Part shown: positions 1 through 64,000 of the stretch, piece after piece | How the letters are laid out: every line of letters begins with the position of its first letter | Numbering within the stretch: the stretch's first letter is position 1 | Source of the DNA: a virus | Lineage: Duplodnaviria; Caudoviricetes | Length of the DNA stretch: 64,000 nt | Strand: one strand, 5' to 3' | IMG/VR virus record: IMGVR_UViG_3300005611_000002 | Location: 130,646 to 194,645 of that record | The notes under the pieces: model-generated | Database searches by the model: none | What the model was told of the DNA's origin: nothing | What the model saw: the letters and a program-made list of their open reading frames with translations, nothing else | Position numbers and translations under genes: made by a program

Positions 1-399
1 TCCATTGTTAATTGTAAAATCTTGAGAATTAAGAAAACCTACATCCCAAGAAACTGAATCATTATTTAGTCTTAAAACAGGGTTAGCTGAATTGCTAAAA
101 GATTCAATACCAACTCTTTGTGAACTACTTATTATAGTAGGAGCTTCGATTGTAACATCTGTACTTGTTGTTTCGATCTTGTCTGTTCTTAATCTCGTTT
201 CAGCTGTAATCGTATTGGCCGCAAAAGTTCCAATCAGCGTTGCAACCTTTGGGCTTGATACACTTCCCGTTGTATCACCTGGAGATGCAGACGCTGTAAG
301 CACATCTGTGCCAATAAGATTAACTAATTCATTCGTTCTATCAAGCCAAACCTGAAATGTATTATTTGCGCTGATGTTGATTAAGCCTGTCTTTGCCAT
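1..399 (-). CDS. Partial virion structural protein (tail/baseplate-associated), runs off window start
   Basis: ATG at 399 directly after the stop of the upstream small ORF; MAKTGLINISANNTFQVWLDRTNELVN resembles the TFxxWxxxTN N-terminus of T4-like structural proteins; not in ORF track because truncated. Confidence 0.6.
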   Translation of the reverse strand, partial: MAKTGLINISANNTFQVWLDRTNELVNLIGTDVLTASASPGDTTGSVSSPKVATLIGTFAANTITAETRLRTDKIETTSTDVTIEAPTIISSSQRVGIESFSNSANPVLRLNNDSVSWDVGFLNSQDFTINNG

Positions 400-579
400 T
401 TATCTACTTTCCATCTTTTCTATAACATCACATAATCTCGAAAGAGTTTGCTTTACATCTTGAAGCTCTTCACCTAGTTTTTCGACCTTGCGATAACTAT
501 CTCTTTCCAATTTATATTTATTGAGAGCAGCCGCATCGGCGTTGATAATTGCTTTCGATTTTTGATCTCGATAAATCAT
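400..579 (-). CDS. Small coiled-coil hypothetical protein (59 aa)
   Basis: Read by hand: MIYRDQKSKAIINADAAALNKYK...EKMESR; start overlaps the stop of the 1805-aa gene, stop abuts the next ATG. Confidence 0.75.
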   Translation of the reverse strand: MIYRDQKSKAIINADAAALNKYKLERDSYRKVEKLGEELQDVKQTLSRLCDVIEKMESR

Positions 580-3500
580 GTGAGTGCAATTCCTCTGTAA
601 TCAAGCAGCCTTGGCGCTTTGAATATGTTTTCGGATAGTAACTCGATCTTGATTGCAAATCGTCGATAACCACTGAATGAACCTAGATCATTGGTATAAT
701 TTAGTACTCCTGCGGTTTTGGCGGAGTCTGGCACGCGGTATACAAACTCTCTGAAATCATAAATGTTGCTGATCGAAGAATAAGTATTGATACCTTGAGT
801 CAACTCAAGTTCTACCCAATTATTTACATCGAAGACTTCAGGATCATTTGCTGCTTGTGGTCGAATGTAGACCTTGATGTCAGTTCCGTTTGGTCTATAA
901 CCAGTTACGAAGATCTGAAAGTCTTCAGCATCAAGATTTTCAGCAAGTTCTACTGTCCGCGAAATGTATTTTGCCGTAGTATCAGAAGAGTTTGTGATCT
1001 TCCACTGATAGGCAAGGACAGAAGATGTTTCGATGTCAATAAACGGTGTTGATGTAACATTACTCGCGTTAGCAAGCGATACTGTAAGATCCATAGTCTT
1101 AGTTCTAGCAATATCATTTGATTTACTGAAAACTGTCATACCAGTCTTACCAAATGTTGTTTTATCATTGAATTGCATCAACTGAGTATAGGTATTTGTA
1201 GTATTATTTGGATCAACAAAGGTCCCACTTAAAGAAGTTGAAGTCACACTATCATTCGTCCTCATGATCATCGGTTGAATGTAACTAAATTCTATATTGT
1301 CCATAGATGTAATTGTAGCAACAGAACTACTATCAAAGCCGTAAATCGTATCACTTGCTTCAAACTTTCTTGAAGCAGTCGCCGATGAACCTTCGAGTAT
1401 CATGAAGTTCGGATATCTAAAGTCATAATGACGAAGAGTACCGATAGTCACTGGATTACCAGCAGCGTTAGCGCTAAACGACGCTGGACGATCTGCTACG
1501 ATCACACTTGAGTTCGCACTAACCACTTTGAACAGTTGCTTATTTGAAGCACCGTCATCAACTAAAATATAATCATCAGTTGCGTATGTTGTTGATAGAT
1601 TGGTGCCTGTTATTTCATTATTTCCAGGCGATATGCTGACAGTATTTGAAGTATTAGAATCACTCGGATGAATCGTATAAACAACTTCGCCAGTCTTGAA
1701 TCTTCCGATATTGTTTTCGGTAGTGATGAACTCGTGATCATTATTGGTAAGCGTTACTGTACCGGAAGAAACATTGAAGTTGTGGCGATACAGATTAAAC
1801 TTGATGTCTTCATCTTGATATGATTGCCAAGCACGGTTGTTAGTTGACGTGAAAAGAACACCGTCGCCCCAGTCTTGAACAATCGATCTACCTTGATTGT
1901 CACCAGGTGTAAGATCGGTGCCACCAACCTTTGATGTAAAGATAAGATAATCAGGGTTTGCAGCATCTGGTATTACAACTACTGCATATTCTTTTTCAAC
2001 ATCCAAACGAACTGGAGCAGGGAATGTAATTGTAGTTACCGCTGAAGCGTCATCAGATATACTAACTTCAGAAGGCGTGAGATGTACTCTTGAAAACGGG
2101 ACGTTCTGATAAGAAGGATAACCGTTTAGAACTTCACGTATTTCTACAGTCACACCGTAAGTTGAACTTTTACGTTTGAAGTAAAGATCGATTTTTGAAG
2201 CAAATACGGTATCAGAACCTCTTCCCATACCTTGCTTGATAAAGAATGTTTGAGCAAGTGGATCACCACCATCTTCCTCCCAACGTTCTTCACGTTGTTC
2301 TATAGTTGTAATTCTTCTTGTAACGTTACGCTCAGATGTAATCTGCTCAATAAAATTAGTAGGTTGACGCGTGGAAGCTGTAAGAGAAGACCTTTCAATT
2401 GAGAAATTATATGCTCGATAAGTGACTGATCCGTATGAAGTTGAAGCGCTAGCAATGGTATTGTAAGCATCAACGTCAACTATTTCTAACTTTCTATCAC
2501 CAACAAAAAATGTTTCAGCTGGAATATCAAATACCGCAGTAATTACACCGTTTTCATTTGATGTGATAGGATCTCCGAAGTTGCCGTTTCTATGAACTTC
2601 TGCAGCGCTATCAACGTCATCGCCTGGAGCAACGAATTGATTTACGTCAACTTCATCAAAGAAGAAATAATGTCTTGTATTTGGGCGCAAACCAGACATA
2701 TATACGTTAACTTCTCTTGGAGCCATAAATGGATTAAAGTTGATATTAGAAACAAAGTCTCCAACTGGCGTTTCACTTATCTGTTCGCCCGAAACTTGAA
2801 GCGTATTAAAGGTTTCTCTCACAGTGTCTGTAAATGTAGTCGTCGTGGTTATTTGATTCCCATCTTGTCTACGATTTCTTCCTGTAAGCCGAGAATTAAG
2901 AACTTCTCTGCTTGTAGCAGTTAATGGTACTACTTCGTTAATTGCATCTGCAAATTGGCTTAATGGTGTTACTAAATCAATATCAATAGAAACTGGATTT
3001 GTAGTAACATCGTAAAGTGCGTCGTACTCGGGATCAAGAGAACCAACACCACGGTATGAATAGAAGTTACTTACACAATTTCTAAACTCTGTAGCATATG
3101 GCTGATTGATAATCGAGACATCTTGATCTCTTGAAAGTGTAGCAGCACGAGCGTCAGCAGTAGATGGGAATATAGTACCAGAAGAATTACTCTTGTACTT
3201 CATATTAATTGGAAACGATTTAACAGCTGGCATCAATGACTTTTCAGCAAAATCAATCGCAGCATTAAAATCGGCACTTTCAACGTTTGCTATATTCAGA
3301 TCATTAAATGGATCAACGATGATACCATTCTTGAATCTGGACAAGCCGTTTTCATCGAGAATGTTTAGATTTGTTGTTTCGATTTCAAGAGCAGTAAGAA
3401 GAACGTAGTATTTAAGAGCATCAACTTTTCGGTCGATTTTTTCAATGTCTCGCATCTTGTATGCTTTTGTACCCTTTGTGGTAACTTTTACTCCATACGC

Positions 3501-5993
3501 GGGTCTATTTTGAGCATATGCTTCTTCGGGCGTAAGAGCTGGAACTCCGGGTACAAAAATTTCTGCAATCTTAAGTTGGTCACCAGTTACACTCGATGGT
3601 ACTGAATTTTCTGATTCTTGACCCTTTACGATAGCGGTTCTTCCGTAAGAGTCAATAGTGACAATGTCAGTTCTATTCAGATAAAACTCGTAATCGAGTT
3701 GACCAAATGTATCGTGAGCTGGTGTTAGGACTGTGTTGTTTGCATCAAACGAAGGCGCAATACTCACACTCGTGCTTGAAGAACTGACTGTTGGCGCTGT
3801 CCCTTCTGAAGCAGCATTAGTATATGTGGCACCAGCGATTGGTTCAACAAGTGGTCTAAAATCTACACAATCTCGAAGATTATAAGTAGCACCAGAAGGT
3901 GATACGAAAGGTTGTATTTTGTTCGTTGCTACTTGTCCAGAACCAGTACCGATTGGATAACTGTCAATTGTAAAGAAATAATCTCCAGTTGTGTCATTCA
4001 ATTTGAATGCATTCATCTGAACTGTCATATCACCATCAGAAGGAACAGGGCGACCTGGGATAAACTCGATGTACGAATGGTCGTAGTAATTATTTTTCTG
4101 GTTAGTTCTTAATTTGAAACTTGTTGTGACGTCGTTGTTAGCAGCATCAGTAATCGAAACTACTTCATAGACATCTGGAAAGCCTAGATTGAATTTCGAT
4201 GATGAAGTAGAATCAGTATTCGCGAATGTACATTTCACATATAGTTCAACTGATGTTTTAGTAAATGGAGTTGCGTCTGAAATTCTTTTATTCACGTAAA
4301 CTGTTGCCGTAGCAGAAGTCGTACCAGCAAGTTCTATTTGAAGATCATTGTTAGCGCCAGATAATGAAGTACTTAATACATCAATTTTTTGATTGGAAGA
4401 GTCGACAAACAAAATGTCATCATTGTTTACATTAAAATCTTCTCCAACCGCAGAAGAAATGATTACTGTATTTCCTGAAAGACCGGTCAATTCTCTTTTT
4501 TCACGAACCGGAAGCGAAATACTATCGGTTGACTTGAGACTAACGGCTCCTGTATCAAAAATCATGGAGCCGTTACTTGCTTCATTTAAAACTGAACCAC
4601 TTGCGACAGAAATAACACCCGACGACCCAATGATTTGCTCTACGCCAGAAATTTCATTAGATCCATCTAGACGAATATCGAACAAGAAAATCTTATCATC
4701 AGTAATATTTCGAACTCTTGCAGTACCGGTATTAGCAGACGCACCATTTTGAAGTGTAACTGTCGAAAGAGTATCAATCGGAACAACACCAGTATTTGCA
4801 ATATCAAGAATGTTCAGATAACCGCCGTAATTGAATGAAACTGCTTGATTTGATCTTTCATCAACTGACGTATTTGCAATTGGATCAATATCAAGAAGAA
4901 CTTCAGCAAGATTTTCTACTCGATAACCTTTCACATATGCAATACCACTTCCAACGGAAGCTTTCAGAATATCGTCTCTTCGTATGACCTTTGTTTTAAA
5001 GTCACGCACAATATAGTCACCAGACTCTTCAAATGTGCGGCGAGCCATTTCTTCACCCAGTGCATTATATTGTGATACGTCTCTTAGAAAAACGGCGCTG
5101 CCATTTGAATATCTTGTAAGCGTAAAGAATGTAGTATCAGCATCTGCGTCTAAAGTTGGTAGCGCAGTTAATACTGGAATCAACTTCAAGCGATCTGCGC
5201 CTGGAGCGTTTTCATTTGTGGATCCATTTGCGTTATCAAAAAGCGATGGGTCTTGAAGAGAACTAATCAACCTTTCTTCTACGACGTAACCAATTGAAAC
5301 TCCATCTGGAACATTAGTATATTTTGAAACAACTACCAACTGTTCTTCAGTGAAAAGGAAATGTCCTTTTTGAAAGATAATACCAGGGGCAGCACGAAGA
5401 CCAAACGAATTACCAACTGGGTTTGGAAAATTAGTTACGGAAATAGTAGTTTCAAGTGTCTCAGTCACATTGGTTGTAGTTCCAATGTCATAAGAACTAA
5501 TTTTATAAATTTCAAGAGTTTCACCACCCTGAAATACCTTATTTCCGGCAGACGTTGAAGTGTAGTCGATGTAAAAAGTGTTGAGATCTGGATCTCGCGT
5601 TTCAAAGCCCCGTGTCGCTGCGATCACTTGCGCACGAACTCCACTCACAAGGCCTCTTAGTTCATATACGTTGTTTCTTTCATATATTTGACCGCCATCA
5701 GAAACAGTATCTGTAGAACCAACATAAACAGCTGGATCAAAACCGCCTTCATTTGTAACTTTGACGTACTTGAGATCAGAAAGTTCGGTGAAGGTACAAC
5801 CCTTGATGATTGAACCCTCTTTGTAAATATTGTCTCCAAACTGTTCAATCTGATTCTGCAGAACAGTTTGAAGTTGAGTCAATTCTCGAGCTTGAACCGC
5901 ATACGAAGGCTTGAATAGAACTCTGTAATACTGGTTTTCGAGATCAAAATCATCGAAATAAGGCGCGGTACTAAGATTCGTATTAATTGGCAT
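576..5993 (-). CDS. Large virion structural protein, VrlC/DUF4815-like
   Basis: N-terminal PYFDDFD...YYRVLFKP..AVQARELTQLQ and APGADRLK motifs typical of this T4-like family; follows gp8. Confidence 0.8.
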   Translation of the reverse strand: MPINTNLSTAPYFDDFDLENQYYRVLFKPSYAVQARELTQLQTVLQNQIEQFGDNIYKEGSIIKGCTFTELSDLKYVKVTNEGGFDPAVYVGSTDTVSDGGQIYERNNVYELRGLVSGVRAQVIAATRGFETRDPDLNTFYIDYTSTSAGNKVFQGGETLEIYKISSYDIGTTTNVTETLETTISVTNFPNPVGNSFGLRAAPGIIFQKGHFLFTEEQLVVVSKYTNVPDGVSIGYVVEERLISSLQDPSLFDNANGSTNENAPGADRLKLIPVLTALPTLDADADTTFFTLTRYSNGSAVFLRDVSQYNALGEEMARRTFEESGDYIVRDFKTKVIRRDDILKASVGSGIAYVKGYRVENLAEVLLDIDPIANTSVDERSNQAVSFNYGGYLNILDIANTGVVPIDTLSTVTLQNGASANTGTARVRNITDDKIFLFDIRLDGSNEISGVEQIIGSSGVISVASGSVLNEASNGSMIFDTGAVSLKSTDSISLPVREKRELTGLSGNTVIISSAVGEDFNVNNDDILFVDSSNQKIDVLSTSLSGANNDLQIELAGTTSATATVYVNKRISDATPFTKTSVELYVKCTFANTDSTSSSKFNLGFPDVYEVVSITDAANNDVTTSFKLRTNQKNNYYDHSYIEFIPGRPVPSDGDMTVQMNAFKLNDTTGDYFFTIDSYPIGTGSGQVATNKIQPFVSPSGATYNLRDCVDFRPLVEPIAGATYTNAASEGTAPTVSSSSTSVSIAPSFDANNTVLTPAHDTFGQLDYEFYLNRTDIVTIDSYGRTAIVKGQESENSVPSSVTGDQLKIAEIFVPGVPALTPEEAYAQNRPAYGVKVTTKGTKAYKMRDIEKIDRKVDALKYYVLLTALEIETTNLNILDENGLSRFKNGIIVDPFNDLNIANVESADFNAAIDFAEKSLMPAVKSFPINMKYKSNSSGTIFPSTADARAATLSRDQDVSIINQPYATEFRNCVSNFYSYRGVGSLDPEYDALYDVTTNPVSIDIDLVTPLSQFADAINEVVPLTATSREVLNSRLTGRNRRQDGNQITTTTTFTDTVRETFNTLQVSGEQISETPVGDFVSNINFNPFMAPREVNVYMSGLRPNTRHYFFFDEVDVNQFVAPGDDVDSAAEVHRNGNFGDPITSNENGVITAVFDIPAETFFVGDRKLEIVDVDAYNTIASASTSYGSVTYRAYNFSIERSSLTASTRQPTNFIEQITSERNVTRRITTIEQREERWEEDGGDPLAQTFFIKQGMGRGSDTVFASKIDLYFKRKSSTYGVTVEIREVLNGYPSYQNVPFSRVHLTPSEVSISDDASAVTTITFPAPVRLDVEKEYAVVVIPDAANPDYLIFTSKVGGTDLTPGDNQGRSIVQDWGDGVLFTSTNNRAWQSYQDEDIKFNLYRHNFNVSSGTVTLTNNDHEFITTENNIGRFKTGEVVYTIHPSDSNTSNTVSISPGNNEITGTNLSTTYATDDYILVDDGASNKQLFKVVSANSSVIVADRPASFSANAAGNPVTIGTLRHYDFRYPNFMILEGSSATASRKFEASDTIYGFDSSSVATITSMDNIEFSYIQPMIMRTNDSVTSTSLSGTFVDPNNTTNTYTQLMQFNDKTTFGKTGMTVFSKSNDIARTKTMDLTVSLANASNVTSTPFIDIETSSVLAYQWKITNSSDTTAKYISRTVELAENLDAEDFQIFVTGYRPNGTDIKVYIRPQAANDPEVFDVNNWVELELTQGINTYSSISNIYDFREFVYRVPDSAKTAGVLNYTNDLGSFSGYRRFAIKIELLSENIFKAPRLLDYRGIALT

Positions 5994-6003
5994 TTATTGT
6001 TCC

Positions 6004-7635
6004 TTAGAATTCTATAACAATCTTGAATAGTTCTCTTGAGTCTTCGGTTCTTTCCACGGAAAAAAAGTCGTTCATGTAGTAAACATCGCCCGTTTTCGGT
6101 ACGTATATTGGATAGGTGATGATCGGATCCCCACCGCCATCGGTATTTATTTGGAGAAGATCACCCTGTGGGCTGCGTATTGACAAATCTGGATCTATAG
6201 AAAAGTTTGTATTTGCTTGGTCTTGGTATGGGCCGTGAAACTCTGATAGATAAACAGTATTTGCAGAAATTTCATGCACACGAGCTTCGAATATAGTTTC
6301 ATTATCTGTATTTACCTGTAATACTAAATCGTTTACGGAAATGGGTTGAACAGACGATAATTCTACACTTATACGATTATCGAAGATATCATTATTAGAA
6401 GATGTAAACTCTGGATTTTTGACCAATCCAATTTTTGAATATTGATTACTATCTGGTATTGTGACATTATCCACTTCAGTGAGTTCGGTGAATAACATAC
6501 AATGTTTACAGCTCAATTCATCTATTAGATTTGAAGCATGACCACCTCTGGGAGATAATATTGGTCTTAACGTTGCTCGAACATCAAGTCTATTTTCATC
6601 TGTTGGGCTAAATGCCGTAGGATCTATAACATTAGCAATTGCTCTAGTGTAGCCTGAACCTTTATTGATTGTGGTAATTCCAACTATAGATCCATCAAAT
6701 ACATCAGCTATTGCTCTTGCGCCAGTACCGTCTCCCGTAATTTCAATTCTTGGTAAAATCTGAAATTTTGTAGGTTTTTCACTACCGGGCGGTGCAATTA
6801 TAATACTATCTACAGCTGGATTTCCTAATAGCGTAATAACACCTTGACCTTCAATTGCATTAAATGTATATGTATCTATAGTGTATACATTTGAAAACCC
6901 CGTCAAAGTATTTGTAGCATAAAAACTCTGACCAGAATAAAAACCAGCTATTTCAGAAAGTGTATAACCAGAAGATGTATCTATGACAATCGTATCAAAT
7001 GTCCCGTTTATTTCGTTTACACTTTGAACAGTACCTTCAATTTTTTCATACCCATTATTTGTATCTTTATTTGTCACTACTATTTCTTCGACTGTTGATG
7101 AAGTAAAATCCGCGTTTGCTACAAGAGTATCTGATGTAATTGGAATATAACCGATCGTATTGTACTTGTCAAAATCTGAAACACTGATTTCATACATAAA
7201 TTTCCAGATATATCCATCTCCCATAGAATATATTTGATCCGTTTGCCCCACATTATAATTCGGAGAAAACTGCGAAGGTGAGCCGTAATTATTGAAAAGA
7301 CACTTGTAAACTTTGTAATTATCAATGTCTTCATCTTGTGGATATACTACAGCATAGTATCTTTTATCTGCTAAATCTTCTCGGTCGTCGTATTGATCAA
7401 AAACAAGTCCTGACTGCCAAGGATAGTTTTTGATCATGTAAAAGAAGTTTTCTTCCGAGTCAATTTTTTTTCCGAAAATTGTTTTTTCGAGAAAATCGGT
7501 TTGAGAAAATAAAGAATTGACTGCGGTAGTTCTAACCGCAGATGATACATGCAGATAATAATCATTATTCTGTAGATCATTCAAAAAGAATCTTACAGAA
7601 TCAGATCTAAATTTACTAGTAATAATATTAGCCAT
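6004..7635 (-). CDS. gp8: Baseplate wedge subunit gp8
   Basis: YKVYKCLFNN and DGYIWKFMY motifs, C-terminal K-I-V-I-E-F; synteny gp6-gp7-gp8. Confidence 0.85.
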   Translation of the reverse strand: MANIITSKFRSDSVRFFLNDLQNNDYYLHVSSAVRTTAVNSLFSQTDFLEKTIFGKKIDSEENFFYMIKNYPWQSGLVFDQYDDREDLADKRYYAVVYPQDEDIDNYKVYKCLFNNYGSPSQFSPNYNVGQTDQIYSMGDGYIWKFMYEISVSDFDKYNTIGYIPITSDTLVANADFTSSTVEEIVVTNKDTNNGYEKIEGTVQSVNEINGTFDTIVIDTSSGYTLSEIAGFYSGQSFYATNTLTGFSNVYTIDTYTFNAIEGQGVITLLGNPAVDSIIIAPPGSEKPTKFQILPRIEITGDGTGARAIADVFDGSIVGITTINKGSGYTRAIANVIDPTAFSPTDENRLDVRATLRPILSPRGGHASNLIDELSCKHCMLFTELTEVDNVTIPDSNQYSKIGLVKNPEFTSSNNDIFDNRISVELSSVQPISVNDLVLQVNTDNETIFEARVHEISANTVYLSEFHGPYQDQANTNFSIDPDLSIRSPQGDLLQINTDGGGDPIITYPIYVPKTGDVYYMNDFFSVERTEDSRELFKIVIEF

Positions 7636-7660
7636 TTCGCCTCTAATCGATTTTATTTTC

Positions 7661-7668
7661 TATTTATA
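7661..7668 (-). promoter_or_regulatory. T4-type late promoter TATAAATA upstream of gp8
   Basis: Exact TATAAATA on minus strand 26 nt before the ATG; gp55 is encoded in the window. Confidence 0.75.
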
Positions 7669-7695
7669 ACCTAAGTTCATTATGTATTTGCTGTA

Positions 7696-9837
7696 TTAGC
7701 CGCCGTCGAGAAACTTAAAAGAAAATCTAATATCTCTCGAACGATCAAGATAATCTTCAATTCTAAATCTACTAAAGAATTTGGTCCCAGAAACATGCAT
7801 TACTTCGTTATATAGTTCTAAGTATTCGGATTGGTTGATATTAGATATGATCTGATAAGAATACTCTTGGTAGAAGTCGCTGTCTTGAATATACTTTGAC
7901 GCGTTGAAGTAGTCTAAAGACCCACCATCAAGTACATAACCATTTAGATGAGAATCCAGTGTCGACCAGAAACCTCCAGTAATCCCAGTGCCCCTACTTT
8001 GTATTGTGCCTCGTGCAGCTATTACGCCATTTGAGTCTATAATATCTACGACGTCCCCATCAGCATATCCGAAGCCAGAATCCAACACCTCTACTGCTAA
8101 TATCCTGCCAGTAGCAAATTCTGTTCTTGGAACTATTGTCGCGTTAAAGCCGAATTCATTAGATCCATAATTGATCGAAACTGCTAATATATTGTAATCA
8201 TTACCCTTATAAACTAAAGGATCGTCTGTATTGAAACCATAGTATGAATAAGGTAATACTGTAAGATTTTTGCCACTAATCGACAAGACCTTACCTTCAG
8301 TATCTCCTTGTGATACAATATCTCCAATTGATATTGCAGCGTTAATTTCATCTAATGTTATAGTCTGTGAATATCGATCAAAACCATCCATCACCGGATC
8401 GTAAACTACAGCAAATACATCATTTTCATAATCTGCTCCAGGGCTGATATTGATGAATTCTTTGATTGTACCAATTTCAAACGGAGTCAAGTCGAATGCG
8501 TCTTCTATCTTAGTATCTATTGTAACAGGATCTGCGATACCAGACATAGCAATAAGTGCTGGAGGTACGTCATTGTAGTTATTAGAATTGAGAGCTACAT
8601 TTGCAAAATTTCCTATTACATCTGTAATCAATGAGACATTCGCGGAATTTTCTAATTCATCTAGCTTTACGTGTGCCGTATTACTAGTTTCTGGATAGAG
8701 AGGACCTGGAGATGAATCGTTCTTTTCGGTAATGCCACCCGGAAAAATATCTGACGCAGGTGCTGTAAAGTTTACATCTCGGTCAAGTGTTGATATATTT
8801 GAAGTATTGGAAAACTCACTATTTGCGTCCAATCGGAATCCAACGAAATTGTCATCGAACCCAATTACGGTTGCCTGATTTCCGAATTGATCTTCAACTC
8901 GCTCAAGTACATTGAAGTCAGAATTTTGTGTATTTCCAAAATATTTGATACTTTGGTTTGATACAAGCAATTTTGTATTTTCTTTTGTATATCCAAAACC
9001 TCCGTCTTCAATGGTATAACTGATTTCACCTGTAAAGTTTTCGTTGACATCAGACACTATCAGTTGACAGCCGATTCCTTGAGACCCGGAAATTGTTGCC
9101 AAGTCACCAACTGCATTTCCAGTAGTACCTTTATAGTCTTGATCTATGACAACGCCATCGACAGATCCATATACTCTTCCGAATGAAACAAGAACACCGT
9201 CTATTTTTGTAGTAATGTCATCAAAACCGCGGAATGTTCCTTTCATATTATTCAGGTACAAAATCGGCGTGATGGTATTATTCAAAACAATCAGATTTAT
9301 CTTATTTACAATGGCGGTTGCCTTTGAAACTGATCCGCTAATTGTTCTTCCACTTAGGTCTGCATATGTAAAGAGAGTGTCAAGTTCTGCTGAATAGAAC
9401 CGACCTGAATTTGAGAATAATTGTAGATACGAACCAACTTTCCATTCTGAAGCAGATGGTTTTAGAATGTCTCTTGCTGGAAAATATACATCGACTTCAG
9501 TCTGAAAGAAAATTCTAAAGAAGAGTTCTAAACCTTCGGTCGTGCCTCTTCGACGGTAAAGACTCATAATGTTTTTGACTATAAAGCGAACAGTCTCTTC
9601 ATTGAACGGAAGATCACTCAGAAATTTATTTTTGAAAAAGAGAAGCATCTTCGAAAGTGTGGTATCAATGTCACGATACTCAAATAGTCTTCTTGCATTA
9701 TATGTGGATTGATCTTCTGTAGTTTCTAACCATCGATAGTATTCTTCAACGATAGCAATTAATTCACGTCCATCTTCACGATAGATAGCTGGAAATTGCT
9801 GCTCGATGAAAAATGATATGTTCTTTTCTACTTCCAT
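7696..9837 (-). CDS. gp7: Baseplate wedge initiator gp7-like
   Basis: N-terminal LYRRRGT..LFFRIFF and C-terminal IQDSDFYQEYSY..H.SG motifs; between gp6 and gp8. Confidence 0.75.
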   Translation of the reverse strand: MEVEKNISFFIEQQFPAIYREDGRELIAIVEEYYRWLETTEDQSTYNARRLFEYRDIDTTLSKMLLFFKNKFLSDLPFNEETVRFIVKNIMSLYRRRGTTEGLELFFRIFFQTEVDVYFPARDILKPSASEWKVGSYLQLFSNSGRFYSAELDTLFTYADLSGRTISGSVSKATAIVNKINLIVLNNTITPILYLNNMKGTFRGFDDITTKIDGVLVSFGRVYGSVDGVVIDQDYKGTTGNAVGDLATISGSQGIGCQLIVSDVNENFTGEISYTIEDGGFGYTKENTKLLVSNQSIKYFGNTQNSDFNVLERVEDQFGNQATVIGFDDNFVGFRLDANSEFSNTSNISTLDRDVNFTAPASDIFPGGITEKNDSSPGPLYPETSNTAHVKLDELENSANVSLITDVIGNFANVALNSNNYNDVPPALIAMSGIADPVTIDTKIEDAFDLTPFEIGTIKEFINISPGADYENDVFAVVYDPVMDGFDRYSQTITLDEINAAISIGDIVSQGDTEGKVLSISGKNLTVLPYSYYGFNTDDPLVYKGNDYNILAVSINYGSNEFGFNATIVPRTEFATGRILAVEVLDSGFGYADGDVVDIIDSNGVIAARGTIQSRGTGITGGFWSTLDSHLNGYVLDGGSLDYFNASKYIQDSDFYQEYSYQIISNINQSEYLELYNEVMHVSGTKFFSRFRIEDYLDRSRDIRFSFKFLDGG

Positions 9838-11642
9838 TATTCGTTCTCGATCATGTTAATCGTAACATCAGTATCTCGAATTACAAAAACTCTACTCTTT
9901 GGAGCAGTAATATCGTCTTTGACTGTATTAGCAAAGATCTTGATTGCTGGTAATGTGTATCCATCTGTAACAAAGTTTACTAAACGAACTTCTCCGTTTT
10001 GATAGTTCACAGTTCCAGTATTCGGATTTAGAACTTGAGTATTTACAGTATCACTGCTGATGATTTGAATATTTCCGAGACCATCATCCTGAAGTAGTGC
10101 GCAGATGTTGTTGTAAGAAAACGCCGAGCTATTAATCGCTGGTTTATATTCAGAGAAACCGCTTGCCGTTCTAAACGGATATGGCTTTACTAATTCAGCA
10201 GCAAAATTGAATCTCGGATTTGTTACGATGTTCAAGTCTGGAGAATATTCGATAATCGGTTTAGCAGTAATTCGATTACTTAGGATACCTTCATCAGAAC
10301 TATCAATCGCAGCCGAAAGTCTTGAAAGTCTAAGTGTGGATCCAAATTCATTAAGATTATTACTGTTGAATGTTGCTATAGTTTGTCTTACTATGGATTC
10401 AAGTTCTGCAGCTGATTTTCCAGATTGTTTCTTTGAATAGTAAACATTGATATTCGCATTGAGATACAGGAAAAGCGGATCCACAAAGATCGGTTCAATT
10501 GAAAGAGGGCTTTTCTTATCGAGGAAATTCGTGTATTCATTTTTGAGCGTATCTGAAAGCAGTCGATTACCAAGTAGATTTACAGACACCGCTACTCGAC
10601 CGAATCTAGGCGGATCCAATTCTTCGCCGCCATAAACTGAAATGGATTGAATGTCTGGAAAGTTTCTCTTCAAAAGTACTTCATAGTCACCAGATGTAAC
10701 CGCTCTTTCCTGAATTTGAACAGACTTTGGAGCAAAGAAACGAATACTTTCTACACTTTCGCGTTCAGCTCCTCCTGTTGCTATTTCAATCGTAGTGGTG
10801 TCAGCAGTTTCTCCGTTTGGAGAAGTAAAGCTCGTAGAGAATCGAGAAATACCATTTGCTTCTTCGCCGCTGCATATTCTATAACGAACTTTGATATCCT
10901 CGAAGTTCTTTGGTTGTTCTCCGTATACGTCTTTACCGAAGTAAATAGAATATCTGCCATCAAAGTACGGCGCTAGATAAAAGACCTTACTTGTTGGAGT
11001 TTTTCCTAAGATATCATTCGCAAAAAGAAATTGGTTTTCGCCTTCTGTAGCTTCTTCATCCACAAATACTTCGATAGTCCTAGTATCAATATTTTCATTA
11101 GTAAGATTACAACGCAGAGCGCCGTCGTCATCAATGAAGAAGCCATCTTTTTCAAATCCGTCAAGTATCTCACCTTCATAGAGTACGACATTATCTGCTA
11201 TAAATCGACCGTCTACCGATACCTTTCTTGCAGAATACGCCTGATCTGTAATAAATGAAAATGTTTCACCACCTCCAGAACCGGAAAACTGCGTAAACTT
11301 GGGTATCGTAATCACGGCATCATTTTCGGCAGGATCATCAATCGTGACGCGAACTACAGCTCTTGCGGATTGCATTGATCTTGGAATATAGTTCAATTCT
11401 TTTGCGTGTGACACTATCGAGTTTCTTAATACAGCAGAGTCAAGAAACATCTCGTTGATTGCCATATTCGTGTAGTAATTATTCATGAATGTATTGTAAG
11501 CTAAAACATCAAGTAGGACACTCATGTTCGAGCCTTCGAAGTCATAATCTTTGAATTGCGACTGTTCTCTTCTTAAGAACTCGATGAAATTACTTTTGAT
11601 CGAACTGAAGTCGATATTATTGACTGGAGTTTTGAGTGCCAT
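9837..11642 (-). CDS. gp6: Baseplate wedge subunit gp6
   Basis: DYDFEGSNMSVLLDVLAYNT, FLDSA..R.S.VSHAKELNY and RAVT..DY motifs. Confidence 0.93.
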   Translation of the reverse strand: MALKTPVNNIDFSSIKSNFIEFLRREQSQFKDYDFEGSNMSVLLDVLAYNTFMNNYYTNMAINEMFLDSAVLRNSIVSHAKELNYIPRSMQSARAVVRVTIDDPAENDAVITIPKFTQFSGSGGGETFSFITDQAYSARKVSVDGRFIADNVVLYEGEILDGFEKDGFFIDDDGALRCNLTNENIDTRTIEVFVDEEATEGENQFLFANDILGKTPTSKVFYLAPYFDGRYSIYFGKDVYGEQPKNFEDIKVRYRICSGEEANGISRFSTSFTSPNGETADTTTIEIATGGAERESVESIRFFAPKSVQIQERAVTSGDYEVLLKRNFPDIQSISVYGGEELDPPRFGRVAVSVNLLGNRLLSDTLKNEYTNFLDKKSPLSIEPIFVDPLFLYLNANINVYYSKKQSGKSAAELESIVRQTIATFNSNNLNEFGSTLRLSRLSAAIDSSDEGILSNRITAKPIIEYSPDLNIVTNPRFNFAAELVKPYPFRTASGFSEYKPAINSSAFSYNNICALLQDDGLGNIQIISSDTVNTQVLNPNTGTVNYQNGEVRLVNFVTDGYTLPAIKIFANTVKDDITAPKSRVFVIRDTDVTINMIENE

Positions 11643-12059
11643 TTATCTGATTCTTTCTAAAAGTACGTTGAGTTGTATCGGTTGTGCAATGTTAGTGATA
11701 TAGAAACGAATAGTCACTTCGACCCTATTGTCATCAATTCTTGACTTGACATTGACATCAATGAGTTCTGCTCGCGGTTCATATTCTTGAATTGTAATTC
11801 TCACTTGCTCTTCAATCATCTTGAGTGCAGCAGGCGTTACGTTTTCGAATAGCATTGCACGAATATTACCACCGACCAATGGTTGCATCAATCTTTCACC
11901 CTTGTCAGTCAAGATTAAGTTCTTGATAGATTCCTTTACTGCTTCTTCATCACGACGAAGCGCAAGATCATCGTTTTTAGGATTCTGTGTCAGATCCTTA
12001 TAAAGATCAGCATAGAGACTGATACGTTTTTGTCTTGGCGAAAGTAATTGTACTACCAT
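11643..12059 (-). CDS. gp25: Baseplate wedge protein gp25
   Basis: AVKESIKNLILT..GER..P..G....LFE and YEPR motifs. Confidence 0.92.
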   Translation of the reverse strand: MVVQLLSPRQKRISLYADLYKDLTQNPKNDDLALRRDEEAVKESIKNLILTDKGERLMQPLVGGNIRAMLFENVTPAALKMIEEQVRITIQEYEPRAELIDVNVKSRIDDNRVEVTIRFYITNIAQPIQLNVLLERIR

Positions 12060-12081
12060 GTTCTTTTACGTCCTGTATCTA

Positions 12082-13803
12082 TTATCCAAACCATATTGCT
12101 TTATTACCTACTCCTCTTGCATCCACGTGTATAAAGCCAAGACTGTTATATATTCCAACACCAAAAAGCTTACATTTATTTTGTGCTATATTTCCAACTA
12201 GTCTGGCTTCACTTAAAGAAAAGCCTTTCCACCTTATATCAAAAGCTTTAGCACTAAGATGTCTAGATCTTTTAGCTACACCCGTTCTGCCTCTTCTTAT
12301 TATACCCGATCTTCGTAAAAAAGTGTTTAGTTTTTCACTTCTATAGGCCGAATTAACAATAAAAACCACATTTTCACCTTTTTCTTCTGAATATAACCTT
12401 TGCAATCTTATTAAACCGAGTAAAGCAGCCTGCGCACCGTCTTTATATTTCTGCTTTGTCCAAGCTTCAGCCGGTGTTTGTACTGGTTTATCTAGAGGTA
12501 AACCCAATATTCTTGCAGCTTCTCGATTGGCTGCATCGCCCTGATTCGGCGTTTTACCCCAAGAAAATTTATTACTGCCTATTTCAAATCTCGGATCTGC
12601 AATAAACGTTTCTATTGATGATAATAATCTTTCTAAATCTCTGTTTTCCTCGATAGTCCAATCTCCGGCTGGTGTTACAGGTTGTGCTGCCGCCTTATCC
12701 TTACCATTATTTATTCTTGCTTTTCGTTCTTCGTCAGAATATCTATTAGCACCGCCTTCTGAAACGGCACTAGAAGTAGCAACACGACCTGATGATCTCA
12801 AAACGTTATACGTAGTTTGATAGTCATCAACAAAATCATCAAGCGGCTTCTTTGGTAGATTGAGTGCAGTTTCAATCTGTCCTGCGAATCCACAAAATCT
12901 GTACACAAGAAACTGAATTTCTTCAAGCGAAGGATCTTTGAAAATACTAGCAGCATAGTCAATTAAGTTTTCTACCTTATTTTTAAGTCTTTCGACATTT
13001 TCTTCTGAGAAAAAAGATAAAGCCTGAGCTCTCAATTCAATAAATCTTCCGATTATGCTATCGTTTACAAAAGTTTCAATCTGTCCTATAATATTTTCAA
13101 AAGAAAGATTTTCAATGATACCTTTGACTTTGTTAACTGTATCTTCTACAATTTTCATTACTTGTTCTTTGATTTTGCTAATCAGATTCTTCATAGTTAA
13201 TTTCTTGGCAAGATCTTCCAACGAGAAATTATTGATGAAGTCAACTGCATCTTGAAATACCTGTTGAGCGTCATCTACTAAATCAAAAAAGCTATCAATC
13301 GCGCCAAAAACGGAAGGCATCAGAGCGCAAAAAGAACCAATTGCGGACTGCGTAAAGTTATTTCGATAAAAATCATTCAACTGTGATTGCATAAGCGGAG
13401 TATTTGAATTCACGAGACTCACAACAGTATTTGGATTCTGTAAAAACTCGTCCATATAGTTTGCATATTCAATCGGTGTAATTGGTATAGGTCGATTCAA
13501 TCGGTTCTGTAGATCTGGATAATTTGCTAGATTATTTTGAAAGACTTCACGATTGATTAATGTATTGTTTATAGCAATAAGACCAGCATCAAATGCTTCT
13601 TGTCCGTATTGGTTGACAAACCTATCTATTACAGTTGCTTGCACGTTTTGCTGAATATCTGCTGAAACCAGCCTTGAGTACTCTTCTATTGCAGTAGTTG
13701 CAAAACTTGGGCGAAGAGTTCCGTCAGGCGAGATATCATTTAGATTTGTGACTAAACTCGCGTTTCTTTCTATTTGATCATTTGGATCTTTACATGTTGC
13801 CAT
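12082..13803 (-). CDS. Virion-associated protein with C-terminal peptidase M15 (Zn D-Ala-D-Ala carboxypeptidase-like) domain
   Basis: SAYRS...SRH...AFDI...GVGIY...FIHVD at the C-terminus; long helical N-terminus; lies between gp5 and gp25. Confidence 0.75.
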   Translation of the reverse strand: MATCKDPNDQIERNASLVTNLNDISPDGTLRPSFATTAIEEYSRLVSADIQQNVQATVIDRFVNQYGQEAFDAGLIAINNTLINREVFQNNLANYPDLQNRLNRPIPITPIEYANYMDEFLQNPNTVVSLVNSNTPLMQSQLNDFYRNNFTQSAIGSFCALMPSVFGAIDSFFDLVDDAQQVFQDAVDFINNFSLEDLAKKLTMKNLISKIKEQVMKIVEDTVNKVKGIIENLSFENIIGQIETFVNDSIIGRFIELRAQALSFFSEENVERLKNKVENLIDYAASIFKDPSLEEIQFLVYRFCGFAGQIETALNLPKKPLDDFVDDYQTTYNVLRSSGRVATSSAVSEGGANRYSDEERKARINNGKDKAAAQPVTPAGDWTIEENRDLERLLSSIETFIADPRFEIGSNKFSWGKTPNQGDAANREAARILGLPLDKPVQTPAEAWTKQKYKDGAQAALLGLIRLQRLYSEEKGENVVFIVNSAYRSEKLNTFLRRSGIIRRGRTGVAKRSRHLSAKAFDIRWKGFSLSEARLVGNIAQNKCKLFGVGIYNSLGFIHVDARGVGNKAIWFG

Positions 13804-13812
13804 TTTATTACC

Positions 13813-15732
13813 TTATTCTATTGTAAATCCTGAACCTAAGATATTTCTCACATAATTTCTAGTTTCTCTGAATGGCGGTACACCGCCATATCTTTCAACG
13901 TTACCCGGTCCAGCATTATATGCAGCTAGAGCGTAATCCCATCTTCCAGTTTCATTATACATTGCAGCCAAATATTCGGCTCCAAATCGTAAGTTTTCAG
14001 TGGGATTATTAATATCTTGAATTGGAGTAACTCCATAACCTGGTTGTCTGCCTGTCGCCGGCACAATTTGTGCATAACCCGTTGCATTACTACTCCTATT
14101 GAATGCATTAGGATTAAAGTTTGATTCTTGAGCAATAAGCCGCAGATATAAATTCCTTGGAATACCTGCAGCATCTGCTGCAGCATAGATAGCATCTATT
14201 TGTTGTTGTGTTGGATTAGCTCTATCCATGCCTTCTACGCCCGGCGGCAATTGAGAAAGATCTTGAACGACTGGTTCATTACCCGAAGAACCTCTTAATC
14301 CGTCATCGGGGCCTGGAGTGATTTCAGCATTTTCAACTTGGTCATCAGTAGAAGCCGCACCTGTCGTTCCAACGTTCGGTCCGTTTCTACCACTATTAGA
14401 ACTCGAGATACTCGTAGATTTTGCAGGTGGTTCTGGCGCTTCAACAGATTTAGAAGGATCAGCAGCTGTTGCATCTGATGCACCATCAGGAGCTATAGCC
14501 CTCCCATCAGCGAGGAAAACTAAGTCGTCGACATTTACAGCCGTAGCATCAATATTCACGAGTACACCACCACCAATTTTTACATTATTACCTTTTACTC
14601 CAGTAGTATCCGCAGATTCTATTTTAGTATTTTGTGCTTTCAAATTCAGCGTACTGTCACACTGAATAAAGATGTTATCTCCGGCTTTCATATTGAATGA
14701 ATTTGTTGCGTCTTGGAAGATTGCAATACCAGACTTGAAATGCATAGACTCGCCAGTTTCAGCAAATAGACCTTTCGCTGCTTTGAGATTGATACCAGAC
14801 ACGTTTGATTCCATTCTCAATTGAGCACCACGAATTTGAACTTCTTCACTCGCATTGATGGTAGATTGCCCGCCAACGCCGAGTATATGATTGCCGTGTA
14901 CTACTTGAATCAGATCTCCATTGATTTCCTCGATCTTATTGCCGTCAACATAAACGTGAGAATCACCCATAATCGTAACTGAGCTTCGACCTCCGATATA
15001 CACCATGTTGTTTTTGTCATTTACTTCCTGATGATCACCGTAAGATTTATCAGTTCTTGTTCCATTTGAATCAACTTGAATATAAGATCCGCGATGCCAG
15101 ATCATCAATCTTTCTGCGTTTGGCGTAGAATCGAGTTCAACTGTCGTTTTATTATCAGGTGAACAATAAACATTGTTGTGAGGATACTTTGCGTTATATG
15201 CTGTCGCATTTTCTGACCATGATGTAAAGCTTTCGTTGGGCGCGTTTGGGTTTGAAGCTACTTTTACATCTTTTATACAATTCATTTCATGTTCTAAAGG
15301 ATGTCCCTCGTGAGGAGATTCTCCAGTAGCAAGAGGATGACACGCCGGTTGACCAACGCGTTCCGGCGCTGAGTCTGCGCTTTGAGCCTTTTCATCTTCG
15401 TTTTTTGGATGCTCACCTATGCCATCACGGTCAGGATCTAGCGTGTCGCTCATAAATGTTGGTATAGTACCAAGTATAAGAGGTTGCTGGGCATCTCGAC
15501 CGTCAAGAAAGACACCGAATACCCAATGATTTTGTTGTGGTAGTATATTGAAGCTATAATTACCAGCAACAACGAGAGCCCATGGTAGATCTTCAGTTGG
15601 TATTTGCTCTTTCGTGCCATGCACACCAAACGCTCGAACTTGAACTCGAGACTCATAACGAGGATCAATATTGTTTTCTACGATACCAACAAAAAAGAGT
15701 GGATTACGGATACCTACACCAGTTTCAAACAT
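13813..15732 (-). CDS. gp5: Baseplate hub/spike gp5 with C-terminal soluble lytic transglycosylase domain
   Basis: N-terminal OB fold (GIVE...DP....RVQVRAFGVH, LPWA, GVFLDG..AQQP), beta-helix repeats, C-terminal ESNFN...GYAQI...AAYNAGPG...ETRNYV. Confidence 0.88.
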   Translation of the reverse strand: MFETGVGIRNPLFFVGIVENNIDPRYESRVQVRAFGVHGTKEQIPTEDLPWALVVAGNYSFNILPQQNHWVFGVFLDGRDAQQPLILGTIPTFMSDTLDPDRDGIGEHPKNEDEKAQSADSAPERVGQPACHPLATGESPHEGHPLEHEMNCIKDVKVASNPNAPNESFTSWSENATAYNAKYPHNNVYCSPDNKTTVELDSTPNAERLMIWHRGSYIQVDSNGTRTDKSYGDHQEVNDKNNMVYIGGRSSVTIMGDSHVYVDGNKIEEINGDLIQVVHGNHILGVGGQSTINASEEVQIRGAQLRMESNVSGINLKAAKGLFAETGESMHFKSGIAIFQDATNSFNMKAGDNIFIQCDSTLNLKAQNTKIESADTTGVKGNNVKIGGGVLVNIDATAVNVDDLVFLADGRAIAPDGASDATAADPSKSVEAPEPPAKSTSISSSNSGRNGPNVGTTGAASTDDQVENAEITPGPDDGLRGSSGNEPVVQDLSQLPPGVEGMDRANPTQQQIDAIYAAADAAGIPRNLYLRLIAQESNFNPNAFNRSSNATGYAQIVPATGRQPGYGVTPIQDINNPTENLRFGAEYLAAMYNETGRWDYALAAYNAGPGNVERYGGVPPFRETRNYVRNILGSGFTIE

Positions 15733-17105
15733 TATCTACTCCAGTCATATTTCATTAGTTTCAAGTTAGTGGTCAATTCTTCACCTATAATCGTATTATT
15801 CACAGTATGAACCAAGTAATTACCAGAAAGTTGCTTATTGAAATCTCTTTGGCTATCTGATACTAGTTCCATAATCTTCAGATCAACTACGTTTCCTGGT
15901 TGAATATCTAATCTTCCTTTCAGAGTAGCACCAAGAGAAGTAGCGCGCAAGTGGTGTTGATACGAAACTCTTCGAGCAGTAATTTCTGCCATGAATTGTT
16001 CACCTCTCAAAGGTCCTGCTATGTCTCCAACTTTTCCGTAGTCTCGAAACATCAAAAACTGTCGAGCATTTTCTCGATTGAATGTATCACGAGCATAATC
16101 TTCGGTATGAATGTAGGATTCTGTAGTTCTTGGATTACCGCTTGAATCTATATATCGAGATCCGTCAAAGTCTTCTTTTCGAAGATCATGACCGAAGTAA
16201 TTGAAATATCTGACTTTATATTCTCTTCTTGCAAAATCCACTTCTATGATCTTGTTTGCGTAACCGCCAGATGAAAGATCATGATTGCTATCGACTCTTA
16301 ATGGATACTCAATTCTTTCGATACTGAATATTTGTTGCTTATAATCATCTGAGTCTTTGCTAACCTGAGGAAAATACGTAAGTGGAATTTGTTCTTCATT
16401 ATCCACAGCACGTTTGATTAAAAATTCATCCGAAACAAAATAGTAATCATCAAGAGTCTCGAAGAATCGAAACGAACATGAAGTAGCGCCTTCATCTTGT
16501 ATATAAGCTCGAGATGAAAGAAAATACATCGCATCTGCAGGAGTATAATTTGGTATGATACCCTTGAATAAATTCTGTGTAGGTTGTAATATAAAACTTC
16601 TTTCAGTGTTACCAATCGAGTAACTCTGTCCAGCAAACGGTAAATTAGAAGAACTTTCATTTTCTAGACTATCAAAATACTTTGAAAAGACTCTTCTCGC
16701 GGCTTGATTTATAGAATTGTTTCGTATGGATTCAATTACTCTTCTCTTGCTCGCTTGAAAGGAAGTGTTAGATATAAAATGCAGATAGTAACTCGCGCCA
16801 TCATTAGCGTCGTTCGGTGTGACATTATCAATTCGATAAACTTGTAGATTGAGTTTTTTCTTGGTTTCAAGATCGTTCGATGTAACTACCAACTCAAGTC
16901 TTTCTTCACCTCTTAGCGGCGTTCCTTCTAATATTCCAATATTGTCCGTGACCTTTAAAGATCCGGTAAAAGCAGGCGAATCCATTGATTGAGAAAAGTT
17001 GATTTCGGTCTTAACGCCTTCTAATGGAATCGGTGTTCCATCATACGTATAAAGTCGTAATCTTTCGACTTGAACCTTAGAAGGAGATGAAAGTGAATTA
17101 GACAT
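15732..17105 (-). CDS. Baseplate hub protein (gp27-like by position and size)
   Basis: Located between gp53 and gp5; C-terminal LSGNYLV..V motif; assignment mainly from synteny. Confidence 0.5.
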   Translation of the reverse strand: MSNSLSSPSKVQVERLRLYTYDGTPIPLEGVKTEINFSQSMDSPAFTGSLKVTDNIGILEGTPLRGEERLELVVTSNDLETKKKLNLQVYRIDNVTPNDANDGASYYLHFISNTSFQASKRRVIESIRNNSINQAARRVFSKYFDSLENESSSNLPFAGQSYSIGNTERSFILQPTQNLFKGIIPNYTPADAMYFLSSRAYIQDEGATSCSFRFFETLDDYYFVSDEFLIKRAVDNEEQIPLTYFPQVSKDSDDYKQQIFSIERIEYPLRVDSNHDLSSGGYANKIIEVDFARREYKVRYFNYFGHDLRKEDFDGSRYIDSSGNPRTTESYIHTEDYARDTFNRENARQFLMFRDYGKVGDIAGPLRGEQFMAEITARRVSYQHHLRATSLGATLKGRLDIQPGNVVDLKIMELVSDSQRDFNKQLSGNYLVHTVNNTIIGEELTTNLKLMKYDWSR

Positions 17106-17358
17106 TATTACGAATTGACTCTATAAATTCATCTTCAATTTGCGGTAAAAGACTTCTATCTACGAGAAAAATCTCGCGTTTATTGTCATTTAACGCTTTT
17201 TCATAATCATATACTCGATAAGGTATCCATTCTTCAGGAATGATTCTTTTGATTATAATTCTGCGACCAGCTTCTGTTCTTAGAATTACTCGATCTTCTT
17301 TGCGAAGAAATATTGTTCTGAAGCTTTCGGGCGATAACTTGATCTGATCTACTGCCAT
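17098..17358 (-). CDS. Small baseplate protein resembling the C-terminal part of long gp53 proteins
   Basis: YDYEKALNDNKREI motif; directly downstream of gp53. Confidence 0.55.
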   Translation of the reverse strand: MAVDQIKLSPESFRTIFLRKEDRVILRTEAGRRIIIKRIIPEEWIPYRVYDYEKALNDNKREIFLVDRSLLPQIEDEFIESIRNNV

Positions 17359-17360
17359 AT

Positions 17361-17738
17361 TTATACCTCTTTATAATAGTATACTACATTATCTTCTATC
17401 GTTTCGTTTTGCGTCCAGTCTACAACTTCGTAACCTGTTTTTCTCGACTCTGCAGCGTATTTTTGTATCAAATACTTGTGAAAGTCTTCTTCAGCAAGCG
17501 GCCACTGATGATATGGATCTACAATATTGTTTGCTAAATACACTAGCCAAGTATAGTCTGTTGAGCCGTAGTAATAGTATGCAATATCCTCTGCACGTTC
17601 TCCTTCTTTGATGGTGTATGGAAGAAATAACAGTGGGTTTGTCGTGACACTCTTGAGAAATTTATTTCTACGAGTGATATCGCGAGCATTACGCCCCTGA
17701 TAATTTATGATTGGAAAGTTTTCAAAATATTCTGACAT
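17361..17738 (-). CDS. gp53: Baseplate wedge protein gp53 (LysM-like)
   Basis: YF..FP.I.Y, YTIKEGERAEDIAYYYYGS..Y.W.V...NNI.DP...WP motifs. Confidence 0.88.
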   Translation of the reverse strand: MSEYFENFPIINYQGRNARDITRRNKFLKSVTTNPLLFLPYTIKEGERAEDIAYYYYGSTDYTWLVYLANNIVDPYHQWPLAEEDFHKYLIQKYAAESRKTGYEVVDWTQNETIEDNVVYYYKEV

Positions 17739-17752
17739 GTTTTTCCTATAAT

Positions 17753-18847
17753 TTAATAAGGACCTGTTCTTGTCGGATCTGCTGGTAATCCTGCTGGGGT
17801 ACTTGTAATATTAGTTTCAGCCCCGGCGCCGCCATAATCTTCTGCGGTGTGAATATCTAGTTCCATGAGTTCTATATTGAGTGCAACGTTTGCGGGTTTA
17901 CCACCCTTAAGTATTGAAACAAGACCACTGGAACCGTATTCTACATTTACTGATCGAATCATCGAAGATTTGAATTTCATGAAATAATCAGGATTTACGC
18001 CGAGAAGATAAATATCAACAATTGCTGGATATCTGAGATATGCTTTAAAATTTGTACCGGTAAATGTTTGATATGTTGGAAGCGAAGATACTTTCAATTT
18101 TTCTACAATACCTTTCAATCTTTCTGATTCGTCGAAACTTTTTGGCGCGAGAGTCCAACTGAAAGAATGTTGCTTTAATTCAACACCTTCAAAGGCAAGA
18201 GACGCTTTCGGGTTTATTGTCGAACCGAGAGCTCGATCTGCAGCGCGAGAAATACCAGGCGCGAAACGGTCTATAGTAGATCTAAGTAGATATAATACAT
18301 CCCTTGAAGCATCGCCAATTGAAGTATTTAAGATACTTTGAAGCTGCGGCCCAAGAGCACCGATACCCTGAGAAAGAACATCTTCTAAATTTATATTTGC
18401 AGCTTGGCGACCAAGTGACTGAAATTCTTGAGGTAAACCTCCAACAGTCAAATTAGATCCTTGCAAATCTTTAGCGCCTTTTGCAAGAGCTTCACCTAAA
18501 GCAGTCTCAATGACACCCTGAGTAATTTTTTCTACATTCAATATGTCAGTATCTCTTAGATTTGCTGGAATTGGAAGCTCTATTGCACTAATCCCAGTGG
18601 TAAGAGCTCTTCCTGAACCGCCGGCAATTGTCTCTCTACGAACTGCAGAACCACTGGTACCCAAGCTTAAAAGACTCTGCTCACCAGCTCTTGCATTTTC
18701 GTAAGAATATTCTTTGAATACCATCAGCATAGTATGCGCACCGAGGTCAGAAGGAAAGCTAATCAAATCCGAATACGAAGATCTTCTTCGTTCTCTTGAC
18801 ATTGCTTCTTCTGGTCTTCTGCCAACACTTAAATCTTGATAAGGCAT
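17753..18847 (-). CDS. gp48: Baseplate tail-tube cap gp48-like
   Basis: INP....AFEGV..KQHSFSWTLAPKS..ES and YP..F motifs; divergent from gp4. Confidence 0.7.
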   Translation of the reverse strand: MPYQDLSVGRRPEEAMSRERRRSSYSDLISFPSDLGAHTMLMVFKEYSYENARAGEQSLLSLGTSGSAVRRETIAGGSGRALTTGISAIELPIPANLRDTDILNVEKITQGVIETALGEALAKGAKDLQGSNLTVGGLPQEFQSLGRQAANINLEDVLSQGIGALGPQLQSILNTSIGDASRDVLYLLRSTIDRFAPGISRAADRALGSTINPKASLAFEGVELKQHSFSWTLAPKSFDESERLKGIVEKLKVSSLPTYQTFTGTNFKAYLRYPAIVDIYLLGVNPDYFMKFKSSMIRSVNVEYGSSGLVSILKGGKPANVALNIELMELDIHTAEDYGGAGAETNITSTPAGLPADPTRTGPY

Positions 18848-18860
18848 TTTGATCTTTCTA

Positions 18861-18886
18861 TATAAATAAGTTCAAATGTATTTATA
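18861..18886. promoter_or_regulatory. Divergent pair of late promoters (TATAAATA + at 18861, - at 18879-18886)
   Basis: Exact consensus on both strands between the divergent gp48 and gp4 units. Confidence 0.8.
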
Positions 18887-18903
18887 TCAAGAATGAGAGA
18901 TAA

Positions 18904-18964
18904 GTGGTAAAGTCATATAAAGGAAGATTTAGACCAAAGAATCCCGAGAAATACAAAGGTGATC
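18904..18964 (+). pseudogene. Displaced original 5' end of gp4
   Basis: Encodes MVKSYKGRFRPKNPEKYKGD, a synonymous-diverged copy of the N-terminus of the intact gp4 at 20048. Confidence 0.8.
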
Positions 18965-18968
18965 TCAC

Positions 18969-19050
18969 CATAAATAAATTGTCAGTCGCGGATGGGGGTC
19001 CCACTGACTCTATGCTTAAACAATTCACGACGAAAGGAACACAGCTTATG
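18969..19050 (+). promoter_or_regulatory. Conserved endonuclease-gene leader, copy 1 (late-promoter-like CATAAATA + hairpin + RBS)
   Basis: Near-identical to 58647-58729 (-) and structurally equivalent to 48172-48249 (-). Confidence 0.75.
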
Positions 19051-20061
19051 TCTATTTATCAGTGTAATATATGCAATAAGTCATTTAAATCTTTAAATGG
19101 GTTAGGAAAACACGTTTCAAAATCTCACGACACCACATCTGAACAATATTATAACAATTTTCATCTTAAGCCCAAAGAAAATATTTGTCAAAATGAATGT
19201 GGTAACAAAACTGATTTTATAAGTATCACATTTGGATATAAGAAATATTGTAATACATGTTCTAGAAGCTTAGGAGCAAAAAAACATCGTAAAAGACTAA
19301 AAGAAGATGAATTAAAGTTTAAACAATTTTCTGACAAGGTTTCTGAAAATCAAAGAAAAATATGGAAATGTCGAGAAATAGACGGTACTGCTGAGGAAAT
19401 AAAAAGTAAAATAGGACAAACAATATCTAAATCCAGAACTAATATGACAAAGGATGAAAGATCTAAAAAATTTGGATGGTTAAATAAATTAGAAGAACAC
19501 GAAAGATTAGAAAAAATAGAAATTATCACTGAGCCGCTGAAAAATTTTTGGAAAGATCCAAATAACAGACTCGAAAAAACGGAAGTGATAAAACGAAGAA
19601 GTCATACCATGAAATCTAAAACAAAAAGTAAAAAAATAGAAATTGCAGAAAAAAAGCTTATTAAAAGATATGGGTTGACAAAAGAAAAGGCTAAAAAATG
19701 GTATGATAATAAATACGACAAAGAATCATATTATAAAGCAGTTTGGGAAATAACCAATTTATCTTATTTTTATTGCTTAGGAGATATTGATCCGCTTAGA
19801 TTGAGGGGCAAACTGCACAATGGTATAGTGTACGTTCTAGATCACATTTTAAGTATTATGCAAGGATTTTTAAATGATATAGATCCTTATATTATTGGCC
19901 ATCCTTGCAACTTACAAATTTTGGAAAATGATGTAAATTTATATAAATCAGCAAATTGTTGGATTACTTTCGAAACTTTGAACGAAAATATAAAGCGATA
20001 CAACTTACAACATAAAAACAAATTATATATGAAAGTTCTACAAGCAGATGGCACGCTATAA
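19048..20061 (+). CDS. Putative homing endonuclease (C2H2 zinc finger N-terminus, HNH-like C-terminus)
   Basis: CNIC..F.....LGKH...SH finger, LDHI...HPCNLQ...N..K; very AT-rich; RBS AAAGGA before ATG 19048 (track ORF begins at 18904 in frame). Confidence 0.7.
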   Translation: MSIYQCNICNKSFKSLNGLGKHVSKSHDTTSEQYYNNFHLKPKENICQNECGNKTDFISITFGYKKYCNTCSRSLGAKKHRKRLKEDELKFKQFSDKVSENQRKIWKCREIDGTAEEIKSKIGQTISKSRTNMTKDERSKKFGWLNKLEEHERLEKIEIITEPLKNFWKDPNNRLEKTEVIKRRSHTMKSKTKSKKIEIAEKKLIKRYGLTKEKAKKWYDNKYDKESYYKAVWEITNLSYFYCLGDIDPLRLRGKLHNGIVYVLDHILSIMQGFLNDIDPYIIGHPCNLQILENDVNLYKSANCWITFETLNENIKRYNLQHKNKLYMKVLQADGTL

Positions 20062-20512
20062 TCAGGGTAGATTTCGCCCCAAAAATCCCGAGAAATATAA
20101 AGGAGATCCCAGCCGCTGCTACTATCGAAGTTCTTGGGAGTTCAAATTTTTTCGCTATGTTGATCAGCATCCTGATGTGATATGGTGGGCTTCAGAAGAG
20201 TATGTCGTGCCCTATATGTCTCCGATAGACGGAAGAGCGCATCGGTATTTTCCTGATGTTGTCGTGAAAAAGAAAACGCCAGAAGGGACTACTGAAACTG
20301 TTATGATCGAAATCAAACCAAAAGGTCAGACGAGACCGCCCGATCCGCGAAAAAAGAATGCAACAAAAACTGGACGAGTTTCTCGCAAATACATAAACGA
20401 GGTCAAGACATATGGAATTAATGAAGCAAAATGGCGTGCAGCAGAAAGATATTGCGCTGATCGTGGGTGGAAATTCATGCTCATGACTGAAGATCAGTTG
20501 GGAATTAAGTAA
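20048..20512 (+). CDS. gp4: Head completion nuclease gp4
   Basis: YRSSWE..F...D..P.V..W.SEE..PY.SP.D...HRYFPD, EIKP, NEAKW motifs. Confidence 0.93.
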   Translation: MARYNQGRFRPKNPEKYKGDPSRCYYRSSWEFKFFRYVDQHPDVIWWASEEYVVPYMSPIDGRAHRYFPDVVVKKKTPEGTTETVMIEIKPKGQTRPPDPRKKNATKTGRVSRKYINEVKTYGINEAKWRAAERYCADRGWKFMLMTEDQLGIK

Positions 20513-21120
20513 TGGCCGCAAGAGTCTTTGACGATATTCTCTTGAAAGGACTTCGTTCTGGTCAGGTTCCAGCGCGCACTCAAGCAGCACGTGACTGGTA
20601 TCGTGATCAAGCAAAACAAGTACGAAAGTCTGAAGTGAATGATGCGAAACTGATTCGTGAAATGGGAAGAGATCGCTATGAAAGCAGATTTCGTATCGGG
20701 CACATGTATATGTTTGGTTACGATCCAAAGCACAAAAAGACACTTCCTTACTATGATAGGTTCCCGCTGATCTTTCCAATCAATCGCGCAAAGGGTGGAT
20801 TTCTCGGCATCAACTTTCACTATTTGCCGCTTCAGTTAAGAGCCAAACTTATGGACTCTCTTTATGATGTGACTTCAAATGATCGATATGATGAAAATAC
20901 TAAGCTTAGACTTTCATACGGAGTGCTGAACGGTGCTTCAAAATACAAAGAATTCAAACCTACTATCAAACATTATCTGTCAAAACACGTTCGAACAAAA
21001 ATGACATATGTGCATCCAACTGAGTGGGATATTGCAATTTTTCTTCCGACTGCAAGGTTCGAAGGCGCAACACAAACAAAAGTCTGGGCAGACTCCAGAA
21101 GAATTATAAGAGGACGATAA
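20512..21120 (+). CDS. gp2: DNA end protector protein gp2
   Basis: YDPKHK.TLPYYDRFPL, GINFHYLP...R motifs. Confidence 0.92.
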   Translation: MAARVFDDILLKGLRSGQVPARTQAARDWYRDQAKQVRKSEVNDAKLIREMGRDRYESRFRIGHMYMFGYDPKHKKTLPYYDRFPLIFPINRAKGGFLGINFHYLPLQLRAKLMDSLYDVTSNDRYDENTKLRLSYGVLNGASKYKEFKPTIKHYLSKHVRTKMTYVHPTEWDIAIFLPTARFEGATQTKVWADSRRIIRGR

Positions 21121-21894
21121 ATGCCTTTCAATATCAACGAGTTCAAATCCAGACTTGATCGTTATGGTGGTCCTGCAAAGACTTCACTCTTTACTGTCGA
21201 GTTGACCGGACCAAATATTCAAGATAATGAATTGCTATTCTTTTGTAAAAACGTGACACTTCCGGGTATTGATGTCGAAACTATTTCGTATCGTCAAAAT
21301 GGTATTGATCTTCCACAGTCAATGCCAACTGCAATCAATCGAGAACCACTCAGCTGTATCTTCATGCTCGATTCCGAACATCGAGTACTCAGTTTCTTTC
21401 ACACTTGGATGCAACGCGTAGTTAATTATAGCACTCAAGGCGGTAACTTTGCTTCCGTCGATGATCAACTGCCATATGAACTTGGTTATAAAGATGAGTA
21501 TTCTTGCAGAATGGTTATTAAATACTATAGTAACGATGCTGCATCAACCGAAACCAAGTTTTATGAAGTCGTGTTAGATGGTGTATTTCCGATCACAGTT
21601 CAAAGTATAGATCTTGCTTGGGAAAATAATGACAGTTTTGCTACACTTCCTGTTGCGTTTACTTACAGTAGAATTCAGTATTCGTCAGAAATAAGAGGAA
21701 TACCTTCGGAACGAAATACTCGCGGTAATGGGCTTCTCGATCTTATATCTAACATTGGTCAGGTAGGCCAGCTCGTCAACCAACAGCTAGTTCCACAAGG
21801 TATTCAGGATGCCATAAATACATATACACGCGTTACAAATTCCTTTAATAACTTCACAAATAGAATTAGAAGCCTATCAAACATTTTTAGATAA
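21121..21894 (+). CDS. gp54: Baseplate tail-tube initiator (gp54/gp19 fold)
   Basis: LPG, FF..WM...V, FP.....IDLAW...D motifs; position between gp2 and gp26. Confidence 0.65.
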   Translation: MPFNINEFKSRLDRYGGPAKTSLFTVELTGPNIQDNELLFFCKNVTLPGIDVETISYRQNGIDLPQSMPTAINREPLSCIFMLDSEHRVLSFFHTWMQRVVNYSTQGGNFASVDDQLPYELGYKDEYSCRMVIKYYSNDAASTETKFYEVVLDGVFPITVQSIDLAWENNDSFATLPVAFTYSRIQYSSEIRGIPSERNTRGNGLLDLISNIGQVGQLVNQQLVPQGIQDAINTYTRVTNSFNNFTNRIRSLSNIFR

Positions 21895-21909
21895 TGGAGA
21901 AGATATAGA

Positions 21910-22617
21910 ATGTCGAAAAAACTGCCAAAAATTGATCTGCCGCTATTTGAGCTTGAATTGCCGTCGTCTGGTAAAAAGATCAAGTATCGTCCTTTTACAG
22001 TAAAAGAAGAGAAGATCTTGCTTGTAGCACAGGAATCTGATGAACCAGAACAGACTGTGCTATCCGTCAAGCAAATCGTGAACAACTGTCTTGTAGATAT
22101 TGATGTTGAAAAACTTGCAATGTTTGATCTTGAATATGTATTGTTGATGCTTCGTTCAAAATCGGTTGATAACAATATCAAGTTTGCAATCAAGGATCCT
22201 GACACAGAAGAAACAGTTGAACTTGAAATTGATTTGAATGAAGTCAAAGTCACTCGAGATGATGAGCATTCAAATCGAGTAAAAATCAATGATGACTATA
22301 CACTGTTTCTTCGATATCCAACAATTGAAGAGTTTATCAAAATCGCAAGTGCTGACCAGAATGATCCTCTTGTAAATTACTTCATTATGATTTCTTGTCT
22401 TGATAAGATTGCTTCCGACGACGATGTATATAAATTCGAGGATTATACTGACGAAGAAATTGATGACTTTATGGAAAATCTACAAGGCGATGTCCTGAAA
22501 AAGATCCAAACATTCTTTGAGACGATGCCAAAGTTGAGACACGAAATGAAGTACACGAATCAAGACGGTAAGGAACAGACGTTTGTAATTGAAGGAATGC
22601 GAAGTTTTTTTATCTGA
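21910..22617 (+). CDS. gp26: Baseplate hub assembly protein gp26
   Basis: LPSSGK.IKYRPFTVKEEKILL, FDLEY....LRSKSV, FFETMPKL motifs. Confidence 0.9.
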   Translation: MSKKLPKIDLPLFELELPSSGKKIKYRPFTVKEEKILLVAQESDEPEQTVLSVKQIVNNCLVDIDVEKLAMFDLEYVLLMLRSKSVDNNIKFAIKDPDTEETVELEIDLNEVKVTRDDEHSNRVKINDDYTLFLRYPTIEEFIKIASADQNDPLVNYFIMISCLDKIASDDDVYKFEDYTDEEIDDFMENLQGDVLKKIQTFFETMPKLRHEMKYTNQDGKEQTFVIEGMRSFFI

Positions 22618-22787
22618 TGCTGTGTCACATCAGTCTGAGTGAATACTATAGAATGGTTTTCGCGTTGGCACAGCATCACAAGTACTCGATAAGTGATATT
22701 GAAAACTTAGTACCATACGAACGAGATCTTTATTTTGCAATGCTAGTCAATTACATAGAAGAACAAAAAGAGAAGAGCGGAAGATAA
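22617..22787 (+). CDS. gp51: Baseplate hub assembly catalyst gp51 (56 aa)
   Basis: Read by hand: YYRMVFALAQHHKYSISDIENLVPYERDLY; TGATG overlap with gp26. Confidence 0.85.
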   Translation: MLCHISLSEYYRMVFALAQHHKYSISDIENLVPYERDLYFAMLVNYIEEQKEKSGR

Positions 22788-24584
22788 ATGGCTGAAGAAA
22801 TTGTAGATCGCCTCAAAGCCGAAGGGCAACTGATTCGTAATACTGGTACGAACTCGATTCGAGCTGTTCGCATACAATTGGATAGGTTCGAAGAAATCTT
22901 TGAAACTATCTCTGAAAACATTTCCGCTCAGACACAGATGATGGCGAGTATGCTTGACGTTTCCGCGGATCAACTCAAGATAAGTGAAGAAACTGCTGAG
23001 AGAGAAGAAGCTCGTAGGCAAAGAGAAGAATTAGCTGAAGATCAGACAACGACACCTTCACCAGATACTACAAGAGATGATTTACCGGATAAGAAAACTC
23101 GCGAAAGTAGAGGTTTATTTGATTTATTGAGAGGCGGCACCGGATTTCTAAATAAACTTTTAATGGGTGCTCTGTTTGCTGGTGGCGTTTATGCTTTAGG
23201 TAATGTATTTAAGGGTTTTATTGATGCGAAAATAGGTGAAAGTGAATTTACTAAAGGCCTAGCCTCTGCAATCAATTGGACTGCAATAGGTTCTATTTTT
23301 GGATTAAAGTTTGGACTTTTACTTGGAGCAGGCAATATATTATCTAATATATTTGATTTGCCTGAAGTAACAAAAAAGATTGGAGACGCATTTGGTAAAG
23401 AATTTACTGATAATCAAGCAGAAGGAATTGGAACTGCACTTGGTGCTGCGTTAACAGCTGCTTGGTTAAAAAAAGGCGGTCTTAGATTCAAAATTATTGG
23501 AGCTCTTATAGTTGCTACAGAACTTCTAGGAAACAATATGAAAGATTGGTTAATAGACCAGGCTGGAGTAAATCCTGATTGGGCTAACACTACAGTCGAT
23601 GTTGCTACTCTTGGAATACAGGGAGCTCTTGCTGGTCTTGGCATCGCCGGGGTGGTTGGAATGGCTGCTATTCCAGCACTCATAGCTGGTGGTGTTGCTG
23701 GTTTGGCAGTTGGAATTGGTATAGCGGCAAAAAAATGGCTGGATAAAAAAGCTAAAACAGAATTAGAAGGGTTCAATGCAGCTTTAGATAAAGCTTTTGA
23801 AAGCGGAAATCCACAAGATGTTTTAGATGCAATGATTGCTAAAAACCGCGCGGCGGCGGCAGCGGAAAGAGCTTCAGTTCAAGCACAGGATAATTATGAA
23901 AGAGAAATACAAACGAGAAAAGCAGAGCTTCAATCCGCAATGGAAAGGGCCGCAGCTCAGGAAATTGAAGGAGAAGGGCTTGTAACTAGAAAACTTGGTC
24001 AAATTCAAGCCGCGGAGGATTTTAAAAGTGGAGCATCAAAGTATAATTCACTTATTACTGCTTTAGGCGCTATAGCAAGATCTGATATAACACAAGATAT
24101 TGCTAAAGACCTTGGAAAGGAAGGTTTAAGTTCGTTTTTAGAACAGACTTTAGATGAAATAATTAGAAATAATCCAGATTTAAGAACTGATAATGAAACG
24201 CGTGAAAAAGTTATAAGCAAAGTTCTGTCTGATTATAGTTTCAGAAGAGGTACTAAAGGTTTCCAAGACTTTGGCGACGCATCATTCGCAATACTCCATG
24301 GCCGTGAAGCAGTTGTACCGGAAGAAACTCCTGCCGGTAGATTTCTCAATCAATACTTTACAAACGAATGGATGCCAAAAATGGCGCCGTCTTCTGATCT
24401 CGCAGATCGAGTATCTACTGCAGCTGGAGGTATAATCAATATGCCGGTCATAGTCAACAATTCGCCGACAGTAGCACCAGTAGTGAATAACGTACAAGGC
24501 GGGCCAAATGTTACCAGTACAAATGTATTCGGTTCTGGTGGAAGCCGTTCTGGAACATTCGGTTTATCTAACGCTATAAACTAA
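22788..24584 (+). CDS. Tail length regulator / tape-measure-like hub protein (gp29 position)
   Basis: Helical Ala/Gly-rich protein with hydrophobic segments following gp26-gp51. Confidence 0.55.
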   Translation: MAEEIVDRLKAEGQLIRNTGTNSIRAVRIQLDRFEEIFETISENISAQTQMMASMLDVSADQLKISEETAEREEARRQREELAEDQTTTPSPDTTRDDLPDKKTRESRGLFDLLRGGTGFLNKLLMGALFAGGVYALGNVFKGFIDAKIGESEFTKGLASAINWTAIGSIFGLKFGLLLGAGNILSNIFDLPEVTKKIGDAFGKEFTDNQAEGIGTALGAALTAAWLKKGGLRFKIIGALIVATELLGNNMKDWLIDQAGVNPDWANTTVDVATLGIQGALAGLGIAGVVGMAAIPALIAGGVAGLAVGIGIAAKKWLDKKAKTELEGFNAALDKAFESGNPQDVLDAMIAKNRAAAAAERASVQAQDNYEREIQTRKAELQSAMERAAAQEIEGEGLVTRKLGQIQAAEDFKSGASKYNSLITALGAIARSDITQDIAKDLGKEGLSSFLEQTLDEIIRNNPDLRTDNETREKVISKVLSDYSFRRGTKGFQDFGDASFAILHGREAVVPEETPAGRFLNQYFTNEWMPKMAPSSDLADRVSTAAGGIINMPVIVNNSPTVAPVVNNVQGGPNVTSTNVFGSGGSRSGTFGLSNAIN

Positions 24585-24618
24585 AAGAGTCAACCAGCTG
24601 ACCACCAGTTGACTCTTG
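24585..24618. terminator. Hairpin between convergent genes, probable terminator
   Basis: AAGAGTCAAC...GTTGACTCTT inverted repeat right after the stop at 24584. Confidence 0.5.
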
Positions 24619-24666
24619 ATGTTTGATATAGGATACTACCAAAAGTAGGTTAGTGTTGACTACCGA

Positions 24667-25122
24667 TCAACTGGTTGACTCTGTGAGCAACTCAGCATCC
24701 AACTGCCGTCCAATCGGTATCTTTTTCGGTTTCTTCTCTTCTGGGATGACATTCTGAAGTCGCACCGTCAGCATGCCCTGATGAAGTGACACACCTTCGA
24801 CTTGAATGGTATCCGCGAGAGTAAACTTGCGAACAAAACTTCTTGCTGCGATGCCGCGATGCAGATAGTCAGGAACTTCATCAGCTTCTTTTACTTCTGC
24901 TTGAATAGTCAGAACTCCATCGTGAAGTTCGATGTCAAAGTCTTCTTCATCAAAACCAGCGACAGCGAGCTCAATCAAATACGAGTCGTCTCCAGTTTTG
25001 ATGAGATTGTATGGAGGATAATTTGTTGCAGTTCCAGTATTTTGCAACTTATTGATCAGACTATCAAATCCAATGAAAAATGGATCGTTGAGAAGGTCTG
25101 TATTAAATCTACGTGTATTCAT
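24667..25122 (-). CDS. hsp20: Small heat shock protein Hsp20 (IbpA-like)
   Basis: NYPPYNL, IELAVAGF, YLHRGIAARSF, GML.V.L...IPEEKKP motifs. Confidence 0.95.
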   Translation of the reverse strand: MNTRRFNTDLLNDPFFIGFDSLINKLQNTGTATNYPPYNLIKTGDDSYLIELAVAGFDEEDFDIELHDGVLTIQAEVKEADEVPDYLHRGIAARSFVRKFTLADTIQVEGVSLHQGMLTVRLQNVIPEEKKPKKIPIGRQLDAELLTESTS

Positions 25123-25202
25123 GTCTTGTCTCCTTGTTTAAGCGAGTTTATATTATGCCGTCATTTGACCGGCGAGTAATTGAGAACCCTATCGGCGTTC
25201 TC
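25123..25202 (-). promoter_or_regulatory. ROSE-like RNA thermometer 5' UTR of hsp20
   Basis: Three hairpins; the last is CTCGCTT-aaac-AAGGAG, i.e. a U(U/C)GCU motif pairing with the SD; late promoter at 25207-25214. Confidence 0.6.
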
Positions 25203-25234
25203 GTAGTATTTATATAATCATCTTTGAGAAAATG

Positions 25235-25471
25235 TCAACCCCCTACGTAATTTTTTGGGCGATACCACACCTTTTGATTGTGTATTTTACCAAGAAGGTC
25301 ATGTATTTTTCGCATTTTGTTCTCGGTTCTTTGTATCGAAAGTTCATCTCTCATGATACTTTCGGAATACATCAATTTGTGATCAGCGAGTTTTTTCAAT
25401 TCGCTTCTCAAGGCGTTTTTGATGAGTTCAATATCATTAATGTCAAGCCTGAAAGTTTTGTTCGGACTCAT
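25235..25471 (-). CDS. Hypothetical protein
   Basis: 78-aa ORF with GAGG RBS, co-oriented with neighbours. Confidence 0.65.
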   Translation of the reverse strand: MSPNKTFRLDINDIELIKNALRSELKKLADHKLMYSESIMRDELSIQRTENKMRKIHDLLGKIHNQKVWYRPKNYVGG

Positions 25472-25538
25472 AGCACCTCACATGCAAAGATCTTCATAAT
25501 GAATCGTGTAAGCTCGATGCTCACTACGATCTACGGTT

Positions 25539-26144
25539 TTATTGCTCATTAAGTTCATCAGCCATTTCATGATTTCTATCCCTATGTCCAGCTTCATCTT
25601 CTCTTACTACAATTACTACATCACGTAGTGTTGCGTCTTTCGGTAATTTCCAATAATCAATCGCAATCTGCGGAGCAGGAACGTTCTCGATCTTGCCACT
25701 GTCAATTTCAGAAAGAAACTCGGTGTATGAACGGACAGCCTCTTCTTCGAAGTAACCAATGATACGATGTGCAGTCTTTGGAAAGAAAAAGTATATGATT
25801 GCGTAAAATGCTACAAAAAATGCTTGGGCTATCAATATGATAAGACGCTCAAGTAAATTTGGTTTTGCTAATTCGACAAACGTCATGAGGTGCATGCGTT
25901 CGTTATCTGCTTCATCGAGTAGTTCTTTGATCCAACCGCGGTCATCTTCCATACGGCGAAGAGACTTCAGATGTAATCCAGCTCCTGCAACCATTCCTGG
26001 AACTGCAGCTACAGTTTCTAGAACCACAGCACGATGTCCATATCTTTTTTTGAAAAATGTATCTGCAACAAAGCGAAGGGCCTTTGTGAAGCCCAACGCG
26101 ATCCTGTCAGAAACATCCTTTGGAACGTGATGTTTCTCTGTCAT
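25539..26144 (-). CDS. aox: Alternative oxidase (di-iron ubiquinol oxidase)
   Basis: [34 protein letters not shown] iron-binding motifs. Confidence 0.95.
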
Positions 26145-26147
26145 GTA

Positions 26148-26369
26148 TCAATCCTTTTTGGAAACGAATGAATACATTTCTTTCGCTTTTGCCATTAACT
26201 CATCCATAGAATACATCTTATAAGCTTCTTGGACCTCTTCGTATGTTTTTTTACCTTGCTCGTACATATCATTCATAAGCTGCACATTTAAATTGTGTTG
26301 CGCATCCATGTAATCTTTAGCAAGCTTAAGCATATCTGCTCTAATTTCAAAAGGGTTCTTGTTAGTCAT
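26148..26369 (-). CDS. Conserved phage hypothetical protein
   Basis: MTNKNPFEIR...LAKDY...KAKEMYSFV; AGGAG RBS supports the start at 26369 rather than the track start. Confidence 0.7.
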   Translation of the reverse strand: MTNKNPFEIRADMLKLAKDYMDAQHNLNVQLMNDMYEQGKKTYEEVQEAYKMYSMDELMAKAKEMYSFVSKKD

Positions 26370-26427
26370 TGTAGTTCTCCTGTGTTGTGTGTAAAGTATT
26401 GGAGTAACGCATACCATTGCGAAACTC

Positions 26428-26946
26428 CTATTCGCCAGTACTTCCGAAACCGCCTTCGCGGTCCGTTTTCTGAGTGGGCGCCTCAGAAATCTCTTCAAAG
26501 ATGTAGTAGTTTGTTCTTTCTAACATTGCTTGAGCGATACGATCACCTTGAGTAATTGTGATAGGCCCATCTGATGTGTTATAAAGTAATACGTGTGTTT
26601 CGTGAATGAAGTCACTGTCAACTACACCGACACCATTTGCTAGCATCAGACCTTTCTTCAAAGCAGTTCCTGACCGCGCATAAACCTTGAGTACGTGATC
26701 TGGTTCAATATCAAAGATCAGACCTGTTGGCATCATGACTCGATAACCAGGATGCACCTGAATACCGAGTTTCCCGCCGTAGTTCTTGACTGGAACCTCG
26801 ACTTCTTTATTCCAAGGATTATATGTTTTGACCTTTGTATTTGGAGTGAAGCAAGCTTTCAAGTCAAAGCAAGCCGATCCTTGAGTTGCAAATTGTGGAA
26901 TTTCAGCATAATCATTTGTCTTATAGACTTTCAAAGATGGTGTCAT
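26428..26946 (-). CDS. dut: Trimeric dUTPase
   Basis: SACFDL, RSG, GVVDSDF, GDRIAQ, REGGFGSTG motifs. Confidence 0.95.
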   Translation of the reverse strand: MTPSLKVYKTNDYAEIPQFATQGSACFDLKACFTPNTKVKTYNPWNKEVEVPVKNYGGKLGIQVHPGYRVMMPTGLIFDIEPDHVLKVYARSGTALKKGLMLANGVGVVDSDFIHETHVLLYNTSDGPITITQGDRIAQAMLERTNYYIFEEISEAPTQKTDREGGFGSTGE

Positions 26947-27362
26947 TATTTACGTGTTCCTATGTTGTATTTAGCACAGAGTTCCCAGGTACCTTTTTCT
27001 TTGTGAGAAAGTACCTTGATTTGATTGAGAGGAGCAATTGGATCTTGAACCTTCGAAGATTGAATGACTTCAATTAGACCCCACTCTTCAAGTAGATTTA
27101 CAATTGTATTTCGTCTTGCTTTATCTTCATACGCAAACGTATTTTCTTTACCGTCAAGTATGAATAACTCTTTGAAATGAAGAATTGCATACCGACCTTG
27201 CTTGTGTAAGATATGACAAGATTGATAGAGTTTTCGGTCTTTTCGAGAAGCAATTCCAATGCGTGTAAGTGTCTCTTTGACCTTTAGAAAATTGTCAGGT
27301 TCGGGTAGTCGGATCTCTACTCCGACTCCTCTGAAAATATCTGTTCCCATAACGCGTTTCAC
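26946..27362 (-). CDS. regA: Translational repressor RegA
   Basis: FLKVKETLTRIGIAS...LYQSCHILHKQGRY.I.HFKELF. Confidence 0.96.
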   Translation of the reverse strand: MKRVMGTDIFRGVGVEIRLPEPDNFLKVKETLTRIGIASRKDRKLYQSCHILHKQGRYAILHFKELFILDGKENTFAYEDKARRNTIVNLLEEWGLIEVIQSSKVQDPIAPLNQIKVLSHKEKGTWELCAKYNIGTRK

Positions 27363-27425
27363 CTTTATTTTTATTGTTATTCATGGTGTTTTCTTCATAG
27401 AGATTACACGTTGATATTTATAAAA

Positions 27426-27830
27426 TCACTTATTGACACCGCCAGTTTCCATTTTGGCATGGACCTTCTTCAGATCTTCTTTTGATAGAGCTTTGAGAAA
27501 AAGCTTGGCAACAGTACGATTGCAAGAATATACATGTTGAATGGTATCAAGGTCCTTGTCTTTATCGGCTTTGTGCCATTTTGAGAACCGTTTGCGTGGA
27601 CGAAGAACAGATCGGTAATAATCAAACTGTGCACGTGGAAACAAGTGAGCTCTTTGATTCATCTCGTTCGCGTGCAATATTGTGTCGTCAAAGAAAGAAA
27701 AACCACGATTTACGATGTAGGCGTTGTATTCTTTTTCAGTCATTTCTGGGTGTTCTGATTCTCCAATCAGATCTTTCTTGCTGTGAGATACAGCATTCAT
27801 GAAGTCAAATGGTGTATGTTCTTTTGTCAA
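27426..27830 (-). CDS. gp62: Clamp loader small subunit gp62
   Basis: Y....VNRG.S...DT...ANEMN, KRFSKW.K motifs; between gp44 and regA. Confidence 0.9.
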   Translation of the reverse strand: MTKEHTPFDFMNAVSHSKKDLIGESEHPEMTEKEYNAYIVNRGFSFFDDTILHANEMNQRAHLFPRAQFDYYRSVLRPRKRFSKWHKADKDKDLDTIQHVYSCNRTVAKLFLKALSKEDLKKVHAKMETGGVNK

Positions 27831-27999
27831 TATCTTTCTCCACGTATTCAGCTAATTCATCAAATTCTTGAGCGCATGGAGGGCACGCGTAAGTTTTATG
27901 CATGCCCTCGGCAGTATTCATGTTGATCGTGAATGCTTTTTTCTTTCTGGTCTTTCTTTGACAGAATACGCATTTCACTTTTTGATCACGAAAGAACAT
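27805..27999 (-). CDS. Small CxxC...CxxC zinc-binding hypothetical protein
   Basis: CVFC and CPPC pairs; fills the gap between gp44 and gp62. Confidence 0.55.
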   Translation of the reverse strand: MFFRDQKVKCVFCQRKTRKKKAFTINMNTAEGMHKTYACPPCAQEFDELAEYVEKDIDKRTYTI

Positions 28000-28000
28000 A

Positions 28001-28957
28001 TTACTTGAACGAACACTCGATGAGGATTTCGGTCAAGAATGCGACCAAATTGATTTCAGCATCAGCCACAAAGTTTGCCTTGTACATATAGTCCGCCAAC
28101 GTTACACAGAACCCAGGCATACTTTTGTGTTCAATCTTGTCAGTTGCAGCATCATAGATACGGCGGAACATTTCATTCATGTCTTGATCACTATTCGCAG
28201 CGACCCACTTGCGCATCTCGGTAAAGTTCTTGTTCTTGAGAAGTACAAAAAGTTCGTCGATACTTTCCTGTTTTAGATTGACGAAGATACCCTCGTCGAT
28301 ACTACCAGAAGCAGCATAAGACTGCAACTCAGTCAGTACTCGACGAAAATCTGGAAAGTGGCGTTCAATGACTTTTGCAACAACTTTTTGATCGTAGTCA
28401 ACATTTTCATTGTTGAGAATTGCAATCACACGCTTGAAGAATTGAGCTGCGAGTTTTGGCTTGTCCCCGTTTTCGATGCTGAAGTCAACTTCGGAAAGTC
28501 GAGAACGAAGCGGTTCAATCATTCGATTCTTGAAGTTACAGGTAAAGATGAAACCGCAGTTTTTCGAGTATTCTTCGATAAAGTTACGAAGAGCAGGTTG
28601 AACATTCGCTGCATTCAGATAATCGGCTTCGTCGAAGATTACATATTTACGTCCACCAGAAAATGAAACAGCAGATGCGAAACTTGAGATTTCATATCGG
28701 AGTGTATCAATACCGACATTCAATGAACCGTTCTTTACGATGTAATCACAGCCAAGTTCTTCTAGCATGGCCTTGGCGATGGTAGTTTTACCAACACCAG
28801 GACCCCCTGCTAGCAATAAGTTTGGAACACTTCCATCTGCTACAAACTTCTTGAATGTATTTTTGGTGCGTTGAGGTAGAATAGTATCTTCAATAACACG
28901 AGGACGATACTTCTCTACCCACAACACTTCATCAGTTTTATAATCAATAGTCATCAC
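28001..28957 (-). CDS. gp44: Clamp loader AAA+ subunit gp44
   Basis: LWVEKYRP, GPGVGKTT, DEAD, LRSR motifs. Confidence 0.96.
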   Translation of the reverse strand: MMTIDYKTDEVLWVEKYRPRVIEDTILPQRTKNTFKKFVADGSVPNLLLAGGPGVGKTTIAKAMLEELGCDYIVKNGSLNVGIDTLRYEISSFASAVSFSGGRKYVIFDEADYLNAANVQPALRNFIEEYSKNCGFIFTCNFKNRMIEPLRSRLSEVDFSIENGDKPKLAAQFFKRVIAILNNENVDYDQKVVAKVIERHFPDFRRVLTELQSYAASGSIDEGIFVNLKQESIDELFVLLKNKNFTEMRKWVAANSDQDMNEMFRRIYDAATDKIEHKSMPGFCVTLADYMYKANFVADAEINLVAFLTEILIECSFK

Positions 28958-28981
28958 GACTCCATAATATAGTAAATAAGA

Positions 28982-29194
28982 TTATTCAGCAGGTGTTTCT
29001 TCAGTGGTTTCTGTTTCTTCCTCTTTTGGCATATTTGCTTTTACGAAGGTTTCAATCTTGTCTCGAATAGTGCCAACTGTTGCAAGCTCACTACCTTCAA
29101 AAGAACCTCTTTTAGTACACGTATCAATAATGTTGACCATAAGTGCGAGATCATTAAGTGAGATACCTTCTTGTTGTTCAGCTTCTTGAGTCAC
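28982..29194 (-). CDS. Conserved hypothetical protein
   Basis: IID....RG.F.G.EL..VG..R motif; GTG start after GGAG RBS. Confidence 0.65.
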   Translation of the reverse strand: MTQEAEQQEGISLNDLALMVNIIDTCTKRGSFEGSELATVGTIRDKIETFVKANMPKEEETETTEETPAE

Positions 29195-29195
29195 A

Positions 29196-29861
29196 TTAGT
29201 CTCCTTTTTTGAAGGTAGATTTTGTATCGATGCCGACAAAATATGTTACATCGTCACCTTTGAACTCAGAAATACCCTTGGCGCAAAGAGTTACGTGATA
29301 GTCTCCAGGCAGAAGTTTGAGATTGTCAGTCTTGACAATGATGGTAAATTCATCCGCTGTTTCACCGATTTCTACACCAAAAGTATCCGCGGTTGGATTG
29401 GCACTATCGACTGCTCGAAGATAGCATTTGCCTTCTTCACCAACAAAAGCAACTTCACCGAACTGAAGAACACCAGCAGCTTTGAGTACAGACTGCATGT
29501 CTTCCCAAGATACTGTGATCTCAACATCTTTTGATGGGATCTTGATTTCTTTATTTGGCGGCGTATGAATCATCGACACATCAGCAAAGACGTATTTAGT
29601 CTTGCGACGGTCTTCTGAGATGGTAAAATACTTATCATGAAACTCGACATCAGGATTGTCATAAAGACCAACAATCGACAGGAAACGCGATAGGTCGTAG
29701 ATGCAAGCTTCAGATGGAATTTCGTCTGGAATAGTTGCAATTGCGACCAGTGTTTTTTCAGGTGTGATCGTTCTAAGAACATTACCTTCGGACATCAGAA
29801 TTGATTTGTTGATAGTCGAAAAGCTTTTCAAAATAGTAAGGGTGCGTTCAGAAAATTTCAT
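29196..29861 (-). CDS. gp45: Sliding clamp gp45
   Basis: T..ILK.F..IN.SI, IYDL..FL, NLKLLPGDY.V motifs. Confidence 0.93.
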   Translation of the reverse strand: MKFSERTLTILKSFSTINKSILMSEGNVLRTITPEKTLVAIATIPDEIPSEACIYDLSRFLSIVGLYDNPDVEFHDKYFTISEDRRKTKYVFADVSMIHTPPNKEIKIPSKDVEITVSWEDMQSVLKAAGVLQFGEVAFVGEEGKCYLRAVDSANPTADTFGVEIGETADEFTIIVKTDNLKLLPGDYHVTLCAKGISEFKGDDVTYFVGIDTKSTFKKGD

Positions 29862-29882
29862 TATATACTCCTTTGTGGGTGG

Positions 29883-30782
29883 TTATCGGTTTATTTTATT
29901 CCGTTTACGGCGATTTGTCAACGACTTTTTGCCGTCGTAAGACTTTTTATTTGAGGATGCATCTGCCGTTGGAGAAGCTCCAAGAGATGCAATGGCTCCC
30001 ATATGCCCCTTGAAAATGTATGATCCAACGTGTTGAAGTTCCATCCAAGGGCACATCCAAACTTTCATTCCAACTTTACGAGCATTATAGCAGAAGAAGT
30101 AATCTTCGGAAAGATAGCGCTTGGACTCTGGGTCAATTTGACAATCGAAATAAGCCATGATGTCACGAGATCCGTCGAAGTTTTGAGTTCGAACGTGGTC
30201 TGGTTTGTACTTGAACTCAGGATATTCTTTTTCATATTTTTCGAATGTAGCCCGAGGAATTAACATAAAACCAGTACCAGCTTCTGAAACTTCGACTGGT
30301 TCATCAATACGAAATGACTTGATGTTGCGAACTGGATTGAATACAAAATCTGCTGAGTAATAATCAAGGTAGAATGGATTTTCGTCGGCTTTACCCAATT
30401 CTACAGCTTTCTTGATCTTTTCCCAAGCAATAGTCTTTTTCGGGTATGGCGCAGTAACTACATCGTAGTTTTCAGGATCTGATATTTGAATACCAAGCAA
30501 AGAAAGAACGTCCTTAGCTCGAAAACCAATATCAGAGTCAATGAACATGAGGTGTGTACAATCAGACCGAAGGAACTCATCAACGACGTAATTCCTAGCT
30601 CTTTGTACTAGGCTTTCATTGAACAGATAATAGAACTTTATTTGAATACCATAATTTGTACACATGATAGAGAGATCTGTTGTTGCTTTTGCAAATAGAC
30701 CTGAGCATTGACCACCATACATCGGAACACCCACGAATAGTGAGTATTTTCTTAGATCTTCAGTACTTATTTCTAGTTTCAT
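29883..30782 (-). CDS. GT-A-fold glycosyltransferase-like protein
   Basis: PMYGG, ESLVQRARN, THLMFIDSDI (DxD), GTGFMLI, LSEDY.FC motifs. Confidence 0.65.
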   Translation of the reverse strand: MKLEISTEDLRKYSLFVGVPMYGGQCSGLFAKATTDLSIMCTNYGIQIKFYYLFNESLVQRARNYVVDEFLRSDCTHLMFIDSDIGFRAKDVLSLLGIQISDPENYDVVTAPYPKKTIAWEKIKKAVELGKADENPFYLDYYSADFVFNPVRNIKSFRIDEPVEVSEAGTGFMLIPRATFEKYEKEYPEFKYKPDHVRTQNFDGSRDIMAYFDCQIDPESKRYLSEDYFFCYNARKVGMKVWMCPWMELQHVGSYIFKGHMGAIASLGASPTADASSNKKSYDGKKSLTNRRKRNKINR

Positions 30783-30785
30783 AAT

Positions 30786-31409
30786 TTATCCTTCTAAGTC
30801 ATTTTCAATACGTATAATCTTTTGCATTCTTAGTACATCAGCCAAAACATCCCATGAACTATCATGTTCTACAAATACAGAATTCCAGTGATCTTCATCG
30901 TCAATAGGAATGAAACCGTTCTTCTTTGGAAAATCTAGTTTAGCATCAATAAATGTCCGAATATCTCGCACCTTCCAATGAGGAAGATATTCATTTACGT
31001 GATGATATTTGTTTTTAACTTCAAAAAGCCGCCAAAGCAGAATAGGATCAAAAGCATTAGATCTTGTCCACCAATAGTTTATTTTGCTGCAATCGATCAA
31101 ATAGTTAGTAAAATCATTTACGAATTGATCTACTGTGATATCTGTTTTAAGCGGTTTAATATTTTTCTTTGCTGCTTCAGGAAGGGAGTCCCAAAACTTC
31201 ACAGTTTCTTTATATACTATCCAGCCGTAATTGTCAACCTGATCTTTTACAGATAACTTAAATTTTTTTACTGCCCGAATATTTTGAGTAGTATATGGAT
31301 TATTTGAAAGCATAATATCAGTGTCCGCGCAAAAAACAGACACATCGATTATTGCACAGTTATGTACATTTTGACCTAAGGTCTCAAAATCTAAAAATAG
31401 ATGTTTCAT
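30786..31409 (-). CDS. dexA: DexA-like DEDDh 3'-5' exonuclease
   Basis: LDFETLG, FD..IL, RDIRT, HDS..D motifs. Confidence 0.75.
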   Translation of the reverse strand: MKHLFLDFETLGQNVHNCAIIDVSVFCADTDIMLSNNPYTTQNIRAVKKFKLSVKDQVDNYGWIVYKETVKFWDSLPEAAKKNIKPLKTDITVDQFVNDFTNYLIDCSKINYWWTRSNAFDPILLWRLFEVKNKYHHVNEYLPHWKVRDIRTFIDAKLDFPKKNGFIPIDDEDHWNSVFVEHDSSWDVLADVLRMQKIIRIENDLEG

Positions 31410-32638
31410 TGTGCGAAGTCCATAATATTAAAGTTGGAAGAAGATTCGCGAACTCTTTGTGAAAGATTGTCTTGTATAAGAAAAGAAGCGTTTTCCATTT
31501 TTCTTTCTCCACGAATAGCAGCTTGAACTTCAGTGGCCATATCCATTGCAGTTTTATATGGAACATTCTGGCATATATGGTTGATGCTTTTTTCTTGATC
31601 CAAGAGTTCGTAATTTTGTGGAAGACCCATGATTGTCATAGCTTCACGGTAATTAATATAACGATCTTCTACTGGATGCGCTACAACGAAAGGCATATGT
31701 ACTACAAATGCTCCAATATGATGGACTGGAATAACAGTTCCTCGCCACATCACGCCTTTGCCAGATTTTAATTTAGCATCACGTCGCTCACACTTATCAG
31801 CTTCGCGATCATACCCCTGAGCACGCATCCACTTACCAACATCAGTATATGGAACACCCATACCAAGAATCATTTCGCTCTCAACATTAAACGATGGTCT
31901 ATCGTATTCTGGATCATCGAAAAGTGATTGAGCAAATTCTCTGTGAGTCATTCCTCCTTTTATTTCTTCAAGAAAGTAACGATAATATGGATCGTCTTTA
32001 GAGGGAATTTTAGTATTAATTGGTTCAGACTGAAAGTTGCTCTTAGTTTCAATCAAGAGATTACGAATTGTTGGATATTCTCTTTTATAATAGTTGAAAA
32101 CTGGAATTTTGTTGTCAAATACGTCTCTACGCCAGAAGAAGTAAAATGTTCTTCTACGAATTTGTGGGTTACCATGAAGTAGCGTCTTAGTGATGAAGAT
32201 AGACATGTTATATCCAGCTTCATTAGCAATCTTATTTAGTTTTTCTCTCATGAACTTACCAACGCTTGTAGCGAGAGCCGGAGCATTTTCACCCCAAAGA
32301 ACTTTGGGACGAATTTCGTTCAACACCATGTGTGTAGATTTTTCCATCCACTGGTTATTCTGATTATGTTCACCATAGCTTGAATGGTAACTGCTCAAAC
32401 CAGCGCAAGGACAGACCGAAGAAACTACATCTACGTTTTCGAAAGTTTTCGGAGCATTTTCTGAATCGAGTATATGATAAGGAATGTTATAGCCATTCTC
32501 CTTATAATGATTGATAAGATGTTTCTCGTTATCAGTGAATCCTGAGTAAGTAAGAATATATTTAGGTTTAGTACCATATACTTTATCCGAAGCAAGGACT
32601 TCTCCGCCAATAAGCGGTATAATAGCAGCATGATCCAT
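31406..32638 (-). CDS. DNA cytosine-C5 methyltransferase-like protein
   Basis: CPCAGLS (motif IV PC), GENA (motif VI), PQ.RRR (motif VIII), REA...MGLP..Y and QNV near the C-terminus; motif I is atypical. Confidence 0.7.
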   Translation of the reverse strand: MDHAAIIPLIGGEVLASDKVYGTKPKYILTYSGFTDNEKHLINHYKENGYNIPYHILDSENAPKTFENVDVVSSVCPCAGLSSYHSSYGEHNQNNQWMEKSTHMVLNEIRPKVLWGENAPALATSVGKFMREKLNKIANEAGYNMSIFITKTLLHGNPQIRRRTFYFFWRRDVFDNKIPVFNYYKREYPTIRNLLIETKSNFQSEPINTKIPSKDDPYYRYFLEEIKGGMTHREFAQSLFDDPEYDRPSFNVESEMILGMGVPYTDVGKWMRAQGYDREADKCERRDAKLKSGKGVMWRGTVIPVHHIGAFVVHMPFVVAHPVEDRYINYREAMTIMGLPQNYELLDQEKSINHICQNVPYKTAMDMATEVQAAIRGERKMENASFLIQDNLSQRVRESSSNFNIMDFAQ

Positions 32639-33756
32639 TAGTCGAACAGAGCCTCCAATTCTTTTCTTTGTACACTCTTATCGAGTGGATGATTATCATA
32701 TAAGCATTCTTTTTGTGCTTTTGCAAGGGCTGCTAATTCTGAAGTGCTCATTCCTTCAATTTTAGCGATCGTATTTCCAACATATACATCTCCGTAAATA
32801 GCACCTTCTTTGTCTGAGCAAAGAAGAATTGATTGTACGTCTGCTACTTGTTGAACACGCGATCTCCACCAACCAGAACCTTCGTGATAGTAGGTCGGCA
32901 TCAAACATCCCCAGTTCTGATTGTAAATTCTACACATGTCTGGTTCTTTTACGCGATAAGTCTGTATGCCCTGTGTCTGCTTTGTTTCTCTACGAGGACC
33001 AAAGTTCTTGTGTGGCCAAGTCAGAGTTTGTTTATTGAACCAACTCATAGTTTTGCTCTGTACGATAGAAGAGAAAATCCAGCAACGTTCTTTTTCTTCT
33101 GGAGCAATAACTGTCTCTTCTTCGCCAAAGAAGTCCATAATACCGCGATCTTCACCATAGTTGTTTTCTGGACAACGATTAAGATTGTACGGGTTTGGAT
33201 TGTATCGAATGATTTCACCATTCCAATTTAAACGAAACTTTGAGTTATCACCACCAGCGAAGGCGCAGAGCATCAGTTTGTTCTTTTTCTGATTTACGAT
33301 TTCGCAACCTTGGATAAAGATATCAATATGATTTCCAAGTTCTTCAATTGGAGTATTTCCGCAATAAAGATCTGCGAGATACTTGTTTGTGTGGTAGTTA
33401 AGGAAAGGCTCATTGCGATGTTCTTCGAGGTTCTTCTTATAAACCTGAAATGAATAAGCAACTTCAGCAACCTGCCAGTCATCGTTTCCAAGAATAGCAT
33501 CAGGCCGTGCTGTCAGCGCATAAAGCGCGTCAAACGCATAGTGGCTAAAAGATTTTACAGAAGCAAGATAGATAATAACCTTGTCGTAACCAGAAAGATC
33601 TTCGCCAATAGATACAGGTCTTTGATCAATTTCATGGCCCATGTCTTCTAAACACCGTATGAGCGAATAATGCGAATTGAGAATTTTAAGTTCTTTTGTA
33701 AGAAAATAGTCTCTTGTGCACTGCTCTTTATTGAACCCTGTAATTAAAATTTTCAT
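32638..33756 (-). CDS. Putative DNA glycosyltransferase (GT-B-like)
   Basis: MKILITG N-terminus, L...GHE, GSGWWR.R; context in the modification cluster. Confidence 0.55.
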   Translation of the reverse strand: MKILITGFNKEQCTRDYFLTKELKILNSHYSLIRCLEDMGHEIDQRPVSIGEDLSGYDKVIIYLASVKSFSHYAFDALYALTARPDAILGNDDWQVAEVAYSFQVYKKNLEEHRNEPFLNYHTNKYLADLYCGNTPIEELGNHIDIFIQGCEIVNQKKNKLMLCAFAGGDNSKFRLNWNGEIIRYNPNPYNLNRCPENNYGEDRGIMDFFGEEETVIAPEEKERCWIFSSIVQSKTMSWFNKQTLTWPHKNFGPRRETKQTQGIQTYRVKEPDMCRIYNQNWGCLMPTYYHEGSGWWRSRVQQVADVQSILLCSDKEGAIYGDVYVGNTIAKIEGMSTSELAALAKAQKECLYDNHPLDKSVQRKELEALFD

Positions 33757-33768
33757 AATGCGTCTCCA

Positions 33769-34848
33769 TTATATGAAGAATGAAGTCAAATCTTTAGACT
33801 CATTCTTGTAGTTATCAATAGTTTTATCAACAATATTTTCTATATTAGACTTCCATCTTTCAACAGAATGTTTTTCTTTTGTTCGTTCTGAGATTTCTAC
33901 ACGTTCCTCGAAAGAAACTTTCTTAAAATCTCGTACAATTTCTTCAAGTTCACCGGGTTTAACCGTGGTTTTTACCTTGACTATATCCCTATTTATTGCC
34001 GGAATACACTCCGAAGCGTGAGTTTCTGAAGAATTTGTAACTAAAATTGTTGGTAATCCATGTGCAAGAGCTTCAAGAGCAGTAATACCCCAAGTTTCTG
34101 ATGGACAAGTAGAAATATAGCAACTTGCTTGAGACATCTTTTTCATTGTTTCGATATAGCTAAGACCGCGAATTACTTCGTTCGGAGCTTCCCAATGTAA
34201 GTTTTCTTCGTGATATTTTTTGTGTTCGCCATACAACAATTCAGAAACATAGCTCGTAAGAACGATATTGTGAAGACCAGAGTTTTTAAGTTTGTTGTGC
34301 ATCCAAAATGGGTTTTTAGTTTTATCGGTTCTACCAACAGTCACGGCGTCATATTCTGCTTCTGCTACAACTTCAGTTCCATGGCTAAACGAAGAATTGA
34401 TGAAACCACCATTCAAATCAAGAGGTTTACTTTCTACTCTTCGTGATAGTTTGTCCATACCCTGCCATTGATGTTCGCTCACCATGGAAAGGGTTCCATT
34501 CTTAGAAAGAAACTCTTGCATAGATTTTACATGACCAAGTTTAGAAATACCACCGGCACCAGTATGGCTAATCCAAAGGATAGGAACTTTCACTACGGCT
34601 TGTAGTTTAACAGTGATCGGGTCATTGTCATAATTTACAATGATCACATCAGGCTGGTGATGATCGGCTGCAGCAGAGATTAAGTCTGTGACGCGTCTCT
34701 TCTTTCTATCTTCGTCTGTAAAATGTACAGGGATTACATTATCAAAGTTTTGATATATCAATTGTGCAAAACGTTCTATCCCGCCAATTACAACAGGATC
34801 AGAAATTTTAATATTGTTACGAGTAAAATATGGAAGAAGTATTTTCAC
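33769..34848 (-). CDS. GT-B (GT4-like) glycosyltransferase
   Basis: GGIERF, VGR.DK.KN, ETWGITALEALAHGLP (EX7E) motifs. Confidence 0.8.
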   Translation of the reverse strand: MKILLPYFTRNNIKISDPVVIGGIERFAQLIYQNFDNVIPVHFTDEDRKKRRVTDLISAAADHHQPDVIIVNYDNDPITVKLQAVVKVPILWISHTGAGGISKLGHVKSMQEFLSKNGTLSMVSEHQWQGMDKLSRRVESKPLDLNGGFINSSFSHGTEVVAEAEYDAVTVGRTDKTKNPFWMHNKLKNSGLHNIVLTSYVSELLYGEHKKYHEENLHWEAPNEVIRGLSYIETMKKMSQASCYISTCPSETWGITALEALAHGLPTILVTNSSETHASECIPAINRDIVKVKTTVKPGELEEIVRDFKKVSFEERVEISERTKEKHSVERWKSNIENIVDKTIDNYKNESKDLTSFFI

Positions 34849-35498
34849 TTAGTCGCCTCATATTGTCTTCGCCATTCGCCATAGTCATTTTCTAAAAGAG
34901 CCCAATGCAGTTTAGTAGTTTTTTCAAAATTTAAAATTCTACGATCCCAAATAACCCATGCATAGGCGATCATGCCACCAGTTTGATCTTGTTTTTCTAC
35001 GGGTTCTACGTGACCTTGATCGAACTTAACTCTATCGCTCAAAAATATAATATCACTTGGTGGGTAATTTGTAAACAGCTTATTTCGTTTTTTTCCTTCA
35101 AGGAACGTCAAACGAACAAACATTGCTACATAAGGATATTCTTTTACTGCCTTTTCGGCAATTTTTCGAGGAAGATCTTTATGGTACGGCGGATTTGTAA
35201 CCAATCCATCATAGCCTTCCGGTCTTTCTAAATCAAGTACGCCGACGCCGGTCGCAACTTCCACGAGATTGTTGTCATATTCATTTAAGTCGAACGATTT
35301 TACATTATGACCGTTTCGTTCGAGTTCAATCGAAATATTACCTCGGCCTGCGCAAGGCTCGACAACATTCTGTGGAGGGCGAACGTATTTACATAAAATA
35401 TAAGTTGCTAATGGTGGTGTAGGATAAAAATCGTTTTTTCTTCGATTGCTATCTTGTTTATTCACTCCAACGTAAATGTCTTTTAAGTTATTTGCCAT
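34845..35498 (-). CDS. DNA N6-adenine (or N4-cytosine) methyltransferase
   Basis: DFYPTP, EPCAGRG (motif I), TNPPY (motif IV). Confidence 0.85.
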   Translation of the reverse strand: MANNLKDIYVGVNKQDSNRRKNDFYPTPPLATYILCKYVRPPQNVVEPCAGRGNISIELERNGHNVKSFDLNEYDNNLVEVATGVGVLDLERPEGYDGLVTNPPYHKDLPRKIAEKAVKEYPYVAMFVRLTFLEGKKRNKLFTNYPPSDIIFLSDRVKFDQGHVEPVEKQDQTGGMIAYAWVIWDRRILNFEKTTKLHWALLENDYGEWRRQYEATK

Positions 35499-35955
35499 CT
35501 AATTCACAATCAATATATTCATATTCTACGCCAGCTTCACGAAACATCGTTTCGCTAAGCTTAAATGATTCTATCCAATATTCTGGATAATCCTTTTGAG
35601 GCATTACAACTCTTTTGATACCTACTTGAATTACGCCTTTTGCGCAATCTGAACAGCAGGGAAGTCCCCAGATATAAAGTGTAGCGCCATCAAGAGATAC
35701 ACCGTTATAAGTAGCGTTGTAAATCGCGTTCATTTCAGCATGTACGATGAATTTATATTTATGCTCTTTTATTTGCCAACGAGGTTCAAGATCTTCTCTT
35801 ACTCCTCGAGCAAAACCATTATATCCTTGAGAAAGTACTTGGCCTTTATGACCAATAGCAACAGCTCCAATTTTTGAACTAGTATCTTTAGACCAAGTAG
35901 ATACTTCTTTTGCTAATTTGAGATATCTAATATCCCATTTATTGCTTTTCATCAA
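35488..35955 (-). CDS. cd: dCMP deaminase
   Basis: GYNG, HAE.NAI, PC..C motifs. Confidence 0.93.
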   Translation of the reverse strand: MMKSNKWDIRYLKLAKEVSTWSKDTSSKIGAVAIGHKGQVLSQGYNGFARGVREDLEPRWQIKEHKYKFIVHAEMNAIYNATYNGVSLDGATLYIWGLPCCSDCAKGVIQVGIKRVVMPQKDYPEYWIESFKLSETMFREAGVEYEYIDCELDGK

Positions 35956-36608
35956 ATCAGTTCCTCTATAAACTTAAAGTGACGTTCATAAACGTGAAGA
36001 GATGAAGCTGTCCAAATTAGATCACCAACTTCAATACGAAGTTCATTGGCGAGCTTACTTTGAACATACCTCGCCCACGCGAAATCATTGTTCGCGCCGA
36101 ATACCGCATCGTTGCTCCTGAGAATGTAGTGAGAATGAAGTTTGTCATTACGAATATGAAAAGAATTTGCAAAGGTGCAAATAAAGTCATTCATTTCGTC
36201 TTCACGATAATCGTCATGTATGGATGGGCGATTATAAATCATCGCGGCCCGGCGGCTATTTGGATTGCGAAGAAGTTCAGTTAGTACATTTGTATACTGA
36301 TTTCCGTTCTTCTCGGAAAAGATTAAGTATCCATAATTGGAATTAATGCGCCCGTGTTTTGACGAAACGTCTTTCCAGATTTGTGGCGTATCTCCAGGAA
36401 TATCTTCGACATAAAGAGACTGAGACTCGTACCAAGCAAGCTCGCGCGCGATATAGTCATAATTCGGTTTTCGAATAATCCAGTCCTCGTCAACTAAAAA
36501 AGACTCGCCGATGATTTCCACGGTTTTTACGCCGGTTTTATCAACGACAAAGTCTTCGTCTTTATATTTTTGAATAAGTTTGTTTCGAATATCACTTACT
36601 GTTTGCAT
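35952..36608 (-). CDS. gp42: dCMP hydroxymethylase (thymidylate synthase fold, gp42-like)
   Basis: INSNYG, SRRA, DFICT, RSNDAVFGANND (Asp at the dCMP-specificity position), SLHVYERHF. Confidence 0.8.
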   Translation of the reverse strand: MQTVSDIRNKLIQKYKDEDFVVDKTGVKTVEIIGESFLVDEDWIIRKPNYDYIARELAWYESQSLYVEDIPGDTPQIWKDVSSKHGRINSNYGYLIFSEKNGNQYTNVLTELLRNPNSRRAAMIYNRPSIHDDYREDEMNDFICTFANSFHIRNDKLHSHYILRSNDAVFGANNDFAWARYVQSKLANELRIEVGDLIWTASSLHVYERHFKFIEELI

Positions 36609-36616
36609 AAATTCTC

Positions 36617-37135
36617 CTATGAAAATTGGGAAATGTCTAGACTCTTGATCTTATTATATAATATTGGATCATCAATGTCAACAAGAACTTTGAAGTCTTT
36701 TTTGAGAAATCCAGCAATAATTCGACGATCCTTCGAGTTCTGAATGTTTGAAAAGCGTCTTTGTCCAGGCGGAGGAGCTTCCCAGATCTTGATTGTTTTT
36801 TCGCCCAGTCGATCTGAAGGATTTTGAACTATGAACCAGCGATCTGCGTTGAGACATTTATCAAGCTGATTTTGTGCAACACGCCCATCTCGTTGTGTAA
36901 TGGGAACAGTGAAAGCTTGCATAACAGTTCCTCGAGTTGCATAAGACTTGAAGAAGTGATAAAGTGTCATAAACTTGACTTCACAGCGCTTACCATCAAT
37001 CAGCATGTCCATAGTACCATCAAATGGATCTGTCGCCATTTCTACTACAGATCCATTCTTTTCAAAATAGTCCTTTACGACTTTTTCAGCAAAATAGCCA
37101 AGTGATATAATTTTTTCTTTGACATTATACGTCAT
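36617..37135 (-). CDS. Hypothetical protein, possible PD-(D/E)XK nuclease
   Basis: G..AE..V...F, DMLIDGKRCEVK pattern. Confidence 0.45.
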   Translation of the reverse strand: MTYNVKEKIISLGYFAEKVVKDYFEKNGSVVEMATDPFDGTMDMLIDGKRCEVKFMTLYHFFKSYATRGTVMQAFTVPITQRDGRVAQNQLDKCLNADRWFIVQNPSDRLGEKTIKIWEAPPPGQRRFSNIQNSKDRRIIAGFLKKDFKVLVDIDDPILYNKIKSLDISQFS

Positions 37136-37553
37136 AATGTTGAATTCCTTCGTCGTAATCAGTAAGAGTGGTTACAGTAATAGTACTATCTTCTTCATTG
37201 AATTCAAATTGAATTTCGCGCTTGCGATTGAAAATATCATGTTCTATCGACTGGCCAGGAATTTCACCGCGACAGTACGAAACGAAAAAGCTCGCATAGT
37301 TGATTAGGTCTTTTGCGCTATCTTCAAGACTTTCAAAATTAGGATCATATCCATCAGTTTGCATAGCTTCCATGACAGACTTCATACGAAGCATCTTAGC
37401 GTGCATGATGTCGTGAATTGTAATCACACCATTCGGATAATAGTCTGCTTGTTTCACTGTAGAGTTTGGATTTTGATAGTCGCGGCTCTTTCGTAGCTGC
37501 AAGTCCATACATTCTTGTAGTACCTTGACGGATTCTGGATTTTCGATTGTCAT
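37125..37553 (-). CDS. Nucleotide-modification-associated alpha-helical (MazG-like, DUF1599-type) protein
   Basis: K..DY...K..R...ES.EDS..DLINY pattern; start at 37553 after AGGAG RBS. Confidence 0.6.
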   Translation of the reverse strand: MTIENPESVKVLQECMDLQLRKSRDYQNPNSTVKQADYYPNGVITIHDIMHAKMLRMKSVMEAMQTDGYDPNFESLEDSAKDLINYASFFVSYCRGEIPGQSIEHDIFNRKREIQFEFNEEDSTITVTTLTDYDEGIQHYDV

Positions 37554-37563
37554 ATCATCTCCT

Positions 37564-38073
37564 TTAAATTCTGGAACCGTGTCCTTTGATTTCAAAATTG
37601 AGCTTTGGTTTATAAGTTTTAATTGTTGCAGACTCGAGCAGTTCTGACATGCCTCCAATATTAAACTTATTAGTATTGATATATTTTATCACAACATTTA
37701 TAGTTTGTAAACCGTTTTCTTTCATATACTCACGATACTTTCGCCCTGACGACTCAGAGTCAATCTTCATTTGAAAACTATCACGATGCTGTTTTTGGCG
37801 CGTGTGAATAGTTTGTGTTTTAGAATCAGTCTTTCCTACATAAAGCACATCATCATTATATAACCAAATATAGACACCTTTAGCTTCACTCGCTAAAAAC
37901 TTTTTGCCTCTTTTTTCTATCCCAGAGTCAGAAGTGATGTAGGATTGATCGGGAGTAACAGTCAAGGTAACGTTACCATAGGTTTCAGCCTCTTTCCAAT
38001 AAGAGTCTATGTTATCATATACATACTTTTCAAGCAGATCAGCTAAATTAGATAAAGCAGACATTTCTAACAT
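37564..38073 (-). CDS. GIY-YIG family endonuclease
   Basis: GVY.......VLYVGKT......R...H and LE...I....P..N motifs. Confidence 0.7.
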   Translation of the reverse strand: MLEMSALSNLADLLEKYVYDNIDSYWKEAETYGNVTLTVTPDQSYITSDSGIEKRGKKFLASEAKGVYIWLYNDDVLYVGKTDSKTQTIHTRQKQHRDSFQMKIDSESSGRKYREYMKENGLQTINVVIKYINTNKFNIGGMSELLESATIKTYKPKLNFEIKGHGSRI

Positions 38074-38078
38074 TCCTA

Positions 38079-38357
38079 TTAGCGATTGTACACATAAACG
38101 TCAGCAGTAGCAGCATCGGGAAGACGAACGCACTGAGCTTTTCCGTAGATGCCGCCGTTGCGATACTGACGATACTTCCATGCGTTAGGGTTGTTCTTAC
38201 CCAAGCGACCCTGAAGCTTTACGTATTGAGTAGTGCCATAAGCATAGTTACCGAGCTTGACAACAGTACGCAGACCGTCAACCGCGGCTTGGTCTTCAGA
38301 ATGAACCTGGCCGTTGACCATACGAACAGTGAAGCGATAAGCAGAAGTGCGGTTCAT
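38079..38357 (-). CDS. Hypothetical protein
   Basis: 92-aa ORF, AGGAG RBS, biased codon usage. Confidence 0.7.
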   Translation of the reverse strand: MNRTSAYRFTVRMVNGQVHSEDQAAVDGLRTVVKLGNYAYGTTQYVKLQGRLGKNNPNAWKYRQYRNGGIYGKAQCVRLPDAATADVYVYNR

Positions 38358-38506
38358 AGACTAACTCCTTCGGTTTCAAAACCGTTTGAATAACGATAAA
38401 ATACAACCCAGTATTCTTTTACGGGTTGTATAAAGTTCATCATTTCACGGGAGTTTGAAAACTCCCGTTCTGAACCGCTCGCCATATGTTTCGCTATTAA
38501 TTTCAT
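38354..38506 (-). CDS. Hypothetical early protein (50 aa)
   Basis: ATG immediately after the promoter/RBS cassette; track ORF extends through the promoter. Confidence 0.6.
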   Translation of the reverse strand: MKLIAKHMASGSEREFSNSREMMNFIQPVKEYWVVFYRYSNGFETEGVSL

Positions 38507-38564
38507 AATAGGTCCTTTCGTTTTACCTATTATTAGTATATACTGATTCGGATCAAATGTCAAC
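38504..38564 (-). repeat. Early promoter-stem-loop-RBS cassette, copy 1
   Basis: GTTGACA-N8-GAATC-AGTA-TATACT-AATAATAGGTAAAACGAAAGGACCTATTATG; similar copies at 39244, 49453 and 62607. Confidence 0.85.
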
Positions 38565-38792
38565 CCAGTTTTTGAATTTATTTCGAAAAGCTCTCTCATC
38601 CTGTGGATGTTCAAAAAAGAACGTGTCCTCATAGACGTTTGTATACTGACGATGTACCCACTGAGAAGAGTGCATCTGGACCTTACAGAAGTCCTTTGCT
38701 TGACTTCGCAGATCGCTATGGATGCGAACCGGATGGTTATGTCCAGATCGCATCCAGCGCATTTTATGGTCGGAAATTTCTAACGGTGTCAT
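38553..38792 (-). CDS. Hypothetical protein
   Basis: MTPLEISDHK...YEDTFFFE; ATGA overlap with upstream gene. Confidence 0.6.
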   Translation of the reverse strand: MTPLEISDHKMRWMRSGHNHPVRIHSDLRSQAKDFCKVQMHSSQWVHRQYTNVYEDTFFFEHPQDERAFRNKFKNWVDI

Positions 38793-39079
38793 GCAGTGAT
38801 CCAATCATCTGTTGTTACCAAGGTTTCGGAACCATCGTATTCGTCAATGCGAAACTTAGTACCTTCGGGCACCCATTCAATTTCTACCTTACGAGCACCA
38901 CCTGCGTAACCCAATTTTTCTTCATCACAGATACGATGAACTTCGTCAATGTTGCCATCTAAGAATAGTTGGTTGAACCGAGCGTCTCGCGGGTCAACAT
39001 CATTCCATGTTGACCATCCGGCACCAAAGCCACCACTGACCGCAACTGCTACCATTCCATCACGAACAATCTTTTCCAT
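38789..39079 (-). CDS. Conserved phage hypothetical protein
   Basis: VAV..S.GFGAGWSTWN and IEW...G..F.I.EYDGSE motifs. Confidence 0.75.
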   Translation of the reverse strand: MEKIVRDGMVAVAVSGGFGAGWSTWNDVDPRDARFNQLFLDGNIDEVHRICDEEKLGYAGGARKVEIEWVPEGTKFRIDEYDGSETLVTTDDWITA

Positions 39080-39246
39080 TATGCAGCTACCTTTCTCATG
39101 TCATAAAGTGCAATCACCGAAACGTCACCGTTAGCCAAAGCCCAGTTATAGGCATTTGAGTATGATTGATCTTTGGTCTCGCCGTGTAAGCTCATTTCGC
39201 GGCGCTCATCGTAACGGTCGAAGTATTGAAAGATGATCTTAAACAT
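39079..39246 (-). CDS. Hypothetical early protein (55 aa)
   Basis: Read by hand: MFKIIFQYFDRYDERR...RKVAA; follows cassette copy 2. Confidence 0.65.
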   Translation of the reverse strand: MFKIIFQYFDRYDERREMSLHGETKDQSYSNAYNWALANGDVSVIALYDMRKVAA

Positions 39247-39305
39247 GGTAGGTTCCTTTCGTATTACCTATTATGATACTATACCGATTCGGATCAAATG
39301 TCAAC
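39244..39305 (-). repeat. Early promoter-stem-loop-RBS cassette, copy 2
   Basis: GTTGACATTTGATCCGAATCGGTATAGTATCATAATAGGTAATACGAAAGGAACCTACCATG. Confidence 0.85.
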
Positions 39306-39309
39306 TGTA

Positions 39310-39729
39310 TTATGAAAGAATACCAGAAAGTTCGCCGTGATTTCCTTTGTGACTAGGAGGCTTCCAGCCTGACGGCTTCAACAAATCAGGCAAACCGAAT
39401 TTGTTGGGTCGGCCGGGCTTTACTCCAGGTTCTTTAGCCATGTTTGCTTCATATACCGCGTCCCAAGCAGCTTTGACATCCACACCCATAATATCAAGTG
39501 TACCGATGGCAAAGACGATGCTATCAATCAATCCATCTACGACTTCTTCAGGATTGCTTTGAACGAGAGCTGCAGACATTGTTTCACCGAGTTCCTCATA
39601 CTGCATCATAAGACGAAATGCAATAAACTTTCGCATCAAGTCTTTATCGTGCTTGTTATTTTCAAACCATTCACGCACACCAAACTTATTGTGCATCATG
39701 TATATATCGTGTGCCATATCAGCCGACAT
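39310..39729 (-). CDS. MazG-like/PRA-PH NTP pyrophosphohydrolase
   Basis: EEL.E, EVVDGLID, V..ANMAK, KP.GW..P motifs. Confidence 0.8.
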   Translation of the reverse strand: MSADMAHDIYMMHNKFGVREWFENNKHDKDLMRKFIAFRLMMQYEELGETMSAALVQSNPEEVVDGLIDSIVFAIGTLDIMGVDVKAAWDAVYEANMAKEPGVKPGRPNKFGLPDLLKPSGWKPPSHKGNHGELSGILS

Positions 39730-39910
39730 TTTGTAATCCTTCCATTTCATTTTCCAGAGCTGCGATCTCATCCTTGATAGAAAGTTTGAGCCGTTTGTGG
39801 TTTTTGATCATTTCTTCAGGAGCTTTTTCTGCTTCAAGAGTTTCAACAATATCATGCTGTCTCTTATGCTGATCTCTCAAGAATCTAATTTTCTTTTCTA
39901 GCTTTGTCAT
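39719..39910 (-). CDS. Small DUF465/YdcH-like coiled-coil protein
   Basis: H......V..LE......K..KL.IKDEI pattern; AGGAG RBS. Confidence 0.6.
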   Translation of the reverse strand: MTKLEKKIRFLRDQHKRQHDIVETLEAEKAPEEMIKNHKRLKLSIKDEIAALENEMEGLQNVG

Positions 39911-39921
39911 GTAGTTTCTCC

Positions 39922-42459
39922 TTATGCAAAAAAGTCTTCGACTGTGTTGAGCTTTTCTGAAGACCAACCCAGAGCTTCAAGTATGTTTTCAAGCGGCTTG
40001 AGAAACACTTTGTCAAACTGCTTGTCGTAGTCTATATATTTCTCAAGAGCAAACTCTTTTGGAAGAACACCAGGAAACGAGATCATATTTTCTTGAATTG
40101 GGTTCGGCAACTTGAGATACACAAACTTTACCTTGTCTCCCGACTGAATTTGCTCATACTTTTTATCAAGTGATTTTTTACTCAAGAACTGGTTGTACAA
40201 AATGCAGCCTCGAACGTGCATTGGACAACCCTTCTTGTAACCACCACGAGGATCTTGATACTTCTTGATATTGTCAGTACCAGACGTCTTCGCGATCGCT
40301 TCTACGGGAAGACTACGAAACTCTTGGCGGAACTTTTCGATGAACTCTTGAGACGCTTCTTCGCCTTCGTTCATGATGACTTCAAATGCTTGTTTGAGCT
40401 TATCTCGACAAACTTCTGGAGTAGAAGAACGAACAGACTCAAGTCCGGTCACGGAAACTTTTGGCTTTTCATAGTGAACGCCTTCGGAGTTTAGCGTATT
40501 CATGATATAACGCTTTTTGGCAACGAACACCGATTTGTTTGTAATCTTTTCGCGTTTCATCACCATGGCATTACGATACGCACCCATCTTCTTTGCGAGC
40601 TCTTCGTAGCCTTTTTCTAGTACGCTTTCAATCTTTGTCGAGCAGACCTTGTCAAGAAACTCTTCGCCCTGCTCTCGCGTAATATCTACAGTACCAAAAA
40701 CACTCTTGACAAGAGGACCAAAGTCGACATAAATCGAGTCAGTGTCGATGTAAATAATATAGTCTTGATCTTCAGTCTTCAGAACCTTGTTCAAATATCC
40801 ATTGACAGATTTTTGAGCATATCGGATTGAAAGCTGACCAGACGTCGTAATCGCTTCGGCCATTTCACCAATATAATAGAGGAAGTAAATGTTTGCAGTA
40901 GCTCCATACAAAGAGTTCATCGCAATTTTGATAGCCATCTGAGAGTTATGAAGCTGGTTTGCTTCACGCTTAAGTTCTGCTTTTTTACGAGGATCTGACT
41001 CGTTCTCAAGAAGCTGTTCTACGCGAAGCATTTCTTGCTTGATTTTCTTACGGTTACCATAGTACTCGTCAATGATCTCTGGAATGATACCAAGCTTTTC
41101 GTTCGTGAAGTGAACTCCGTTTGCGCATACAGAATGATCTTTGTTGGCGTTTTGAAACTGATCGTTCAAGACCATTTCTTGAGTAACATAGGTTCGTTCG
41201 TCTTCGATGTAAGTCTCTGGTGACATGTTATACTGTAACATGAGGTGAGGATACAGAGAGTTCAAATCGAAAGATACTACCCAAGGATGCATACCAACTT
41301 TTGGATCTTTGACATATCCACCGACGAGTTCATTGCCTCTTTCTCCTGGGCTTCCCTTGAGAAACGGAACTATCTTTTTATCCATCAGCTTACGATAGAT
41401 CGTAGACTCCCAGATACCAACTGTGCCAAATGCATCGTTGAAGTTCACACCGCCACCATAAGCAACAGTCATGACCAACGCAAGTAGGCCAGTTTCATCT
41501 TCCATACGTTCAACGAGCCGAGTATCCTGAAGGTTGTAGTCAAGATAAAGTTGTGGATTTTTTTCATAGAGTTCAGTCAGCCCGCCATACTCGGAATAGT
41601 CAAGTTTCTTTTCACCGAGGACGACATGCGCGATATGATCAAGTTTGTAGGACTCTTGAGGTCCATACTTGTAACCAAACTTCTTAAATGCATCCATGTA
41701 GTCAATCACAGACACGCCAGAGATGGCATAAGTAGATTGAGCCTTACCAAAGATCTCGTTTGTGATCTTACGAACATTTCCCCACGGTGAGAACTTCTTG
41801 ATGTAAGCTTCACCAAAAATGTTTTGAATACGAGTAATGATGTATTGAATATCGAAGTATTGGACGTTCCATCCAGTAACGATGTCAGGATAATCATTCA
41901 TCCAGATCTGAACAAATCGACGAAGAAGTTCGGCTTCGGAGTCGAATTTCATGAACGTAATATTTTCTGGATCAATACCGGTGATCGTCTTATACTTGTC
42001 ATAGTCTTTACGACCAAGAAGATGATATGTGTCTGATTTCGAAGACTTATATGCAATAGATGTAATTTCTTTGTCTGCTTGTTCAATATCAGCGTAGCCA
42101 TCACTAATATCGACTTCGATGTCAAAAGATACGATGTTGATAAGACTTGGATCGAAAGTGATGTGACCTGGATAATTTTCTTGAATATACTGTGTCACAT
42201 AGTTTGTGGTTCCGCACACAGAAAAGTTACCAACATCCTTGTACTGATCCACAAATGCTTTAGCTTCTGACATAGAGTCAAAACTTACTGGAGCCACTGG
42301 ATTTTCATCAATCAAAGTTTTGTATTCTGTTTGTTCTCGAGTAGGAACAAAAAGTGTCGGGGCAAAGTTTACGCTTTCTGAGTATCGCTTACCGTTGCGA
42401 TAGCCTCTACAAAGCAAACTATTACCGCGACGCTCTACAGACGTGTAGAAGTCTTTCAT
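39922..42459 (-). CDS. gp43: Family B DNA polymerase gp43
   Basis: FDIE exonuclease motif, DLNSLYP, K...NSLYG, YIDTDS. Confidence 0.98.
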   Translation of the reverse strand: MKDFYTSVERRGNSLLCRGYRNGKRYSESVNFAPTLFVPTREQTEYKTLIDENPVAPVSFDSMSEAKAFVDQYKDVGNFSVCGTTNYVTQYIQENYPGHITFDPSLINIVSFDIEVDISDGYADIEQADKEITSIAYKSSKSDTYHLLGRKDYDKYKTITGIDPENITFMKFDSEAELLRRFVQIWMNDYPDIVTGWNVQYFDIQYIITRIQNIFGEAYIKKFSPWGNVRKITNEIFGKAQSTYAISGVSVIDYMDAFKKFGYKYGPQESYKLDHIAHVVLGEKKLDYSEYGGLTELYEKNPQLYLDYNLQDTRLVERMEDETGLLALVMTVAYGGGVNFNDAFGTVGIWESTIYRKLMDKKIVPFLKGSPGERGNELVGGYVKDPKVGMHPWVVSFDLNSLYPHLMLQYNMSPETYIEDERTYVTQEMVLNDQFQNANKDHSVCANGVHFTNEKLGIIPEIIDEYYGNRKKIKQEMLRVEQLLENESDPRKKAELKREANQLHNSQMAIKIAMNSLYGATANIYFLYYIGEMAEAITTSGQLSIRYAQKSVNGYLNKVLKTEDQDYIIYIDTDSIYVDFGPLVKSVFGTVDITREQGEEFLDKVCSTKIESVLEKGYEELAKKMGAYRNAMVMKREKITNKSVFVAKKRYIMNTLNSEGVHYEKPKVSVTGLESVRSSTPEVCRDKLKQAFEVIMNEGEEASQEFIEKFRQEFRSLPVEAIAKTSGTDNIKKYQDPRGGYKKGCPMHVRGCILYNQFLSKKSLDKKYEQIQSGDKVKFVYLKLPNPIQENMISFPGVLPKEFALEKYIDYDKQFDKVFLKPLENILEALGWSSEKLNTVEDFFA

Positions 42460-42518
42460 AATGATCCTTTCATGTTGTGATAATAATACTGTATACTACA
42501 GATCAGAATTTGTCAACC

Positions 42519-44231
42519 TCAAAATGCAATCTGGCTGAAGTTTTTGACTTTTTCAAATCGAATGTGTGAGTCAAACTTTTCTCCAAATTGTTCACCTCGA
42601 TGGCTGATAACGAAAATGTTATCGTTGTTGTTGAGACCGTGGAGTGTGTCGATTAGGTTCTCGATACCGATACTGTCGAGTGCACCGTCAAGTGTTTCGT
42701 CGAGTAACAAAAGGTTGGTCGATGTTGAGTTTCTCAGCTTTGCGACTGACCTCCACGCAAGCATGATTGAAAGTGTAATGCGTAACTTCTCGCCTTCCGA
42801 GAATGAAGCATACGAGAACGTGTCACGAAAACGAGATTTGATTACTTCGTTGAAACTCTCGTCAAGATGGAAGTCAACAAAAAGATCAAATGCTGCAAGA
42901 TACTTATTGATCAGCTTATTCATTACCGGCACATATTGCCGAATGATTCGAGTCTTGATACCACCATCTTTTAGCATTGTAGAGACAACACTCATAGTAT
43001 CTCGATGATCGAGAAGTTTCTTGTGATCATCTTGCATGGTCTTGAGTTCTTTTTCAAATGCTTTTAACTTTTTTGTATCAACTTCTTCGACTTCTTTTTC
43101 AGCTGCATCGAGTTCATCCTTCGCAGAAACAAGAGCGTTCTTTGACATCTTGATCTGCGCTCGATGCTCACCGATAGTCAAGTTTTTCTGCTGTATCTGA
43201 TCTTCGACCGAAGAGATCTCTTCAACGCGTGTTTCGATCTCTTTGATTTTTTCGATGATCTTTTTCATACCATCTTCAAGTTCAACCTTCTTAGTATTTT
43301 TCTCTTCTACAATTGTTTCTTTGAAGTCATGCGCGATGCCTTGTTTACATGTTGGGCAATTGTCATTGTCATGATAGAACTTGAGTTCCTTGTTATAGTT
43401 ACGAAGATTTGTATCAAGTTCACTCTTTAAGCTTTTTGCTTTTTCAAGTTTGCTTTTAGCAGACGCTTTATCCGATATGGTTTCGATCAGAGCTTGTATC
43501 TCTTCTTGAATTGTTTCGATTTGTTCTTTTTCACTTTCGATCTTTTGAATATGCTCCTGCATGCGATCGCGAATTTTATTGGCTTCAGTTTCTCGGATCT
43601 TACGAATAGACTCGTTGTGTTCTTTTGCTGAGTCGATTTTTGATTCCAGAATGTCCATCTTGTAGCTGTTGTCTGTAATATCGTCTTTGTTTTGAGACAT
43701 ACGCTCTTTCAGAAGAATGTTCATGGTACTAAAGACTTGAATGTCAAGTAGGTCTTCAATAATTTGACGACGTGCACCAGCAGATAGTTCCATAAAAGGA
43801 ACATATGTGGCACTACCAAGTACCACAATCTGATTGAATGATTTCTGATTGATACCAAGTATGTCTTGTTCAAGATAAGTCTGGTAGTCTCGCTTTGCAG
43901 ACTCTTGATCTACGAGTTGACCGTCACGGTAGATTTCAAATATTCCAGGGCGAATACCTCTGCGCACGCAATAATCACTTTGACCAACAGCGAACTCGAT
44001 CTCGACTAATAGATCTTTTTGATTGATTGAGTTCAACAGCTGTGGCTTATTGATTTTGCGGTGCGCTTTACCAAATAATGAAAATACTATAGCATCTAAT
44101 AAGCTTGATTTCCCACTACCGTTTGAACCGCTGATTAGTGTAGTGGTATGTCTATCTAAATCAATTTCGGTGAAAACGTTTCCGGTGGCTAAAAAGTTTT
44201 TATACCGCACCTTTTTAAAATTGATTCTCAT
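42519..44231 (-). CDS. gp46: Recombination ATPase gp46 (Rad50/SbcC-like)
   Basis: GSNGSGKS, CPTC hook, FSEGE, LLDE, ISH. Confidence 0.96.
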   Translation of the reverse strand: MRINFKKVRYKNFLATGNVFTEIDLDRHTTTLISGSNGSGKSSLLDAIVFSLFGKAHRKINKPQLLNSINQKDLLVEIEFAVGQSDYCVRRGIRPGIFEIYRDGQLVDQESAKRDYQTYLEQDILGINQKSFNQIVVLGSATYVPFMELSAGARRQIIEDLLDIQVFSTMNILLKERMSQNKDDITDNSYKMDILESKIDSAKEHNESIRKIRETEANKIRDRMQEHIQKIESEKEQIETIQEEIQALIETISDKASAKSKLEKAKSLKSELDTNLRNYNKELKFYHDNDNCPTCKQGIAHDFKETIVEEKNTKKVELEDGMKKIIEKIKEIETRVEEISSVEDQIQQKNLTIGEHRAQIKMSKNALVSAKDELDAAEKEVEEVDTKKLKAFEKELKTMQDDHKKLLDHRDTMSVVSTMLKDGGIKTRIIRQYVPVMNKLINKYLAAFDLFVDFHLDESFNEVIKSRFRDTFSYASFSEGEKLRITLSIMLAWRSVAKLRNSTSTNLLLLDETLDGALDSIGIENLIDTLHGLNNNDNIFVISHRGEQFGEKFDSHIRFEKVKNFSQIAF

Positions 44232-45292
44232 TCAATACTCATTGCCTCTATATAAAGTTCATCAACTAACTTTTTGATTTGATCTCTGTTGATTTTTGTT
44301 TCAATTGTTTCAATATAGTTATGAAGTATATCTTTTGTATCTTGAGTTTCATCAAGAATTTCATCAACACCAGCAGACTCCAAATTGAGTGAGTCGTCAA
44401 TTGCTTTGACGTCAGCTGCACCAGAGTCCGATAGCTTATTGAGAAATAGATCATAGATGTACGCGTTTGTTCGATTTTTGACAATGACTTTGATATAAGT
44501 ATCTCTGAACATGGATGTATCAAGTGAAGCAATATCTTCAATCGTCATATCAACATCGTCGTAATCAAGCTTGTAGAAGACTCGATGGGGGTTTTCGATC
44601 CATTCTATATTACGAGACTCTGTATCAAAAACATGAAAACCGCGTTTGCCATCATAGTCAGTCCAGGTCATTTCATATTGAGCGCCGAGATACTTGATAT
44701 TGCCATATTCTGAAGGATGGTGAAAGTGCCCAGAATATACGGCTTCAAAGCTTGATAGGAAATTCTTATCTAAGCCATGGTCACAAATAGTACCTCGCAT
44801 CATCTCGAAACCCTGAATCTCAAGGTGTCCCATCAAGATTGGAGCCTTTGTTTCTGATATCGCTTGAAAACAAGCATCCGAATTACTTTTAGTAATCCAT
44901 GGCACCATTATAATCTGAGTTGATCCAAATGTCAACTCTTTTGGTTCGTGTTCATAGAAATGAAAGTTACTATACTCTTTCAGAAGTAAAGACATCGAGT
45001 TCACTTCATTGGTATTTGTATAGTAAACACTATGATTACCAACTATTGCATGATACTCGATATTTCGCTTTGACATTTCATCGAAGAAAAACTCTTTTGC
45101 TTTCTTGAGAGTTACATAATTGATGTACTTTCTTCGATCAAATGTATCTCCAAGATCAAGGACTACTCGAATATTGTGCTCATCTAGGTACGGAAAGAAA
45201 ATATTTTCAAAAAACCTTTGTTGATGATCTAGAAATACACGAGAGTCTCCCCTGCATCCGAGATGACTGTCATTAACTATCGCTAGCTTCAA
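44228..45292 (-). CDS. gp47: Recombination nuclease gp47 (Mre11/SbcD-like)
   Basis: DSHLG, LGD.FD.R, GNH, SGHFH metallophosphoesterase motifs. Confidence 0.95.
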   Translation of the reverse strand: MKLAIVNDSHLGCRGDSRVFLDHQQRFFENIFFPYLDEHNIRVVLDLGDTFDRRKYINYVTLKKAKEFFFDEMSKRNIEYHAIVGNHSVYYTNTNEVNSMSLLLKEYSNFHFYEHEPKELTFGSTQIIMVPWITKSNSDACFQAISETKAPILMGHLEIQGFEMMRGTICDHGLDKNFLSSFEAVYSGHFHHPSEYGNIKYLGAQYEMTWTDYDGKRGFHVFDTESRNIEWIENPHRVFYKLDYDDVDMTIEDIASLDTSMFRDTYIKVIVKNRTNAYIYDLFLNKLSDSGAADVKAIDDSLNLESAGVDEILDETQDTKDILHNYIETIETKINRDQIKKLVDELYIEAMSIE

Positions 45293-45798
45293 GTATCACT
45301 TTCCTTCTTTTTTGCTGGTAAATTTTTGTCTTCAAAATCTTCAATGAATTGATTGATATAATCTGCGCTCGTATTCAAATTCAATTGTATCTCGTTTGAA
45401 TCATATGTACCACCAGTAGCGATCATACTCTGTGAAGACTTGAAGCGAATATACATCTGCTTCTTTTCCTTTGCAATCCTTCGAAGAAAAGCATACCAAA
45501 TGATCTGCGTAAAGTAAGCAAATGGGTTCTGTGATTTTTCTGGATCGAAATTATGCATGTATTGTAGACAGTTTTCGATACCATCCGATATCATATCTTC
45601 TTTGTATGAATAGCCTGAAAAGTTTGGTTTTGTTGCAAGTCTTGTTGCTATTTGATAAATGCACTTACCTATATAATCTGGAACTCTTGGCTTTTCATCT
45701 CCACAGTCTTCAGCTTCTGCGCAAGCCTTTTTGTATTGAATCATCGCTTCCAATAAATCTTTGTTGTTGACGTAATTTCTTTTTGCTCTTTTTGCCAT
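45289..45798 (-). CDS. gp55: Late sigma factor gp55
   Basis: YVNNK, PNF.GYSY.EDMISDGIENC, NPFAYFTQI...AF.RRI.KEK. Confidence 0.96.
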   Translation of the reverse strand: MAKRAKRNYVNNKDLLEAMIQYKKACAEAEDCGDEKPRVPDYIGKCIYQIATRLATKPNFSGYSYKEDMISDGIENCLQYMHNFDPEKSQNPFAYFTQIIWYAFLRRIAKEKKQMYIRFKSSQSMIATGGTYDSNEIQLNLNTSADYINQFIEDFEDKNLPAKKKESDT

Positions 45799-45998
45799 GC
45801 AATAATCCTTTTATACTAATATAGATTTATAGTATCATATGTTTTTGTGTTTGTCAACAAACTTTTTTTGTTCCAGATCAAACTTTTTAGTTGACAAATT
45901 CTGGTAATGTGGTATAATAGATTTATCTCAAACAAACTATTAAAGTGATTCTGATTCAGTAAAACAAGGGTTCGTAAGACTTGAGCAAGCTCAAGGAA

Positions 45999-47489
45999 TC
46001 AAATATCCACTGTGTAGATACGAAACGGGAACTGCTCTGAAGAGTAGATCTCAATGCGTTTACGAAAATGATTTAGTGTGTAGTTGCTGAATGAACCAAC
46101 ACTCAGATCATCAGCAATATCGTAAAGAGTAGCTTTATCCGAGCCATTACCTTTCCGAAGAGTACGACCGATTGATTGAAGTACTTTAATTTCAGATTTA
46201 GAACCAGATGCAAAAATCACATTGTCAAGTCGCTTGAGGTTGACTCCAGTTGAGAAAACACCATATGAAGCTAGTATGTCATGCTGCTTGATAGGATCAT
46301 TTTCAATCAAATGTCGAATTCGTTCACGTTCATCTCCACTAACACCGCCATATATGAAGTGAAGCTGACGATCGTCTCTCTTGAGCATTGGTTCAAGTAT
46401 TTTACCATGTTTCTCAACGAGATCAAAGAGTACAAGATTGTTCTGATCTTTGAGTGACCAGAGAAGATTTCGAATGAAAATGTTTCGCTTTTCGTGATTG
46501 ACAAGATACTCTCGCTCCGCGGGATAGCGCTTTGCCTTGTTTTGCACACTCTTCATGGCAGTTTTGAATTTGTTGCGAGAGTCTGCTGAGTGTGACAAAA
46601 CGATAGCCTTGATGTTGAAGTCTGCGACTGTCCCCTGATCCATGAGATCTTTTGTTTTGACTACGCGTTTGACAGAACCGAAGCATCCTTCAAGTACAAG
46701 ATGGTGCACCTTACTATCAGAAGATATTGTACCAGTGAAGCCGTGGCGATACTTACAGTCTGTAAGCTTTTCCATAATCTTCTGTAAAGAATTTGCTTTA
46801 AATAAGTGAGCCTCGTCACCAAGTACTACGCCAAATTGGTCAAACCAGTCTTTTGGAAGCTTTGCCAAAGATTGCCAAGTGCTCACGACGATTGGTGAAG
46901 ATGTGTTCTTATCTACACCACCCTGAATCTTGTAAATATTGCTTGGATCGCATCCATAGTCTACGAAATCTCCAGCCATCTGATGCACGAGAGAAATAGT
47001 TGGTACAATGATAAGAGTTCGTAGACCAAGAGTATGATAGTAGTGTTGCTGAATGAGATAAATAATGAGTGACTTACCAGAGGAAGTTGGCGAAAGAGAA
47101 AGCGAACGACGATTCCGAAGAGCATTTACGATGTACTCGTTCTGGTAGTCTCTTGGTGTAAATTTACAGCCGATGTCCTTTGCTATCTCATAGCCGTAGT
47201 TATCATCAATATCTTCTGGTTTTGCTAGTTCTGGCGGCGCGACTAGTTCATACTCACGCTCTTTACAAAACTTTTCGAGATAAGGAAGTAGACCAACGTA
47301 GAGCATAGGTTTCATGGGTTGGAAAAGTCTGATGTATCCATCCCACACTCTTGCTTTGAATTTTGGCGAAAACTGATAACCTGGAGGCCTGAATGAAAAG
47401 TAATTCATAATCTCTTGACGAGTGCCTGGATCTGATGTTACTTTCATGTAGACTTCATTGTACGGTTCAATTAGTACTTGTTCTGTCAT
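45999..47489 (-). CDS. uvsW: DNA helicase UvsW
   Basis: PRDYQ, PTSSGKS, DEAH, STGVN, LQSIGR.LR motifs. Confidence 0.96.
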   Translation of the reverse strand: MTEQVLIEPYNEVYMKVTSDPGTRQEIMNYFSFRPPGYQFSPKFKARVWDGYIRLFQPMKPMLYVGLLPYLEKFCKEREYELVAPPELAKPEDIDDNYGYEIAKDIGCKFTPRDYQNEYIVNALRNRRSLSLSPTSSGKSLIIYLIQQHYYHTLGLRTLIIVPTISLVHQMAGDFVDYGCDPSNIYKIQGGVDKNTSSPIVVSTWQSLAKLPKDWFDQFGVVLGDEAHLFKANSLQKIMEKLTDCKYRHGFTGTISSDSKVHHLVLEGCFGSVKRVVKTKDLMDQGTVADFNIKAIVLSHSADSRNKFKTAMKSVQNKAKRYPAEREYLVNHEKRNIFIRNLLWSLKDQNNLVLFDLVEKHGKILEPMLKRDDRQLHFIYGGVSGDERERIRHLIENDPIKQHDILASYGVFSTGVNLKRLDNVIFASGSKSEIKVLQSIGRTLRKGNGSDKATLYDIADDLSVGSFSNYTLNHFRKRIEIYSSEQFPFRIYTVDI

Positions 47490-47520
47490 AACTTATATCT
47501 CACTAAAATTCCCCTGCCAT

Positions 47521-48174
47521 CTATTTATATTTGCAGTTATCCATATGCCATCTAGCCATAGAATTACCTCTACCTTCCTTTCCGCAGTGTGGACATTTAT
47601 ATTCCTTAAATTTCATACTTTTTCTTGGCTTGCTGAGATTTTTTCTCCATTCTTCAGAACGAATTCCGCGTCCTTCTGGCCAAATTTTTTTACCTTTCAT
47701 TTTCTTGCTGTGTTCTAATGAAGCTCTTTTTTGATTTTCAGTGCGATTTTCTCCTTTGAGCTTTTGCGTCGAATTATCGCTCATGGTATAAGTTGATCCT
47801 AATTCTCTTGGAATTTTTCTGTGTTTTTTAGGATCCAAACCTCTTCTGATATAACCTTCATCACTCTGAAAATTTACATATTCTGTTTGATTTTCATAAA
47901 TATTTTTATCAATACGTACTAGATCTCCTTTAGGGCCAACTGCAGTTATTGAATTTTGTAAATGATGCGTTCCTTTATTTACCTTTTCTTTCTGCAGTTC
48001 GCCTCCCACGAAGGGATGATCTGGAAATGTTTCTTTATCCCAAGTAGCAAACCCATTGGATAGACTTTCATCTCTTATTTTCTGTTGAAATTCTGCGTTA
48101 ATTTCGGCTAATGTTTCTTGTGGTAAACTTTCCACATTCAGAAACTCGCTTATTACGTCTTTATAAATAATCAT
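47521..48174 (-). CDS. Homing-endonuclease-like protein (NUMOD3-like repeats, C-terminal CPHC zinc finger)
   Basis: HS..MKGK, SEEW..NLSK, CPHCGKEG....M.RWH..NC; no clear catalytic motif seen; has the shared leader. Confidence 0.55.
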   Translation of the reverse strand: MIIYKDVISEFLNVESLPQETLAEINAEFQQKIRDESLSNGFATWDKETFPDHPFVGGELQKEKVNKGTHHLQNSITAVGPKGDLVRIDKNIYENQTEYVNFQSDEGYIRRGLDPKKHRKIPRELGSTYTMSDNSTQKLKGENRTENQKRASLEHSKKMKGKKIWPEGRGIRSEEWRKNLSKPRKSMKFKEYKCPHCGKEGRGNSMARWHMDNCKYK

Positions 48175-48249
48175 GCTGGAACTCCTCTGTTGTTCTAGAG
48201 TAGGCAGGGATTCTTGGCGGTCTCCCGTGGCCTACATGACTTATTTATA
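48172..48249 (-). promoter_or_regulatory. Conserved endonuclease-gene leader, copy 3
   Basis: TATAAATA then GTAGGC-CAC-GGGA-loop-TCCC-T-GCCTAC-TCTA ... GAGGAG..CAGCATG. Confidence 0.7.
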
Positions 48250-48254
48250 AAGCA

Positions 48255-48701
48255 TCAAAATTCTCCAGCTTGAAAACGCAGCATGTCAATCATTGACTTG
48301 ATTACGAAGTTCCTATTATTTATTTGGCGGATAATGCTTTCAAGATAGTTGGCTTGCTCTTCGTGAAAGGCGATCTTGAGACTCAGATTGATCACGTCTT
48401 TATCGCTCTGTATGTATCTATCAAGATCGTTTCGAAGTATCTTGAGCGGATTTGGCTTCCAACCGCGTTCCTTGAGTTCTTCTTCACACATTGAACCGTT
48501 GTAGTACTCAATCTTTGCTCGTTCGAGTTCTTTTAGGTCAGACTTGAGTTTCTTGACTCGAAGTGCTTCCTTGAAGAAAAGATTGTAGTATTTGCTATGA
48601 AGTTCTGGAATTCTTCTTGCTTCGCTTACAAGGTTTGCTTCGTCAATTTTGCAGTCCTTCGACCACATTGTATTGATATCGTCAGTCATTAATTCCTCCA
48701 T
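48255..48701 (-). CDS. uvsY: Recombination mediator UvsY
   Basis: W..D..ID, IP.LHSKY, I..R.F.IK..ID..RF.AG motifs; next to uvsW. Confidence 0.9.
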   Translation of the reverse strand: MEELMTDDINTMWSKDCKIDEANLVSEARRIPELHSKYYNLFFKEALRVKKLKSDLKELERAKIEYYNGSMCEEELKERGWKPNPLKILRNDLDRYIQSDKDVINLSLKIAFHEEQANYLESIIRQINNRNFVIKSMIDMLRFQAGEF

Positions 48702-48740
48702 TACAAATAATACCGATTATATCACAACAAGAATGAAATG

Positions 48741-49229
48741 TCAACTAATACTTGTGATGTCAAAATAGTTGTATCGGAATGTGACTGTCGCTTCTGGATA
48801 TATGACGTCATTCTGCGTGGTATCCAGTGTTACTTCTGAAAGACTGATTGGAAAACAATCACGATAGTCTATTAATAAAGAAGGGTTCTTGTGACTATTG
48901 AGTACCTTGATCGAGATATCAGACTTGAGACCATTTTGACTTGCTGCAAGGTTCTTGTACTGATCAAAGTTTTCTGGAAACGAGTATCCTTTGATCCAAT
49001 TGAAAATTTCGAGGTAGTTCGTCATGCCTTCATCTACTACGAACGATAAATTCAGATCATCATAGTTCAGTCGATCTCCACCTTCGAATGTAGGCTTGAA
49101 TGGAGTTGGATGCTCGATTGGATTTACAGAGATACCCGGTATCGAAGTCCTTTGAGTGAAAAACTCAACACTTGGTAGTCTCTTGACCGTGATGATAAAC
49201 TCAAGTGGAGAAAGATAGTTCGTAATCAT
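48741..49229 (-). CDS. gp3: Tail completion / sheath stabiliser gp3
   Basis: NYLSP..F, VEFF.Q...IPG, F.VDE...NY.EI..W, FP.SL motifs; late promoter at 49268-49275 (-). Confidence 0.88.
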   Translation of the reverse strand: MITNYLSPLEFIITVKRLPSVEFFTQRTSIPGISVNPIEHPTPFKPTFEGGDRLNYDDLNLSFVVDEGMTNYLEIFNWIKGYSFPENFDQYKNLAASQNGLKSDISIKVLNSHKNPSLLIDYRDCFPISLSEVTLDTTQNDVIYPEATVTFRYNYFDITSIS

Positions 49230-49241
49230 TCAATTTTCCTG

Positions 49242-49270
49242 TTGACATTTGTGCCGAATCGTATTACTAT
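49242..49270 (+). promoter_or_regulatory. Sigma70-type early promoter with GAATC in the spacer
   Basis: TTGACA-17 nt-TACTAT. Confidence 0.7.
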
Positions 49271-49292
49271 TTATATTGAAAGGTAGGAACAC

Positions 49293-49457
49293 ATGTCGGA
49301 TCCACTTCTAGCCATCATACTGATTATATCATTTGTAATCTTGATCCGCGGTACTCTGCTGGTCTTCAGTCAGAACTTTTGGCTCGCACTGCTGATGTTG
49401 TTTCTGCTGCCTCCGCTTTTGTTCTTCTGGATTGTTTTGAAAGGAATTTTTGGTTGA
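49293..49457 (+). CDS. Small membrane protein (54 aa)
   Basis: Read by hand: MSDPLLAIILIISFVILIRG...FFWIVLKGIFG; two hydrophobic segments; AGGA RBS. Confidence 0.65.
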   Translation: MSDPLLAIILIISFVILIRGTLLVFSQNFWLALLMLFLLPPLLFFWIVLKGIFG

Positions 49458-49515
49458 CAAACGCAGAGAATCAGTATATACTAATAATAGGTAAAACGAA
49501 AGGAACCTACCTATG
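49453..49515 (+). repeat. Early promoter-stem-loop-RBS cassette, copy 3
   Basis: GTTGACAAACGCAGAGAATCAGTATATACTAATAATAGGTAAAACGAAAGGAACCTACCTATG. Confidence 0.85.
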
Positions 49516-49713
49516 ATGACCTTCAACGAATACAACGAAGCAACCAACTCGATCAAGCCCGTTATGATCCACAAGTCATTCAACGGCTACATGTTGTATA
49601 CTCCTGAAGGTCGTCTGCTCGATGAGTTTACATCCGCAGGTCCTTTCGTTGACTTCGATTCCGCAAAGCGGAATGCTGAGATGAATGTTGGCGTCAGCGT
49701 CAACTTCATCTAA
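49513..49713 (+). CDS. Hypothetical early protein
   Basis: Starts at the cassette ATG. Confidence 0.7.
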   Translation: MMTFNEYNEATNSIKPVMIHKSFNGYMLYTPEGRLLDEFTSAGPFVDFDSAKRNAEMNVGVSVNFI

Positions 49714-49750
49714 TTCTTCGAAGTATAAATACTGAGAAAAAGAGGTTATC

Positions 49751-50365
49751 ATGCTTTCCTTTTCTCAGTATCTAAACGAGAACTACAAGAACTTCATTGG
49801 TCCACAGTCTATTCCTCAACGTGAGAAATGGATTGACCAAGCTTGGGATATAGTTCAAAAGTCCTATGCTCCTATCGGTGGCATCAAAGGTTCCGGTTTC
49901 AACTCAAAGCAAGAGATGCTTGAAAAGATTCCTTTCTGGAAGATCTATAAGAAAGGTGACAAGTTACTAGTAGCAGTCTTTTATAAAGACAAAGGCGGAC
50001 GAAAGTCTGTCGCAATTGCCACCGATGGTTCTGACGAAGCAAAAAAAGTCGTAGCAAAGGTTTTCAAGGACTCACTCGGAGTATCATACGGTGAGAAATC
50101 AGGACCTGCTCTTGCTACAATGATGAAATCTGTACCTTGGGATGAACTCAAGAACTTCATGTTTACACCAGATCAAGTCGAAAAGATTACTGGCAAAAAA
50201 GTAATTCGTCTTGAAAAGTTTGGAGCTGACAACCTCGATGCTAAAGATCGGTTCACATATGATAAGTTTCCAAAGCTAAGACCATACTTTTATGTTCGCG
50301 AGCTCGGTGGTGAGTATCATCTGAAAGCTGCAATGGGAACTCCGAATCTTCCAATTTTGAGTTGA
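49751..50365 (+). CDS. Late-expressed hypothetical protein, possible internal head protein
   Basis: TATAAATA at 49724; N-terminal MLSFSQYLNE resembles T4-like capsid-targeting leaders. Confidence 0.6.
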   Translation: MLSFSQYLNENYKNFIGPQSIPQREKWIDQAWDIVQKSYAPIGGIKGSGFNSKQEMLEKIPFWKIYKKGDKLLVAVFYKDKGGRKSVAIATDGSDEAKKVVAKVFKDSLGVSYGEKSGPALATMMKSVPWDELKNFMFTPDQVEKITGKKVIRLEKFGADNLDAKDRFTYDKFPKLRPYFYVRELGGEYHLKAAMGTPNLPILS

Positions 50366-50414
50366 CAAATCGCCAGTTTTGGTTTATGATGATTCTATAA
50401 TGAAAGGAATCAGT

Positions 50415-50987
50415 ATGATCTATGTCTATCTTCATGGCTTCAATTCAGCCTATGATCCTCTATCAACAAAAGTTAAAGCACTCTCGACTCTCGGCGAAGT
50501 TGTTGGTATTACTTACAACACGTTCGGAACATATGACGAAATCTTTTCTGAGATTGAAAGTCAAGTTCCGGATGAAGAAGTCATTTTTGTCGGTACATCA
50601 CTTGGTGGTTTCTGGGCTGCAGAAATGGCAAAGCACTTCGGCATGCCCTCTGTAATCATCAATCCTTGTTTGGATCCAAATGAAGCTCTTCGCAAATACA
50701 TTGATGAGCCTCATCTGAACTACGTAACTGGTGACTATATGACTCTGACTGAGGGTGCAGTCAATAGTTATCAAACCGAAGTATCTTCTGATACCGCTTT
50801 CTTGCCGCTAGTTCTTTTGGACATGGGTGATGAAGTAATTGACTCGTTTGAAACTCGTAAAGCGCTCGAAGGATTTCCAATGGTTCACTACGCTGGTGGT
50901 AGTCATCGGTTCGAACACATGGAAGATGCTCTCGAAGAGATCGCTGAATATGTAAATCACTGTTCGAATGCTGGTTTATCAGTCTGA
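50415..50987 (+). CDS. YqiA/YcfP-family alpha/beta hydrolase (esterase)
   Basis: YLHGFNS, GTSLGG, INP, DEV, GGSHRF. Confidence 0.88.
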   Translation: MIYVYLHGFNSAYDPLSTKVKALSTLGEVVGITYNTFGTYDEIFSEIESQVPDEEVIFVGTSLGGFWAAEMAKHFGMPSVIINPCLDPNEALRKYIDEPHLNYVTGDYMTLTEGAVNSYQTEVSSDTAFLPLVLLDMGDEVIDSFETRKALEGFPMVHYAGGSHRFEHMEDALEEIAEYVNHCSNAGLSV

Positions 50988-51033
50988 TAAATAGTAAATT
51001 CTTACAGGAGGCAATACATATGAGTAATGATCC

Positions 51034-51774
51034 TTGCGACGATGTGACTCATTGGATTGGAATGTTGATTTGAAAAAGTATATTTTTGATGTAGATGGTA
51101 CTCTTACGCCAAGTCGTAAACCTATAGAGCAAGATTTTAGAGATTACTTTCAAGATTTTGCTTCAAAACATAGTGTGTATCTTGTAACAGGAAGCGATAG
51201 AAAAAAGACACTTCAGCAGATTGGTCAAAAAATATATGACCTCTGTGAAAGAGTTTATCAGTGTTCTGGTAACGATGTTTGGGAAAAAGATCAACACATT
51301 AGATCTTCGGAAATTGAAATACCGTGCAATATGTACGAAGATTTTACTCGATTTTTTAGCGAAAGTAACTTCAAGATAAGAACTGGAACTCATCTAGACA
51401 AGAGACCTGGTCTAGTAAACTTTTCCATTATAGGCCGTAATTGTACTCAGTCAGAGCGACAAGAATATATTGAATATGATAATGCCTTTCAGGAAAGAGA
51501 ACACATAGCTGCGGCACTTCGACGAAAGTATTCGGATTTTGATATACAAATTGCCGGTGAAACTGGAATAGATATTACGCTCAAAGGAAAGGATAAGTCT
51601 CAGATCATAAAAGATTTTGATACGAGTGATCAACTTCATTTCTTTGGTGATAAGATGAATCCAAACGGAAACGATTATTCTCTTGCTCAGAGAGTACTCG
51701 AACGAAACAGATTTGTATACAACGTCAAGTCTTGGGAAGAAACATGGGAACATCTAAAAAAATTGTCGGTCTGA
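51034..51774 (+). CDS. HAD-IIB phosphomannomutase-like protein (start probably TTG 51070)
   Basis: FDVDGTLT..R, VTGSD, NFS..GR, K, FFGD....GND motifs as in eukaryote-type PMM. Confidence 0.82.
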   Translation: MRRCDSLDWNVDLKKYIFDVDGTLTPSRKPIEQDFRDYFQDFASKHSVYLVTGSDRKKTLQQIGQKIYDLCERVYQCSGNDVWEKDQHIRSSEIEIPCNMYEDFTRFFSESNFKIRTGTHLDKRPGLVNFSIIGRNCTQSERQEYIEYDNAFQEREHIAAALRRKYSDFDIQIAGETGIDITLKGKDKSQIIKDFDTSDQLHFFGDKMNPNGNDYSLAQRVLERNRFVYNVKSWEETWEHLKKLSV

Positions 51775-52181
51775 CATGTAGTACTTTTGACTTGTTGCAC
51801 GCGGGTCACATTCAAATGTTACGTGAAGCTAAATCGCATTGTGATTATTTGATTGTCGCATTACAGGTTGATCCGAGTGATGATCGCCCAGAAAAGAATG
51901 CTCCAGTACAGACTTTGGTAGAAAGATATGTACAACTCTCGGCAGTTAAATATGTTGATGAAATCGTCACATATCAGAACGAAAGAGACTTGGAAGATAT
52001 TCTTGAGATGTTTCCAATTGATATGCGCATTCTTGGTGAAGAGTACAGAGACAAAGACTTTACTGGTCGCGAAATATGCAAGCGCCGTGGTATCCAGCTG
52101 TATTTCAACAAGCGAGATCATCGGTTTTCAAGTAGCGGACTGAGAAAAAGAGTATCCGAAATAAATAAGAATGTACAATAA
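51732..52181 (+). CDS. Cytidylyltransferase (TagD/RfaE-like)
   Basis: FDLLHAGH, ER......KYVDE, R...SSS..R. Confidence 0.88.
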   Translation: MGRNMGTSKKIVGLTCSTFDLLHAGHIQMLREAKSHCDYLIVALQVDPSDDRPEKNAPVQTLVERYVQLSAVKYVDEIVTYQNERDLEDILEMFPIDMRILGEEYRDKDFTGREICKRRGIQLYFNKRDHRFSSSGLRKRVSEINKNVQ

Positions 52182-52193
52182 AAGGAACACACC

Positions 52194-52628
52194 ATGGATA
52201 AAGAACAACTCATATCACAGATGAAGGTGATCCTCGCATCTTCATTCTCATTCTATCTCAAAGCACACAACTATCACTGGAATGTTACCGGTCCGAACTT
52301 TGCTCAATATCACACTTTCTTTGGTGATCTCTACACAGAAGTATGGGAATCACTTGATACCACTGCAGAGGAAATTCGCAAGCTAGGATCTTTTGCTCCA
52401 GGTTCACTCTCAAGATATTCAGAAATCACACGTATCGAAGATGAGTTGAACATTCCAGATGCTTCAGTCATGTTCGGAAGACTCGCAGCAGACAATGACA
52501 AACTGCTGGAACTTCTCTACCGCGCTCGAGCAACTGCAGATGAAGTCGATGCTGCGGGTACTCTTGACTATCTCGAAGCTCGCATTGGTATCCATGAAAA
52601 ATACGCCTGGATGCTAAAAAGTTTCTAA
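52194..52628 (+). CDS. dps: Dps-family ferritin-like protein
   Basis: HNYHWNV.G..F...H..F...Y, D..AE.IR, HEK..WML. Confidence 0.93.
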   Translation: MDKEQLISQMKVILASSFSFYLKAHNYHWNVTGPNFAQYHTFFGDLYTEVWESLDTTAEEIRKLGSFAPGSLSRYSEITRIEDELNIPDASVMFGRLAADNDKLLELLYRARATADEVDAAGTLDYLEARIGIHEKYAWMLKSF

Positions 52629-52698
52629 AAAGTGAAAAAAGATGTTGACATTCACGAAAAGTGATATAAATATATACCTATACAACAAAGGAATAACC

Positions 52699-52785
52699 AT
52701 GACTAACCCCATTATGAAAAGCATTTATACCATTTGTGCATATAAGCATGAACGCTTTGTGCTGCTGGAGGGCTATGGTGGTTAA
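52699..52785 (+). CDS. Putative attenuator leader peptide (28 aa)
   Basis: AAAGGA RBS; MTNPIMKSIYTICAYKHERFVLLEGYGG; contains CTGGAGGG complementary to the terminator 5' arm. Confidence 0.65.
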   Translation: MTNPIMKSIYTICAYKHERFVLLEGYGG

Positions 52786-52810
52786 CTAGTTTAGTAAGTT
52801 AACGAGTTCC

Positions 52811-52845
52811 AAACCCTCCAGGCGAAAGTCTCGGAGGGTTTTTTA
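52811..52845 (+). terminator. Intrinsic terminator (attenuator)
   Basis: AAACCCTCC-loop-GGAGGGTTT followed by a T run. Confidence 0.85.
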
Positions 52846-52849
52846 TTGG

Positions 52850-52878
52850 TTGACAAACGGTCCGAATCAGTATAATAT
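52850..52878 (+). promoter_or_regulatory. Sigma70-type promoter with GAATC in the spacer, upstream of tRNA array
   Basis: TTGACA-aacggtccGAATCagta-TAATAT. Confidence 0.75.
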
Positions 52879-52904
52879 CAAAATATAAGGAATGAAAATT
52901 CCAC

Positions 52905-52916
52905 GCTCTTTGAAAA
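52905..52916 (+). promoter_or_regulatory. boxA-like antitermination element
   Basis: GCTCTTTGAAAA shortly after the promoter, matching the rrn boxA pattern. Confidence 0.55.
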
Positions 52917-52961
52917 TTTATGTTTGTCTTAGGCAAAAGCCGATAATAGACTGGAAATAGA

Positions 52962-53118
52962 AAATTCTGTTTTCACATGCACTATATGCTGGTGTAATAC
53001 GATCGGTTCGAATCCGGAGGAAGGTATAGGCACGAGAAGACTGGTTCGACTCCAGTTGAAAGCCGGGGTGGTAAATGAAGGTTCGATTCCTTCGGTAGTG
53101 CAGCTGAAAACAGAGTTT
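52962..53118 (+). ncRNA. Structured RNA with three T-loop hairpins
   Basis: Closing stems CTGTTTTCA/TGAAAACAG and TGCACTA/TAGTGCA enclose three GG-TTCGANT-CC hairpins. Confidence 0.65.
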
Positions 53119-53158
53119 GGCGAGGTATGCAAGCGGTCGAAGCAGATTTGAAATCTGG
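53119..53158 (+). pseudogene. Truncated tRNA-like 5' fragment (Ser UGA-like)
   Basis: D-arm-like TGC-AAGCGGTCGAA-GCA and CAGA-TTTGAAA-TCTG, no T arm or acceptor 3' strand. Confidence 0.4.
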
Positions 53159-53195
53159 TTTATTATAAATACCTTTATAAAAAGGAGTATTAATA

Positions 53196-53621
53196 ATGAA
53201 GCAGAAACACGATCAAATCTCGGATAATCAAATTATAGAATGCTTTAATAAACATAAACATATAGGTAAAATATCTCATGAATTGAACTTGCCTCATATA
53301 AGTGTCTGGAGACGATTAAAAAAACTTGGGTTAAAAACGGAAAAATCTGGGTCTGGTAAAAAAATAGAATTGGAAGAAATATTAGATGGAAAACATCCAT
53401 ATTATCAAACGTTTAAACTAAAAAATCGAATACTTAAAGAAGGTTTATTTGAATATAAATGTGTTAGTTGCAACAATGAAGAATGGATGGGAAATAAAAT
53501 TCCTCTACAATTAGACCATATTAACGGAGATTCTTCTGATCATAGAAAAGATAATTTGAGATTACTTTGTCCAAATTGTCACAGCCAAACAGATACTTGG
53601 TGTGGTAAAAACAAAAAATGA
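53196..53621 (+). CDS. HNH endonuclease
   Basis: C..C, LQLDHING...D....NLRLLCPNCH; TATAAATA at 53164. Confidence 0.9.
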   Translation: MKQKHDQISDNQIIECFNKHKHIGKISHELNLPHISVWRRLKKLGLKTEKSGSGKKIELEEILDGKHPYYQTFKLKNRILKEGLFEYKCVSCNNEEWMGNKIPLQLDHINGDSSDHRKDNLRLLCPNCHSQTDTWCGKNKK

Positions 53622-53709
53622 GGGGATACGGCGAAGTTGGAGAGTCGCGGCAGTCTGTAAAACTGTTCCTGAAAAGGTGAGTTGGTTCGAATCCATCCCA
53701 CTCCCACCA
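53622..53709 (+). tRNA. tRNA-Tyr(GUA), imperfect acceptor stem
   Basis: D stem GCGA/TCGC, anticodon arm GCAGT-CTGTAAA-ACTGT, long variable arm, TTCGAAT, CCA end. Confidence 0.65.
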
Positions 53710-53715
53710 AAACAA

Positions 53716-53790
53716 GGTGCTATAGTTCAGCGGTAGAACACACGGCTCATATCCGTCATGTCAGAGGTTCAAATCCTCTTAGCACCACCA
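53716..53790 (+). tRNA. tRNA-Met or Ile2 (CAU)
   Basis: GGTGCTA/TAGCACC acceptor, CTCATAT loop, CCA. Confidence 0.88.
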
Positions 53791-53791
53791 T

Positions 53792-53869
53792 GTCCCCATG
53801 GTCTAGCGGTCTAGGACGCTCCCCTTTCAAGGGAGAGGGCGCTCGGTTCAAATCCGGCTGGGGATACCA
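53792..53869 (+). tRNA. tRNA-Glu(UUC)
   Basis: GTCCCCA/TGGGGAT acceptor, CTCCC-CTTTCAA-GGGAG, CCA. Confidence 0.85.
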
Positions 53870-53877
53870 AAAATAAC

Positions 53878-53953
53878 GCAACTGTGGTGAGGCTGGTGCT
53901 CACGCCTGGTTGAAGCCCAGGAGACGAATGTTCAATTCATTCCGGTTGCACCA
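53878..53953 (+). tRNA. tRNA-Phe(GAA)
   Basis: GCAACTG/CGGTTGC acceptor, CCTGG-TTGAAGC-CCAGG, CCA. Confidence 0.85.
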
Positions 53954-53968
53954 TATAAAGGAAAGCTT

Positions 53969-54154
53969 ATGCAGAATGATTTAAAACTAATCGCTAGAAA
54001 GCTAAAAGAAGCACGAAAGCTTCCTGAAAACAATCCAACCGAGTATAATCATAAGCAAATGATACTTAATCACTGGAAGCTTGAGAGATACATGCTCATG
54101 AAAGCGATTGAACAAGAGATCAGAACACGTGAATATTTTGCAAATAATAGTTGA
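53969..54154 (+). CDS. Hypothetical protein inside tRNA array
   Basis: 61-aa ORF with AAGGA RBS. Confidence 0.55.
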   Translation: MQNDLKLIARKLKEARKLPENNPTEYNHKQMILNHWKLERYMLMKAIEQEIRTREYFANNS

Positions 54155-54179
54155 CATTCATTTAGAATCAGTATAGATT
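54151..54179 (+). promoter_or_regulatory. Sigma70-type promoter with GAATC in the spacer
   Basis: TTGACA-ttcatttaGAATCagta-TAGATT. Confidence 0.65.
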
Positions 54180-54202
54180 GATAATATATAAAGGAGATGC
54201 AA

Positions 54203-54346
54203 ATGAAACGAAAACCTAAGATACTCAAACCAAGAAATCCTGACCTGGTTGCAGCAATGTTTCGTAAGGCAGGTGCTCATGGTAAGAGCAGAAAAGCTGA
54301 ACGTAGAGCAGCTAAAGTTTCTCTACTAAAAACAGTGGACCCGTAG
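54203..54346 (+). CDS. Small basic protein (47 aa), stop codon inside tRNA-Lys
   Basis: Read by hand: MKRKPKILKPRNPDLVAAMFRKAGAHGKSRKAERRAAKVSLLKTVDP; AAGGAG RBS. Confidence 0.7.
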   Translation: MKRKPKILKPRNPDLVAAMFRKAGAHGKSRKAERRAAKVSLLKTVDP

Positions 54347-54410
54347 CTGAGTGGTGTAGCAGGAGACTTTTAATCTCTAGACGGGAGTTCGATTCTCCTC
54401 GGGTTCACCA
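54337..54410 (+). tRNA. tRNA-Lys(UUU)
   Basis: GGACCCG/CGGGTTC acceptor, GGAGA-CTTTTAA-TCTCT, CCA. Confidence 0.88.
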
Positions 54411-54517
54411 TTACTTTGATGATACACTGTCTTGGTTTGGCTTTGGTCTAGTCCCGATAGCAAAGCCCCAGATCAAGTCCAACGGGTAAAGACTTGCAGT
54501 GTATCTTCTAAGTAATG
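54411..54517 (+). ncRNA. Structured RNA, three-way junction with potential kissing loops
   Basis: GATACACTG/CAGTGTATC encloses GGCTTTG/CAAAGCC and CAAGTC/GACTTG hairpins; loops carry CCCG and CGGG. Confidence 0.55.
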
Positions 54518-54521
54518 AATA

Positions 54522-54588
54522 TCCCGTGACTGGTGGTGCGCAGACTGCAGCTGTGCTGAAGACGGTTCAATTCCGTAACACGGGGCCA
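54522..54588 (+). pseudogene. Degenerate tRNA-like element (GCA anticodon, reduced D arm)
   Basis: CCCGTG/CACGGG acceptor, ACGG-TTCAATT-CCGT T arm, CCA end, only 67 nt. Confidence 0.45.
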
Positions 54589-54597
54589 AAATAGAAT

Positions 54598-54748
54598 AGG
54601 CAGCGGCAACTGCCTTGACTGAGAGACTACTCCTCTACGTTTTGCCGAATGTAGGTTGCGGTAGATTGCTTCGTCTAGTGGATAGGACGCCCTGCGCATC
54701 CACGGGGAGACACGGGTTCGATTCCTGTAGCAACATTGCTCTCAGTCA
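54598..54748 (+). ncRNA. Structured RNA containing an embedded tRNA-like domain
   Basis: TGACTGAGAG/CTCTCAGTCA 10-bp stem encloses D arm, T arm and acceptor-like stem; upstream hairpin loop CGGCAA complementary to TTGCCG. Confidence 0.55.
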
Positions 54749-54756
54749 GAAATTAC

Positions 54757-54830
54757 TGTCCTATAGCTCAACGGTAGAGTGAACGACTGATAATCGTTAG
54801 ATGGAAGTTCGATTCTTCCTAGGACAACCA
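54757..54830 (+). tRNA. tRNA-Ile(GAU)
   Basis: TGTCCTA/TAGGACA acceptor, AACGA-CTGATAA-TCGTT, CCA. Confidence 0.87.
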
Positions 54831-54839
54831 AAATAAAAT

Positions 54840-54921
54840 GGTGTGGTGACGGAACGGTAACGTGCTGGATTGCAAATCCAAGGCCTGAAAAGAGTGAGTT
54901 CGACTCTCACCCACACTTCCA
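54840..54921 (+). tRNA. tRNA-Cys(GCA) with enlarged variable region
   Basis: GGTGTGG/CCACACT acceptor, U discriminator, TGGA-TTGCAAA-TCCA, CCA. Confidence 0.8.
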
Positions 54922-54923
54922 AT

Positions 54924-54995
54924 GGCCCCATAGATTATGGGTTAGATCACTGCCCTTTCAAGGCGGAGAATCGGGTTCGAGTCCCGGTGGGGCTA
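54924..54995 (+). tRNA. tRNA-Glu(UUC), second copy, no encoded CCA
   Basis: GGCCCCA/TGGGGCT acceptor, CTGCC-CTTTCAA-GGCGG, TTCGAGT. Confidence 0.82.
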
Positions 54996-55053
54996 CATAG
55001 AGAACATGAAATGTATAAATAGTACTGAAGAGGTAAAACTATAGGTACATTTC

Positions 55054-55671
55054 ATGTTCTACACAATTTATAAAATAACTAATAAGATCAACGGCAAAAT
55101 CTACATTGGTAAACATCAGACCAAAGACCTAAATGATGGATATATGGGCTCAGGTAAACTCATAATAGCAGCTATTGAAAAATATGGAATTGATAATTTT
55201 GAAAAAGAAATTCTCTTTCAATTCGATAGTGAAACTGATATGGACACCAAAGAAGCTGAACTGGTAACTGACGAATTTGTGAAAGAAGATACCAACTATA
55301 ATCTTTGCCCTGGCGGTAAAGGTGGTTGGGGGTATATCAACTCTAATGATTTATCGCCAAGATTTGCAAACTATGTAGGCACTAAAAAGTACAAAGAATG
55401 GTCAGCAAAGGGTGGCAAAAAAACAGGAAGAGTGAATATCACTAATGCCCATTTAGAAGGTAAAATAAGATATGATACCTTTACTGGTAAAACACATAGT
55501 GATGAAACCAAAAGAAAAATATCCGAAGCAAACTCTAAAATAACTGGTTCTAAAAACTCTCAATATGGTACTATGTGGATTACTAATGGTAAAGAGAATA
55601 AAAAAATAAAAAAAGATGTCGATAGTATACCAGAAGGATGGTATAAAGGTAGAAAAATAATGCTTCCGTAG
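55054..55671 (+). CDS. Seg-like GIY-YIG homing endonuclease with NUMOD3
   Basis: TIYKITN.INGKIYIGKH, YMGSG, YNL..GG.GG, GKTHSDETKRKIS; TATAAATA at 55014. Confidence 0.92.
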   Translation: MFYTIYKITNKINGKIYIGKHQTKDLNDGYMGSGKLIIAAIEKYGIDNFEKEILFQFDSETDMDTKEAELVTDEFVKEDTNYNLCPGGKGGWGYINSNDLSPRFANYVGTKKYKEWSAKGGKKTGRVNITNAHLEGKIRYDTFTGKTHSDETKRKISEANSKITGSKNSQYGTMWITNGKENKKIKKDVDSIPEGWYKGRKIMLP

Positions 55672-55738
55672 CTCAACTGAATAGAGCATCTGGCTACGAA
55701 CCAGAAGGTTAGGGGTTTGAGTCCTCTCGGAAGTTCCA
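55662..55738 (+). tRNA. tRNA-Arg(ACG)
   Basis: GCTTCCG/CGGAAGT acceptor, TCTGG-CTACGAA-CCAGA, CCA. Confidence 0.88.
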
Positions 55739-55810
55739 AAAAATGTAAAATAGTGGTTGACATACATAAAAAATATGTTAGATTTAATCTATGATGTGAA
55801 CGAAGTGAAT

Positions 55811-55871
55811 TGGATGAATTCAGCAACTCAAAAACGCTATAATTTATGGTCTTAGCGGACAAAATCATCCA
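55811..55871 (+). ncRNA. Short Y-RNA-like element (stem + CAGCAA motif)
   Basis: TGGATGA-ATTCAGCAA...AAAA-TCATCCA with an internal CGCTA/TAGCG hairpin; same frame as 56362-56488. Confidence 0.5.
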
Positions 55872-55883
55872 GAAAGGAATAAC

Positions 55884-56207
55884 ATGACTTGGAACCTTTT
55901 TATTGACGATGAACGTTTTCCACCAAATGATGGTAAGGACTGGGTTATTGCCAGAGACGGTTCTCGAGTATTAAAAGAGTTTTTAGACCGTGGAATGCCA
56001 AGCTATATTAGCTTCGACCACGACCTAGGACCGGAAAGCGGTACTGGCTATGACATTGCTAAACTTCTTGTAGATATTGATATGAGAACTACAGAAGAAC
56101 AATATCGCTTTCCACAAGATTTTGACTTCTATGTACATAGTCAGAATCCTATAGGTAAGAAAAACATCGAGTCTTACCTTAAAAACTATCTTGTACAAAA
56201 AACATGA
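55884..56207 (+). CDS. Cyclic-phosphate-processing receiver-like (divergent REC) domain protein
   Basis: LFIDDER, ISFDHDLG, TGYD, VHSQNP.G motifs. Confidence 0.75.
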   Translation: MTWNLFIDDERFPPNDGKDWVIARDGSRVLKEFLDRGMPSYISFDHDLGPESGTGYDIAKLLVDIDMRTTEEQYRFPQDFDFYVHSQNPIGKKNIESYLKNYLVQKT

Positions 56208-56333
56208 AACCTTGGTTGGTTTCAGCCCAGCAATCATGAAGTCTGTTCTCTCTGTAGAAGACCTTGAAGACTTCACTCCGTTCAATGTGATGGTGAAAAC
56301 CCTCATGAATGAGCGTTACGATTACTAATCGGT

Positions 56334-56349
56334 TAGGCCTTCGGGCCTA
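56334..56349 (+). other. cUUCGg hairpin
   Basis: TAGGCC-TTCG-GGCCTA; lacks a clear T run, so a processing/stabilising hairpin or weak terminator. Confidence 0.5.
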
Positions 56350-56361
56350 GCCTCCAATCTT

Positions 56362-56488
56362 TGGATCATTACAGCAACAAAACAGCTATGCATGAGAAGC
56401 ACGTGTTTGTGGTGTTCGAGTCCCACCGCCCCGACCATGACGGGGTGTAGGCAAATGGTAAAGCCGCGTAAAGCAAAAAGTTGATCCA
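56362..56488 (+). ncRNA. YrlA-like RNA with a circularly permuted tRNA domain
   Basis: TGGATCA/TGATCCA closing stem; order T arm, acceptor 3' strand + ACCA, acceptor 5' strand, D arm. Confidence 0.65.
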
Positions 56489-56510
56489 GTTAAACATTAT
56501 GAGGAGTGAC

Positions 56511-57077
56511 ATGAAAGCAAAACTTAAGTTCATTTATTCATCCATGAACAGCGGAAAGAGCTTGTCACTCCTCTCTAAAAACTTTATGCTAAGAGAAAAA
56601 GGGTTTCATACTGTCCTTATGAAACCGGCTATCGACAGTCGAAGCAACGATTCTATTACTACGCGTCTCGGTATAAGTGATCCTTGTATCGTATTGGAAT
56701 CAAAGGATAATCCCGAAAAAATCATAAAAGAAAAGTATACTCATCGGATAGACTACATTCTAGTTGATGAAGCGCAGTTTCTCACGAAGGAGCAGGTCTG
56801 GAACCTAGCATATCTTGTAGACTATTCTAACATAAACGTTCGTTGCTACGGTCTAAAACTAGATTGGCAGGGTGAGTTCTTTACTGGTTCTGAAGAGCTC
56901 ATGAAAATCGCAGATGAGCTGGAACCAATCGAAAACTACTGTCGTCACAACAAGGGTGCTCGAGCATTTTTTCATATGAAGCTCGGTGGTTCTCAAGAGA
57001 GTGTAGAAATCGGTGAAGAAGACTTATACGAGTCCGTATCTCGTAAAAAATGGAAAGAATGGTATGACAAAAATTGA
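56511..57077 (+). CDS. tk: Thymidine kinase
   Basis: MNSGKS, KP.ID.R, VDEAQFL, YGL..D..G..F.GS motifs; GAGGAG RBS before ATG 56511. Confidence 0.93.
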   Translation: MKAKLKFIYSSMNSGKSLSLLSKNFMLREKGFHTVLMKPAIDSRSNDSITTRLGISDPCIVLESKDNPEKIIKEKYTHRIDYILVDEAQFLTKEQVWNLAYLVDYSNINVRCYGLKLDWQGEFFTGSEELMKIADELEPIENYCRHNKGARAFFHMKLGGSQESVEIGEEDLYESVSRKKWKEWYDKN

Positions 57078-57702
57078 TGAAGTTTATCGGCGGTTTAGCA
57101 AGATCTATCCGCCTTCAAGTCGTTTTGTACCCGAGTCAAAGATACACGCAGATCCATTTCGTAGCCTCGTAGGAGTTGTACTTTCTGCTCAAACGAGAGA
57201 TGAAATGACTGCTCGTGCTTGTAACAACCTTTTTGCAATTACTGATACACCTAAAGGCGTGCTTGAGTTGACCGATGAACGTTTAGTAGAATGCATTCGT
57301 CCTGTCGGTATGTATAATAACAAAGCAAAAAATCTCAAGAAGATGTGCACTCAACTCATCGAAAGACATAGCGGCCAAGTTCCTAAGACGCGTTCTGAGT
57401 TAATGGCTCTTGCTGGAGTTGGAAGAAAGTCGACTGATATTATGATGCGCTTTGTATACCACGAAGGTGCTATTGCGGTTGATACACATGTTCATAGACT
57501 ATCAAACAGACTTGGATTGGTGAATACGCCTTCTGCTGACGTGACCGCAGACTTTCTTGCTGAGAATACGCCCGAGCAGTTCAAGATGAGTGCTCACGAA
57601 TGGTTTATCAACTATGGCAAGTACGTATGTAAAGCAAGGTCACCGCGGTGCTCTGAGTGCATCTTCACAGATATTTGCAACTACTACGAAAAAACTTGTT
57701 GA
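57064..57702 (+). CDS. nth: Endonuclease III (HhH-GPD glycosylase, 4Fe-4S)
   Basis: LSAQT.D, L.GVGRK, AVDTHV.R...RLG, C......C..C.....C. Confidence 0.93.
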   Translation: MTKIDEVYRRFSKIYPPSSRFVPESKIHADPFRSLVGVVLSAQTRDEMTARACNNLFAITDTPKGVLELTDERLVECIRPVGMYNNKAKNLKKMCTQLIERHSGQVPKTRSELMALAGVGRKSTDIMMRFVYHEGAIAVDTHVHRLSNRLGLVNTPSADVTADFLAENTPEQFKMSAHEWFINYGKYVCKARSPRCSECIFTDICNYYEKTC

Positions 57703-57754
57703 CATTTCATTCTGGTTGGTATAGTATGATAATGAAATAACATGGAGAATCACC

Positions 57755-57790
57755 TTGTCTAAACAAGAAGACTTTCGTATTTTGACAGCT
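57755..57790 (+). pseudogene. Displaced original 5' end of gp39
   Basis: TTG start with GGAG RBS and upstream TTGACA promoter; encodes (M)SKQEDFRILTA versus (M)SKNEFKILTP of the intact gene. Confidence 0.75.
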
Positions 57791-58649
57791 ACACATTAGC
57801 TCTACCTGGAAAATATCCTTCTGGTATTTTTTGATCGGGCTTTATTCTTATATTCTTATGCCCATTATTATACCACTTTGAACCAGTCGTAGGATTGTTT
57901 TTCTTCATCCATTCTGAGTGTCTTTCTCTAGCAGTCATTCCATTTTCGTCTTTTTCGTTGTCCAATTTTTTGTTGAGCTTATTTTGACGTTCTAACCACA
58001 CTTTTTCATTTTTCTTTATATACCTTTTTCTGCCTTCCGATATTTTCTTTGCATTTTCTGGTTTGCATGACGGATTTTTATTTCCTCGGCGTTTCATACC
58101 AGATTTTTGATATAAGTTCAATCCAGTTTTTTCATCTATTTTAGACATTGTTTTTGCCATGTTGCGACTTCTTATAGAAATTAGATCAGGATTATTTTTT
58201 AGAGCTTTTTCATAAGCACGTTGAAAACAATTTTTACCATCAACTATATCTTTCATTTTGGTTTCTGCACCTTTGATAGCTCCTTTTTCATATGATGTTT
58301 TCCCATCATTATCTGCAATTTTTCTAACTTCTGGATTATATAATGCGAGACCGTCATTATTATGACAATTATAAAATTTTGGATTATTTCTAGCATCTAC
58401 CTTTTCAAGAAATTTCGTTTCGTGGTTATATGCTGATTCTGCAGTATCAAATACCTTTATTTTTCGAACTATAAAACTTTTCAAACCACTTTTTCTTATG
58501 ATTTCATTTACTATTTTTGACGACGTTGTATATCCATCCTCTGTCATAAATTTTGCTGGATTTGCACCTTGACCATATTTGCTACCAGCATAAAACTTAC
58601 CGGTAGACACTTCTTGAATGATGTAGAAATAGGGTATATAAATAGGCAT
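57789..58649 (-). CDS. Seg-like GIY-YIG homing endonuclease
   Basis: PYFYII......FYAGS, Y.TSS, E...L......N..FYN, C-terminal WYNNG...IP.G...GR; RBS before ATG 58649. Confidence 0.85.
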   Translation of the reverse strand: MPIYIPYFYIIQEVSTGKFYAGSKYGQGANPAKFMTEDGYTTSSKIVNEIIRKSGLKSFIVRKIKVFDTAESAYNHETKFLEKVDARNNPKFYNCHNNDGLALYNPEVRKIADNDGKTSYEKGAIKGAETKMKDIVDGKNCFQRAYEKALKNNPDLISIRSRNMAKTMSKIDEKTGLNLYQKSGMKRRGNKNPSCKPENAKKISEGRKRYIKKNEKVWLERQNKLNKKLDNEKDENGMTARERHSEWMKKNNPTTGSKWYNNGHKNIRIKPDQKIPEGYFPGRANV

Positions 58650-58729
58650 AAGCTGTGTTCCTTTCGTTGTAAAGTGTTCGAACATAGAGTCAGTAGGACC
58701 GCCATCCGTGACTGACATTTTTATTTATA
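58647..58729 (-). promoter_or_regulatory. Conserved endonuclease-gene leader, copy 2
   Basis: TATAAATA-aaaat-GTCAGT-CAC-GGA-tggcgg-TCC-T-ACTGAC-TCTA...ACGAAAGGAACACAGCTTATG. Confidence 0.75.
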
Positions 58730-58951
58730 AAATGGAATATTTACCGTGGAAAATCATTGGAACACTTTATCACATCAAACGCAGCTAAAATATCTTGAAA
58801 AAGCGTTATATCTCATTCAAAATGGGTATTCAAATAATACGAACGTAGAAGATTTAGCTATGTCTATCGCGCACTCAGAGTCCAAAAAAAGTGGTTGACA
58901 CTTTATCGCTCGTATGATATTATCAAAATATATGATGGAAAGGAATCAGTA

Positions 58952-60775
58952 GTGTCAAAAAACGAATTCAAAATTCTAACTCCCAGAGATCACGTTCGAT
59001 ATCGTGTTCAAATGTACATGGGCTCGAGCTCTCGTGAAGAGATCGAGCGTTTTGTGCTTGGAGAATGGAAAAAAGCGACTTACGTTCCTGCGCTGTCAAA
59101 AATGATCGACGAGATCCTTGACAACGCGATCGATGAAGCAATTCGTACAAACTTCAAGTACGCCAACAAGATTGACGTCTCGATTGATGGTAACGAAGTG
59201 ACTGTAGCTGATAACGGACGCGGTATTCCTCAAGATGAAATCTTTGATGAAGCTACCAATCAAAAGGTACTTCGTCCTGTTGCTGCATGGACTAAGGTCA
59301 ATGCTGGCACCAGCTTCGATGATCAGCGTGTAACGATCGGTACAAATGGTGTTGGCTCTGCTGCGACGAACTTTCTGTCTGAAAACTTCCTTGGCCGCAC
59401 TCGTCAAAATGGAACGCTTATTGAAGTCAAGTGTTCTGAAGGTGGCCTGAACGTAGACGTGAAGAAAAAGAAGGGCGGTGGTAATGGTACCATCGTAACC
59501 TTTACGCCTGACTTTAGCCTATTTGAGACTGACTCTCTTGACTCGCTGGATACCATCTCACTTCTCGAAGATCGTCTCATCGGTCTTCAAATGGCATTTC
59601 CTGAAATCCGTTTTTCGTTCAATAAGAAGCGCATTCAGGTCAATGACCTCAAGAAGTATGCTGCGATGTTCAGTGAGACTTCGGTAATCGAACGGTCGGA
59701 AAATCTTTCGTTCTTCTTTGCTACTTCTGAGGATGGGTTTCGTTCGAATAGCTTCGTGAATGGCGTGAACACTCGCCAGGGTGGTACTTATGTTGATCAC
59801 ATCGTCAACAACGTAGCTGATGAACTCGTAGTTCTGATCAAGAAAAAGCACAAGATCGAGGTTCCCAAGAGCACAATCAAGAATGGTCTTACATTCGTGA
59901 TGTTTGCTCGTAACTTCACAAACCCGAAGTTTGACAGCCAAACAAAAGAACGTCTGACAAACGGCGTGAGTGAAGTTCGCAGTCACTTTGAAAGTGCTGA
60001 TACAAAAGACTTCAACTTTTTTGCTCGTAAGATTTTGAACACTCCTGAGATCATTGAACCCATCATCGAAGCGCAACTTGCTAAGAAACTGGCCGCAGAT
60101 CGTCGAGCTGCAACACTTGCTCAGAAGAAGCTCAAAAAGGTAAAGGTTGCAAAACATATCGCTGCCAATAGTGATAACGCACTTCTTGCGCTCGTCGAAG
60201 GTGACTCGGCTATGGGCTTTCTTCTGAAAGTTCGCGACTCGAGTAAGATTGGAGCGTATCCTCTTCGTGGTGTGATCATGAATACTTGGGACATGAAGCC
60301 CGCAGATGTTCTCAAGAACAAAGAACTCGGTGAGCTTATCGCAATCCTCGGCCTTGACATAAACGATCCAGACAGTGTCGATAACATGACATACTCTGGT
60401 GTTGCTACGCTGACTGATGCTGACCACGATGGCGCCGGCCACATCACGCCTCTGATCATTGCTTTCTTCTACAAGTTCTGGCCGCGGCTCTTGACAGAGA
60501 AGCGTATTCATATCACTCGTTCTCCCATCATGATTTCTACGAACGGTAAAGACGTAAAGTGGTTCTTTACCTACACAGAAGCAAACGAGTTCAAGGCAAA
60601 CTGCAAAGGCTATAGCCACCGCTATATCAAAGGCTTAGGATCGCTTACAGAGGATGAGTATGATCGAGTAATCAATGATCCCGTGCTTGACACAGTCACA
60701 GTCGATGATGCATCTTACTTTCAAATGATGTTCGGTGGCAATGCACAACTTCGTAAGGAATTTATGAATGAATGA
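58952..60775 (+). CDS. gp39: DNA topoisomerase II large subunit (gp39+gp60 in one chain)
   Basis: EILDNAIDE, DNGRGIP, GTNGVG, EGDSA, PLRG, DADHDG, YIKGLG; GTG start after AAGGA RBS. Confidence 0.96.
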   Translation: MSKNEFKILTPRDHVRYRVQMYMGSSSREEIERFVLGEWKKATYVPALSKMIDEILDNAIDEAIRTNFKYANKIDVSIDGNEVTVADNGRGIPQDEIFDEATNQKVLRPVAAWTKVNAGTSFDDQRVTIGTNGVGSAATNFLSENFLGRTRQNGTLIEVKCSEGGLNVDVKKKKGGGNGTIVTFTPDFSLFETDSLDSLDTISLLEDRLIGLQMAFPEIRFSFNKKRIQVNDLKKYAAMFSETSVIERSENLSFFFATSEDGFRSNSFVNGVNTRQGGTYVDHIVNNVADELVVLIKKKHKIEVPKSTIKNGLTFVMFARNFTNPKFDSQTKERLTNGVSEVRSHFESADTKDFNFFARKILNTPEIIEPIIEAQLAKKLAADRRAATLAQKKLKKVKVAKHIAANSDNALLALVEGDSAMGFLLKVRDSSKIGAYPLRGVIMNTWDMKPADVLKNKELGELIAILGLDINDPDSVDNMTYSGVATLTDADHDGAGHITPLIIAFFYKFWPRLLTEKRIHITRSPIMISTNGKDVKWFFTYTEANEFKANCKGYSHRYIKGLGSLTEDEYDRVINDPVLDTVTVDDASYFQMMFGGNAQLRKEFMNE

Positions 60776-62162
60776 GTTGACAAACTTCTTCGATGATGAT
60801 AATGTAGAATCAAATGGAAAGGAAACTGATTCTATGATTCGAGAATATCCGATCTCAAACGTTGCAAAGAGCGAATGGCTCGACTTTGCAATGTACACGG
60901 TAGAGTCTCGTGCGATCCCAAATATGATCGACGGTATGAAACCAGTGCAACGTTTTTACGTTTACTCGTCGATCAAAAACAGTAAGACCGACTTCAAAAA
61001 GGTAAGTGCGGTCTCTGGTGTCGTAAGCGACTACGGATACAACCATGGTGAAGGCTCTGCTGCTGGTGCTGGTCAGCTCATGGCTGCCGAATGGGCAAAC
61101 AACATCTGTCTTGTAGAGGGCCGCGGTTCTTTCGGTACTCGACTTGTTCAATCTGCAGCGGCTGCTCGTTATACATACACTCGTCTGCACAAGAACTTCA
61201 GCAAATATATCAAAGACATCGATCAGGCGCCGGTTCATGAAGATCCTGAGCACGAGCCTCCGCGTTTTTACGTTCCCGTCATTCCTCTAGTGCTTGCAAA
61301 CGGCATCAAGGGTATTGCAACTGGTTTCGCAACAAACATTCTTCCTCGTGATCCTGAAGATCTTGCTCGCGCCTGTGCTGAGTATGTTGCGACTGGAAAC
61401 ATCGACAAAAAAGTTCGTGTAAAGTTTCCTGACTTCAATGGCACCGTCACGTTTGATCCTGAAGCGAATAGGCATATCTGTCGCGGTTCCTTCCAGCGTA
61501 ACAGCAAGACAGTCATCACCATTACTGAGGTTCCATACGGCTTCGACCGCGAGTCTTATGTTGGTGTACTCGACAAACTTGAAGAAGCTGGTCATATCGT
61601 AGGTTATGATGATCTTTGCGACAAGAATGGTTTTTGCTTTGAAGTGAAACTGAAGCAAAACACTTCAGCAAACTGGCCTGATGAAAAAATCACGGCTATG
61701 TTCAAGTTGATCAAGCCATACACTGAAAACTTGACTGTGATCGGACCAAACGGAAAACTTCGTGAGTATGACGACGAACGCGATCTTATTCGTGATTTCT
61801 GCGACTACCGAATGGGCGTACTTCAGCAGCGCATCGATCTTCGTAAGGAAGAAGCAACTGAACTCGCACGGTGGCTGAACATCAAGATGCAGTTCATTCA
61901 AGCAGTCCTTGACGACAAGATCAAATTCAAGAACCGGAAGAAAGACCAGGTCGCAGTTCAAATTTTTGCAGAGACTGATGCTGAGACTGATGACGTGGAT
62001 CGACTTCTGCGCATCAACATCATGAGCCTTACAGATGAGATGGTAAAGCAGCTTCAAAAAGAGATCAAAGACGCAAAGGCCGATCTTAAGTATTGGAACA
62101 AGACCACACCTCGTGAACAGTTCAGTGACGACCTTCAAGAGTTGTCCACTGGTGACCACTAA
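60768..62162 (+). CDS. gp52: DNA topoisomerase II medium subunit gp52
   Basis: RAIP..IDG.KPVQR, YNHGE, AAARYT, GIATGF. Confidence 0.96.
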   Translation: MNELTNFFDDDNVESNGKETDSMIREYPISNVAKSEWLDFAMYTVESRAIPNMIDGMKPVQRFYVYSSIKNSKTDFKKVSAVSGVVSDYGYNHGEGSAAGAGQLMAAEWANNICLVEGRGSFGTRLVQSAAAARYTYTRLHKNFSKYIKDIDQAPVHEDPEHEPPRFYVPVIPLVLANGIKGIATGFATNILPRDPEDLARACAEYVATGNIDKKVRVKFPDFNGTVTFDPEANRHICRGSFQRNSKTVITITEVPYGFDRESYVGVLDKLEEAGHIVGYDDLCDKNGFCFEVKLKQNTSANWPDEKITAMFKLIKPYTENLTVIGPNGKLREYDDERDLIRDFCDYRMGVLQQRIDLRKEEATELARWLNIKMQFIQAVLDDKIKFKNRKKDQVAVQIFAETDAETDDVDRLLRINIMSLTDEMVKQLQKEIKDAKADLKYWNKTTPREQFSDDLQELSTGDH

Positions 62163-62243
62163 CTTTTATTGGTAGGATACCCAATCAAACTCATGATGTC
62201 AACCAGTGATCAATAGATTAACTCTCAGAATGGTACACACTTT

Positions 62244-62633
62244 ATGATGTATTCAACAGCCAACAAACCGAAAGACTTGAAAGTAAAGACCCTTGACAAA
62301 GTCATTGCGTTTGCGTGTGACTACTTGGATCTAGATGTTGATCTGGAAGTTCGATTTGAAAAGCTTCGTGATTTCCAGTACGGATACTGTGACTACGATG
62401 AAGACGAAGTCTCAATCACGATCTCTCGATACCTTTCAGAAGCTGATACCATTCGGACCATTTTTCATGAGTTGGTTCATGTCAAACAATATGAAGATGG
62501 CAGACTGGAAGCTGGAAGTCCACAAAGATGGATGGGAAGCGAGTACGATGAAGATTATGAAAACCTTCCTTGGGAAGTCGAGGCTTTTGATTTAGAACAA
62601 AAAATGGTTGACATTTATGTCGAATCAGTATAG
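62244..62633 (+). CDS. HExxH zinc-metallopeptidase-like protein
   Basis: TIFHELVHVKQY...Y...PWEVEA. Confidence 0.75.
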   Translation: MMYSTANKPKDLKVKTLDKVIAFACDYLDLDVDLEVRFEKLRDFQYGYCDYDEDEVSITISRYLSEADTIRTIFHELVHVKQYEDGRLEAGSPQRWMGSEYDEDYENLPWEVEAFDLEQKMVDIYVESV

Positions 62634-62667
62634 TATCATAATAGGTAAAACGAAAGGACCTCTTATG
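62607..62667 (+). repeat. Early promoter-stem-loop-RBS cassette, copy 4
   Basis: GTTGACATTTATGTCGAATCAGTATAGTATCATAATAGGTAAAACGAAAGGACCTCTTATG. Confidence 0.85.
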
Positions 62668-62958
62668 GGATACGCTCCATTCAATACACAGACTGGCGTC
62701 GGTGAACCAATCATCGGATACTTCAATGAGTGCGAACATGGTCAGTTCTTTGAATATAGTACTCAGGAGTACTTGGTTCTTGCGCCGCTAGCTCACGGCG
62801 GTAAAAACATGAGGTTCCCTCATAAAATCTGGGTTGGATCTCTCGGTGAGTACCGCACAGCAAAGGTCATGAAGACTTGTGCTCACGTCATCGTTGATGA
62901 AACCGAGTTCGGCTGGGCAGTCGAAAAGTGGAACATCAAAAAGCATCGAAAACTGTAA
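62665..62958 (+). CDS. Hypothetical early protein
   Basis: Starts at the cassette ATG; the track ORF extends through the promoter. Confidence 0.7.
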   Translation: MGYAPFNTQTGVGEPIIGYFNECEHGQFFEYSTQEYLVLAPLAHGGKNMRFPHKIWVGSLGEYRTAKVMKTCAHVIVDETEFGWAVEKWNIKKHRKL

Positions 62959-62986
62959 CACACAATGAAGAATAGGAGAATTTGAT

Positions 62987-63079
62987 ATGCCGCATCCACA
63001 CAAAAACCGACCTCCAAGGGGGCGTCGCAAGATGGGTTCAAGTAAACGTAAAGCACGCCGCCAGCGCAAAAAGAAATAG
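62987..63079 (+). CDS. Very basic 30-aa peptide
   Basis: Read by hand: MPHPHKNRPPRGRRKMGSSKRKARRQRKKK; AGGAG RBS. Confidence 0.6.
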   Translation: MPHPHKNRPPRGRRKMGSSKRKARRQRKKK

Positions 63080-63129
63080 TTGACATTTGTTCCGAACCAT
63101 TATAATATGATAATGTAAGGAGAATCATA

Positions 63130-63729
63130 ATGAAAAATCTTGACAATCAGCAGATCTTAGTTTTTGTGAACGAGCAGCATAAGTTCGTTCACATCGGCGT
63201 GTACAATATGTACGACAAAGAAGGTCGACCGAACTACGGTGCTTCTCTTCAGTCTCAGTACCGTGAAGCTCTTCGTGCAATCCGTCACGCAAATAAGCGC
63301 GACGCAAAAGGCACTGATAACGTCTTCGGTAACTCTTTTCAGGTTCGACTGATGAACACTACCATCGATCAGTGGAAAGTTGCTTCAACTGTACGCGATA
63401 TTGATATTGCTCAGGCTCAGGTTATCGCAGAAGAAATCAAGGAAGAGCTGGTCTCACGAGGCTATAGCATAACAGGTAGCGGCGGAGTAAAAGCTATTCG
63501 TCATCTTGGTACGAACAAGTACGCGACTAGTATCATAATCAAGAATGCTACCATGAAGCGCTTGTATCAAATCGTAGAAAAGTTGACTGAAGGTTATCAC
63601 GACGTTCTGAATATGTCTCGCGTAAAGAGTGACATCTATCGTTGCTACAACGATGTCAACGGCAACTTTGACACTCGTCGGAAGTTCTGGAACCATATCA
63701 ACGAGAACTTCGAAACATACAAGATATGA
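63130..63729 (+). CDS. Hypothetical protein
   Basis: 199-aa ORF with TTGACA promoter at 63080 and AAGGAG RBS. Confidence 0.75.
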   Translation: MKNLDNQQILVFVNEQHKFVHIGVYNMYDKEGRPNYGASLQSQYREALRAIRHANKRDAKGTDNVFGNSFQVRLMNTTIDQWKVASTVRDIDIAQAQVIAEEIKEELVSRGYSITGSGGVKAIRHLGTNKYATSIIIKNATMKRLYQIVEKLTEGYHDVLNMSRVKSDIYRCYNDVNGNFDTRRKFWNHINENFETYKI

Positions 63730-64000
63730 ACATCACTGTAAGTAATCTAAGTTCAAATCTTGAAGAGCTGGTTCGTTTTACCTGTGACTACCTGGGCATT
63801 CAGCCTAGATCTCTCGAAGTTGATGTTCTTGAAGTCACGGGATATCAAGGAATGTGCATCGATCTCGAAACAGATTCTTTCTTGATACTTGTAAAAAATC
63901 ACGAAGGTCAACTCGAGACACTCGCACACGAACTCGTGCACGTGAAACAATACATGAAACAAGATCTTGGTTCTCTTCTTGGTACAGAGGAATATGAAAC
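63726..64000 (+). CDS. Partial HExxH metallopeptidase-like protein, runs off window end
   Basis: ATGA overlap; TLAHELVHVKQY, paralogous to 62244-62633. Confidence 0.65.
   Translation, partial: MNITVSNLSSNLEELVRFTCDYLGIQPRSLEVDVLEVTGYQGMCIDLETDSFLILVKNHEGQLETLAHELVHVKQYMKQDLGSLLGTEEYE

Follow-up and report, generated by a model that had tools for sequence, protein, structure and literature searches.

T4-like phages carry homing endonucleases as their main mobile elements, and several described regulatory systems invite comparison with the leaders examined here. In IS10/Tn10, the promoter pOUT lies inside the 5' end of the transposase gene, facing pIN, and the short, folded RNA-OUT covers the ribosome site of RNA-IN. 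The SymR/SymE pair of E. coli is a cis-antisense pair resembling type I toxin-antitoxin systems, and sar of phage P22 is likewise an antisense RNA.

Within T4-like phages, hairpins bypassed by a late promoter have been described for T4 gene e, I-TevI/II/III, segB and Aeh1 mobE, and reviews of T4 endonuclease regulation describe only sense-strand hairpins (PMC3014915, PMC2988022). The sole antisense RNA reported in a T4-like phage is CfrI of cyanophage S-PM2 (Millard et al. 2010, cited in PMC2984593), which is ~225 nt long and opposes a homing endonuclease gene; the S-PM2 late promoter is reported as NATAAATA (PMC2984593). PeSL cassettes join an early promoter to a terminator-like stem-loop and are associated with ORFs of hyperplastic regions (PMC2839356, PMC4122927).

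The stretch analysed here (the window) is the final 64 kb, or 64,000 nucleotides, of a 194,645-bp IMG/VR record with direct terminal repeats, which is estimated to be complete and has 39% G+C. The source genome is T4-like, encoding UvsW-like, UvsY-like, head-closure (gp4-like) and baseplate proteins, and the topoisomerase large subunit of this phage shares less than 50% identity with every GenBank phage. A preliminary description had drawn attention to hairpin leaders at three endonuclease-like genes; all three were found again in place (Table 1), and they are copies of a portable ~90-bp cassette heading endonuclease genes.

With IS10 RNA-OUT, the cassette shares association with the nuclease or transposase gene of a mobile element, putative convergent promoters and a predicted antisense transcript covering the ribosome site, which would curb a potentially harmful enzyme. 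It differs from IS10 in that its promoter motifs are of the phage late type, the overlap spans the whole leader, two hairpins are present and several endonuclease families are involved, and there is no similarity between the two in sequence or model. As in SymR and P22 sar, an antisense promoter is predicted in or next to the first codons, with a predicted product of ~70-80 nt over the Shine-Dalgarno sequence (SD) and AUG, whereas SymR and sar are chromosomal or prophage single-copy systems with sigma-70 promoters rather than a multi-copy portable cassette with covarying stems.

The likeness to systems of T4-like phages is similarly partial. As with the bypass hairpins, a late promoter lies directly upstream of the endonuclease gene and is able to pair with the start region; those hairpins, however, are idiosyncratic and very stable sense-strand structures that bury the SD and AUG, whereas the corresponding pairing of the cassette (P0) consists of 7 A-U pairs, and the cassette hairpins lie downstream of the promoter, with the fold selected on the other strand. 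CfrI links its endonuclease gene to psbA and has no known conserved fold. PeSL elements are also short, repeated promoter and stem-loop modules, mobile between gene contexts in T4-like genomes, but they are not tied to endonuclease genes and have no late promoter, convergent promoters or start-codon overlap; conversely, the cassettes carry a late-type motif, show no sigma-70-like site over their length and have a sense-strand U tail in only 5 of 114 leaders. Searched at E <= 1, the covariance model of the cassette has no match in the six cultured T4-like phages S-PM2, Vibrio phage SRILMA, T4, Aeh1, KVP40 or Aeromonas phage 25; CfrI, mobE and seg43(25) are ruled out as instances of this cassette by the negative result in their phages.

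A scan against Rfam 15, proposed at the outset as a check of novelty, assigned the cassette to no described family: at the gathering score the window matches tRNAs only, and four cassette loci searched at E <= 1 returned two chance sRNA matches, at about half their cut-offs. No description of the cassette was found in full-text literature searches, the unnamed candidates of a 2023 viral structured-RNA survey (PMC10690425) being outside this comparison.

Anatomy of the cassette and covariation of its stems

The elements of the cassette follow one another in the order ATAAATA, spacer, hairpin H1, a single U, hairpin H2, C, 0-4 nt, start codon and TATTTAT. Of 114 leaders, 70 have a spacer of 5 nt between ATAAATA and H1, 25 have one of 3 nt and 14 one of 4 nt. 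On its 5' side, H1 begins with GU and four variable bases, followed by C-R-C opposite one pyrimidine; the middle R pairs with this pyrimidine, leaving two bulged C on the gene strand, and the tip comprises an inner stem opening with GG and a variable loop. H2 is formed by CUA and five variable bases paired to five bases and CAG, and the SD is shared between the H2 loop and 3' arm. The stems covary, whereas the unpaired nucleotides, namely both bulges, the single linking U, CUA/CAG and the C that follows it, are nearly invariant.

The elements first described at the three sites, namely ATAAATA, a spacer of 4-6 nt, a 6-bp stem, a CRC bulge, TCTA, an SD and CAGC(N0-2)ATG, are all present, and the stems are indeed GTCAGT/ACTGAC twice and GTAGGC/GCCTAC once, with an inner stem of GGA/TCC or GGGA/TCCC. 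The conserved unit nevertheless continues through codons 2-4. The second covarying hairpin, H2, had been overlooked, as had the inward-facing promoter-like motif in those codons, and the two alter the proposed mechanism.

TATTTAT, the reverse complement of the late-promoter heptamer ATAAATA, spans codons 2-4. If one mismatch is allowed, 100 of 105 leaders have this inner heptamer, and a single mismatch (TATATAT or TATTTAC) does occur in about 30% of leaders. Counted from the ATG, the heptamer falls in each of the three frames (79/15/6); CAGC and TATTTAT are separated by 5 nt in 61 leaders and by 6 nt in 19, and leaders with the start codon upstream of CAGC still keep both CAGC and TATTTAT. Conservation of the heptamer thus acts at the nucleotide level and not at the protein level.

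One and the same stem can carry the H1 tip in either orientation, with CGCCAA/TTGGCG and CGGCAA/TTGCCG loops (for example IMG/VR loci L001 vs L026, L002 vs L027), which points to inversion of hairpin tips and to little strand-specific selection on the sequence of the loop.

Covariation in the stems is overwhelming. In a structure-based alignment of 101 distinct leaders, 92.6% of cells pair, compared with 77.6 +/- 0.4% in shuffles, and double-change cells number 329, compared with 76. The covariation score is 0.363 against 0.088, with 0 of 500 shuffles as high, although these statistics ignore kinship and many leaders are related; every slid register pairs at 44% or less. The covariance-model alignment of the 101 leaders was fitted to the structure, whereas the anchored counts, with 112 of 114 outer stems fully paired and 24 stem types, were not fitted and yet agree. 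Each of the H2 pairs 1-5 lies above all 1000 shuffles, with four or five pair types apiece. RNAalifold on a MAFFT alignment returned H1 only, H2 and P0 being recovered by anchoring on the invariant motifs or via the covariance-model alignment, and the single-sequence folding z-scores of the window copies (-0.5 to -1.6, both strands) are not significant.

Table 1. Positions of the three cassettes, their predicted antisense RNAs and neighbouring features in the window
Feature	Position	Strand	Remark
Cassette 1	18970-19059	+	covariance model 55.8 bits, E 1e-11
Cassette 1, ATAAATA	18970-18976	+	
Cassette 1, H1	18981-19008	+	
Cassette 1, linker U	19009	+	
Cassette 1, H2 arms	19010-19015, 19039-19044	+	
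Cassette 1, CAGC	19042-19045	+	
Cassette 1, ATG	19048	+	
Cassette 1, TATTTAT	19053-19059	+	
Cassette 1 gene	19048-20061	+	337-aa Zn-finger endonuclease-like
Predicted antisense RNA 1	18968-19047	-	both ends predicted; promoter motif ATAAATA 19059-19053; H2', then H1', then U-rich tail over sense promoter
Orphan 5' stub of head-closure (gp4-like) gene	18904-18968	+	abuts cassette 1; complete gene 20048-20512
Cassette 2	58638-58728	-	covariance model 64.2 bits
Cassette 2, ATAAATA	58728-58722	-	
Cassette 2, H1	58716-58689	-	
Cassette 2, CTA	58687-58685	-	
Cassette 2, CAGC	58655-58652	-	
Cassette 2, ATG	58649	-	
Cassette 2, TATTTAT	58644-58638	-	
Cassette 2 gene	58649-57789	-	286-aa GIY-YIG-like
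Predicted antisense RNA 2	58650-58730	+	both ends predicted; promoter motif 58638-58644
Cassette 3	48163-48248	-	covariance model 69.9 bits
Cassette 3, ATAAATA	48248-48242	-	
Cassette 3, H1	48235-48200	-	
Cassette 3, CTA	48198-48196	-	
Cassette 3, CAGC	48178-48175	-	
Cassette 3, ATG	48174	-	
Cassette 3, TATTTAT	48169-48163	-	
Cassette 3 gene	48174-47521	-	217 aa, C-terminal CPHC...HMDNCK zinc finger
Predicted antisense RNA 3	48175-48250	+	promoter motif 48163-48169, 5-nt spacer, predicted +1 G 48175
AGEF-stop repeat, site 3	47503-47517, 48255-48269	-	recoded, 4 codons
tRNA-array GIY-YIG endonuclease gene	55054-55671	+	
Hairpin of tRNA-array GIY-YIG gene	55000-55060		on the + strand; 16 bp, buries AUG
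TATAAATA in 5' arm of that hairpin	55014-55021		

Spread, cargo genes and insertion sites

A loose scan of the source genome (ATAAATA, any 6-bp stem and TCTA) returned 7 copies, and the covariance model returned 8, of which 3 lie in the window and the eighth has CCTA for TCTA. Copies 7 and 8 (source record 57219-58834, - strand, outside the window) belong to tandem paralogous HNH endonuclease genes with one cassette each. The recurrence of the motif is far in excess of chance. Beyond this genome, an IMG/VR pattern search in which four variable stem positions were left free matched at least 119 viral contigs; 112 of 114 distinct leaders show full pairing at these four positions, with 24 stem types, and the covariance model, applied to the first 100 loci, found 111 copies, including nine missed by the pattern. 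One complete phage of 360,683 bp, which has direct terminal repeats and encodes a T4-type Gp23 major capsid protein (G001, contig of L066), carries 13 cassettes, and a 142-kb viral fragment carries 12. Several 140-kb fragments rated ~40% complete point to further T4-like phages of ~350 kb.

The same pattern produced 50 matches in bacterial and archaeal genome contigs, 10 of them with a perfect stem; CAGC is followed up by a start codon in all ten of the latter, nine of which also possess a TATTTAT-like heptamer. The remaining 40 matches have imperfect stems and hence serve as a partial negative control only, judged on the stem alone. The ten cassettes on MAG contigs (L150, L152, L156, L166, L168, L171, L174, L178, L179, L187) are located on seven contigs of less than 4 kb and three of 42 to 132 kb, in bins of Actinomycetota, Haliscomenobacter, Nitrosomonadales, Luteolibacter, Terrimicrobiaceae and others. 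Because these bins belong to unrelated phyla, the MAG cassettes probably represent mis-binned (T4-like) phage DNA. Among ~50,700 GenBank phages, neither a megablast search with site 1 nor a blastn search with a consensus-like leader returned anything, the method being insensitive for 90-nt motifs.

All 8 copies in the source genome precede ORFs of 217-337 aa, and 6 of these 8 ORFs match PHROG homing-endonuclease or HNH families. Among 93 complete downstream ORFs, matches were obtained to NUMOD3 (32), HNH families (12, 8 and 6), GIY-YIG (8 and 5) and a TnsA-like nuclease domain (2), while PHROG homing-endonuclease family 314 was matched by 45 of these ORFs and family 655 by 32. Between leaders 1 and 2, 79 of 91 positions (87%) are identical and the encoded proteins share nothing significant, so the cassette is modular. 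The tabulation of downstream ORFs, together with the covariation, supports the original proposal of a portable, covarying module tied to unrelated endonuclease families. The labels first given to the three window genes (ZnF-HNH, GIY-YIG and NUMOD3/ZnF) could be verified only in part: gene 1 matches a C2H2 zinc finger and unnamed PHROGs and nothing else, gene 2 has a weak match to a homing-endonuclease PHROG, and gene 3 matches no domain or PHROG.

A C-terminal zinc-finger module, CPHC...(Y/R)H(F/M)DNCK (47521-47600, - strand; L120, L121, L126), is common to the cassette-led proteins 3, 4, 5 and 8, whose N-terminal halves differ (no match, GIY-YIG-like, HNH). A remnant that has lost its nuclease is one possible view of protein 3. 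Head-closure PHROG 218, the family of the gp4-like gene beside cassette 1 in the window, is matched at E 3e-59 by two of the 93 ORFs downstream of a cassette, and these could be either fusions or cassettes left directly before the invaded gene.

Duplication of a gene terminus, claimed for all three sites, is clear at site 1, minimal at site 3 and undetected at site 2. At site 1, the 17-aa orphan stub matches the full head-closure gene with E 4e-7 (18904-18968 vs 20048-20112), with 80% identity over 51 nt; the stub of this gp4-like gene (phrog_218) is recoded and its frame runs into cassette 1, an arrangement consistent with an endonuclease element bringing a replacement 5' end for the invaded gene. 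Site 3 has a recoded 4-codon AGEF-stop repeat, which is the end of the UvsY-like gene, with a copy between uvsW and the stop of endonuclease-like gene 3, directly behind the latter. At site 2, neither the DNA-repeat search nor tblastn revealed a terminus duplication. The broader notion of a family of terminus-replacing elements thus holds clearly at one of the three sites only.

Strand of the selected fold and candidate modes of action

On the gene strand, the 1010 cells of H1 include 31 A.C and 0 G.U, the 702 cells of H2 include 62 A.C or C.A vs 4 G.U, and 97 of 101 leaders have A.C as the third CUA/CAG pair. In total, 190 cells of the A.C type, equivalent to G.U on the antisense strand, stand against 4 G.U on the sense strand; A.C occurs at ten pair positions in many distinct haplotypes and G.U at three positions. 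Read on the opposite strand with wobbles allowed, H1 (then H1') is paired in 1009 of 1010 cells, and the middle pair of the bulge is G-C in 78, A-U in 11 and A.C in 25 cases, and never G.U. The antisense core is predicted to be the more stable in 98 of 105 leaders, with a mean difference of -3.9 kcal/mol (Wilcoxon p 3e-18), compared with a strand difference of 0.0 +/- 3.9 kcal/mol in control random 68-mers of the source genome. The antisense strand also folds better in each of the three window copies, with -22.6 vs -16.9 kcal/mol predicted for copy 3. Because of this wobble asymmetry and these folding energies, the selected fold is assigned to the strand opposite the gene, and not, as initially supposed, to the endonuclease mRNA; the strand call is strong, but less than absolute, since A.C pairs can also form protonated wobbles.

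On balance, we lean towards the reading that the cassette makes a small late cis-antisense RNA holding the nuclease in check. Two putative T4-type late promoters (ATAAATA motifs) would face each other, ~85 bp apart. The outer one would start the endonuclease mRNA at the first base of H1, and the inner one, on the opposite strand in codons 2-4, would start an RNA at the G opposite the invariant CAGC. This antisense RNA, predicted to be ~75-85 nt long, would fold into H2', with a loop that is the complement of the SD, and then H1', with two bulged G, and would presumably have its 3' end in a U-rich tail. Being fully complementary to the SD and start codon of the mRNA, it would block ribosome binding and/or trigger cleavage. 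Pairing of sense and antisense RNA would probably begin with loop-loop contacts, which is plausible because the H2' loop complements the SD presented in the H2 loop, and the potentially self-damaging nuclease would be kept low or shut off late in infection. The sequences themselves show the cassette with its covariation and its tie to endonuclease genes, the strand bias of the fold, and a promoter-like motif at a promoter-like distance; the firing of the inner motif, the RNA ends and the repression itself are elements that we infer.

Several features of the leaders bear on this antisense reading. The outer promoter lies 5 nt from the H1 G in 70 leaders and the inner motif, a match to the consensus only, 5-6 nt from the invariant G, and complementarity to the SD and AUG is provided by the geometry itself, the AUG lying between CAGC and the inner motif. 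Antisense control RNAs, CopA and RNA-OUT among them, typically have bulged stems and complementary loops. At least 5 U within the 8 nt after H1' are present in 110 of 114 leaders on the antisense strand and in 5 of 114 on the sense strand; the random-spacer expectation is 72%, and much of this U-rich tail, which is the complement of the spacer and the outer promoter, is a free by-product of that promoter. A generic terminator scan of both strands of the three window sites made no call, because its rule requires an unbroken stem. If both promoters are of the late type, sense and antisense RNA would be made together, and the regulatory logic is consequently not obvious.

A more far-reaching form of the antisense reading, which we consider improbable, would be a genome-wide antisense network of the type I toxin-antitoxin or addiction-like kind, in which near-identical leaders (1/2, 7/8) would cross-silence one another, the stems would act as specificity codes letting 8-13 endonucleases coexist, each endonuclease would be tolerated only while its own small RNA is made, and incoming matching leaders would meet an RNA-based immunity.

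The main alternative, which we consider doubtful, is a sense-strand switch of the I-TevI or gene e kind. On read-through RNA, the heptamer would pair with UAUUUAU to form P0, closing a three-way junction with H1 and H2 and hiding the start region on early and middle read-through transcripts, whereas late transcripts would start after the 5' arm and be translated, with H1 as a 5'-terminal stabiliser and H2 throttling the SD. The geometry matches the well-documented T4 paradigm (PMC3014915, PMC2988022): ATAAATA itself is the 5' arm of P0, just as a late promoter forms the 5' arm of the bypass hairpins, the late transcript would begin exactly at H1, part of the SD lies inside H2, and the heptamer is kept in all three reading frames. 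Minimum-energy folds were predicted for 7 genome copies, and P0 forms in 6 of these folds, with 12 and 14 bp in two of them. However, extension of P0 beyond its 7 A-U pairs does not exceed that of shuffles across 100 leaders, its mean predicted pair probability is 0.41, and it shifts the accessibility predicted for the start region by no more than from 0.49 to 0.56. Wobble asymmetry and folding energies favour the opposite strand, and the invariant bulges and the A.C mismatch are left unexplained.

In the source genome, 61% of the occurrences of TATAAATA lie 5-100 nt upstream of an ORF start, compared with 9% for its reverse complement, which is the behaviour expected for a T4-type late promoter. 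Both endonuclease genes of the tRNA array have their own TATAAATA and, in agreement with the preliminary description, are without the cassette, the covariance model having no match there. Upstream of the GIY-YIG gene among them, a 16-bp hairpin burying the AUG has a predicted energy of -24.7 kcal/mol (z -7.2) and TATAAATA within its 5' arm, and the predicted late transcript is without the hairpin (-2 kcal/mol); as modelled, this is a textbook switch of the I-TevI or gene e type. The cassette has no comparably stable sense hairpin burying the SD or AUG, P0 being weak beside this far stronger classical hairpin, and the contrast suggests that the cassette works differently. An antisense RNA and a sense switch could nevertheless coexist.

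Two further readings are given very little credence. In one, the template strand would form a single-stranded DNA hairpin during replication or recombination and act in mobility as a hot-spot, fork pause or clamp-loading site; G.T is the best-tolerated DNA mismatch, which fits the strand asymmetry, the two-way H1 tips resemble DNA hairpin inversions, and the cassettes are located at insertion junctions. Such a hairpin has no known precedent in T4-like phages, however, and would leave the promoter-spaced motifs, the SD within H2 and the start-codon coupling unexplained, while endonuclease families of differing cleavage chemistry use the one cassette. The other, which we hold to be just as improbable, is an RNA operator: a common RNA-binding protein of phage or host, for instance a nuclease or a repressor of translation, would read the bulged hairpin and the invariant UCUA or CAGC. 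Near-invariant unpaired nucleotides next to covarying stems are indeed typical of protein or tertiary contacts, but no co-occurring candidate protein was seen in the material examined, the diversity of the encoded endonucleases is too great for them to act as the binder, and such an operator does not account for the inner promoter motif; it is moreover compatible with an antisense RNA needing a chaperone or nuclease, rather than an alternative to it. The earlier suggestion of an autoregulatory operator or a guide-like RNA for the encoded protein is unlikely, and both ideas were rejected, as HNH, GIY-YIG and TnsA-like nucleases, which are unrelated families, share one cassette.

Significance for endonuclease control in T4-like phages

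The tolerance of a phage towards a dozen endonucleases has so far been explained only by one-off mRNA hairpins in a few model phages, and the present analysis adds to these one portable module common to well over a hundred endonuclease genes of unrelated families in uncultured phages. For annotation, the cassette is a compact marker of inserted endonuclease genes and of phage contigs that were wrongly binned with MAGs, and it also provides a small, ready-made part with which toxic genes could be throttled during late phage transcription. Should the antisense RNA prove to be real, no earlier family of conserved structured RNAs would be devoted to the control of homing endonucleases, and only one other antisense RNA would have been reported from a T4-like phage; the cassette would also be a clean natural case of convergent late promoters serving as a regulatory device.

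What the first reader, a model, noticed from the sequence alone, without database searches (positions are those of the whole stretch)
52699..56488. tRNA island that looks like a regulated translation-defence system: attenuator, tRNAs, tRNA mimics, Y-like RNAs and an RNA-end-processing protein
Seen: in 3.8 kb there is a leader-peptide attenuator, a boxA, nine tRNAs, three large structured RNAs (two built from tRNA parts), two degenerate tRNAs, two stem+CAGCAA elements (one with a permuted tRNA domain) and a divergent receiver-domain gene. Established: hosts use anticodon nucleases (PrrC, VapC, RloC types) against phage, phage tRNAs can compensate, and Ro60/Y RNAs and this receiver family occur with RNA repair genes. 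Inference: the island senses loss of charged tRNA and releases replacement tRNAs, decoys and repair components as one unit.
Basis: partly seen in the sequence, partly recalled or inferred. Interest (0 to 1): 0.88.

Follow-up and report, generated by a model that had tools for sequence, protein, structure and literature searches.

The report
Phage tRNA island with tRNA mimics
One of two tRNA gene clusters of an uncultured T4-like phage carries a probable tRNA-shortage sensor, several covariation-supported RNAs that imitate tRNA, and the scar of a lost Ro60-like gene replaced by a small enzyme gene, but it is a mosaic of modules, not one regulated defence unit.

Summary
There are 8 canonical tRNAs plus a degenerate tRNA-Tyr. 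A 28-codon leader ORF has an antiterminator and a terminator, and a boxA-like leader follows. The tRNA-like RNAs and two 'stem+CAGCAA' RNAs are real, and a cREC receiver-domain gene is present.

- **Attenuator:** the phage's second tRNA cluster has its own leader ORF. Each leader is written in the amino acids of the tRNAs behind it (Fisher p=0.013, and 0.003 in the nearest relative).
- **Permuted tRNA-like RNA (56360-56491):** 98% of cells pair and 10 pairs show compensatory changes. It belongs to a large phage family.
- **Ro60-like partner:** five of five related phages with this RNA family encode a DUF2828/DUF7788 protein, whose model matches Ro60. This phage keeps only its last 36 codons, and cREC sits in its place.
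- **Single sensing unit:** not supported. There are three internal sigma-70-type promoters and mobile gene insertions. cREC is absent from the nearest relative's island and lies away from tRNAs in eight other phages.

Function is inferred throughout. This scan has already noted both the attenuators and the CAGCAA RNAs on other phage DNA. I found no paper that describes either.

The parts
52645..52672 (+). Promoter region of the leader: TTGACA (52645-52650) and a T4-type late-promoter motif TATAAATA (52665-52672)
   Evidence: Read from the sequence. TATAAATA also precedes the leader ORFs of the relative and of the second cluster.
52699..52785 (+). Leader ORF 1 (28 codons, MTNPIMKSIYTICAYKHERFVLLEGYGG). 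15 of its codons are read by the island's own tRNAs.
   Evidence: conserved in L011 with an in-frame indel; all 7 downstream specificities covered, P=0.04; Fisher p=0.013 against leader 2.
52765..52848 (+). Antiterminator strand CTGGAGGG (52765-52772) and intrinsic terminator (stem 52814-52838, T-run 52839-52845)
   Evidence: RNAfold gives a -22 kcal/mol terminator. The transcript cut before the 3' arm folds into the antiterminator, and L011 does the same in a different register.
52850..52878 (+). Sigma-70-type promoter of the tRNA array (TTGACA-17-TAATAT)
   Evidence: 10 of 12. Conserved in L011 and in the second-cluster leader.
52889..52916 (+). boxB-like hairpin (52889-52902) followed by boxA-like CGCTCTTTGAAAA (52904-52916)
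   Evidence: Conserved in 4 leaders: window, genome 680-710, L011, L134.
52964..53118 (+). Leader RNA: a long closing stem of about 20 bp (RNase III-like substrate) enclosing three T-arm-like hairpins (about 53003-53018, 53040-53056, 53077-53094)
   Evidence: Fold z=-3.4. The stem is kept with compensatory G:C to A:U in L011 and is perfect (18 bp) in the paralogous leader. The interior is not conserved.
53196..53621 (+). HNH-type homing endonuclease gene, inserted against the 5' edge of the tRNA-Tyr-like gene
   Evidence: Weak Pfam HNH hits. 68-70% DNA identity to HNH endonuclease genes in T4-like tRNA clusters. Absent at this site in L011.
53619..53705 (+). Degenerate type-II tRNA-Tyr(GTA)-like gene
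   Evidence: Relaxed ARAGORN only. 23 bits against tRNA-Sec, below threshold. The L011 orthologue has a perfect acceptor stem; here two pairs are broken.
53716..53953 (+). tRNA-Met(CAT), tRNA-Glu(TTC), tRNA-Phe(GAA)
53969..54346 (+). Two small ORFs (61 aa; 49 aa, basic) with an internal TTGACA promoter at 54151. The second ORF overlaps the start of tRNA-Lys.
   Evidence: The 3' part is conserved in L011. No Pfam family.
54337..54410 (+). tRNA-Lys(TTT)
54408..54519 (+). tRNA-Lys-linked long hairpin: a 20-bp stem starting in the CCA, with an interior that differs in every copy
   Evidence: fold. The arms are letter-identical in 11 other viral contigs. In 10 of them the element directly follows a tRNA-Lys 3' end; the eleventh (L129) holds tandem copies.
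54521..54596 (+). Mini tRNA-like element: acceptor stem, one extra hairpin, T arm, encoded G-CCA end
   Evidence: Read from the sequence. 88% paralog at genome 1807-1880. Not a tRNA by Rfam or ARAGORN.
54596..54752 (+). tRNA-mimic module: hairpin with a CGGCAA loop, a 10-bp long-range stem, a second hairpin, and a cloverleaf with an 8-nt 'anticodon' loop lacking U33
   Evidence: RNAalifold on 4 homologues gives 50 pairs, 18 of them compensatory. Paralog at genome 2163-2318; homologues in L020 and L125.
54757..54996 (+). tRNA-Ile(GAT), tRNA-Cys(GCA), second tRNA-Glu(TTC)
   Evidence: The second Glu is 94.7% identical to L011's tRNA-Glu.
54998..55671 (+). Seg-like GIY-YIG/NUMOD3 homing endonuclease gene (55054-55671). 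A 15-bp hairpin buries its start codon, with TATAAATA in the loop.
   Evidence: NUMOD3 above cut-off. 68-73% DNA identity to seg-like genes. Hairpin read.
55662..55738 (+). tRNA-Arg(ACG)
55757..55784 (+). Sigma-70-type promoter of the cREC transcription unit
55811..55871 (+). CAGCAA-handle RNA 1 (no tRNA cargo): P1 TGGATGA/TCATCCA. It ends 12 nt before the cREC start codon.
   Evidence: Orthologue in L011 at 15185-15251, upstream of the Ro60-like gene.
55884..56207 (+). cREC_REC (cyclic-phosphate-processing receiver) gene, 107 aa, in the slot of the Ro60-like gene
   Evidence: Pfam PF20274, E 5e-21, full length. Only copy in the genome.
56218..56328 (+). Stub of the Ro60-like DUF2828/DUF7788 gene (last 36 codons and the stop)
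   Evidence: tblastn of the L011 protein matches only residues 475-510, at 86% identity.
56331..56352 (+). GC-rich hairpin after the stub, without a clear T-run
   Evidence: Read. Identical in L011.
56360..56491 (+). CAGCAA-handle RNA 2 with a circularly permuted tRNA-like cargo. The order is: P1, UUACAGCAAC loop, P2, a 7-nt AU-NNN-AA loop, stem, T arm, a 7-bp acceptor hairpin with ACCA in its loop, D arm, P1'.
   Evidence: 12 homologues: 98.3% of cells paired and 10 pairs compensatory, against 0-2 in slid controls. The model R1 scores it at 154.8 bits.

Best explanation
The span is cluster 1 of two tRNA gene clusters of a complete 194.6-kb uncultured T4-like phage. It is built from four separable modules.

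(1) Entry control (partly shown, partly inferred). Shown: a late-type promoter, a 28-codon leader ORF written largely in the codons of the tRNAs downstream, and an antiterminator/terminator pair. Inferred: ribosomes that decode the leader slowly leave the antiterminator free and let transcription run into the array, while fast decoding terminates it. Directly after the terminator, a sigma-70-type promoter with a boxB/boxA leader and a long double-stranded stem gives unconditional, probably early, transcription and processing.

(2) The array: 8 working tRNAs plus a damaged tRNA-Tyr, invaded by an HNH and a GIY-YIG homing endonuclease gene.

(3) tRNA-like non-coding RNAs, co-transcribed with the tRNAs and probably cut out by the same enzymes: a hairpin tied to tRNA-Lys, a CCA-ended mini-helix, and a cloverleaf mimic.

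(4) A Ro60-type module: two 'handle' RNAs (terminal stem plus UUACAGCAAC), one carrying a permuted tRNA-like body. In the nearest relative they flank a Ro60-like protein gene. Here that gene was replaced by cREC, a predicted 2',3'-cyclic-phosphate enzyme, leaving a 36-codon stub.

The likely common theme is keeping translation supplied, and perhaps protected, during infection. The modules are separately transcribed and separately exchanged between phages.
For: Genome and tRNA layout.

Attenuator:
- Both orthologues of both leaders fold into an antiterminator when the terminator's 3' arm is withheld.
- Leader 1 covers all 7 specificities of cluster 1. Leader 2 (genome 390-467) has 20 of 24 codons from, and covers 10 of 10 of, the amino acids exclusive to cluster 2 (P=0.0004 against proteome windows).
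- Fisher test of leader against cluster-exclusive residues: p=0.013 here and p=0.003 in the relative.
- Further small ORF plus terminator pairs precede tRNA arrays in unrelated contigs.

Modularity: internal promoters. The HNH gene and cREC are absent from the closest relative's island, and that island has different ORFs.

RNAs: covariation for the permuted tRNA-like RNA and for the mimic module. At least 30 family members lie in gaps between tRNAs of other phages.

Ro60 link: DUF2828 is present in 5 of 5 related phages that carry the RNAs. In L011 it is flanked by handle RNAs, and its model matches TROVE/Ro60 structures over the full length, E 1.9e-9. Only the stub remains here.

cRec prediction and its linkage to RNA ligases: PMC7824862.
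Against:
- The codon-matching statistics are moderate for leader 1 alone (P about 0.02-0.05). Only two orthologous pairs of leaders were available.
- The promoter just after each terminator would mask any attenuation unless it is shut off late.
- The Ro60-like model is of medium confidence (pLDDT 69, 5-sequence alignment).
- With no Ro60-like protein in this phage, the two handle RNAs here might be relics, although they are better conserved than the neighbouring coding DNA (85-89% against about 80%).
- The interior of the 52964-53118 leader is not conserved and may be only decayed tRNA sequence.
Confidence: 0.6

Rival explanations
1. One reading: one regulated translation-defence operon. The attenuator senses loss of charged tRNA and releases replacement tRNAs, decoy RNAs and the repair protein together.
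For: A plausible attenuator lies at the head of the island. All features are on one strand. tRNA mimics with anticodon-like loops exist. RNA-repair-type proteins occur in this island and in the relative's island: cREC here, HAD_SAK_2 and a Ro60-like protein there.
Against: Three TTGACA promoters lie inside the island, one of them immediately after the terminator. The cREC unit has its own promoter 3 kb downstream. cREC is a replacement found only in this phage, and it is unlinked to tRNAs or handle RNAs in 8 other phages. Homing endonuclease genes interrupt the array. Nothing shows that any host nuclease is targeted.
Confidence: 0.1
2. Ordinary tRNA cluster with debris. The non-tRNA elements are decaying tRNA pseudogenes and processing spacers, the leader ORF is an unrelated small gene with its own terminator, and the CAGCAA elements here are relics of a lost Ro60-like module.
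For: The Tyr-like gene is damaged. The interior of the 52964-53118 element and of the Lys-linked hairpin is not conserved. The Ro60-like gene is deleted. Leader 1 statistics alone are weak.
Against: Compensatory changes across phages maintain the mimic module and the permuted tRNA-like RNA. The 56217-56498 stretch is more conserved than flanking genes. The hairpin arms next to tRNA-Lys are identical in 12 phages. The second leader matches its cluster with P=0.0004.
Confidence: 0.2
3. The RNA at 56360-56491 is a two-piece, CCA-ended tRNA-like molecule, of the kind seen in two-piece tmRNA or in Mycobacterium smegmatis YrlA. RNase P and 3' trimming would open the acceptor hairpin, and the product would be aminoacylated or used as a substrate mimic, independent of any Ro60-like protein.
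For: It has a 7-bp acceptor hairpin. ACCA directly after the 3' strand is conserved in 12 of 13 close homologues, while the rest of the loop varies from 3 to about 75 nt. The same phage makes a permuted tmRNA. M. smegmatis YrlA is cut by RNase P and receives CCA (PMC4201824).
Against: Many more distant family members lack CCA. There is no G3:U70 pair and no tag reading frame. There is no evidence of cleavage.
Confidence: 0.1

Closest known systems
Leader-peptide transcription attenuators of amino-acid operons (trpL, hisL, pheL, thrL, ilvL of Proteobacteria; my own knowledge)
   Same: A short translated leader enriched in regulatory codons, an antiterminator that a translating ribosome can mask, and an intrinsic terminator before the regulated genes.
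   Different: The regulated genes are tRNA genes, not biosynthetic enzymes. The leader samples 7-10 different amino acids once or a few times each instead of a run of one. It sits behind a phage late-promoter motif, and a constitutive promoter bypasses it. I found no paper on this for tRNA genes.
YrlA-type bacterial and phage Y RNAs with Ro60/Rsr (Rfam RF02553; Chen et al. 2014, PMC4201824)
   Same: [quoted passage not shown] In relatives the RNA lies next to a protein with a Ro60-like fold.
   Different: It scores 14.8 bits against a threshold of 69. It has no GNCGAAN0-1G motif; a UUACAGCAAC loop takes its place. The partner family is DUF2828/DUF7788, not Pfam TROVE, and this phage lacks it.
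Two-piece (permuted) tmRNA
   Same: The gene order is T arm, acceptor 3' strand, ACCA, an intervening segment of variable length, then the acceptor 5' strand.
   Different: There is no tag reading frame, no pseudoknots and no G3:U70 pair. The RNA returns at once to a terminal stem.
Stable RNAs of the T4 tRNA cluster (species 1 and 2, rnaC/rnaD; my own knowledge) and Seg/HNH homing endonucleases in T4/T5 tRNA regions
   Same: Small stable RNAs of unknown role are co-encoded with phage tRNAs, and free-standing homing endonuclease genes lie between tRNA genes (annotations under).
   Different: No sequence comparison with rnaC or rnaD was made here. The elements here fall into several families with tRNA-like folds.
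rrn-type boxA/boxB antitermination leaders (my own knowledge)
   Same: Promoter, small hairpin, then a boxA-like CGCTCTTTGAAAA (10 of 13 to TGCTCTTTAACAA), then a long processing stem.
   Different: It heads a phage tRNA operon. Nus-factor binding is untested.
Class I RNAs of dictyostelids (Rfam RF01414; PMC7919456)
   Same: A short terminal stem with a conserved motif just 3' of its 5' strand and a variable remainder. From memory, the amoebal motif also contains UUACAGCAA.
   Different: The Rfam model does not find any of the three copies. The organisms are unrelated. The resemblance is only a lead.

Membership tests
Leader-peptide transcription attenuator | Short ORF with a ribosome-binding site upstream of the regulated genes | tested here: met
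   52699-52785 with AAGGA 7 nt upstream. In-frame conservation in L011.
Leader-peptide transcription attenuator | Leader enriched in codons whose decoding reports on the regulated product | tested here: met
   Fisher p=0.013 (own) and 0.003 (relative). Leader 2 has 20 of 24 codons and 10 of 10 coverage, P=0.0004. Leader 1 alone is only P about 0.02-0.05.
Leader-peptide transcription attenuator | Intrinsic terminator plus a mutually exclusive antiterminator that overlaps the leader | tested here: met
   RNAfold of full and truncated transcripts for 4 leaders. In silico only.
Leader-peptide transcription attenuator | Read-through depends on translation and on the supply of charged tRNA | not testable with these tools
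   Needs reporter or in vitro transcription-translation assays.
YrlA Y RNA (RF02553) | Match to the family covariance model at its gathering score | tested here: not met
   14.8 bits against 69 for genome 187026-187133. Not listed in the region scan at E<=5.
YrlA Y RNA (RF02553) | T arm, closed acceptor-like stem, then D arm, inside a terminal stem | tested here: met
YrlA Y RNA (RF02553) | GNCGAAN0-1G motif on the 5' strand (PMC4201824) | tested here: not met
   The 5' strand reads TGGATCATTACAGCAAC.
YrlA Y RNA (RF02553) | Encoded next to a Ro60/TROVE gene | tested here: not met
   No TROVE or DUF2828 gene in this genome, only a 36-codon stub. The feature is met in relative L011 by a protein with a Ro60-like fold.
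Phage CAGCAA-handle RNAs (undescribed family; seen before by this scan) | Covarying 7-bp terminal stem beginning NGG, C(A/C)GCA(A/T) 2-4 nt after its 5' strand, an A-rich 3' side, and a variable cargo | tested here: met
   Three copies in this genome with compensatory P1 changes. Over 30 members in other phages.
tRNA (RF00005) | Covariance-model score above the gathering threshold | tested here: met
   8 genes score 50.9-71.9 bits. Not met by the Tyr-like gene or by the elements at 54521-54596, 54596-54752 and 56360-56491.
cREC_REC (PF20274) | Full-length Pfam match above the cut-off | tested here: met
   75.7 bits against 27, profile positions 1-88 of 88. Enzyme activity is only predicted in the literature (PMC7824862).
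Ro60/TROVE proteins (for the DUF2828/DUF7788 protein of the relative and the stub here) | TROVE helical-repeat ring plus a vWA domain | tested here: inconclusive
   The Pfam TROVE model does not hit and there is no PDB hit by sequence. The AF2 model (pLDDT 69) matches TROVE/Ro60 chains over about 500 columns, E 1.9e-9 to 1e-5, TM 0.4-0.56.
rrn-type boxA | Match to the boxA consensus just downstream of the promoter | tested here: met
   CGCTCTTTGAAAA at 52904-52916, conserved in 4 leaders. The consensus is quoted from memory.
Two-piece tmRNA | Tag reading frame and alanine identity (G3:U70) | tested here: not met
   ARAGORN calls tmRNA only at genome 12767-13233. Pair 3:70 of the acceptor is G:C in all 12 homologues.

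The most novel reading that the evidence does not exclude
The phage meters its own tRNA supply: each of its two tRNA clusters is gated late in infection by a leader peptide that samples the codons those tRNAs read. It also carries a Ro60-type RNA module whose protein was naturally swapped for a predicted cyclic-phosphate enzyme. That swap would mean the handle RNAs, which display tRNA bodies and anticodon-like loops, work with interchangeable RNA-end-processing or RNA-surveillance proteins, as baits or scaffolds in the contest over cleaved tRNAs.
Probability: 0.2. Interest if true: 0.9.

Novelty: new variant of a known kind. Interest (0 to 1): 0.72.

Why it matters
If the leaders work as read, phages regulate tRNA genes by the decoding speed of the matching codons. 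I could not find this control logic described for tRNA genes. It can be tested directly with reporter fusions.

The tRNA-like RNAs add at least three covariation-supported RNA families to the 'empty' gaps of phage tRNA arrays, which are routinely left unannotated.

This phage is also a natural experiment. It keeps the Y-RNA-like handle RNAs but has lost the Ro60-like protein to a cREC gene. It can therefore show whether these RNAs need that protein, and whether cRec enzymes act in the same pathway.

Tried and rejected
- Near-identical phage records: none. A distant search found only homing endonuclease genes and tRNAs.
- cREC as an anchor for orthologous islands: rejected. Its 8 homologous loci have no tRNA within 6 kb and no handle RNAs. 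Their neighbours are nucleotide-metabolism genes, PTH2 and Band_7.
- Ro60/TROVE, RtcB, DUF2828 and HAD_SAK_2 in this genome: none. An Rnl1-type ligase and AAA_33 kinases exist, but far from the island.
- Reading the permuted RNAs as true permuted tRNA genes: ARAGORN with introns on rotated sequences gave inconsistent anticodons and intron sites, so I did not adopt this.
- Rfam YrlA and Dictyostelium Class I models: below threshold or no hit.
- More copies of the leader/terminator and of the boxA leader by exact pattern: only the one relative.
- Sequence search of the DUF2828 protein against PDB: nothing.
- Papers on DUF2828: irrelevant.
- A loose regular expression for handles across the genome gave mostly chance hits. 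Only three copies survive inspection.

Full report
**Setting.** The window is the last 64 kb of a complete 194,645-bp IMG/VR virus record with direct terminal repeats. Homing endonuclease genes, thymidine kinase and the only distant DNA matches point to a T4-like phage. No close relative is in the annotated phage collection. The genome has 27 canonical tRNA genes in two clusters and a permuted tmRNA. The finding covers cluster 1 (genome 183.3-187.1 kb). Cluster 2 lies at genome 1.2-10 kb, about 9 kb further on across the terminal repeat.

**Anatomy.** Everything lies on the + strand between a Dps/ferritin gene (52194-52628) and thymidine kinase (56511-57077).
- ARAGORN and Rfam agree on eight tRNAs.
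- A ninth, type-II Tyr(GTA)-like gene (53619-53705) is found only with relaxed settings and has two broken acceptor pairs. Its orthologue in the nearest relative has a perfect acceptor stem.
- An HNH endonuclease ORF (53196-53621) abuts its 5' end and is missing at that site in the relative.
- A Seg-like GIY-YIG/NUMOD3 ORF (55054-55671) overlaps the start of tRNA-Arg.
- There are also two small ORFs and the cREC_REC gene.

The consensus scan finds three TTGACA promoters inside the span, at 52850, 54151 and 55757.

**Nearest relative.** One IMG/VR contig (L011, L073 and L134 are parts of it) has Dps at 83% and TK at 86% identity. Its island is 7.3 kb long and has a partly different tRNA set: Met, Glu, Arg, Phe, Lys, Lys, Cys, Ile, His, Gly. 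Its ORFs also differ and include HAD_SAK_2, an RNA-repair-type phosphatase, and a DUF2828/DUF7788 protein. It has no cREC.

**Attenuator.** The 28-codon ORF at 52699-52785 has a ribosome-binding site and lies behind TTGACA and a T4-type late motif TATAAATA. It is conserved in the relative with many substitutions and an in-frame indel.
- It is followed by a -22 kcal/mol hairpin and a T-run.
- If the 3' arm of that hairpin is withheld, the transcript folds so that CTGGAGGG (52765-52772, inside the last codons) pairs with the terminator's 5' arm. The relative does the same in a shifted register.
- A ribosome near the stop codon would mask this strand. One stalled at codons 5-20 would not.

The decisive test came from outside the window. 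Upstream of cluster 2 there is a second TATAAATA, a 25-codon ORF (genome 390-467), a terminator, two TTGACA promoters and the same boxA leader. The relative has the orthologous arrangement, and both fold into antiterminators.
- Leader 1 is rich in I, M, K, Y, C, E, R and F, which are the cluster 1 tRNAs.
- Leader 2 reads MLSTVAQNNTLDWSGTPSAGVLEVF and covers all ten amino acids exclusive to cluster 2, including Trp.
- Against windows drawn from the phage's own proteome, leader 2 gives P=0.0004 for count and coverage together. Leader 1 gives about 0.02.
- Fisher tests of leader against cluster-exclusive residues give 0.013 here and 0.003 in the relative.
- A crude scan of the other fetched loci found further small ORF plus terminator pairs in front of tRNA arrays, two of them behind TATAAATA.

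I therefore think the attenuator reading is more likely right than wrong, at roughly 55-60%. Because a strong sigma-70-type promoter follows each terminator, attenuation can matter only for transcripts from the upstream promoter, which is probably late. That timing is inference.

**boxA leader.** After the 52850 promoter come a small hairpin, CGCTCTTTGAAAA, and a stem of about 20 bp (52964-53118). All are conserved in four leaders, with a compensatory change in the stem. The three T-arm-like hairpins inside the stem are not conserved: the relative has two and the paralogous leader has none. The fold is better than shuffles (z=-3.4). I read this as an rrn-like antitermination and processing leader. 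The boxA consensus is quoted from memory.

**tRNA-like RNAs between Lys and Ile.**
- **54408-54519:** a 20-bp stem begins in the CCA of tRNA-Lys. Its arms recur letter for letter in 11 other viral contigs. In 10 of them the element directly follows a tRNA-Lys 3' end; the eleventh (L129) holds tandem copies. The 60-70-nt interior is different each time. The search demanded exact arms, so it offers no covariation evidence.
- **54521-54596:** this has an acceptor stem, a T arm and an encoded G-CCA. It has an 88% paralog in cluster 2.
- **54596-54752:** this has a paralog in cluster 2 and homologues in two other phages. RNAalifold predicts a hairpin with a conserved CGGCAA loop, a 10-bp long-range stem, a second hairpin and a full cloverleaf. 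Of 50 pairs, 18 show compensatory changes in only four sequences. The 'anticodon' loop is 5-8 nt and lacks U33, so these are mimics and not decoding tRNAs. ARAGORN's 'tRNA-Asp' at genome 2229-2303 is one of them.

**CAGCAA-handle RNAs.** The element at 56360-56491 has a 7-bp terminal stem and an unpaired UUACAGCAAC. Next come a short helix, a 7-nt AU-NNN-AA loop and a stem. The cargo then runs as a T arm, a 7-bp acceptor hairpin whose loop starts with ACCA, and a D arm.
- An exact 19-mer found it in 5 other viral and about 10 metagenome contigs.
- On 12 sequences, 98.3% of cells pair and 10 of 29 pairs have compensatory changes, against 0-2 in slid controls.
- A covariance model then found at least 17 more distant members, all in gaps between tRNA genes of large phages. 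Their terminal stems covary freely (GGATCA, GGAACA, GGCTAG, GGTTCG and others). Their cargos keep features of particular tRNAs, for example a long variable arm with a GUA loop, or a GUC loop with GCCA.
- This genome has three handles: 55811-55871, 56362-56488 and genome 1508-1564.
- The Rfam YrlA model scores the element at 14.8 bits (threshold 69), and the Dictyostelium Class I model misses all three.

So the layout resembles YrlA (PMC4201824), but membership fails.

**The Ro60-like gene and cREC.** Earlier notes of this scan pointed to DUF2828. I tested that lead here.
- This genome has no TROVE and no DUF2828 hit. All five related phage records that carry the RNA family have a DUF2828 gene.
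- In the nearest relative the gene (L011 15452-16882, DUF2828 plus DUF7788) is preceded by three handles, is followed by the orthologue of the 56360-56491 RNA, and has one more handle further downstream.
- An AlphaFold model from a 5-sequence alignment (pLDDT 69) has TROVE/Ro60 chains as its top ten matches over about 500 columns. These include a Thermus phage Ro60, Deinococcus Rsr, and human and Xenopus Ro60.
- tblastn of that protein on this genome matches only residues 475-510, at window 56218-56325, immediately after the cREC stop codon.

So cREC, with its ribosome-binding site (55874-56216), replaced the rest of the Ro60-like gene and two of the three upstream handles. cRec was defined by comparative genomics as a predicted 2',3'-cyclic phosphate or cADPr-processing domain linked to RNA ligases (PMC7824862). 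No enzymology is cited there. Elsewhere cREC homologues sit among nucleotide-metabolism genes, away from tRNAs and handles. The swap may or may not be functional.

**Verdict.** The claim of one sensing-and-release unit does not hold. The best-supported picture is a mosaic:
- a codon-matched attenuator plus a constitutive boxA promoter in front of a tRNA array;
- homing endonuclease invasions;
- three families of tRNA-like RNAs;
- a Ro60-type RNA module whose protein gene was replaced.

Both the attenuators and the CAGCAA RNAs have been noted by this scan on other phage DNA. I found no publication on either. No expression data could be obtained.

Noticed in passing
genome 390-530 (outside the window; L102:390-530): Second leader ORF (25 codons) with a terminator, behind TATAAATA and in front of tRNA cluster 2. 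Its amino acids match that cluster's tRNAs.
   Followed up: yes
genome 12767-13233 (L102): Permuted (two-piece) tmRNA gene, tag ANTNAAPKALALAA. The relative has one too (L134:11048-11452).
   Followed up: no
window 54998-55060: A 15-bp hairpin buries the start codon of the GIY-YIG gene, and a TATAAATA late-promoter motif lies in its loop. Only late transcripts would expose the start, as is known for some T4 genes.
   Followed up: no
L129:774-875 and flanks: The tRNA-Lys-linked hairpin occurs there as tandem copies. Each has the same arms and a different interior.
   Followed up: partly
L091:651-850, L088:2348-2544, L025:2676-2900, L092:1056-1248, L016:18413-18593: In these handle RNAs the acceptor loop holds a 50-80-nt insert forming a GGATAC...GTATC hairpin followed by TTTGAT. 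This resembles the arms of the tRNA-Lys-linked hairpin (GATACAC...GTGTATC).
   Followed up: no
L076:~4835-4960, L093, L100: A non-permuted counterpart of the 56360-56491 cargo. It has the same D arm and the same GCACGTGTTT before the T arm, but open acceptor ends and a closed, enlarged anticodon arm.
   Followed up: partly
window 56390-56400 (and alignment A5 columns 31-41): A 7-nt loop AU-NNN-AA is closed by GC/GC, with one compensatory CC/GG. Its middle triplet differs among close homologues (GAG, UGG, UAG, CAG, UGA), like an anticodon loop. Its meaning is unexplained.
   Followed up: partly
genome 2229-2303 (L102): ARAGORN's 'tRNA-Asp(gtc)' here is a member of the cloverleaf-mimic family, with loop UGGUCUG and no U33. 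The real tRNA-Asp is at 4162-4235.
   Followed up: partly
genome 2855-2968 (L115): Best hit of the Rfam YrlA model in the genome (26.7 bits, below threshold). It overlaps the 3' half of tRNA-Ala and could be a tRNA-junction artefact or another mimic.
   Followed up: no
window 53792-53869 and 54924-54996: Two different tRNA-Glu(TTC) genes. The second is 94.7% identical to the relative's single tRNA-Glu; the first has diverged.
   Followed up: no
L011:11660-12181: The relative's island carries a HAD_SAK_2 ('Swiss army knife' RNA-repair phosphatase) gene directly before tRNA-Arg. This genome has none.
   Followed up: partly

Follow-up and report, generated by a model that had tools for sequence, protein, structure and literature searches.

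The genome examined here is that of a distant T4-like phage, recovered as a single 194.6-kb contig and encoding a gp43 with 45% identity to that of cyanomyophage S-PM2. It harbors an island of 27 tRNA genes and a tmRNA, which spans the contig end. At the head of this island, approximately 1 kb 5' of its beginning, lies a compact module in which a short ORF is followed by an intrinsic terminator, raising the question of whether translation of the ORF governs transcription into the island and, if so, what the ORF would be reading. The question bears on a broader one, namely why large phages carry tRNA genes and when they express them; recent work has connected phage tRNAs with the codon supply of the host and with defense systems that cleave tRNAs. 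A first-pass annotation of the window (the whole 64,000-nt stretch of DNA analyzed here) had interpreted the module as a leader-peptide attenuator that may sense general tRNA shortage, an interpretation that is partly supported by the analysis presented below.

Parts of the element and their predicted folding

The ribosome-binding site (RBS), 28-codon ORF, terminator and downstream promoter described in the first-pass annotation are all present in the window, as is a promoter 5' of the ORF (Table 1). Translation of 52699-52785 yields the peptide MTNPIMKSIYTICAYKHERFVLLEGYGG, which bears out the earlier count of 17 of the 20 amino acids, with D, Q and W missing, and which contains no regulatory codon runs. 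Likewise, segment A is the exact reverse complement of the 8-nt CCCTCCAG at 52814-52821, within the terminator 5' arm, as had been reported. The two helices that share this arm are both predicted to be stable, with folding energies of -23.5 kcal/mol (z = -3.15) for the antiterminator hairpin and -19.1 kcal/mol (z = -5.04) for the terminator alone. When the window transcript is cut just 5' of the terminator 3' arm, its minimum-energy fold is the antiterminator hairpin.

Table 1. Features of the element in the window, given in window coordinates.
Feature	Position	Strand	Basis or placement
P1 -35-like hexamer, TTGACA	52645..52650	+	read from sequence
TATAAATA, candidate late promoter or alternative P1 -10	52665..52672	+	34 nt 5' of leader ATG
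Ribosome-binding site, AAGGAA	52688..52693	+	5 nt before ATG 52699; AGGA core 52689-92, 6 nt before
Leader ORF, 28 codons and TAA	52699..52785	+	ATG 52699, TAA 52783-85
Segment A, CTGGAGGG, antiterminator 5' strand	52765..52772	+	within codons 23-25, 10 nt before stop
Apical hairpin H, GGTTAAC ... GTTAACG	52780..52804	+	stop codon within its 5' strand
Full antiterminator hairpin (A and terminator 5' arm, with H as cap)	52765..52821	+	folding
Intrinsic terminator: 13-pair GC-rich stem, GAAA loop, U-run TTTTTT	52811..52845	+	hairpin 52811-41
P2, predicted sigma70-like promoter (TTGACA-17-TAATAT) for the stable RNA and tRNA island	52850..52878	+	promoter scan

Both candidate promoters have recognizable sequence signatures. 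A P1-type TTGACA or TTTACA is seen at a comparable distance in most relatives. The 194.6-kb genome contains 54 copies of the octamer TATAAATA, which we take to be the late-promoter consensus of the T4 type, as compared with 8-20 copies of control motifs of the same composition; 34 of the 54 copies have an ORF of at least 80 aa starting no more than 80 nt downstream, and the motif is found 5' of the leader in 13 of 20 related loci. P2 matches 10 of 12 consensus positions and starts 5 nt past the U-run. A GGAGG in the region was considered as the Shine-Dalgarno sequence of a downstream mini-ORF and rejected, given that the corresponding start codon (ATG 52775 in the window) is absent in L001, L066 and other relatives. 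An Rfam cmscan of 52000-57000, with E-values up to 1, returned only tRNAs and chance-level matches, with no T-box and no leader family among them.

The module belongs to a family known from metagenomic phages

In order to be compared across phages, the module was traced in metagenomic viral contigs by four routes: the neighboring Dps gene, the conserved downstream RNAs, the pattern of the terminator loop and a two-arm terminator pattern. Twenty loci were parsed in detail and 10 further ones were obtained with a pattern specifying the terminator arms only, bringing the set to 30 loci. Exact-pattern scans with the terminator or the leader of the window matched only the contig of L001, the nearest relative, whose terminator is identical to that of the window. 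Scans anchored on a 16-mer of the RNA produced mostly chance matches, which were filtered by BLAST. Among cultured phages, blastn and megablast searches with the modules of the window, L170 and L151 matched nothing but an HNH gene, and the clade is known only from metagenomes.

A shared plan is apparent in approximately 30 loci, consisting of a promoter, an RBS, an ATG-initiated ORF of 19-40 codons, a gap and an intrinsic terminator. The distance from stop codon to terminator is confined to 24-31 nt in the 30 loci, and in all 20 of those parsed in detail this gap accommodates a small hairpin; the sequences of the apical hairpin and of the loops are not conserved among loci. An AAGGA, TAGGA or GAGG motif lies 3-15 nt 5' of the ATG in 20/20 loci, the start of the ORF in relatives having been chosen with an RBS requirement. 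Predicted terminator energies range from -13 to -21 kcal/mol. Those of the antiterminators lie between -15 and -27 kcal/mol in the 20 loci parsed in detail and between -15 and -28 kcal/mol in the full set of 30, with the single exception of L304 at -9.8 kcal/mol. The terminator helix is well supported by its alignment across 28 loci, in which 93% of cells are paired and the covariation score is 0.364, against 0.144 for shuffled alignments (0 of 500 as high).

The downstream gene differs among members of the family. A protein-coding gene, not a tRNA, follows the leader-terminator module in L261 (5572-5700), L066 (1812-1900) and L264, and the switch may thus not be restricted to tRNA genes.

The end of the ORF is complementary to the terminator arm across the family

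Judged on the window alone, the pairing between the ORF tail and the terminator arm has an energy that beats 95.6% of shuffles (4.4% reach it), and the case against chance is modest and borderline. It is the relatives that settle the matter. Conservation of the pairing in related phages had been put forward as a check on the original claim, and in 20/20 loci the last 33 nt of the ORF do pair with the terminator 5' arm, with energies of -10 to -23 kcal/mol. In each of the 20, moreover, this pairing is stronger than that of every upstream window of the same ORF, the best of which attain -3.5 to -9.5 kcal/mol, and the minimum-energy fold of a transcript cut before the 3' arm binds the 5' arm to the ORF tail.

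The specificity of the pairing was assessed against two backgrounds. Cognate partners average -16.0 kcal/mol, versus -13.0 +/- 0.5 for non-cognate combinations, and 0 of 1825 permutations (derangements) were as low. As a negative control, 102 viral terminators that are unrelated but share this arm sequence were examined; their median upstream complement was -6.2 kcal/mol, versus -13.3 kcal/mol in the family (Mann-Whitney P = 4e-10). The complementarity also persists where the sequences change. The base 3' of GAGGG tracks the base 5' of CCCTC, with U facing A in most loci and, when read in register, with compensatory changes to C facing G in L176, L184 and L173, and to G facing C in L170, L174 and L187; in the re-anchored alignment the counts for this first flanking pair are U-A 17, G-C 3 and C-G 2. 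In L160 the terminator is unrelated (AACCCAAGAT...), and the end of the ORF is a perfect 12-nt complement of its arm and flank. In L070 the complementary segment is read in another frame (GTG AGG GTT), so the pairing is not merely a Glu-Gly codon pair.

Over the whole antiterminator helix, counted in gapless columns, covariation is modest: the score is 0.144, versus 0.096 for shuffled alignments, of which 1 in 500 scored as high. In these columns 70% of cells are paired, in a re-anchored alignment that ignores bulges and therefore under-counts antiterminator pairs. The score nonetheless exceeds that of every slid register. A MAFFT alignment of the whole 3' region split the A segments into different columns and was unusable for pair counts.

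The position of the pairing relative to the stop codon is compatible with masking by a terminating ribosome, with a footprint size assumed from the literature. In the window, 10 nt separate the 3' end of the 8-bp core of A from the stop, and across loci the extended pairing ends anywhere from 13 nt before the stop to inside the stop codon. An upstream protector or pause helix (1:2) was sought and not found; upstream ORF windows pair with the arm weakly, and A pairs with the terminator arm in all 20 truncated folds. The geometry of an attenuator that the first-pass annotation had recognized (an ORF, an antiterminator made by its tail, a terminator and a fixed spacing) is thus kept in approximately 30 loci, with compensatory changes.

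The ORF is kept open while its peptide changes

The leader ORF of L001 is homologous to that of the window and differs from it by an in-frame 3-nt indel. Between the two there are 2 synonymous and 12 non-synonymous codon changes, and between L170 and L174 there are 0 and 9, respectively; close leader pairs present no third-position bias. In the peptide alignment, where the mean column identity is 30%, nothing recurs but a Trp, one aromatic position and 'EG', whose codons supply segment A. As judged from these comparisons, the peptides evolve without purifying selection while the ORF stays open, which is the signature expected of a leader whose translation, not its product, matters.

Leaders of the main clade are unusually rich in different amino acids

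What these peptides do retain, in much of the family, is their diversity. Leaders of the main clade hold 18-20 different amino acids within 29-40 residues. All 20 are present in 8 of the 20 loci, which represent five lineages (L066; L151/L161/L177; L169; L171/L179; L176) and have leaders of 34-38 residues, and a sixth such lineage, L261 (40 residues), was added by a later scan. Nineteen are found in L070 (31 residues), L168, L172, L174, L187 and, from the later scan, L248, and 18 in L173, L184 and L170. Proteome windows, by comparison, contain 14-15.5 +/- 1.8 distinct amino acids, and reach all 20 with P of about 0.7-2 x 10^-3. For 15 representatives with a median pairwise identity of 28%, Fisher's test returns 5 x 10^-14, a value to be read with the provisos that the null model is the proteome of this genome and that the loci are related rather than independent. 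Only 0.2% of the non-genic small ORFs of the genome contain all 20 amino acids. In simulations of neutral nucleotide drift from an all-20 leader to 45% identity, all 20 were kept in 0.3-1.3% of cases and at least 19 in 6-11%; since drift seldom keeps the full set, the property appears to be maintained, and not just inherited.

The excess, furthermore, is located where a sensor would need it. Stall-sensitive codons, at which an A-site stall leaves segment A uncovered, have a mean z of +2.2, as compared with -0.4, and hence no excess, in the masked tail. In L066 the stall-sensitive zone spans 28 codons and contains all 20 amino acids, and in L161, L176 and L177 it contains 19 within 26 codons.

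The window copy is a relaxed, shorter member of the family. Its 17 distinct amino acids in 28 residues are slightly more than expected from windows of its own proteome (P = 0.04), and it falls in a lower-diversity class together with L001 (13/29), L175 (16/31) and L160 (14/26), as well as L258, L264, L236, L282 and L215, with 14-15 amino acids. The proposal of a sensor of general tRNA shortage therefore fares differently in the two groups: it gains from the relatives in which 18-20 amino acids are concentrated in stall-sensitive codons, but not from the window's own sensing zone, which is not significantly diverse (12 amino acids in 17 codons, z = 0.8), nor from the leader of L001, with 13 of the 20 amino acids. 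On these comparisons, the case for a signal of any tRNA shortage is a plausible one in the all-20 clade and a weaker one in the window copy.

A more specific correspondence, between the leader and the tRNAs downstream of it, does not hold up. The leader had been described as including every amino acid served by the downstream tRNAs, and this is true only for the 8 tRNAs that lie within the window. The 27 tRNAs of the island include Asp, Gln and Trp, the very amino acids missing from the leader, and phage tRNAs can read 20 of the 28 leader codons, versus 74% of codons genome-wide, which represents no enrichment. The idea that the leader mirrors the phage tRNAs was consequently rejected for this genome.

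Downstream promoters and directly gated genes

The first-pass annotation had cautioned that a separate promoter at 52850 lies downstream of the terminator. This caveat is correct: P2 is a good consensus match, and it is specific to the sub-lineage of the window. Because P2 follows the terminator, the tRNA island of the window does not depend on read-through, and the module could there be a remnant. A promoter directly 3' of the terminator is otherwise present in L001 and L160, and a TTGACA lies within 45 nt of the terminator in L258 and L236. In 16 of the 30 loci, on the other hand, a tRNA or tRNA-like gene begins 7-17 nt past the terminator, leaving no room for a promoter. The gene behind the terminator is usually a divergent species with a CAU anticodon, and in L170, L174 and L187 it is a tRNA-Cys. 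High-diversity leaders precede 15 of these 16 promoter-less genes. The distribution fits relaxed selection on the leader once the terminator is no longer the sole gate of a gene, in cases that are few and phylogenetically linked.

The CAU species has some properties of its own. It is a tRNA-like element with a CTCATAA anticodon loop (L151:6822-6900, L168:2329-2396), with equivalents in L169, L172, L173, L176 and L184. ARAGORN reports it as tRNA-Met in some loci only. Against the Rfam tRNA model it reaches 29.2 bits in L168, and in L151 it goes undetected by this model; it may be an elongator Met tRNA, an Ile2 tRNA or a decoy tRNA. The window has no such element between its terminator and P2.

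Several other features were noted in and around the island. ARAGORN identifies a permuted tmRNA with tag ANTNAAPKALALAA outside the window, at G000:C1:12767-13233 and within the tRNA island; from this prediction, the island would also carry a ribosome-rescue RNA. In the window, an HNH endonuclease ORF (53196-53621) is flanked by two tRNA-like pieces, namely a 5' half at 53117-53157, which has its homologue in the first part of a type-II tRNA that is intact in L001 (~4935-5005), and a Tyr(GUA)-like stretch at 53622-53708 (Rfam tRNA-Sec, 23 bits, E = 0.33). A homing endonuclease may have disrupted or replaced a tRNA gene in this stretch (53117-53708); at the HNH gene, ARAGORN run with introns gave no convincing split-tRNA model. 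In L182 (1-450), a GIY-YIG-like endonuclease gene sits directly 5' of P2, in the usual place of the leader module, an arrangement that suggests remodeling of this region by homing endonucleases. Two small RNA motifs were also observed 3' of P2. In the window, a short GGAAT-GAAA-ATTCC hairpin (52890-52903) is followed by a conserved CGCTCTTTGAAAATTTA-like motif (52906-52925), which recurs in L070, L222 and L248. Most relatives present a conserved hairpin with the motif CGAAGAGATnnTATCAATC (L151:6955-6973, L170:1873-1891, L172:1718-1736, L173:5536-5554 and others).

Proposed mechanism

That the attenuator architecture is functional in the family appears very likely. For the element itself we favor, as a somewhat probable reading, a ribosome-mediated (leader-peptide) transcription attenuator that heads the tRNA island and senses overall decoding capacity. 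Sequence and comparison establish the parts and their conservation, the covariation of the two alternative helices, an ORF that is maintained while its peptide is not, and the excess diversity of leaders in relatives; that the leader is translated, which way the switch works and what physiological signal it answers to are inferred. Transcripts from P1 (TTGACA and TATAAATA), which is probably active both early and late, would encode the 28-codon leader. The 5' strand of the antiterminator would be provided by the last leader codons (A) and the stop codon, and its 3' strand by the terminator 5' arm. With prompt translation, a ribosome at or near the stop codon would cover or melt A, the terminator would fold and the P1 transcript would end at 52845. 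With a ribosome delayed in roughly the first 17 codons, or never loaded, A would pair with the arm and transcription would read through into the stable-RNA and tRNA island. Since no protector helix was found, absence of translation should, unlike in trp, also give read-through, and since an untranslated transcript would read through, the terminator would be useful only if transcription and translation are tightly coupled.

Lacking a run of any single codon, and with up to 20 amino acids in relatives, the leader would report a severe shortage of whichever aminoacyl-tRNA is limiting, and not the supply of one amino acid. Having a single codon for each amino acid, as opposed to the tandem codons of classical attenuators, implies low sensitivity, such that only severe depletion would be sensed. 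In the window, read-through would only add to the output of P2, and P1 may supply late, conditional transcription of the island atop early transcription from P2. A more ambitious version, which we put forward tentatively and hold to be possible rather than probable, is that of a 'pangram' sensor, in which selection keeps every amino acid approximately once and loss of any aminoacyl-tRNA opens the tRNA/tmRNA island. Host anticodon nucleases, degraded host translation machinery or starvation are possible causes of such a loss, and the element would then constitute a feedback loop giving replacement tRNAs on demand.

Alternative explanations

The same switch and leader might instead read transcription-translation coupling or ribosome availability, and not tRNA or amino-acid supply, responding to signals such as late-infection ribosome competition or host shut-off, with amino-acid diversity as a side effect or serving another purpose. 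We regard this as rather unlikely, even though several observations are in line with it: tandem regulatory codons are missing, the predicted ribosome-free default fold is the antiterminator, P1 carries the late-promoter motif TATAAATA, leader codons do not mirror the phage tRNA set, and diversity is ordinary in the window, L001, L160, L258, L264, L236, L282 and L215. A coupling sensor, however, needs no amino-acid diversity, and the main clade holds 18-20 amino acids in the stall-sensitive zone despite fast peptide turnover; the directly controlled gene, besides, is a tRNA in most relatives.

Explanations that dispense with the switch or with the leader fare worse against the comparative data. 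The ORF could be a small phage gene of the ordinary kind, equipped with a promoter and with a terminator insulating it from the tRNA promoter, and the complement a by-product of Glu-Gly (GAG GGN) near a GGAGGG-type terminator. T4-like genomes are rich in small early ORFs, the pairing in the window alone is marginally significant, P2 comes directly after the terminator and 'EG' recurs near the C-terminus. The small-gene account is nevertheless improbable, for the peptide is without purifying selection, L070 pairs in a different frame and L160 through an unrelated sequence, flanking pairs change in a compensatory manner, the complement is missing from unrelated terminators that have identical arms, and a promoter-less tRNA or tRNA-like gene behind the terminator in 16/30 loci means that simple insulation does not apply there. 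An RNA-only switch, in which the ORF is untranslated and the fold is set by a protein, by a small molecule or, as in a T-box, by an uncharged tRNA, would agree with the two alternative helices being the best-conserved features and with tRNA genes being the output. It is the least credible of the three, and indeed very improbable: Rfam models of T-boxes and other leader families yield no match at E-values up to 1, the apical hairpin and loops are not conserved in sequence and offer no obvious ligand pocket, and translation is implied by the RBS, ATG and open frame of approximately 30 loci, by the in-frame indel that distinguishes the window from L001, and by selection on amino-acid content.

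Comparison with known attenuation systems

Classical leader-peptide attenuators include the enterobacterial trpL, hisL, leuL and pheL leaders and the multivalent thrL and ilvGMEDA/ilvBN leaders. The attenuator proposed here shares with them a short leader ORF, predicted to be translated, an intrinsic terminator and a mutually exclusive antiterminator that uses the terminator 5' arm, as well as a putative logic in which the antiterminator strand is masked once a ribosome reaches the stop codon, an upstream stall leading instead to read-through. It departs from them in having no tandem cognate codons, with up to 20 amino acids appearing about once each, in lacking the 1:2 protector or pause helix of the trp type and, in the window only, in being followed by a promoter. 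Its output also differs, consisting of phage tRNA and stable-RNA genes instead of biosynthetic enzymes, and there is no similarity in sequence or to Rfam models. Classical attenuators have been treated by modeling (PMC1183508).

Likenesses to other translation-linked switches are more partial. The antibiotic-responsive attenuators of Firmicutes, found by term-seq, regulate resistance genes and react to ribosomes that have bound a drug, in many cases at particular peptide motifs; as proposed here, their leader ORFs sense a general slowdown of elongation instead of a single amino acid and turn a terminator off, but the phage leaders have no conserved arrest motif and a tRNA output. The pyrBI attenuator of E. 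coli reads the coupling between RNA polymerase and the leading ribosome, which disrupts the terminator, so that translation gives read-through. Physical polymerase-ribosome coupling would be an input here as well, yet translation of the phage leader should favor termination. T-box riboswitches (RF00230) are untranslated, bind tRNA directly and have conserved specifier and T-box motifs; they resemble the proposed element in being a transcription antitermination device that answers to tRNA status, and differ from it in that no Rfam match is obtained here and an ORF is maintained.

Full-text searches of the published literature turned up no account of phage tRNA genes controlled through a leader peptide, and none of a leader containing all 20 amino acids. 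Were the proposal correct, a conserved translation-coupled switch ahead of phage tRNAs would mean that phages gauge decoding capacity and adjust tRNA supply accordingly. The element is short (about 200 nt) and makes clear mutational predictions. In relation to the known systems, the all-20 leaders would then represent the first natural attenuator built for any amino acid rather than for one, and a compact, ready-made reporter of global aminoacyl-tRNA availability.
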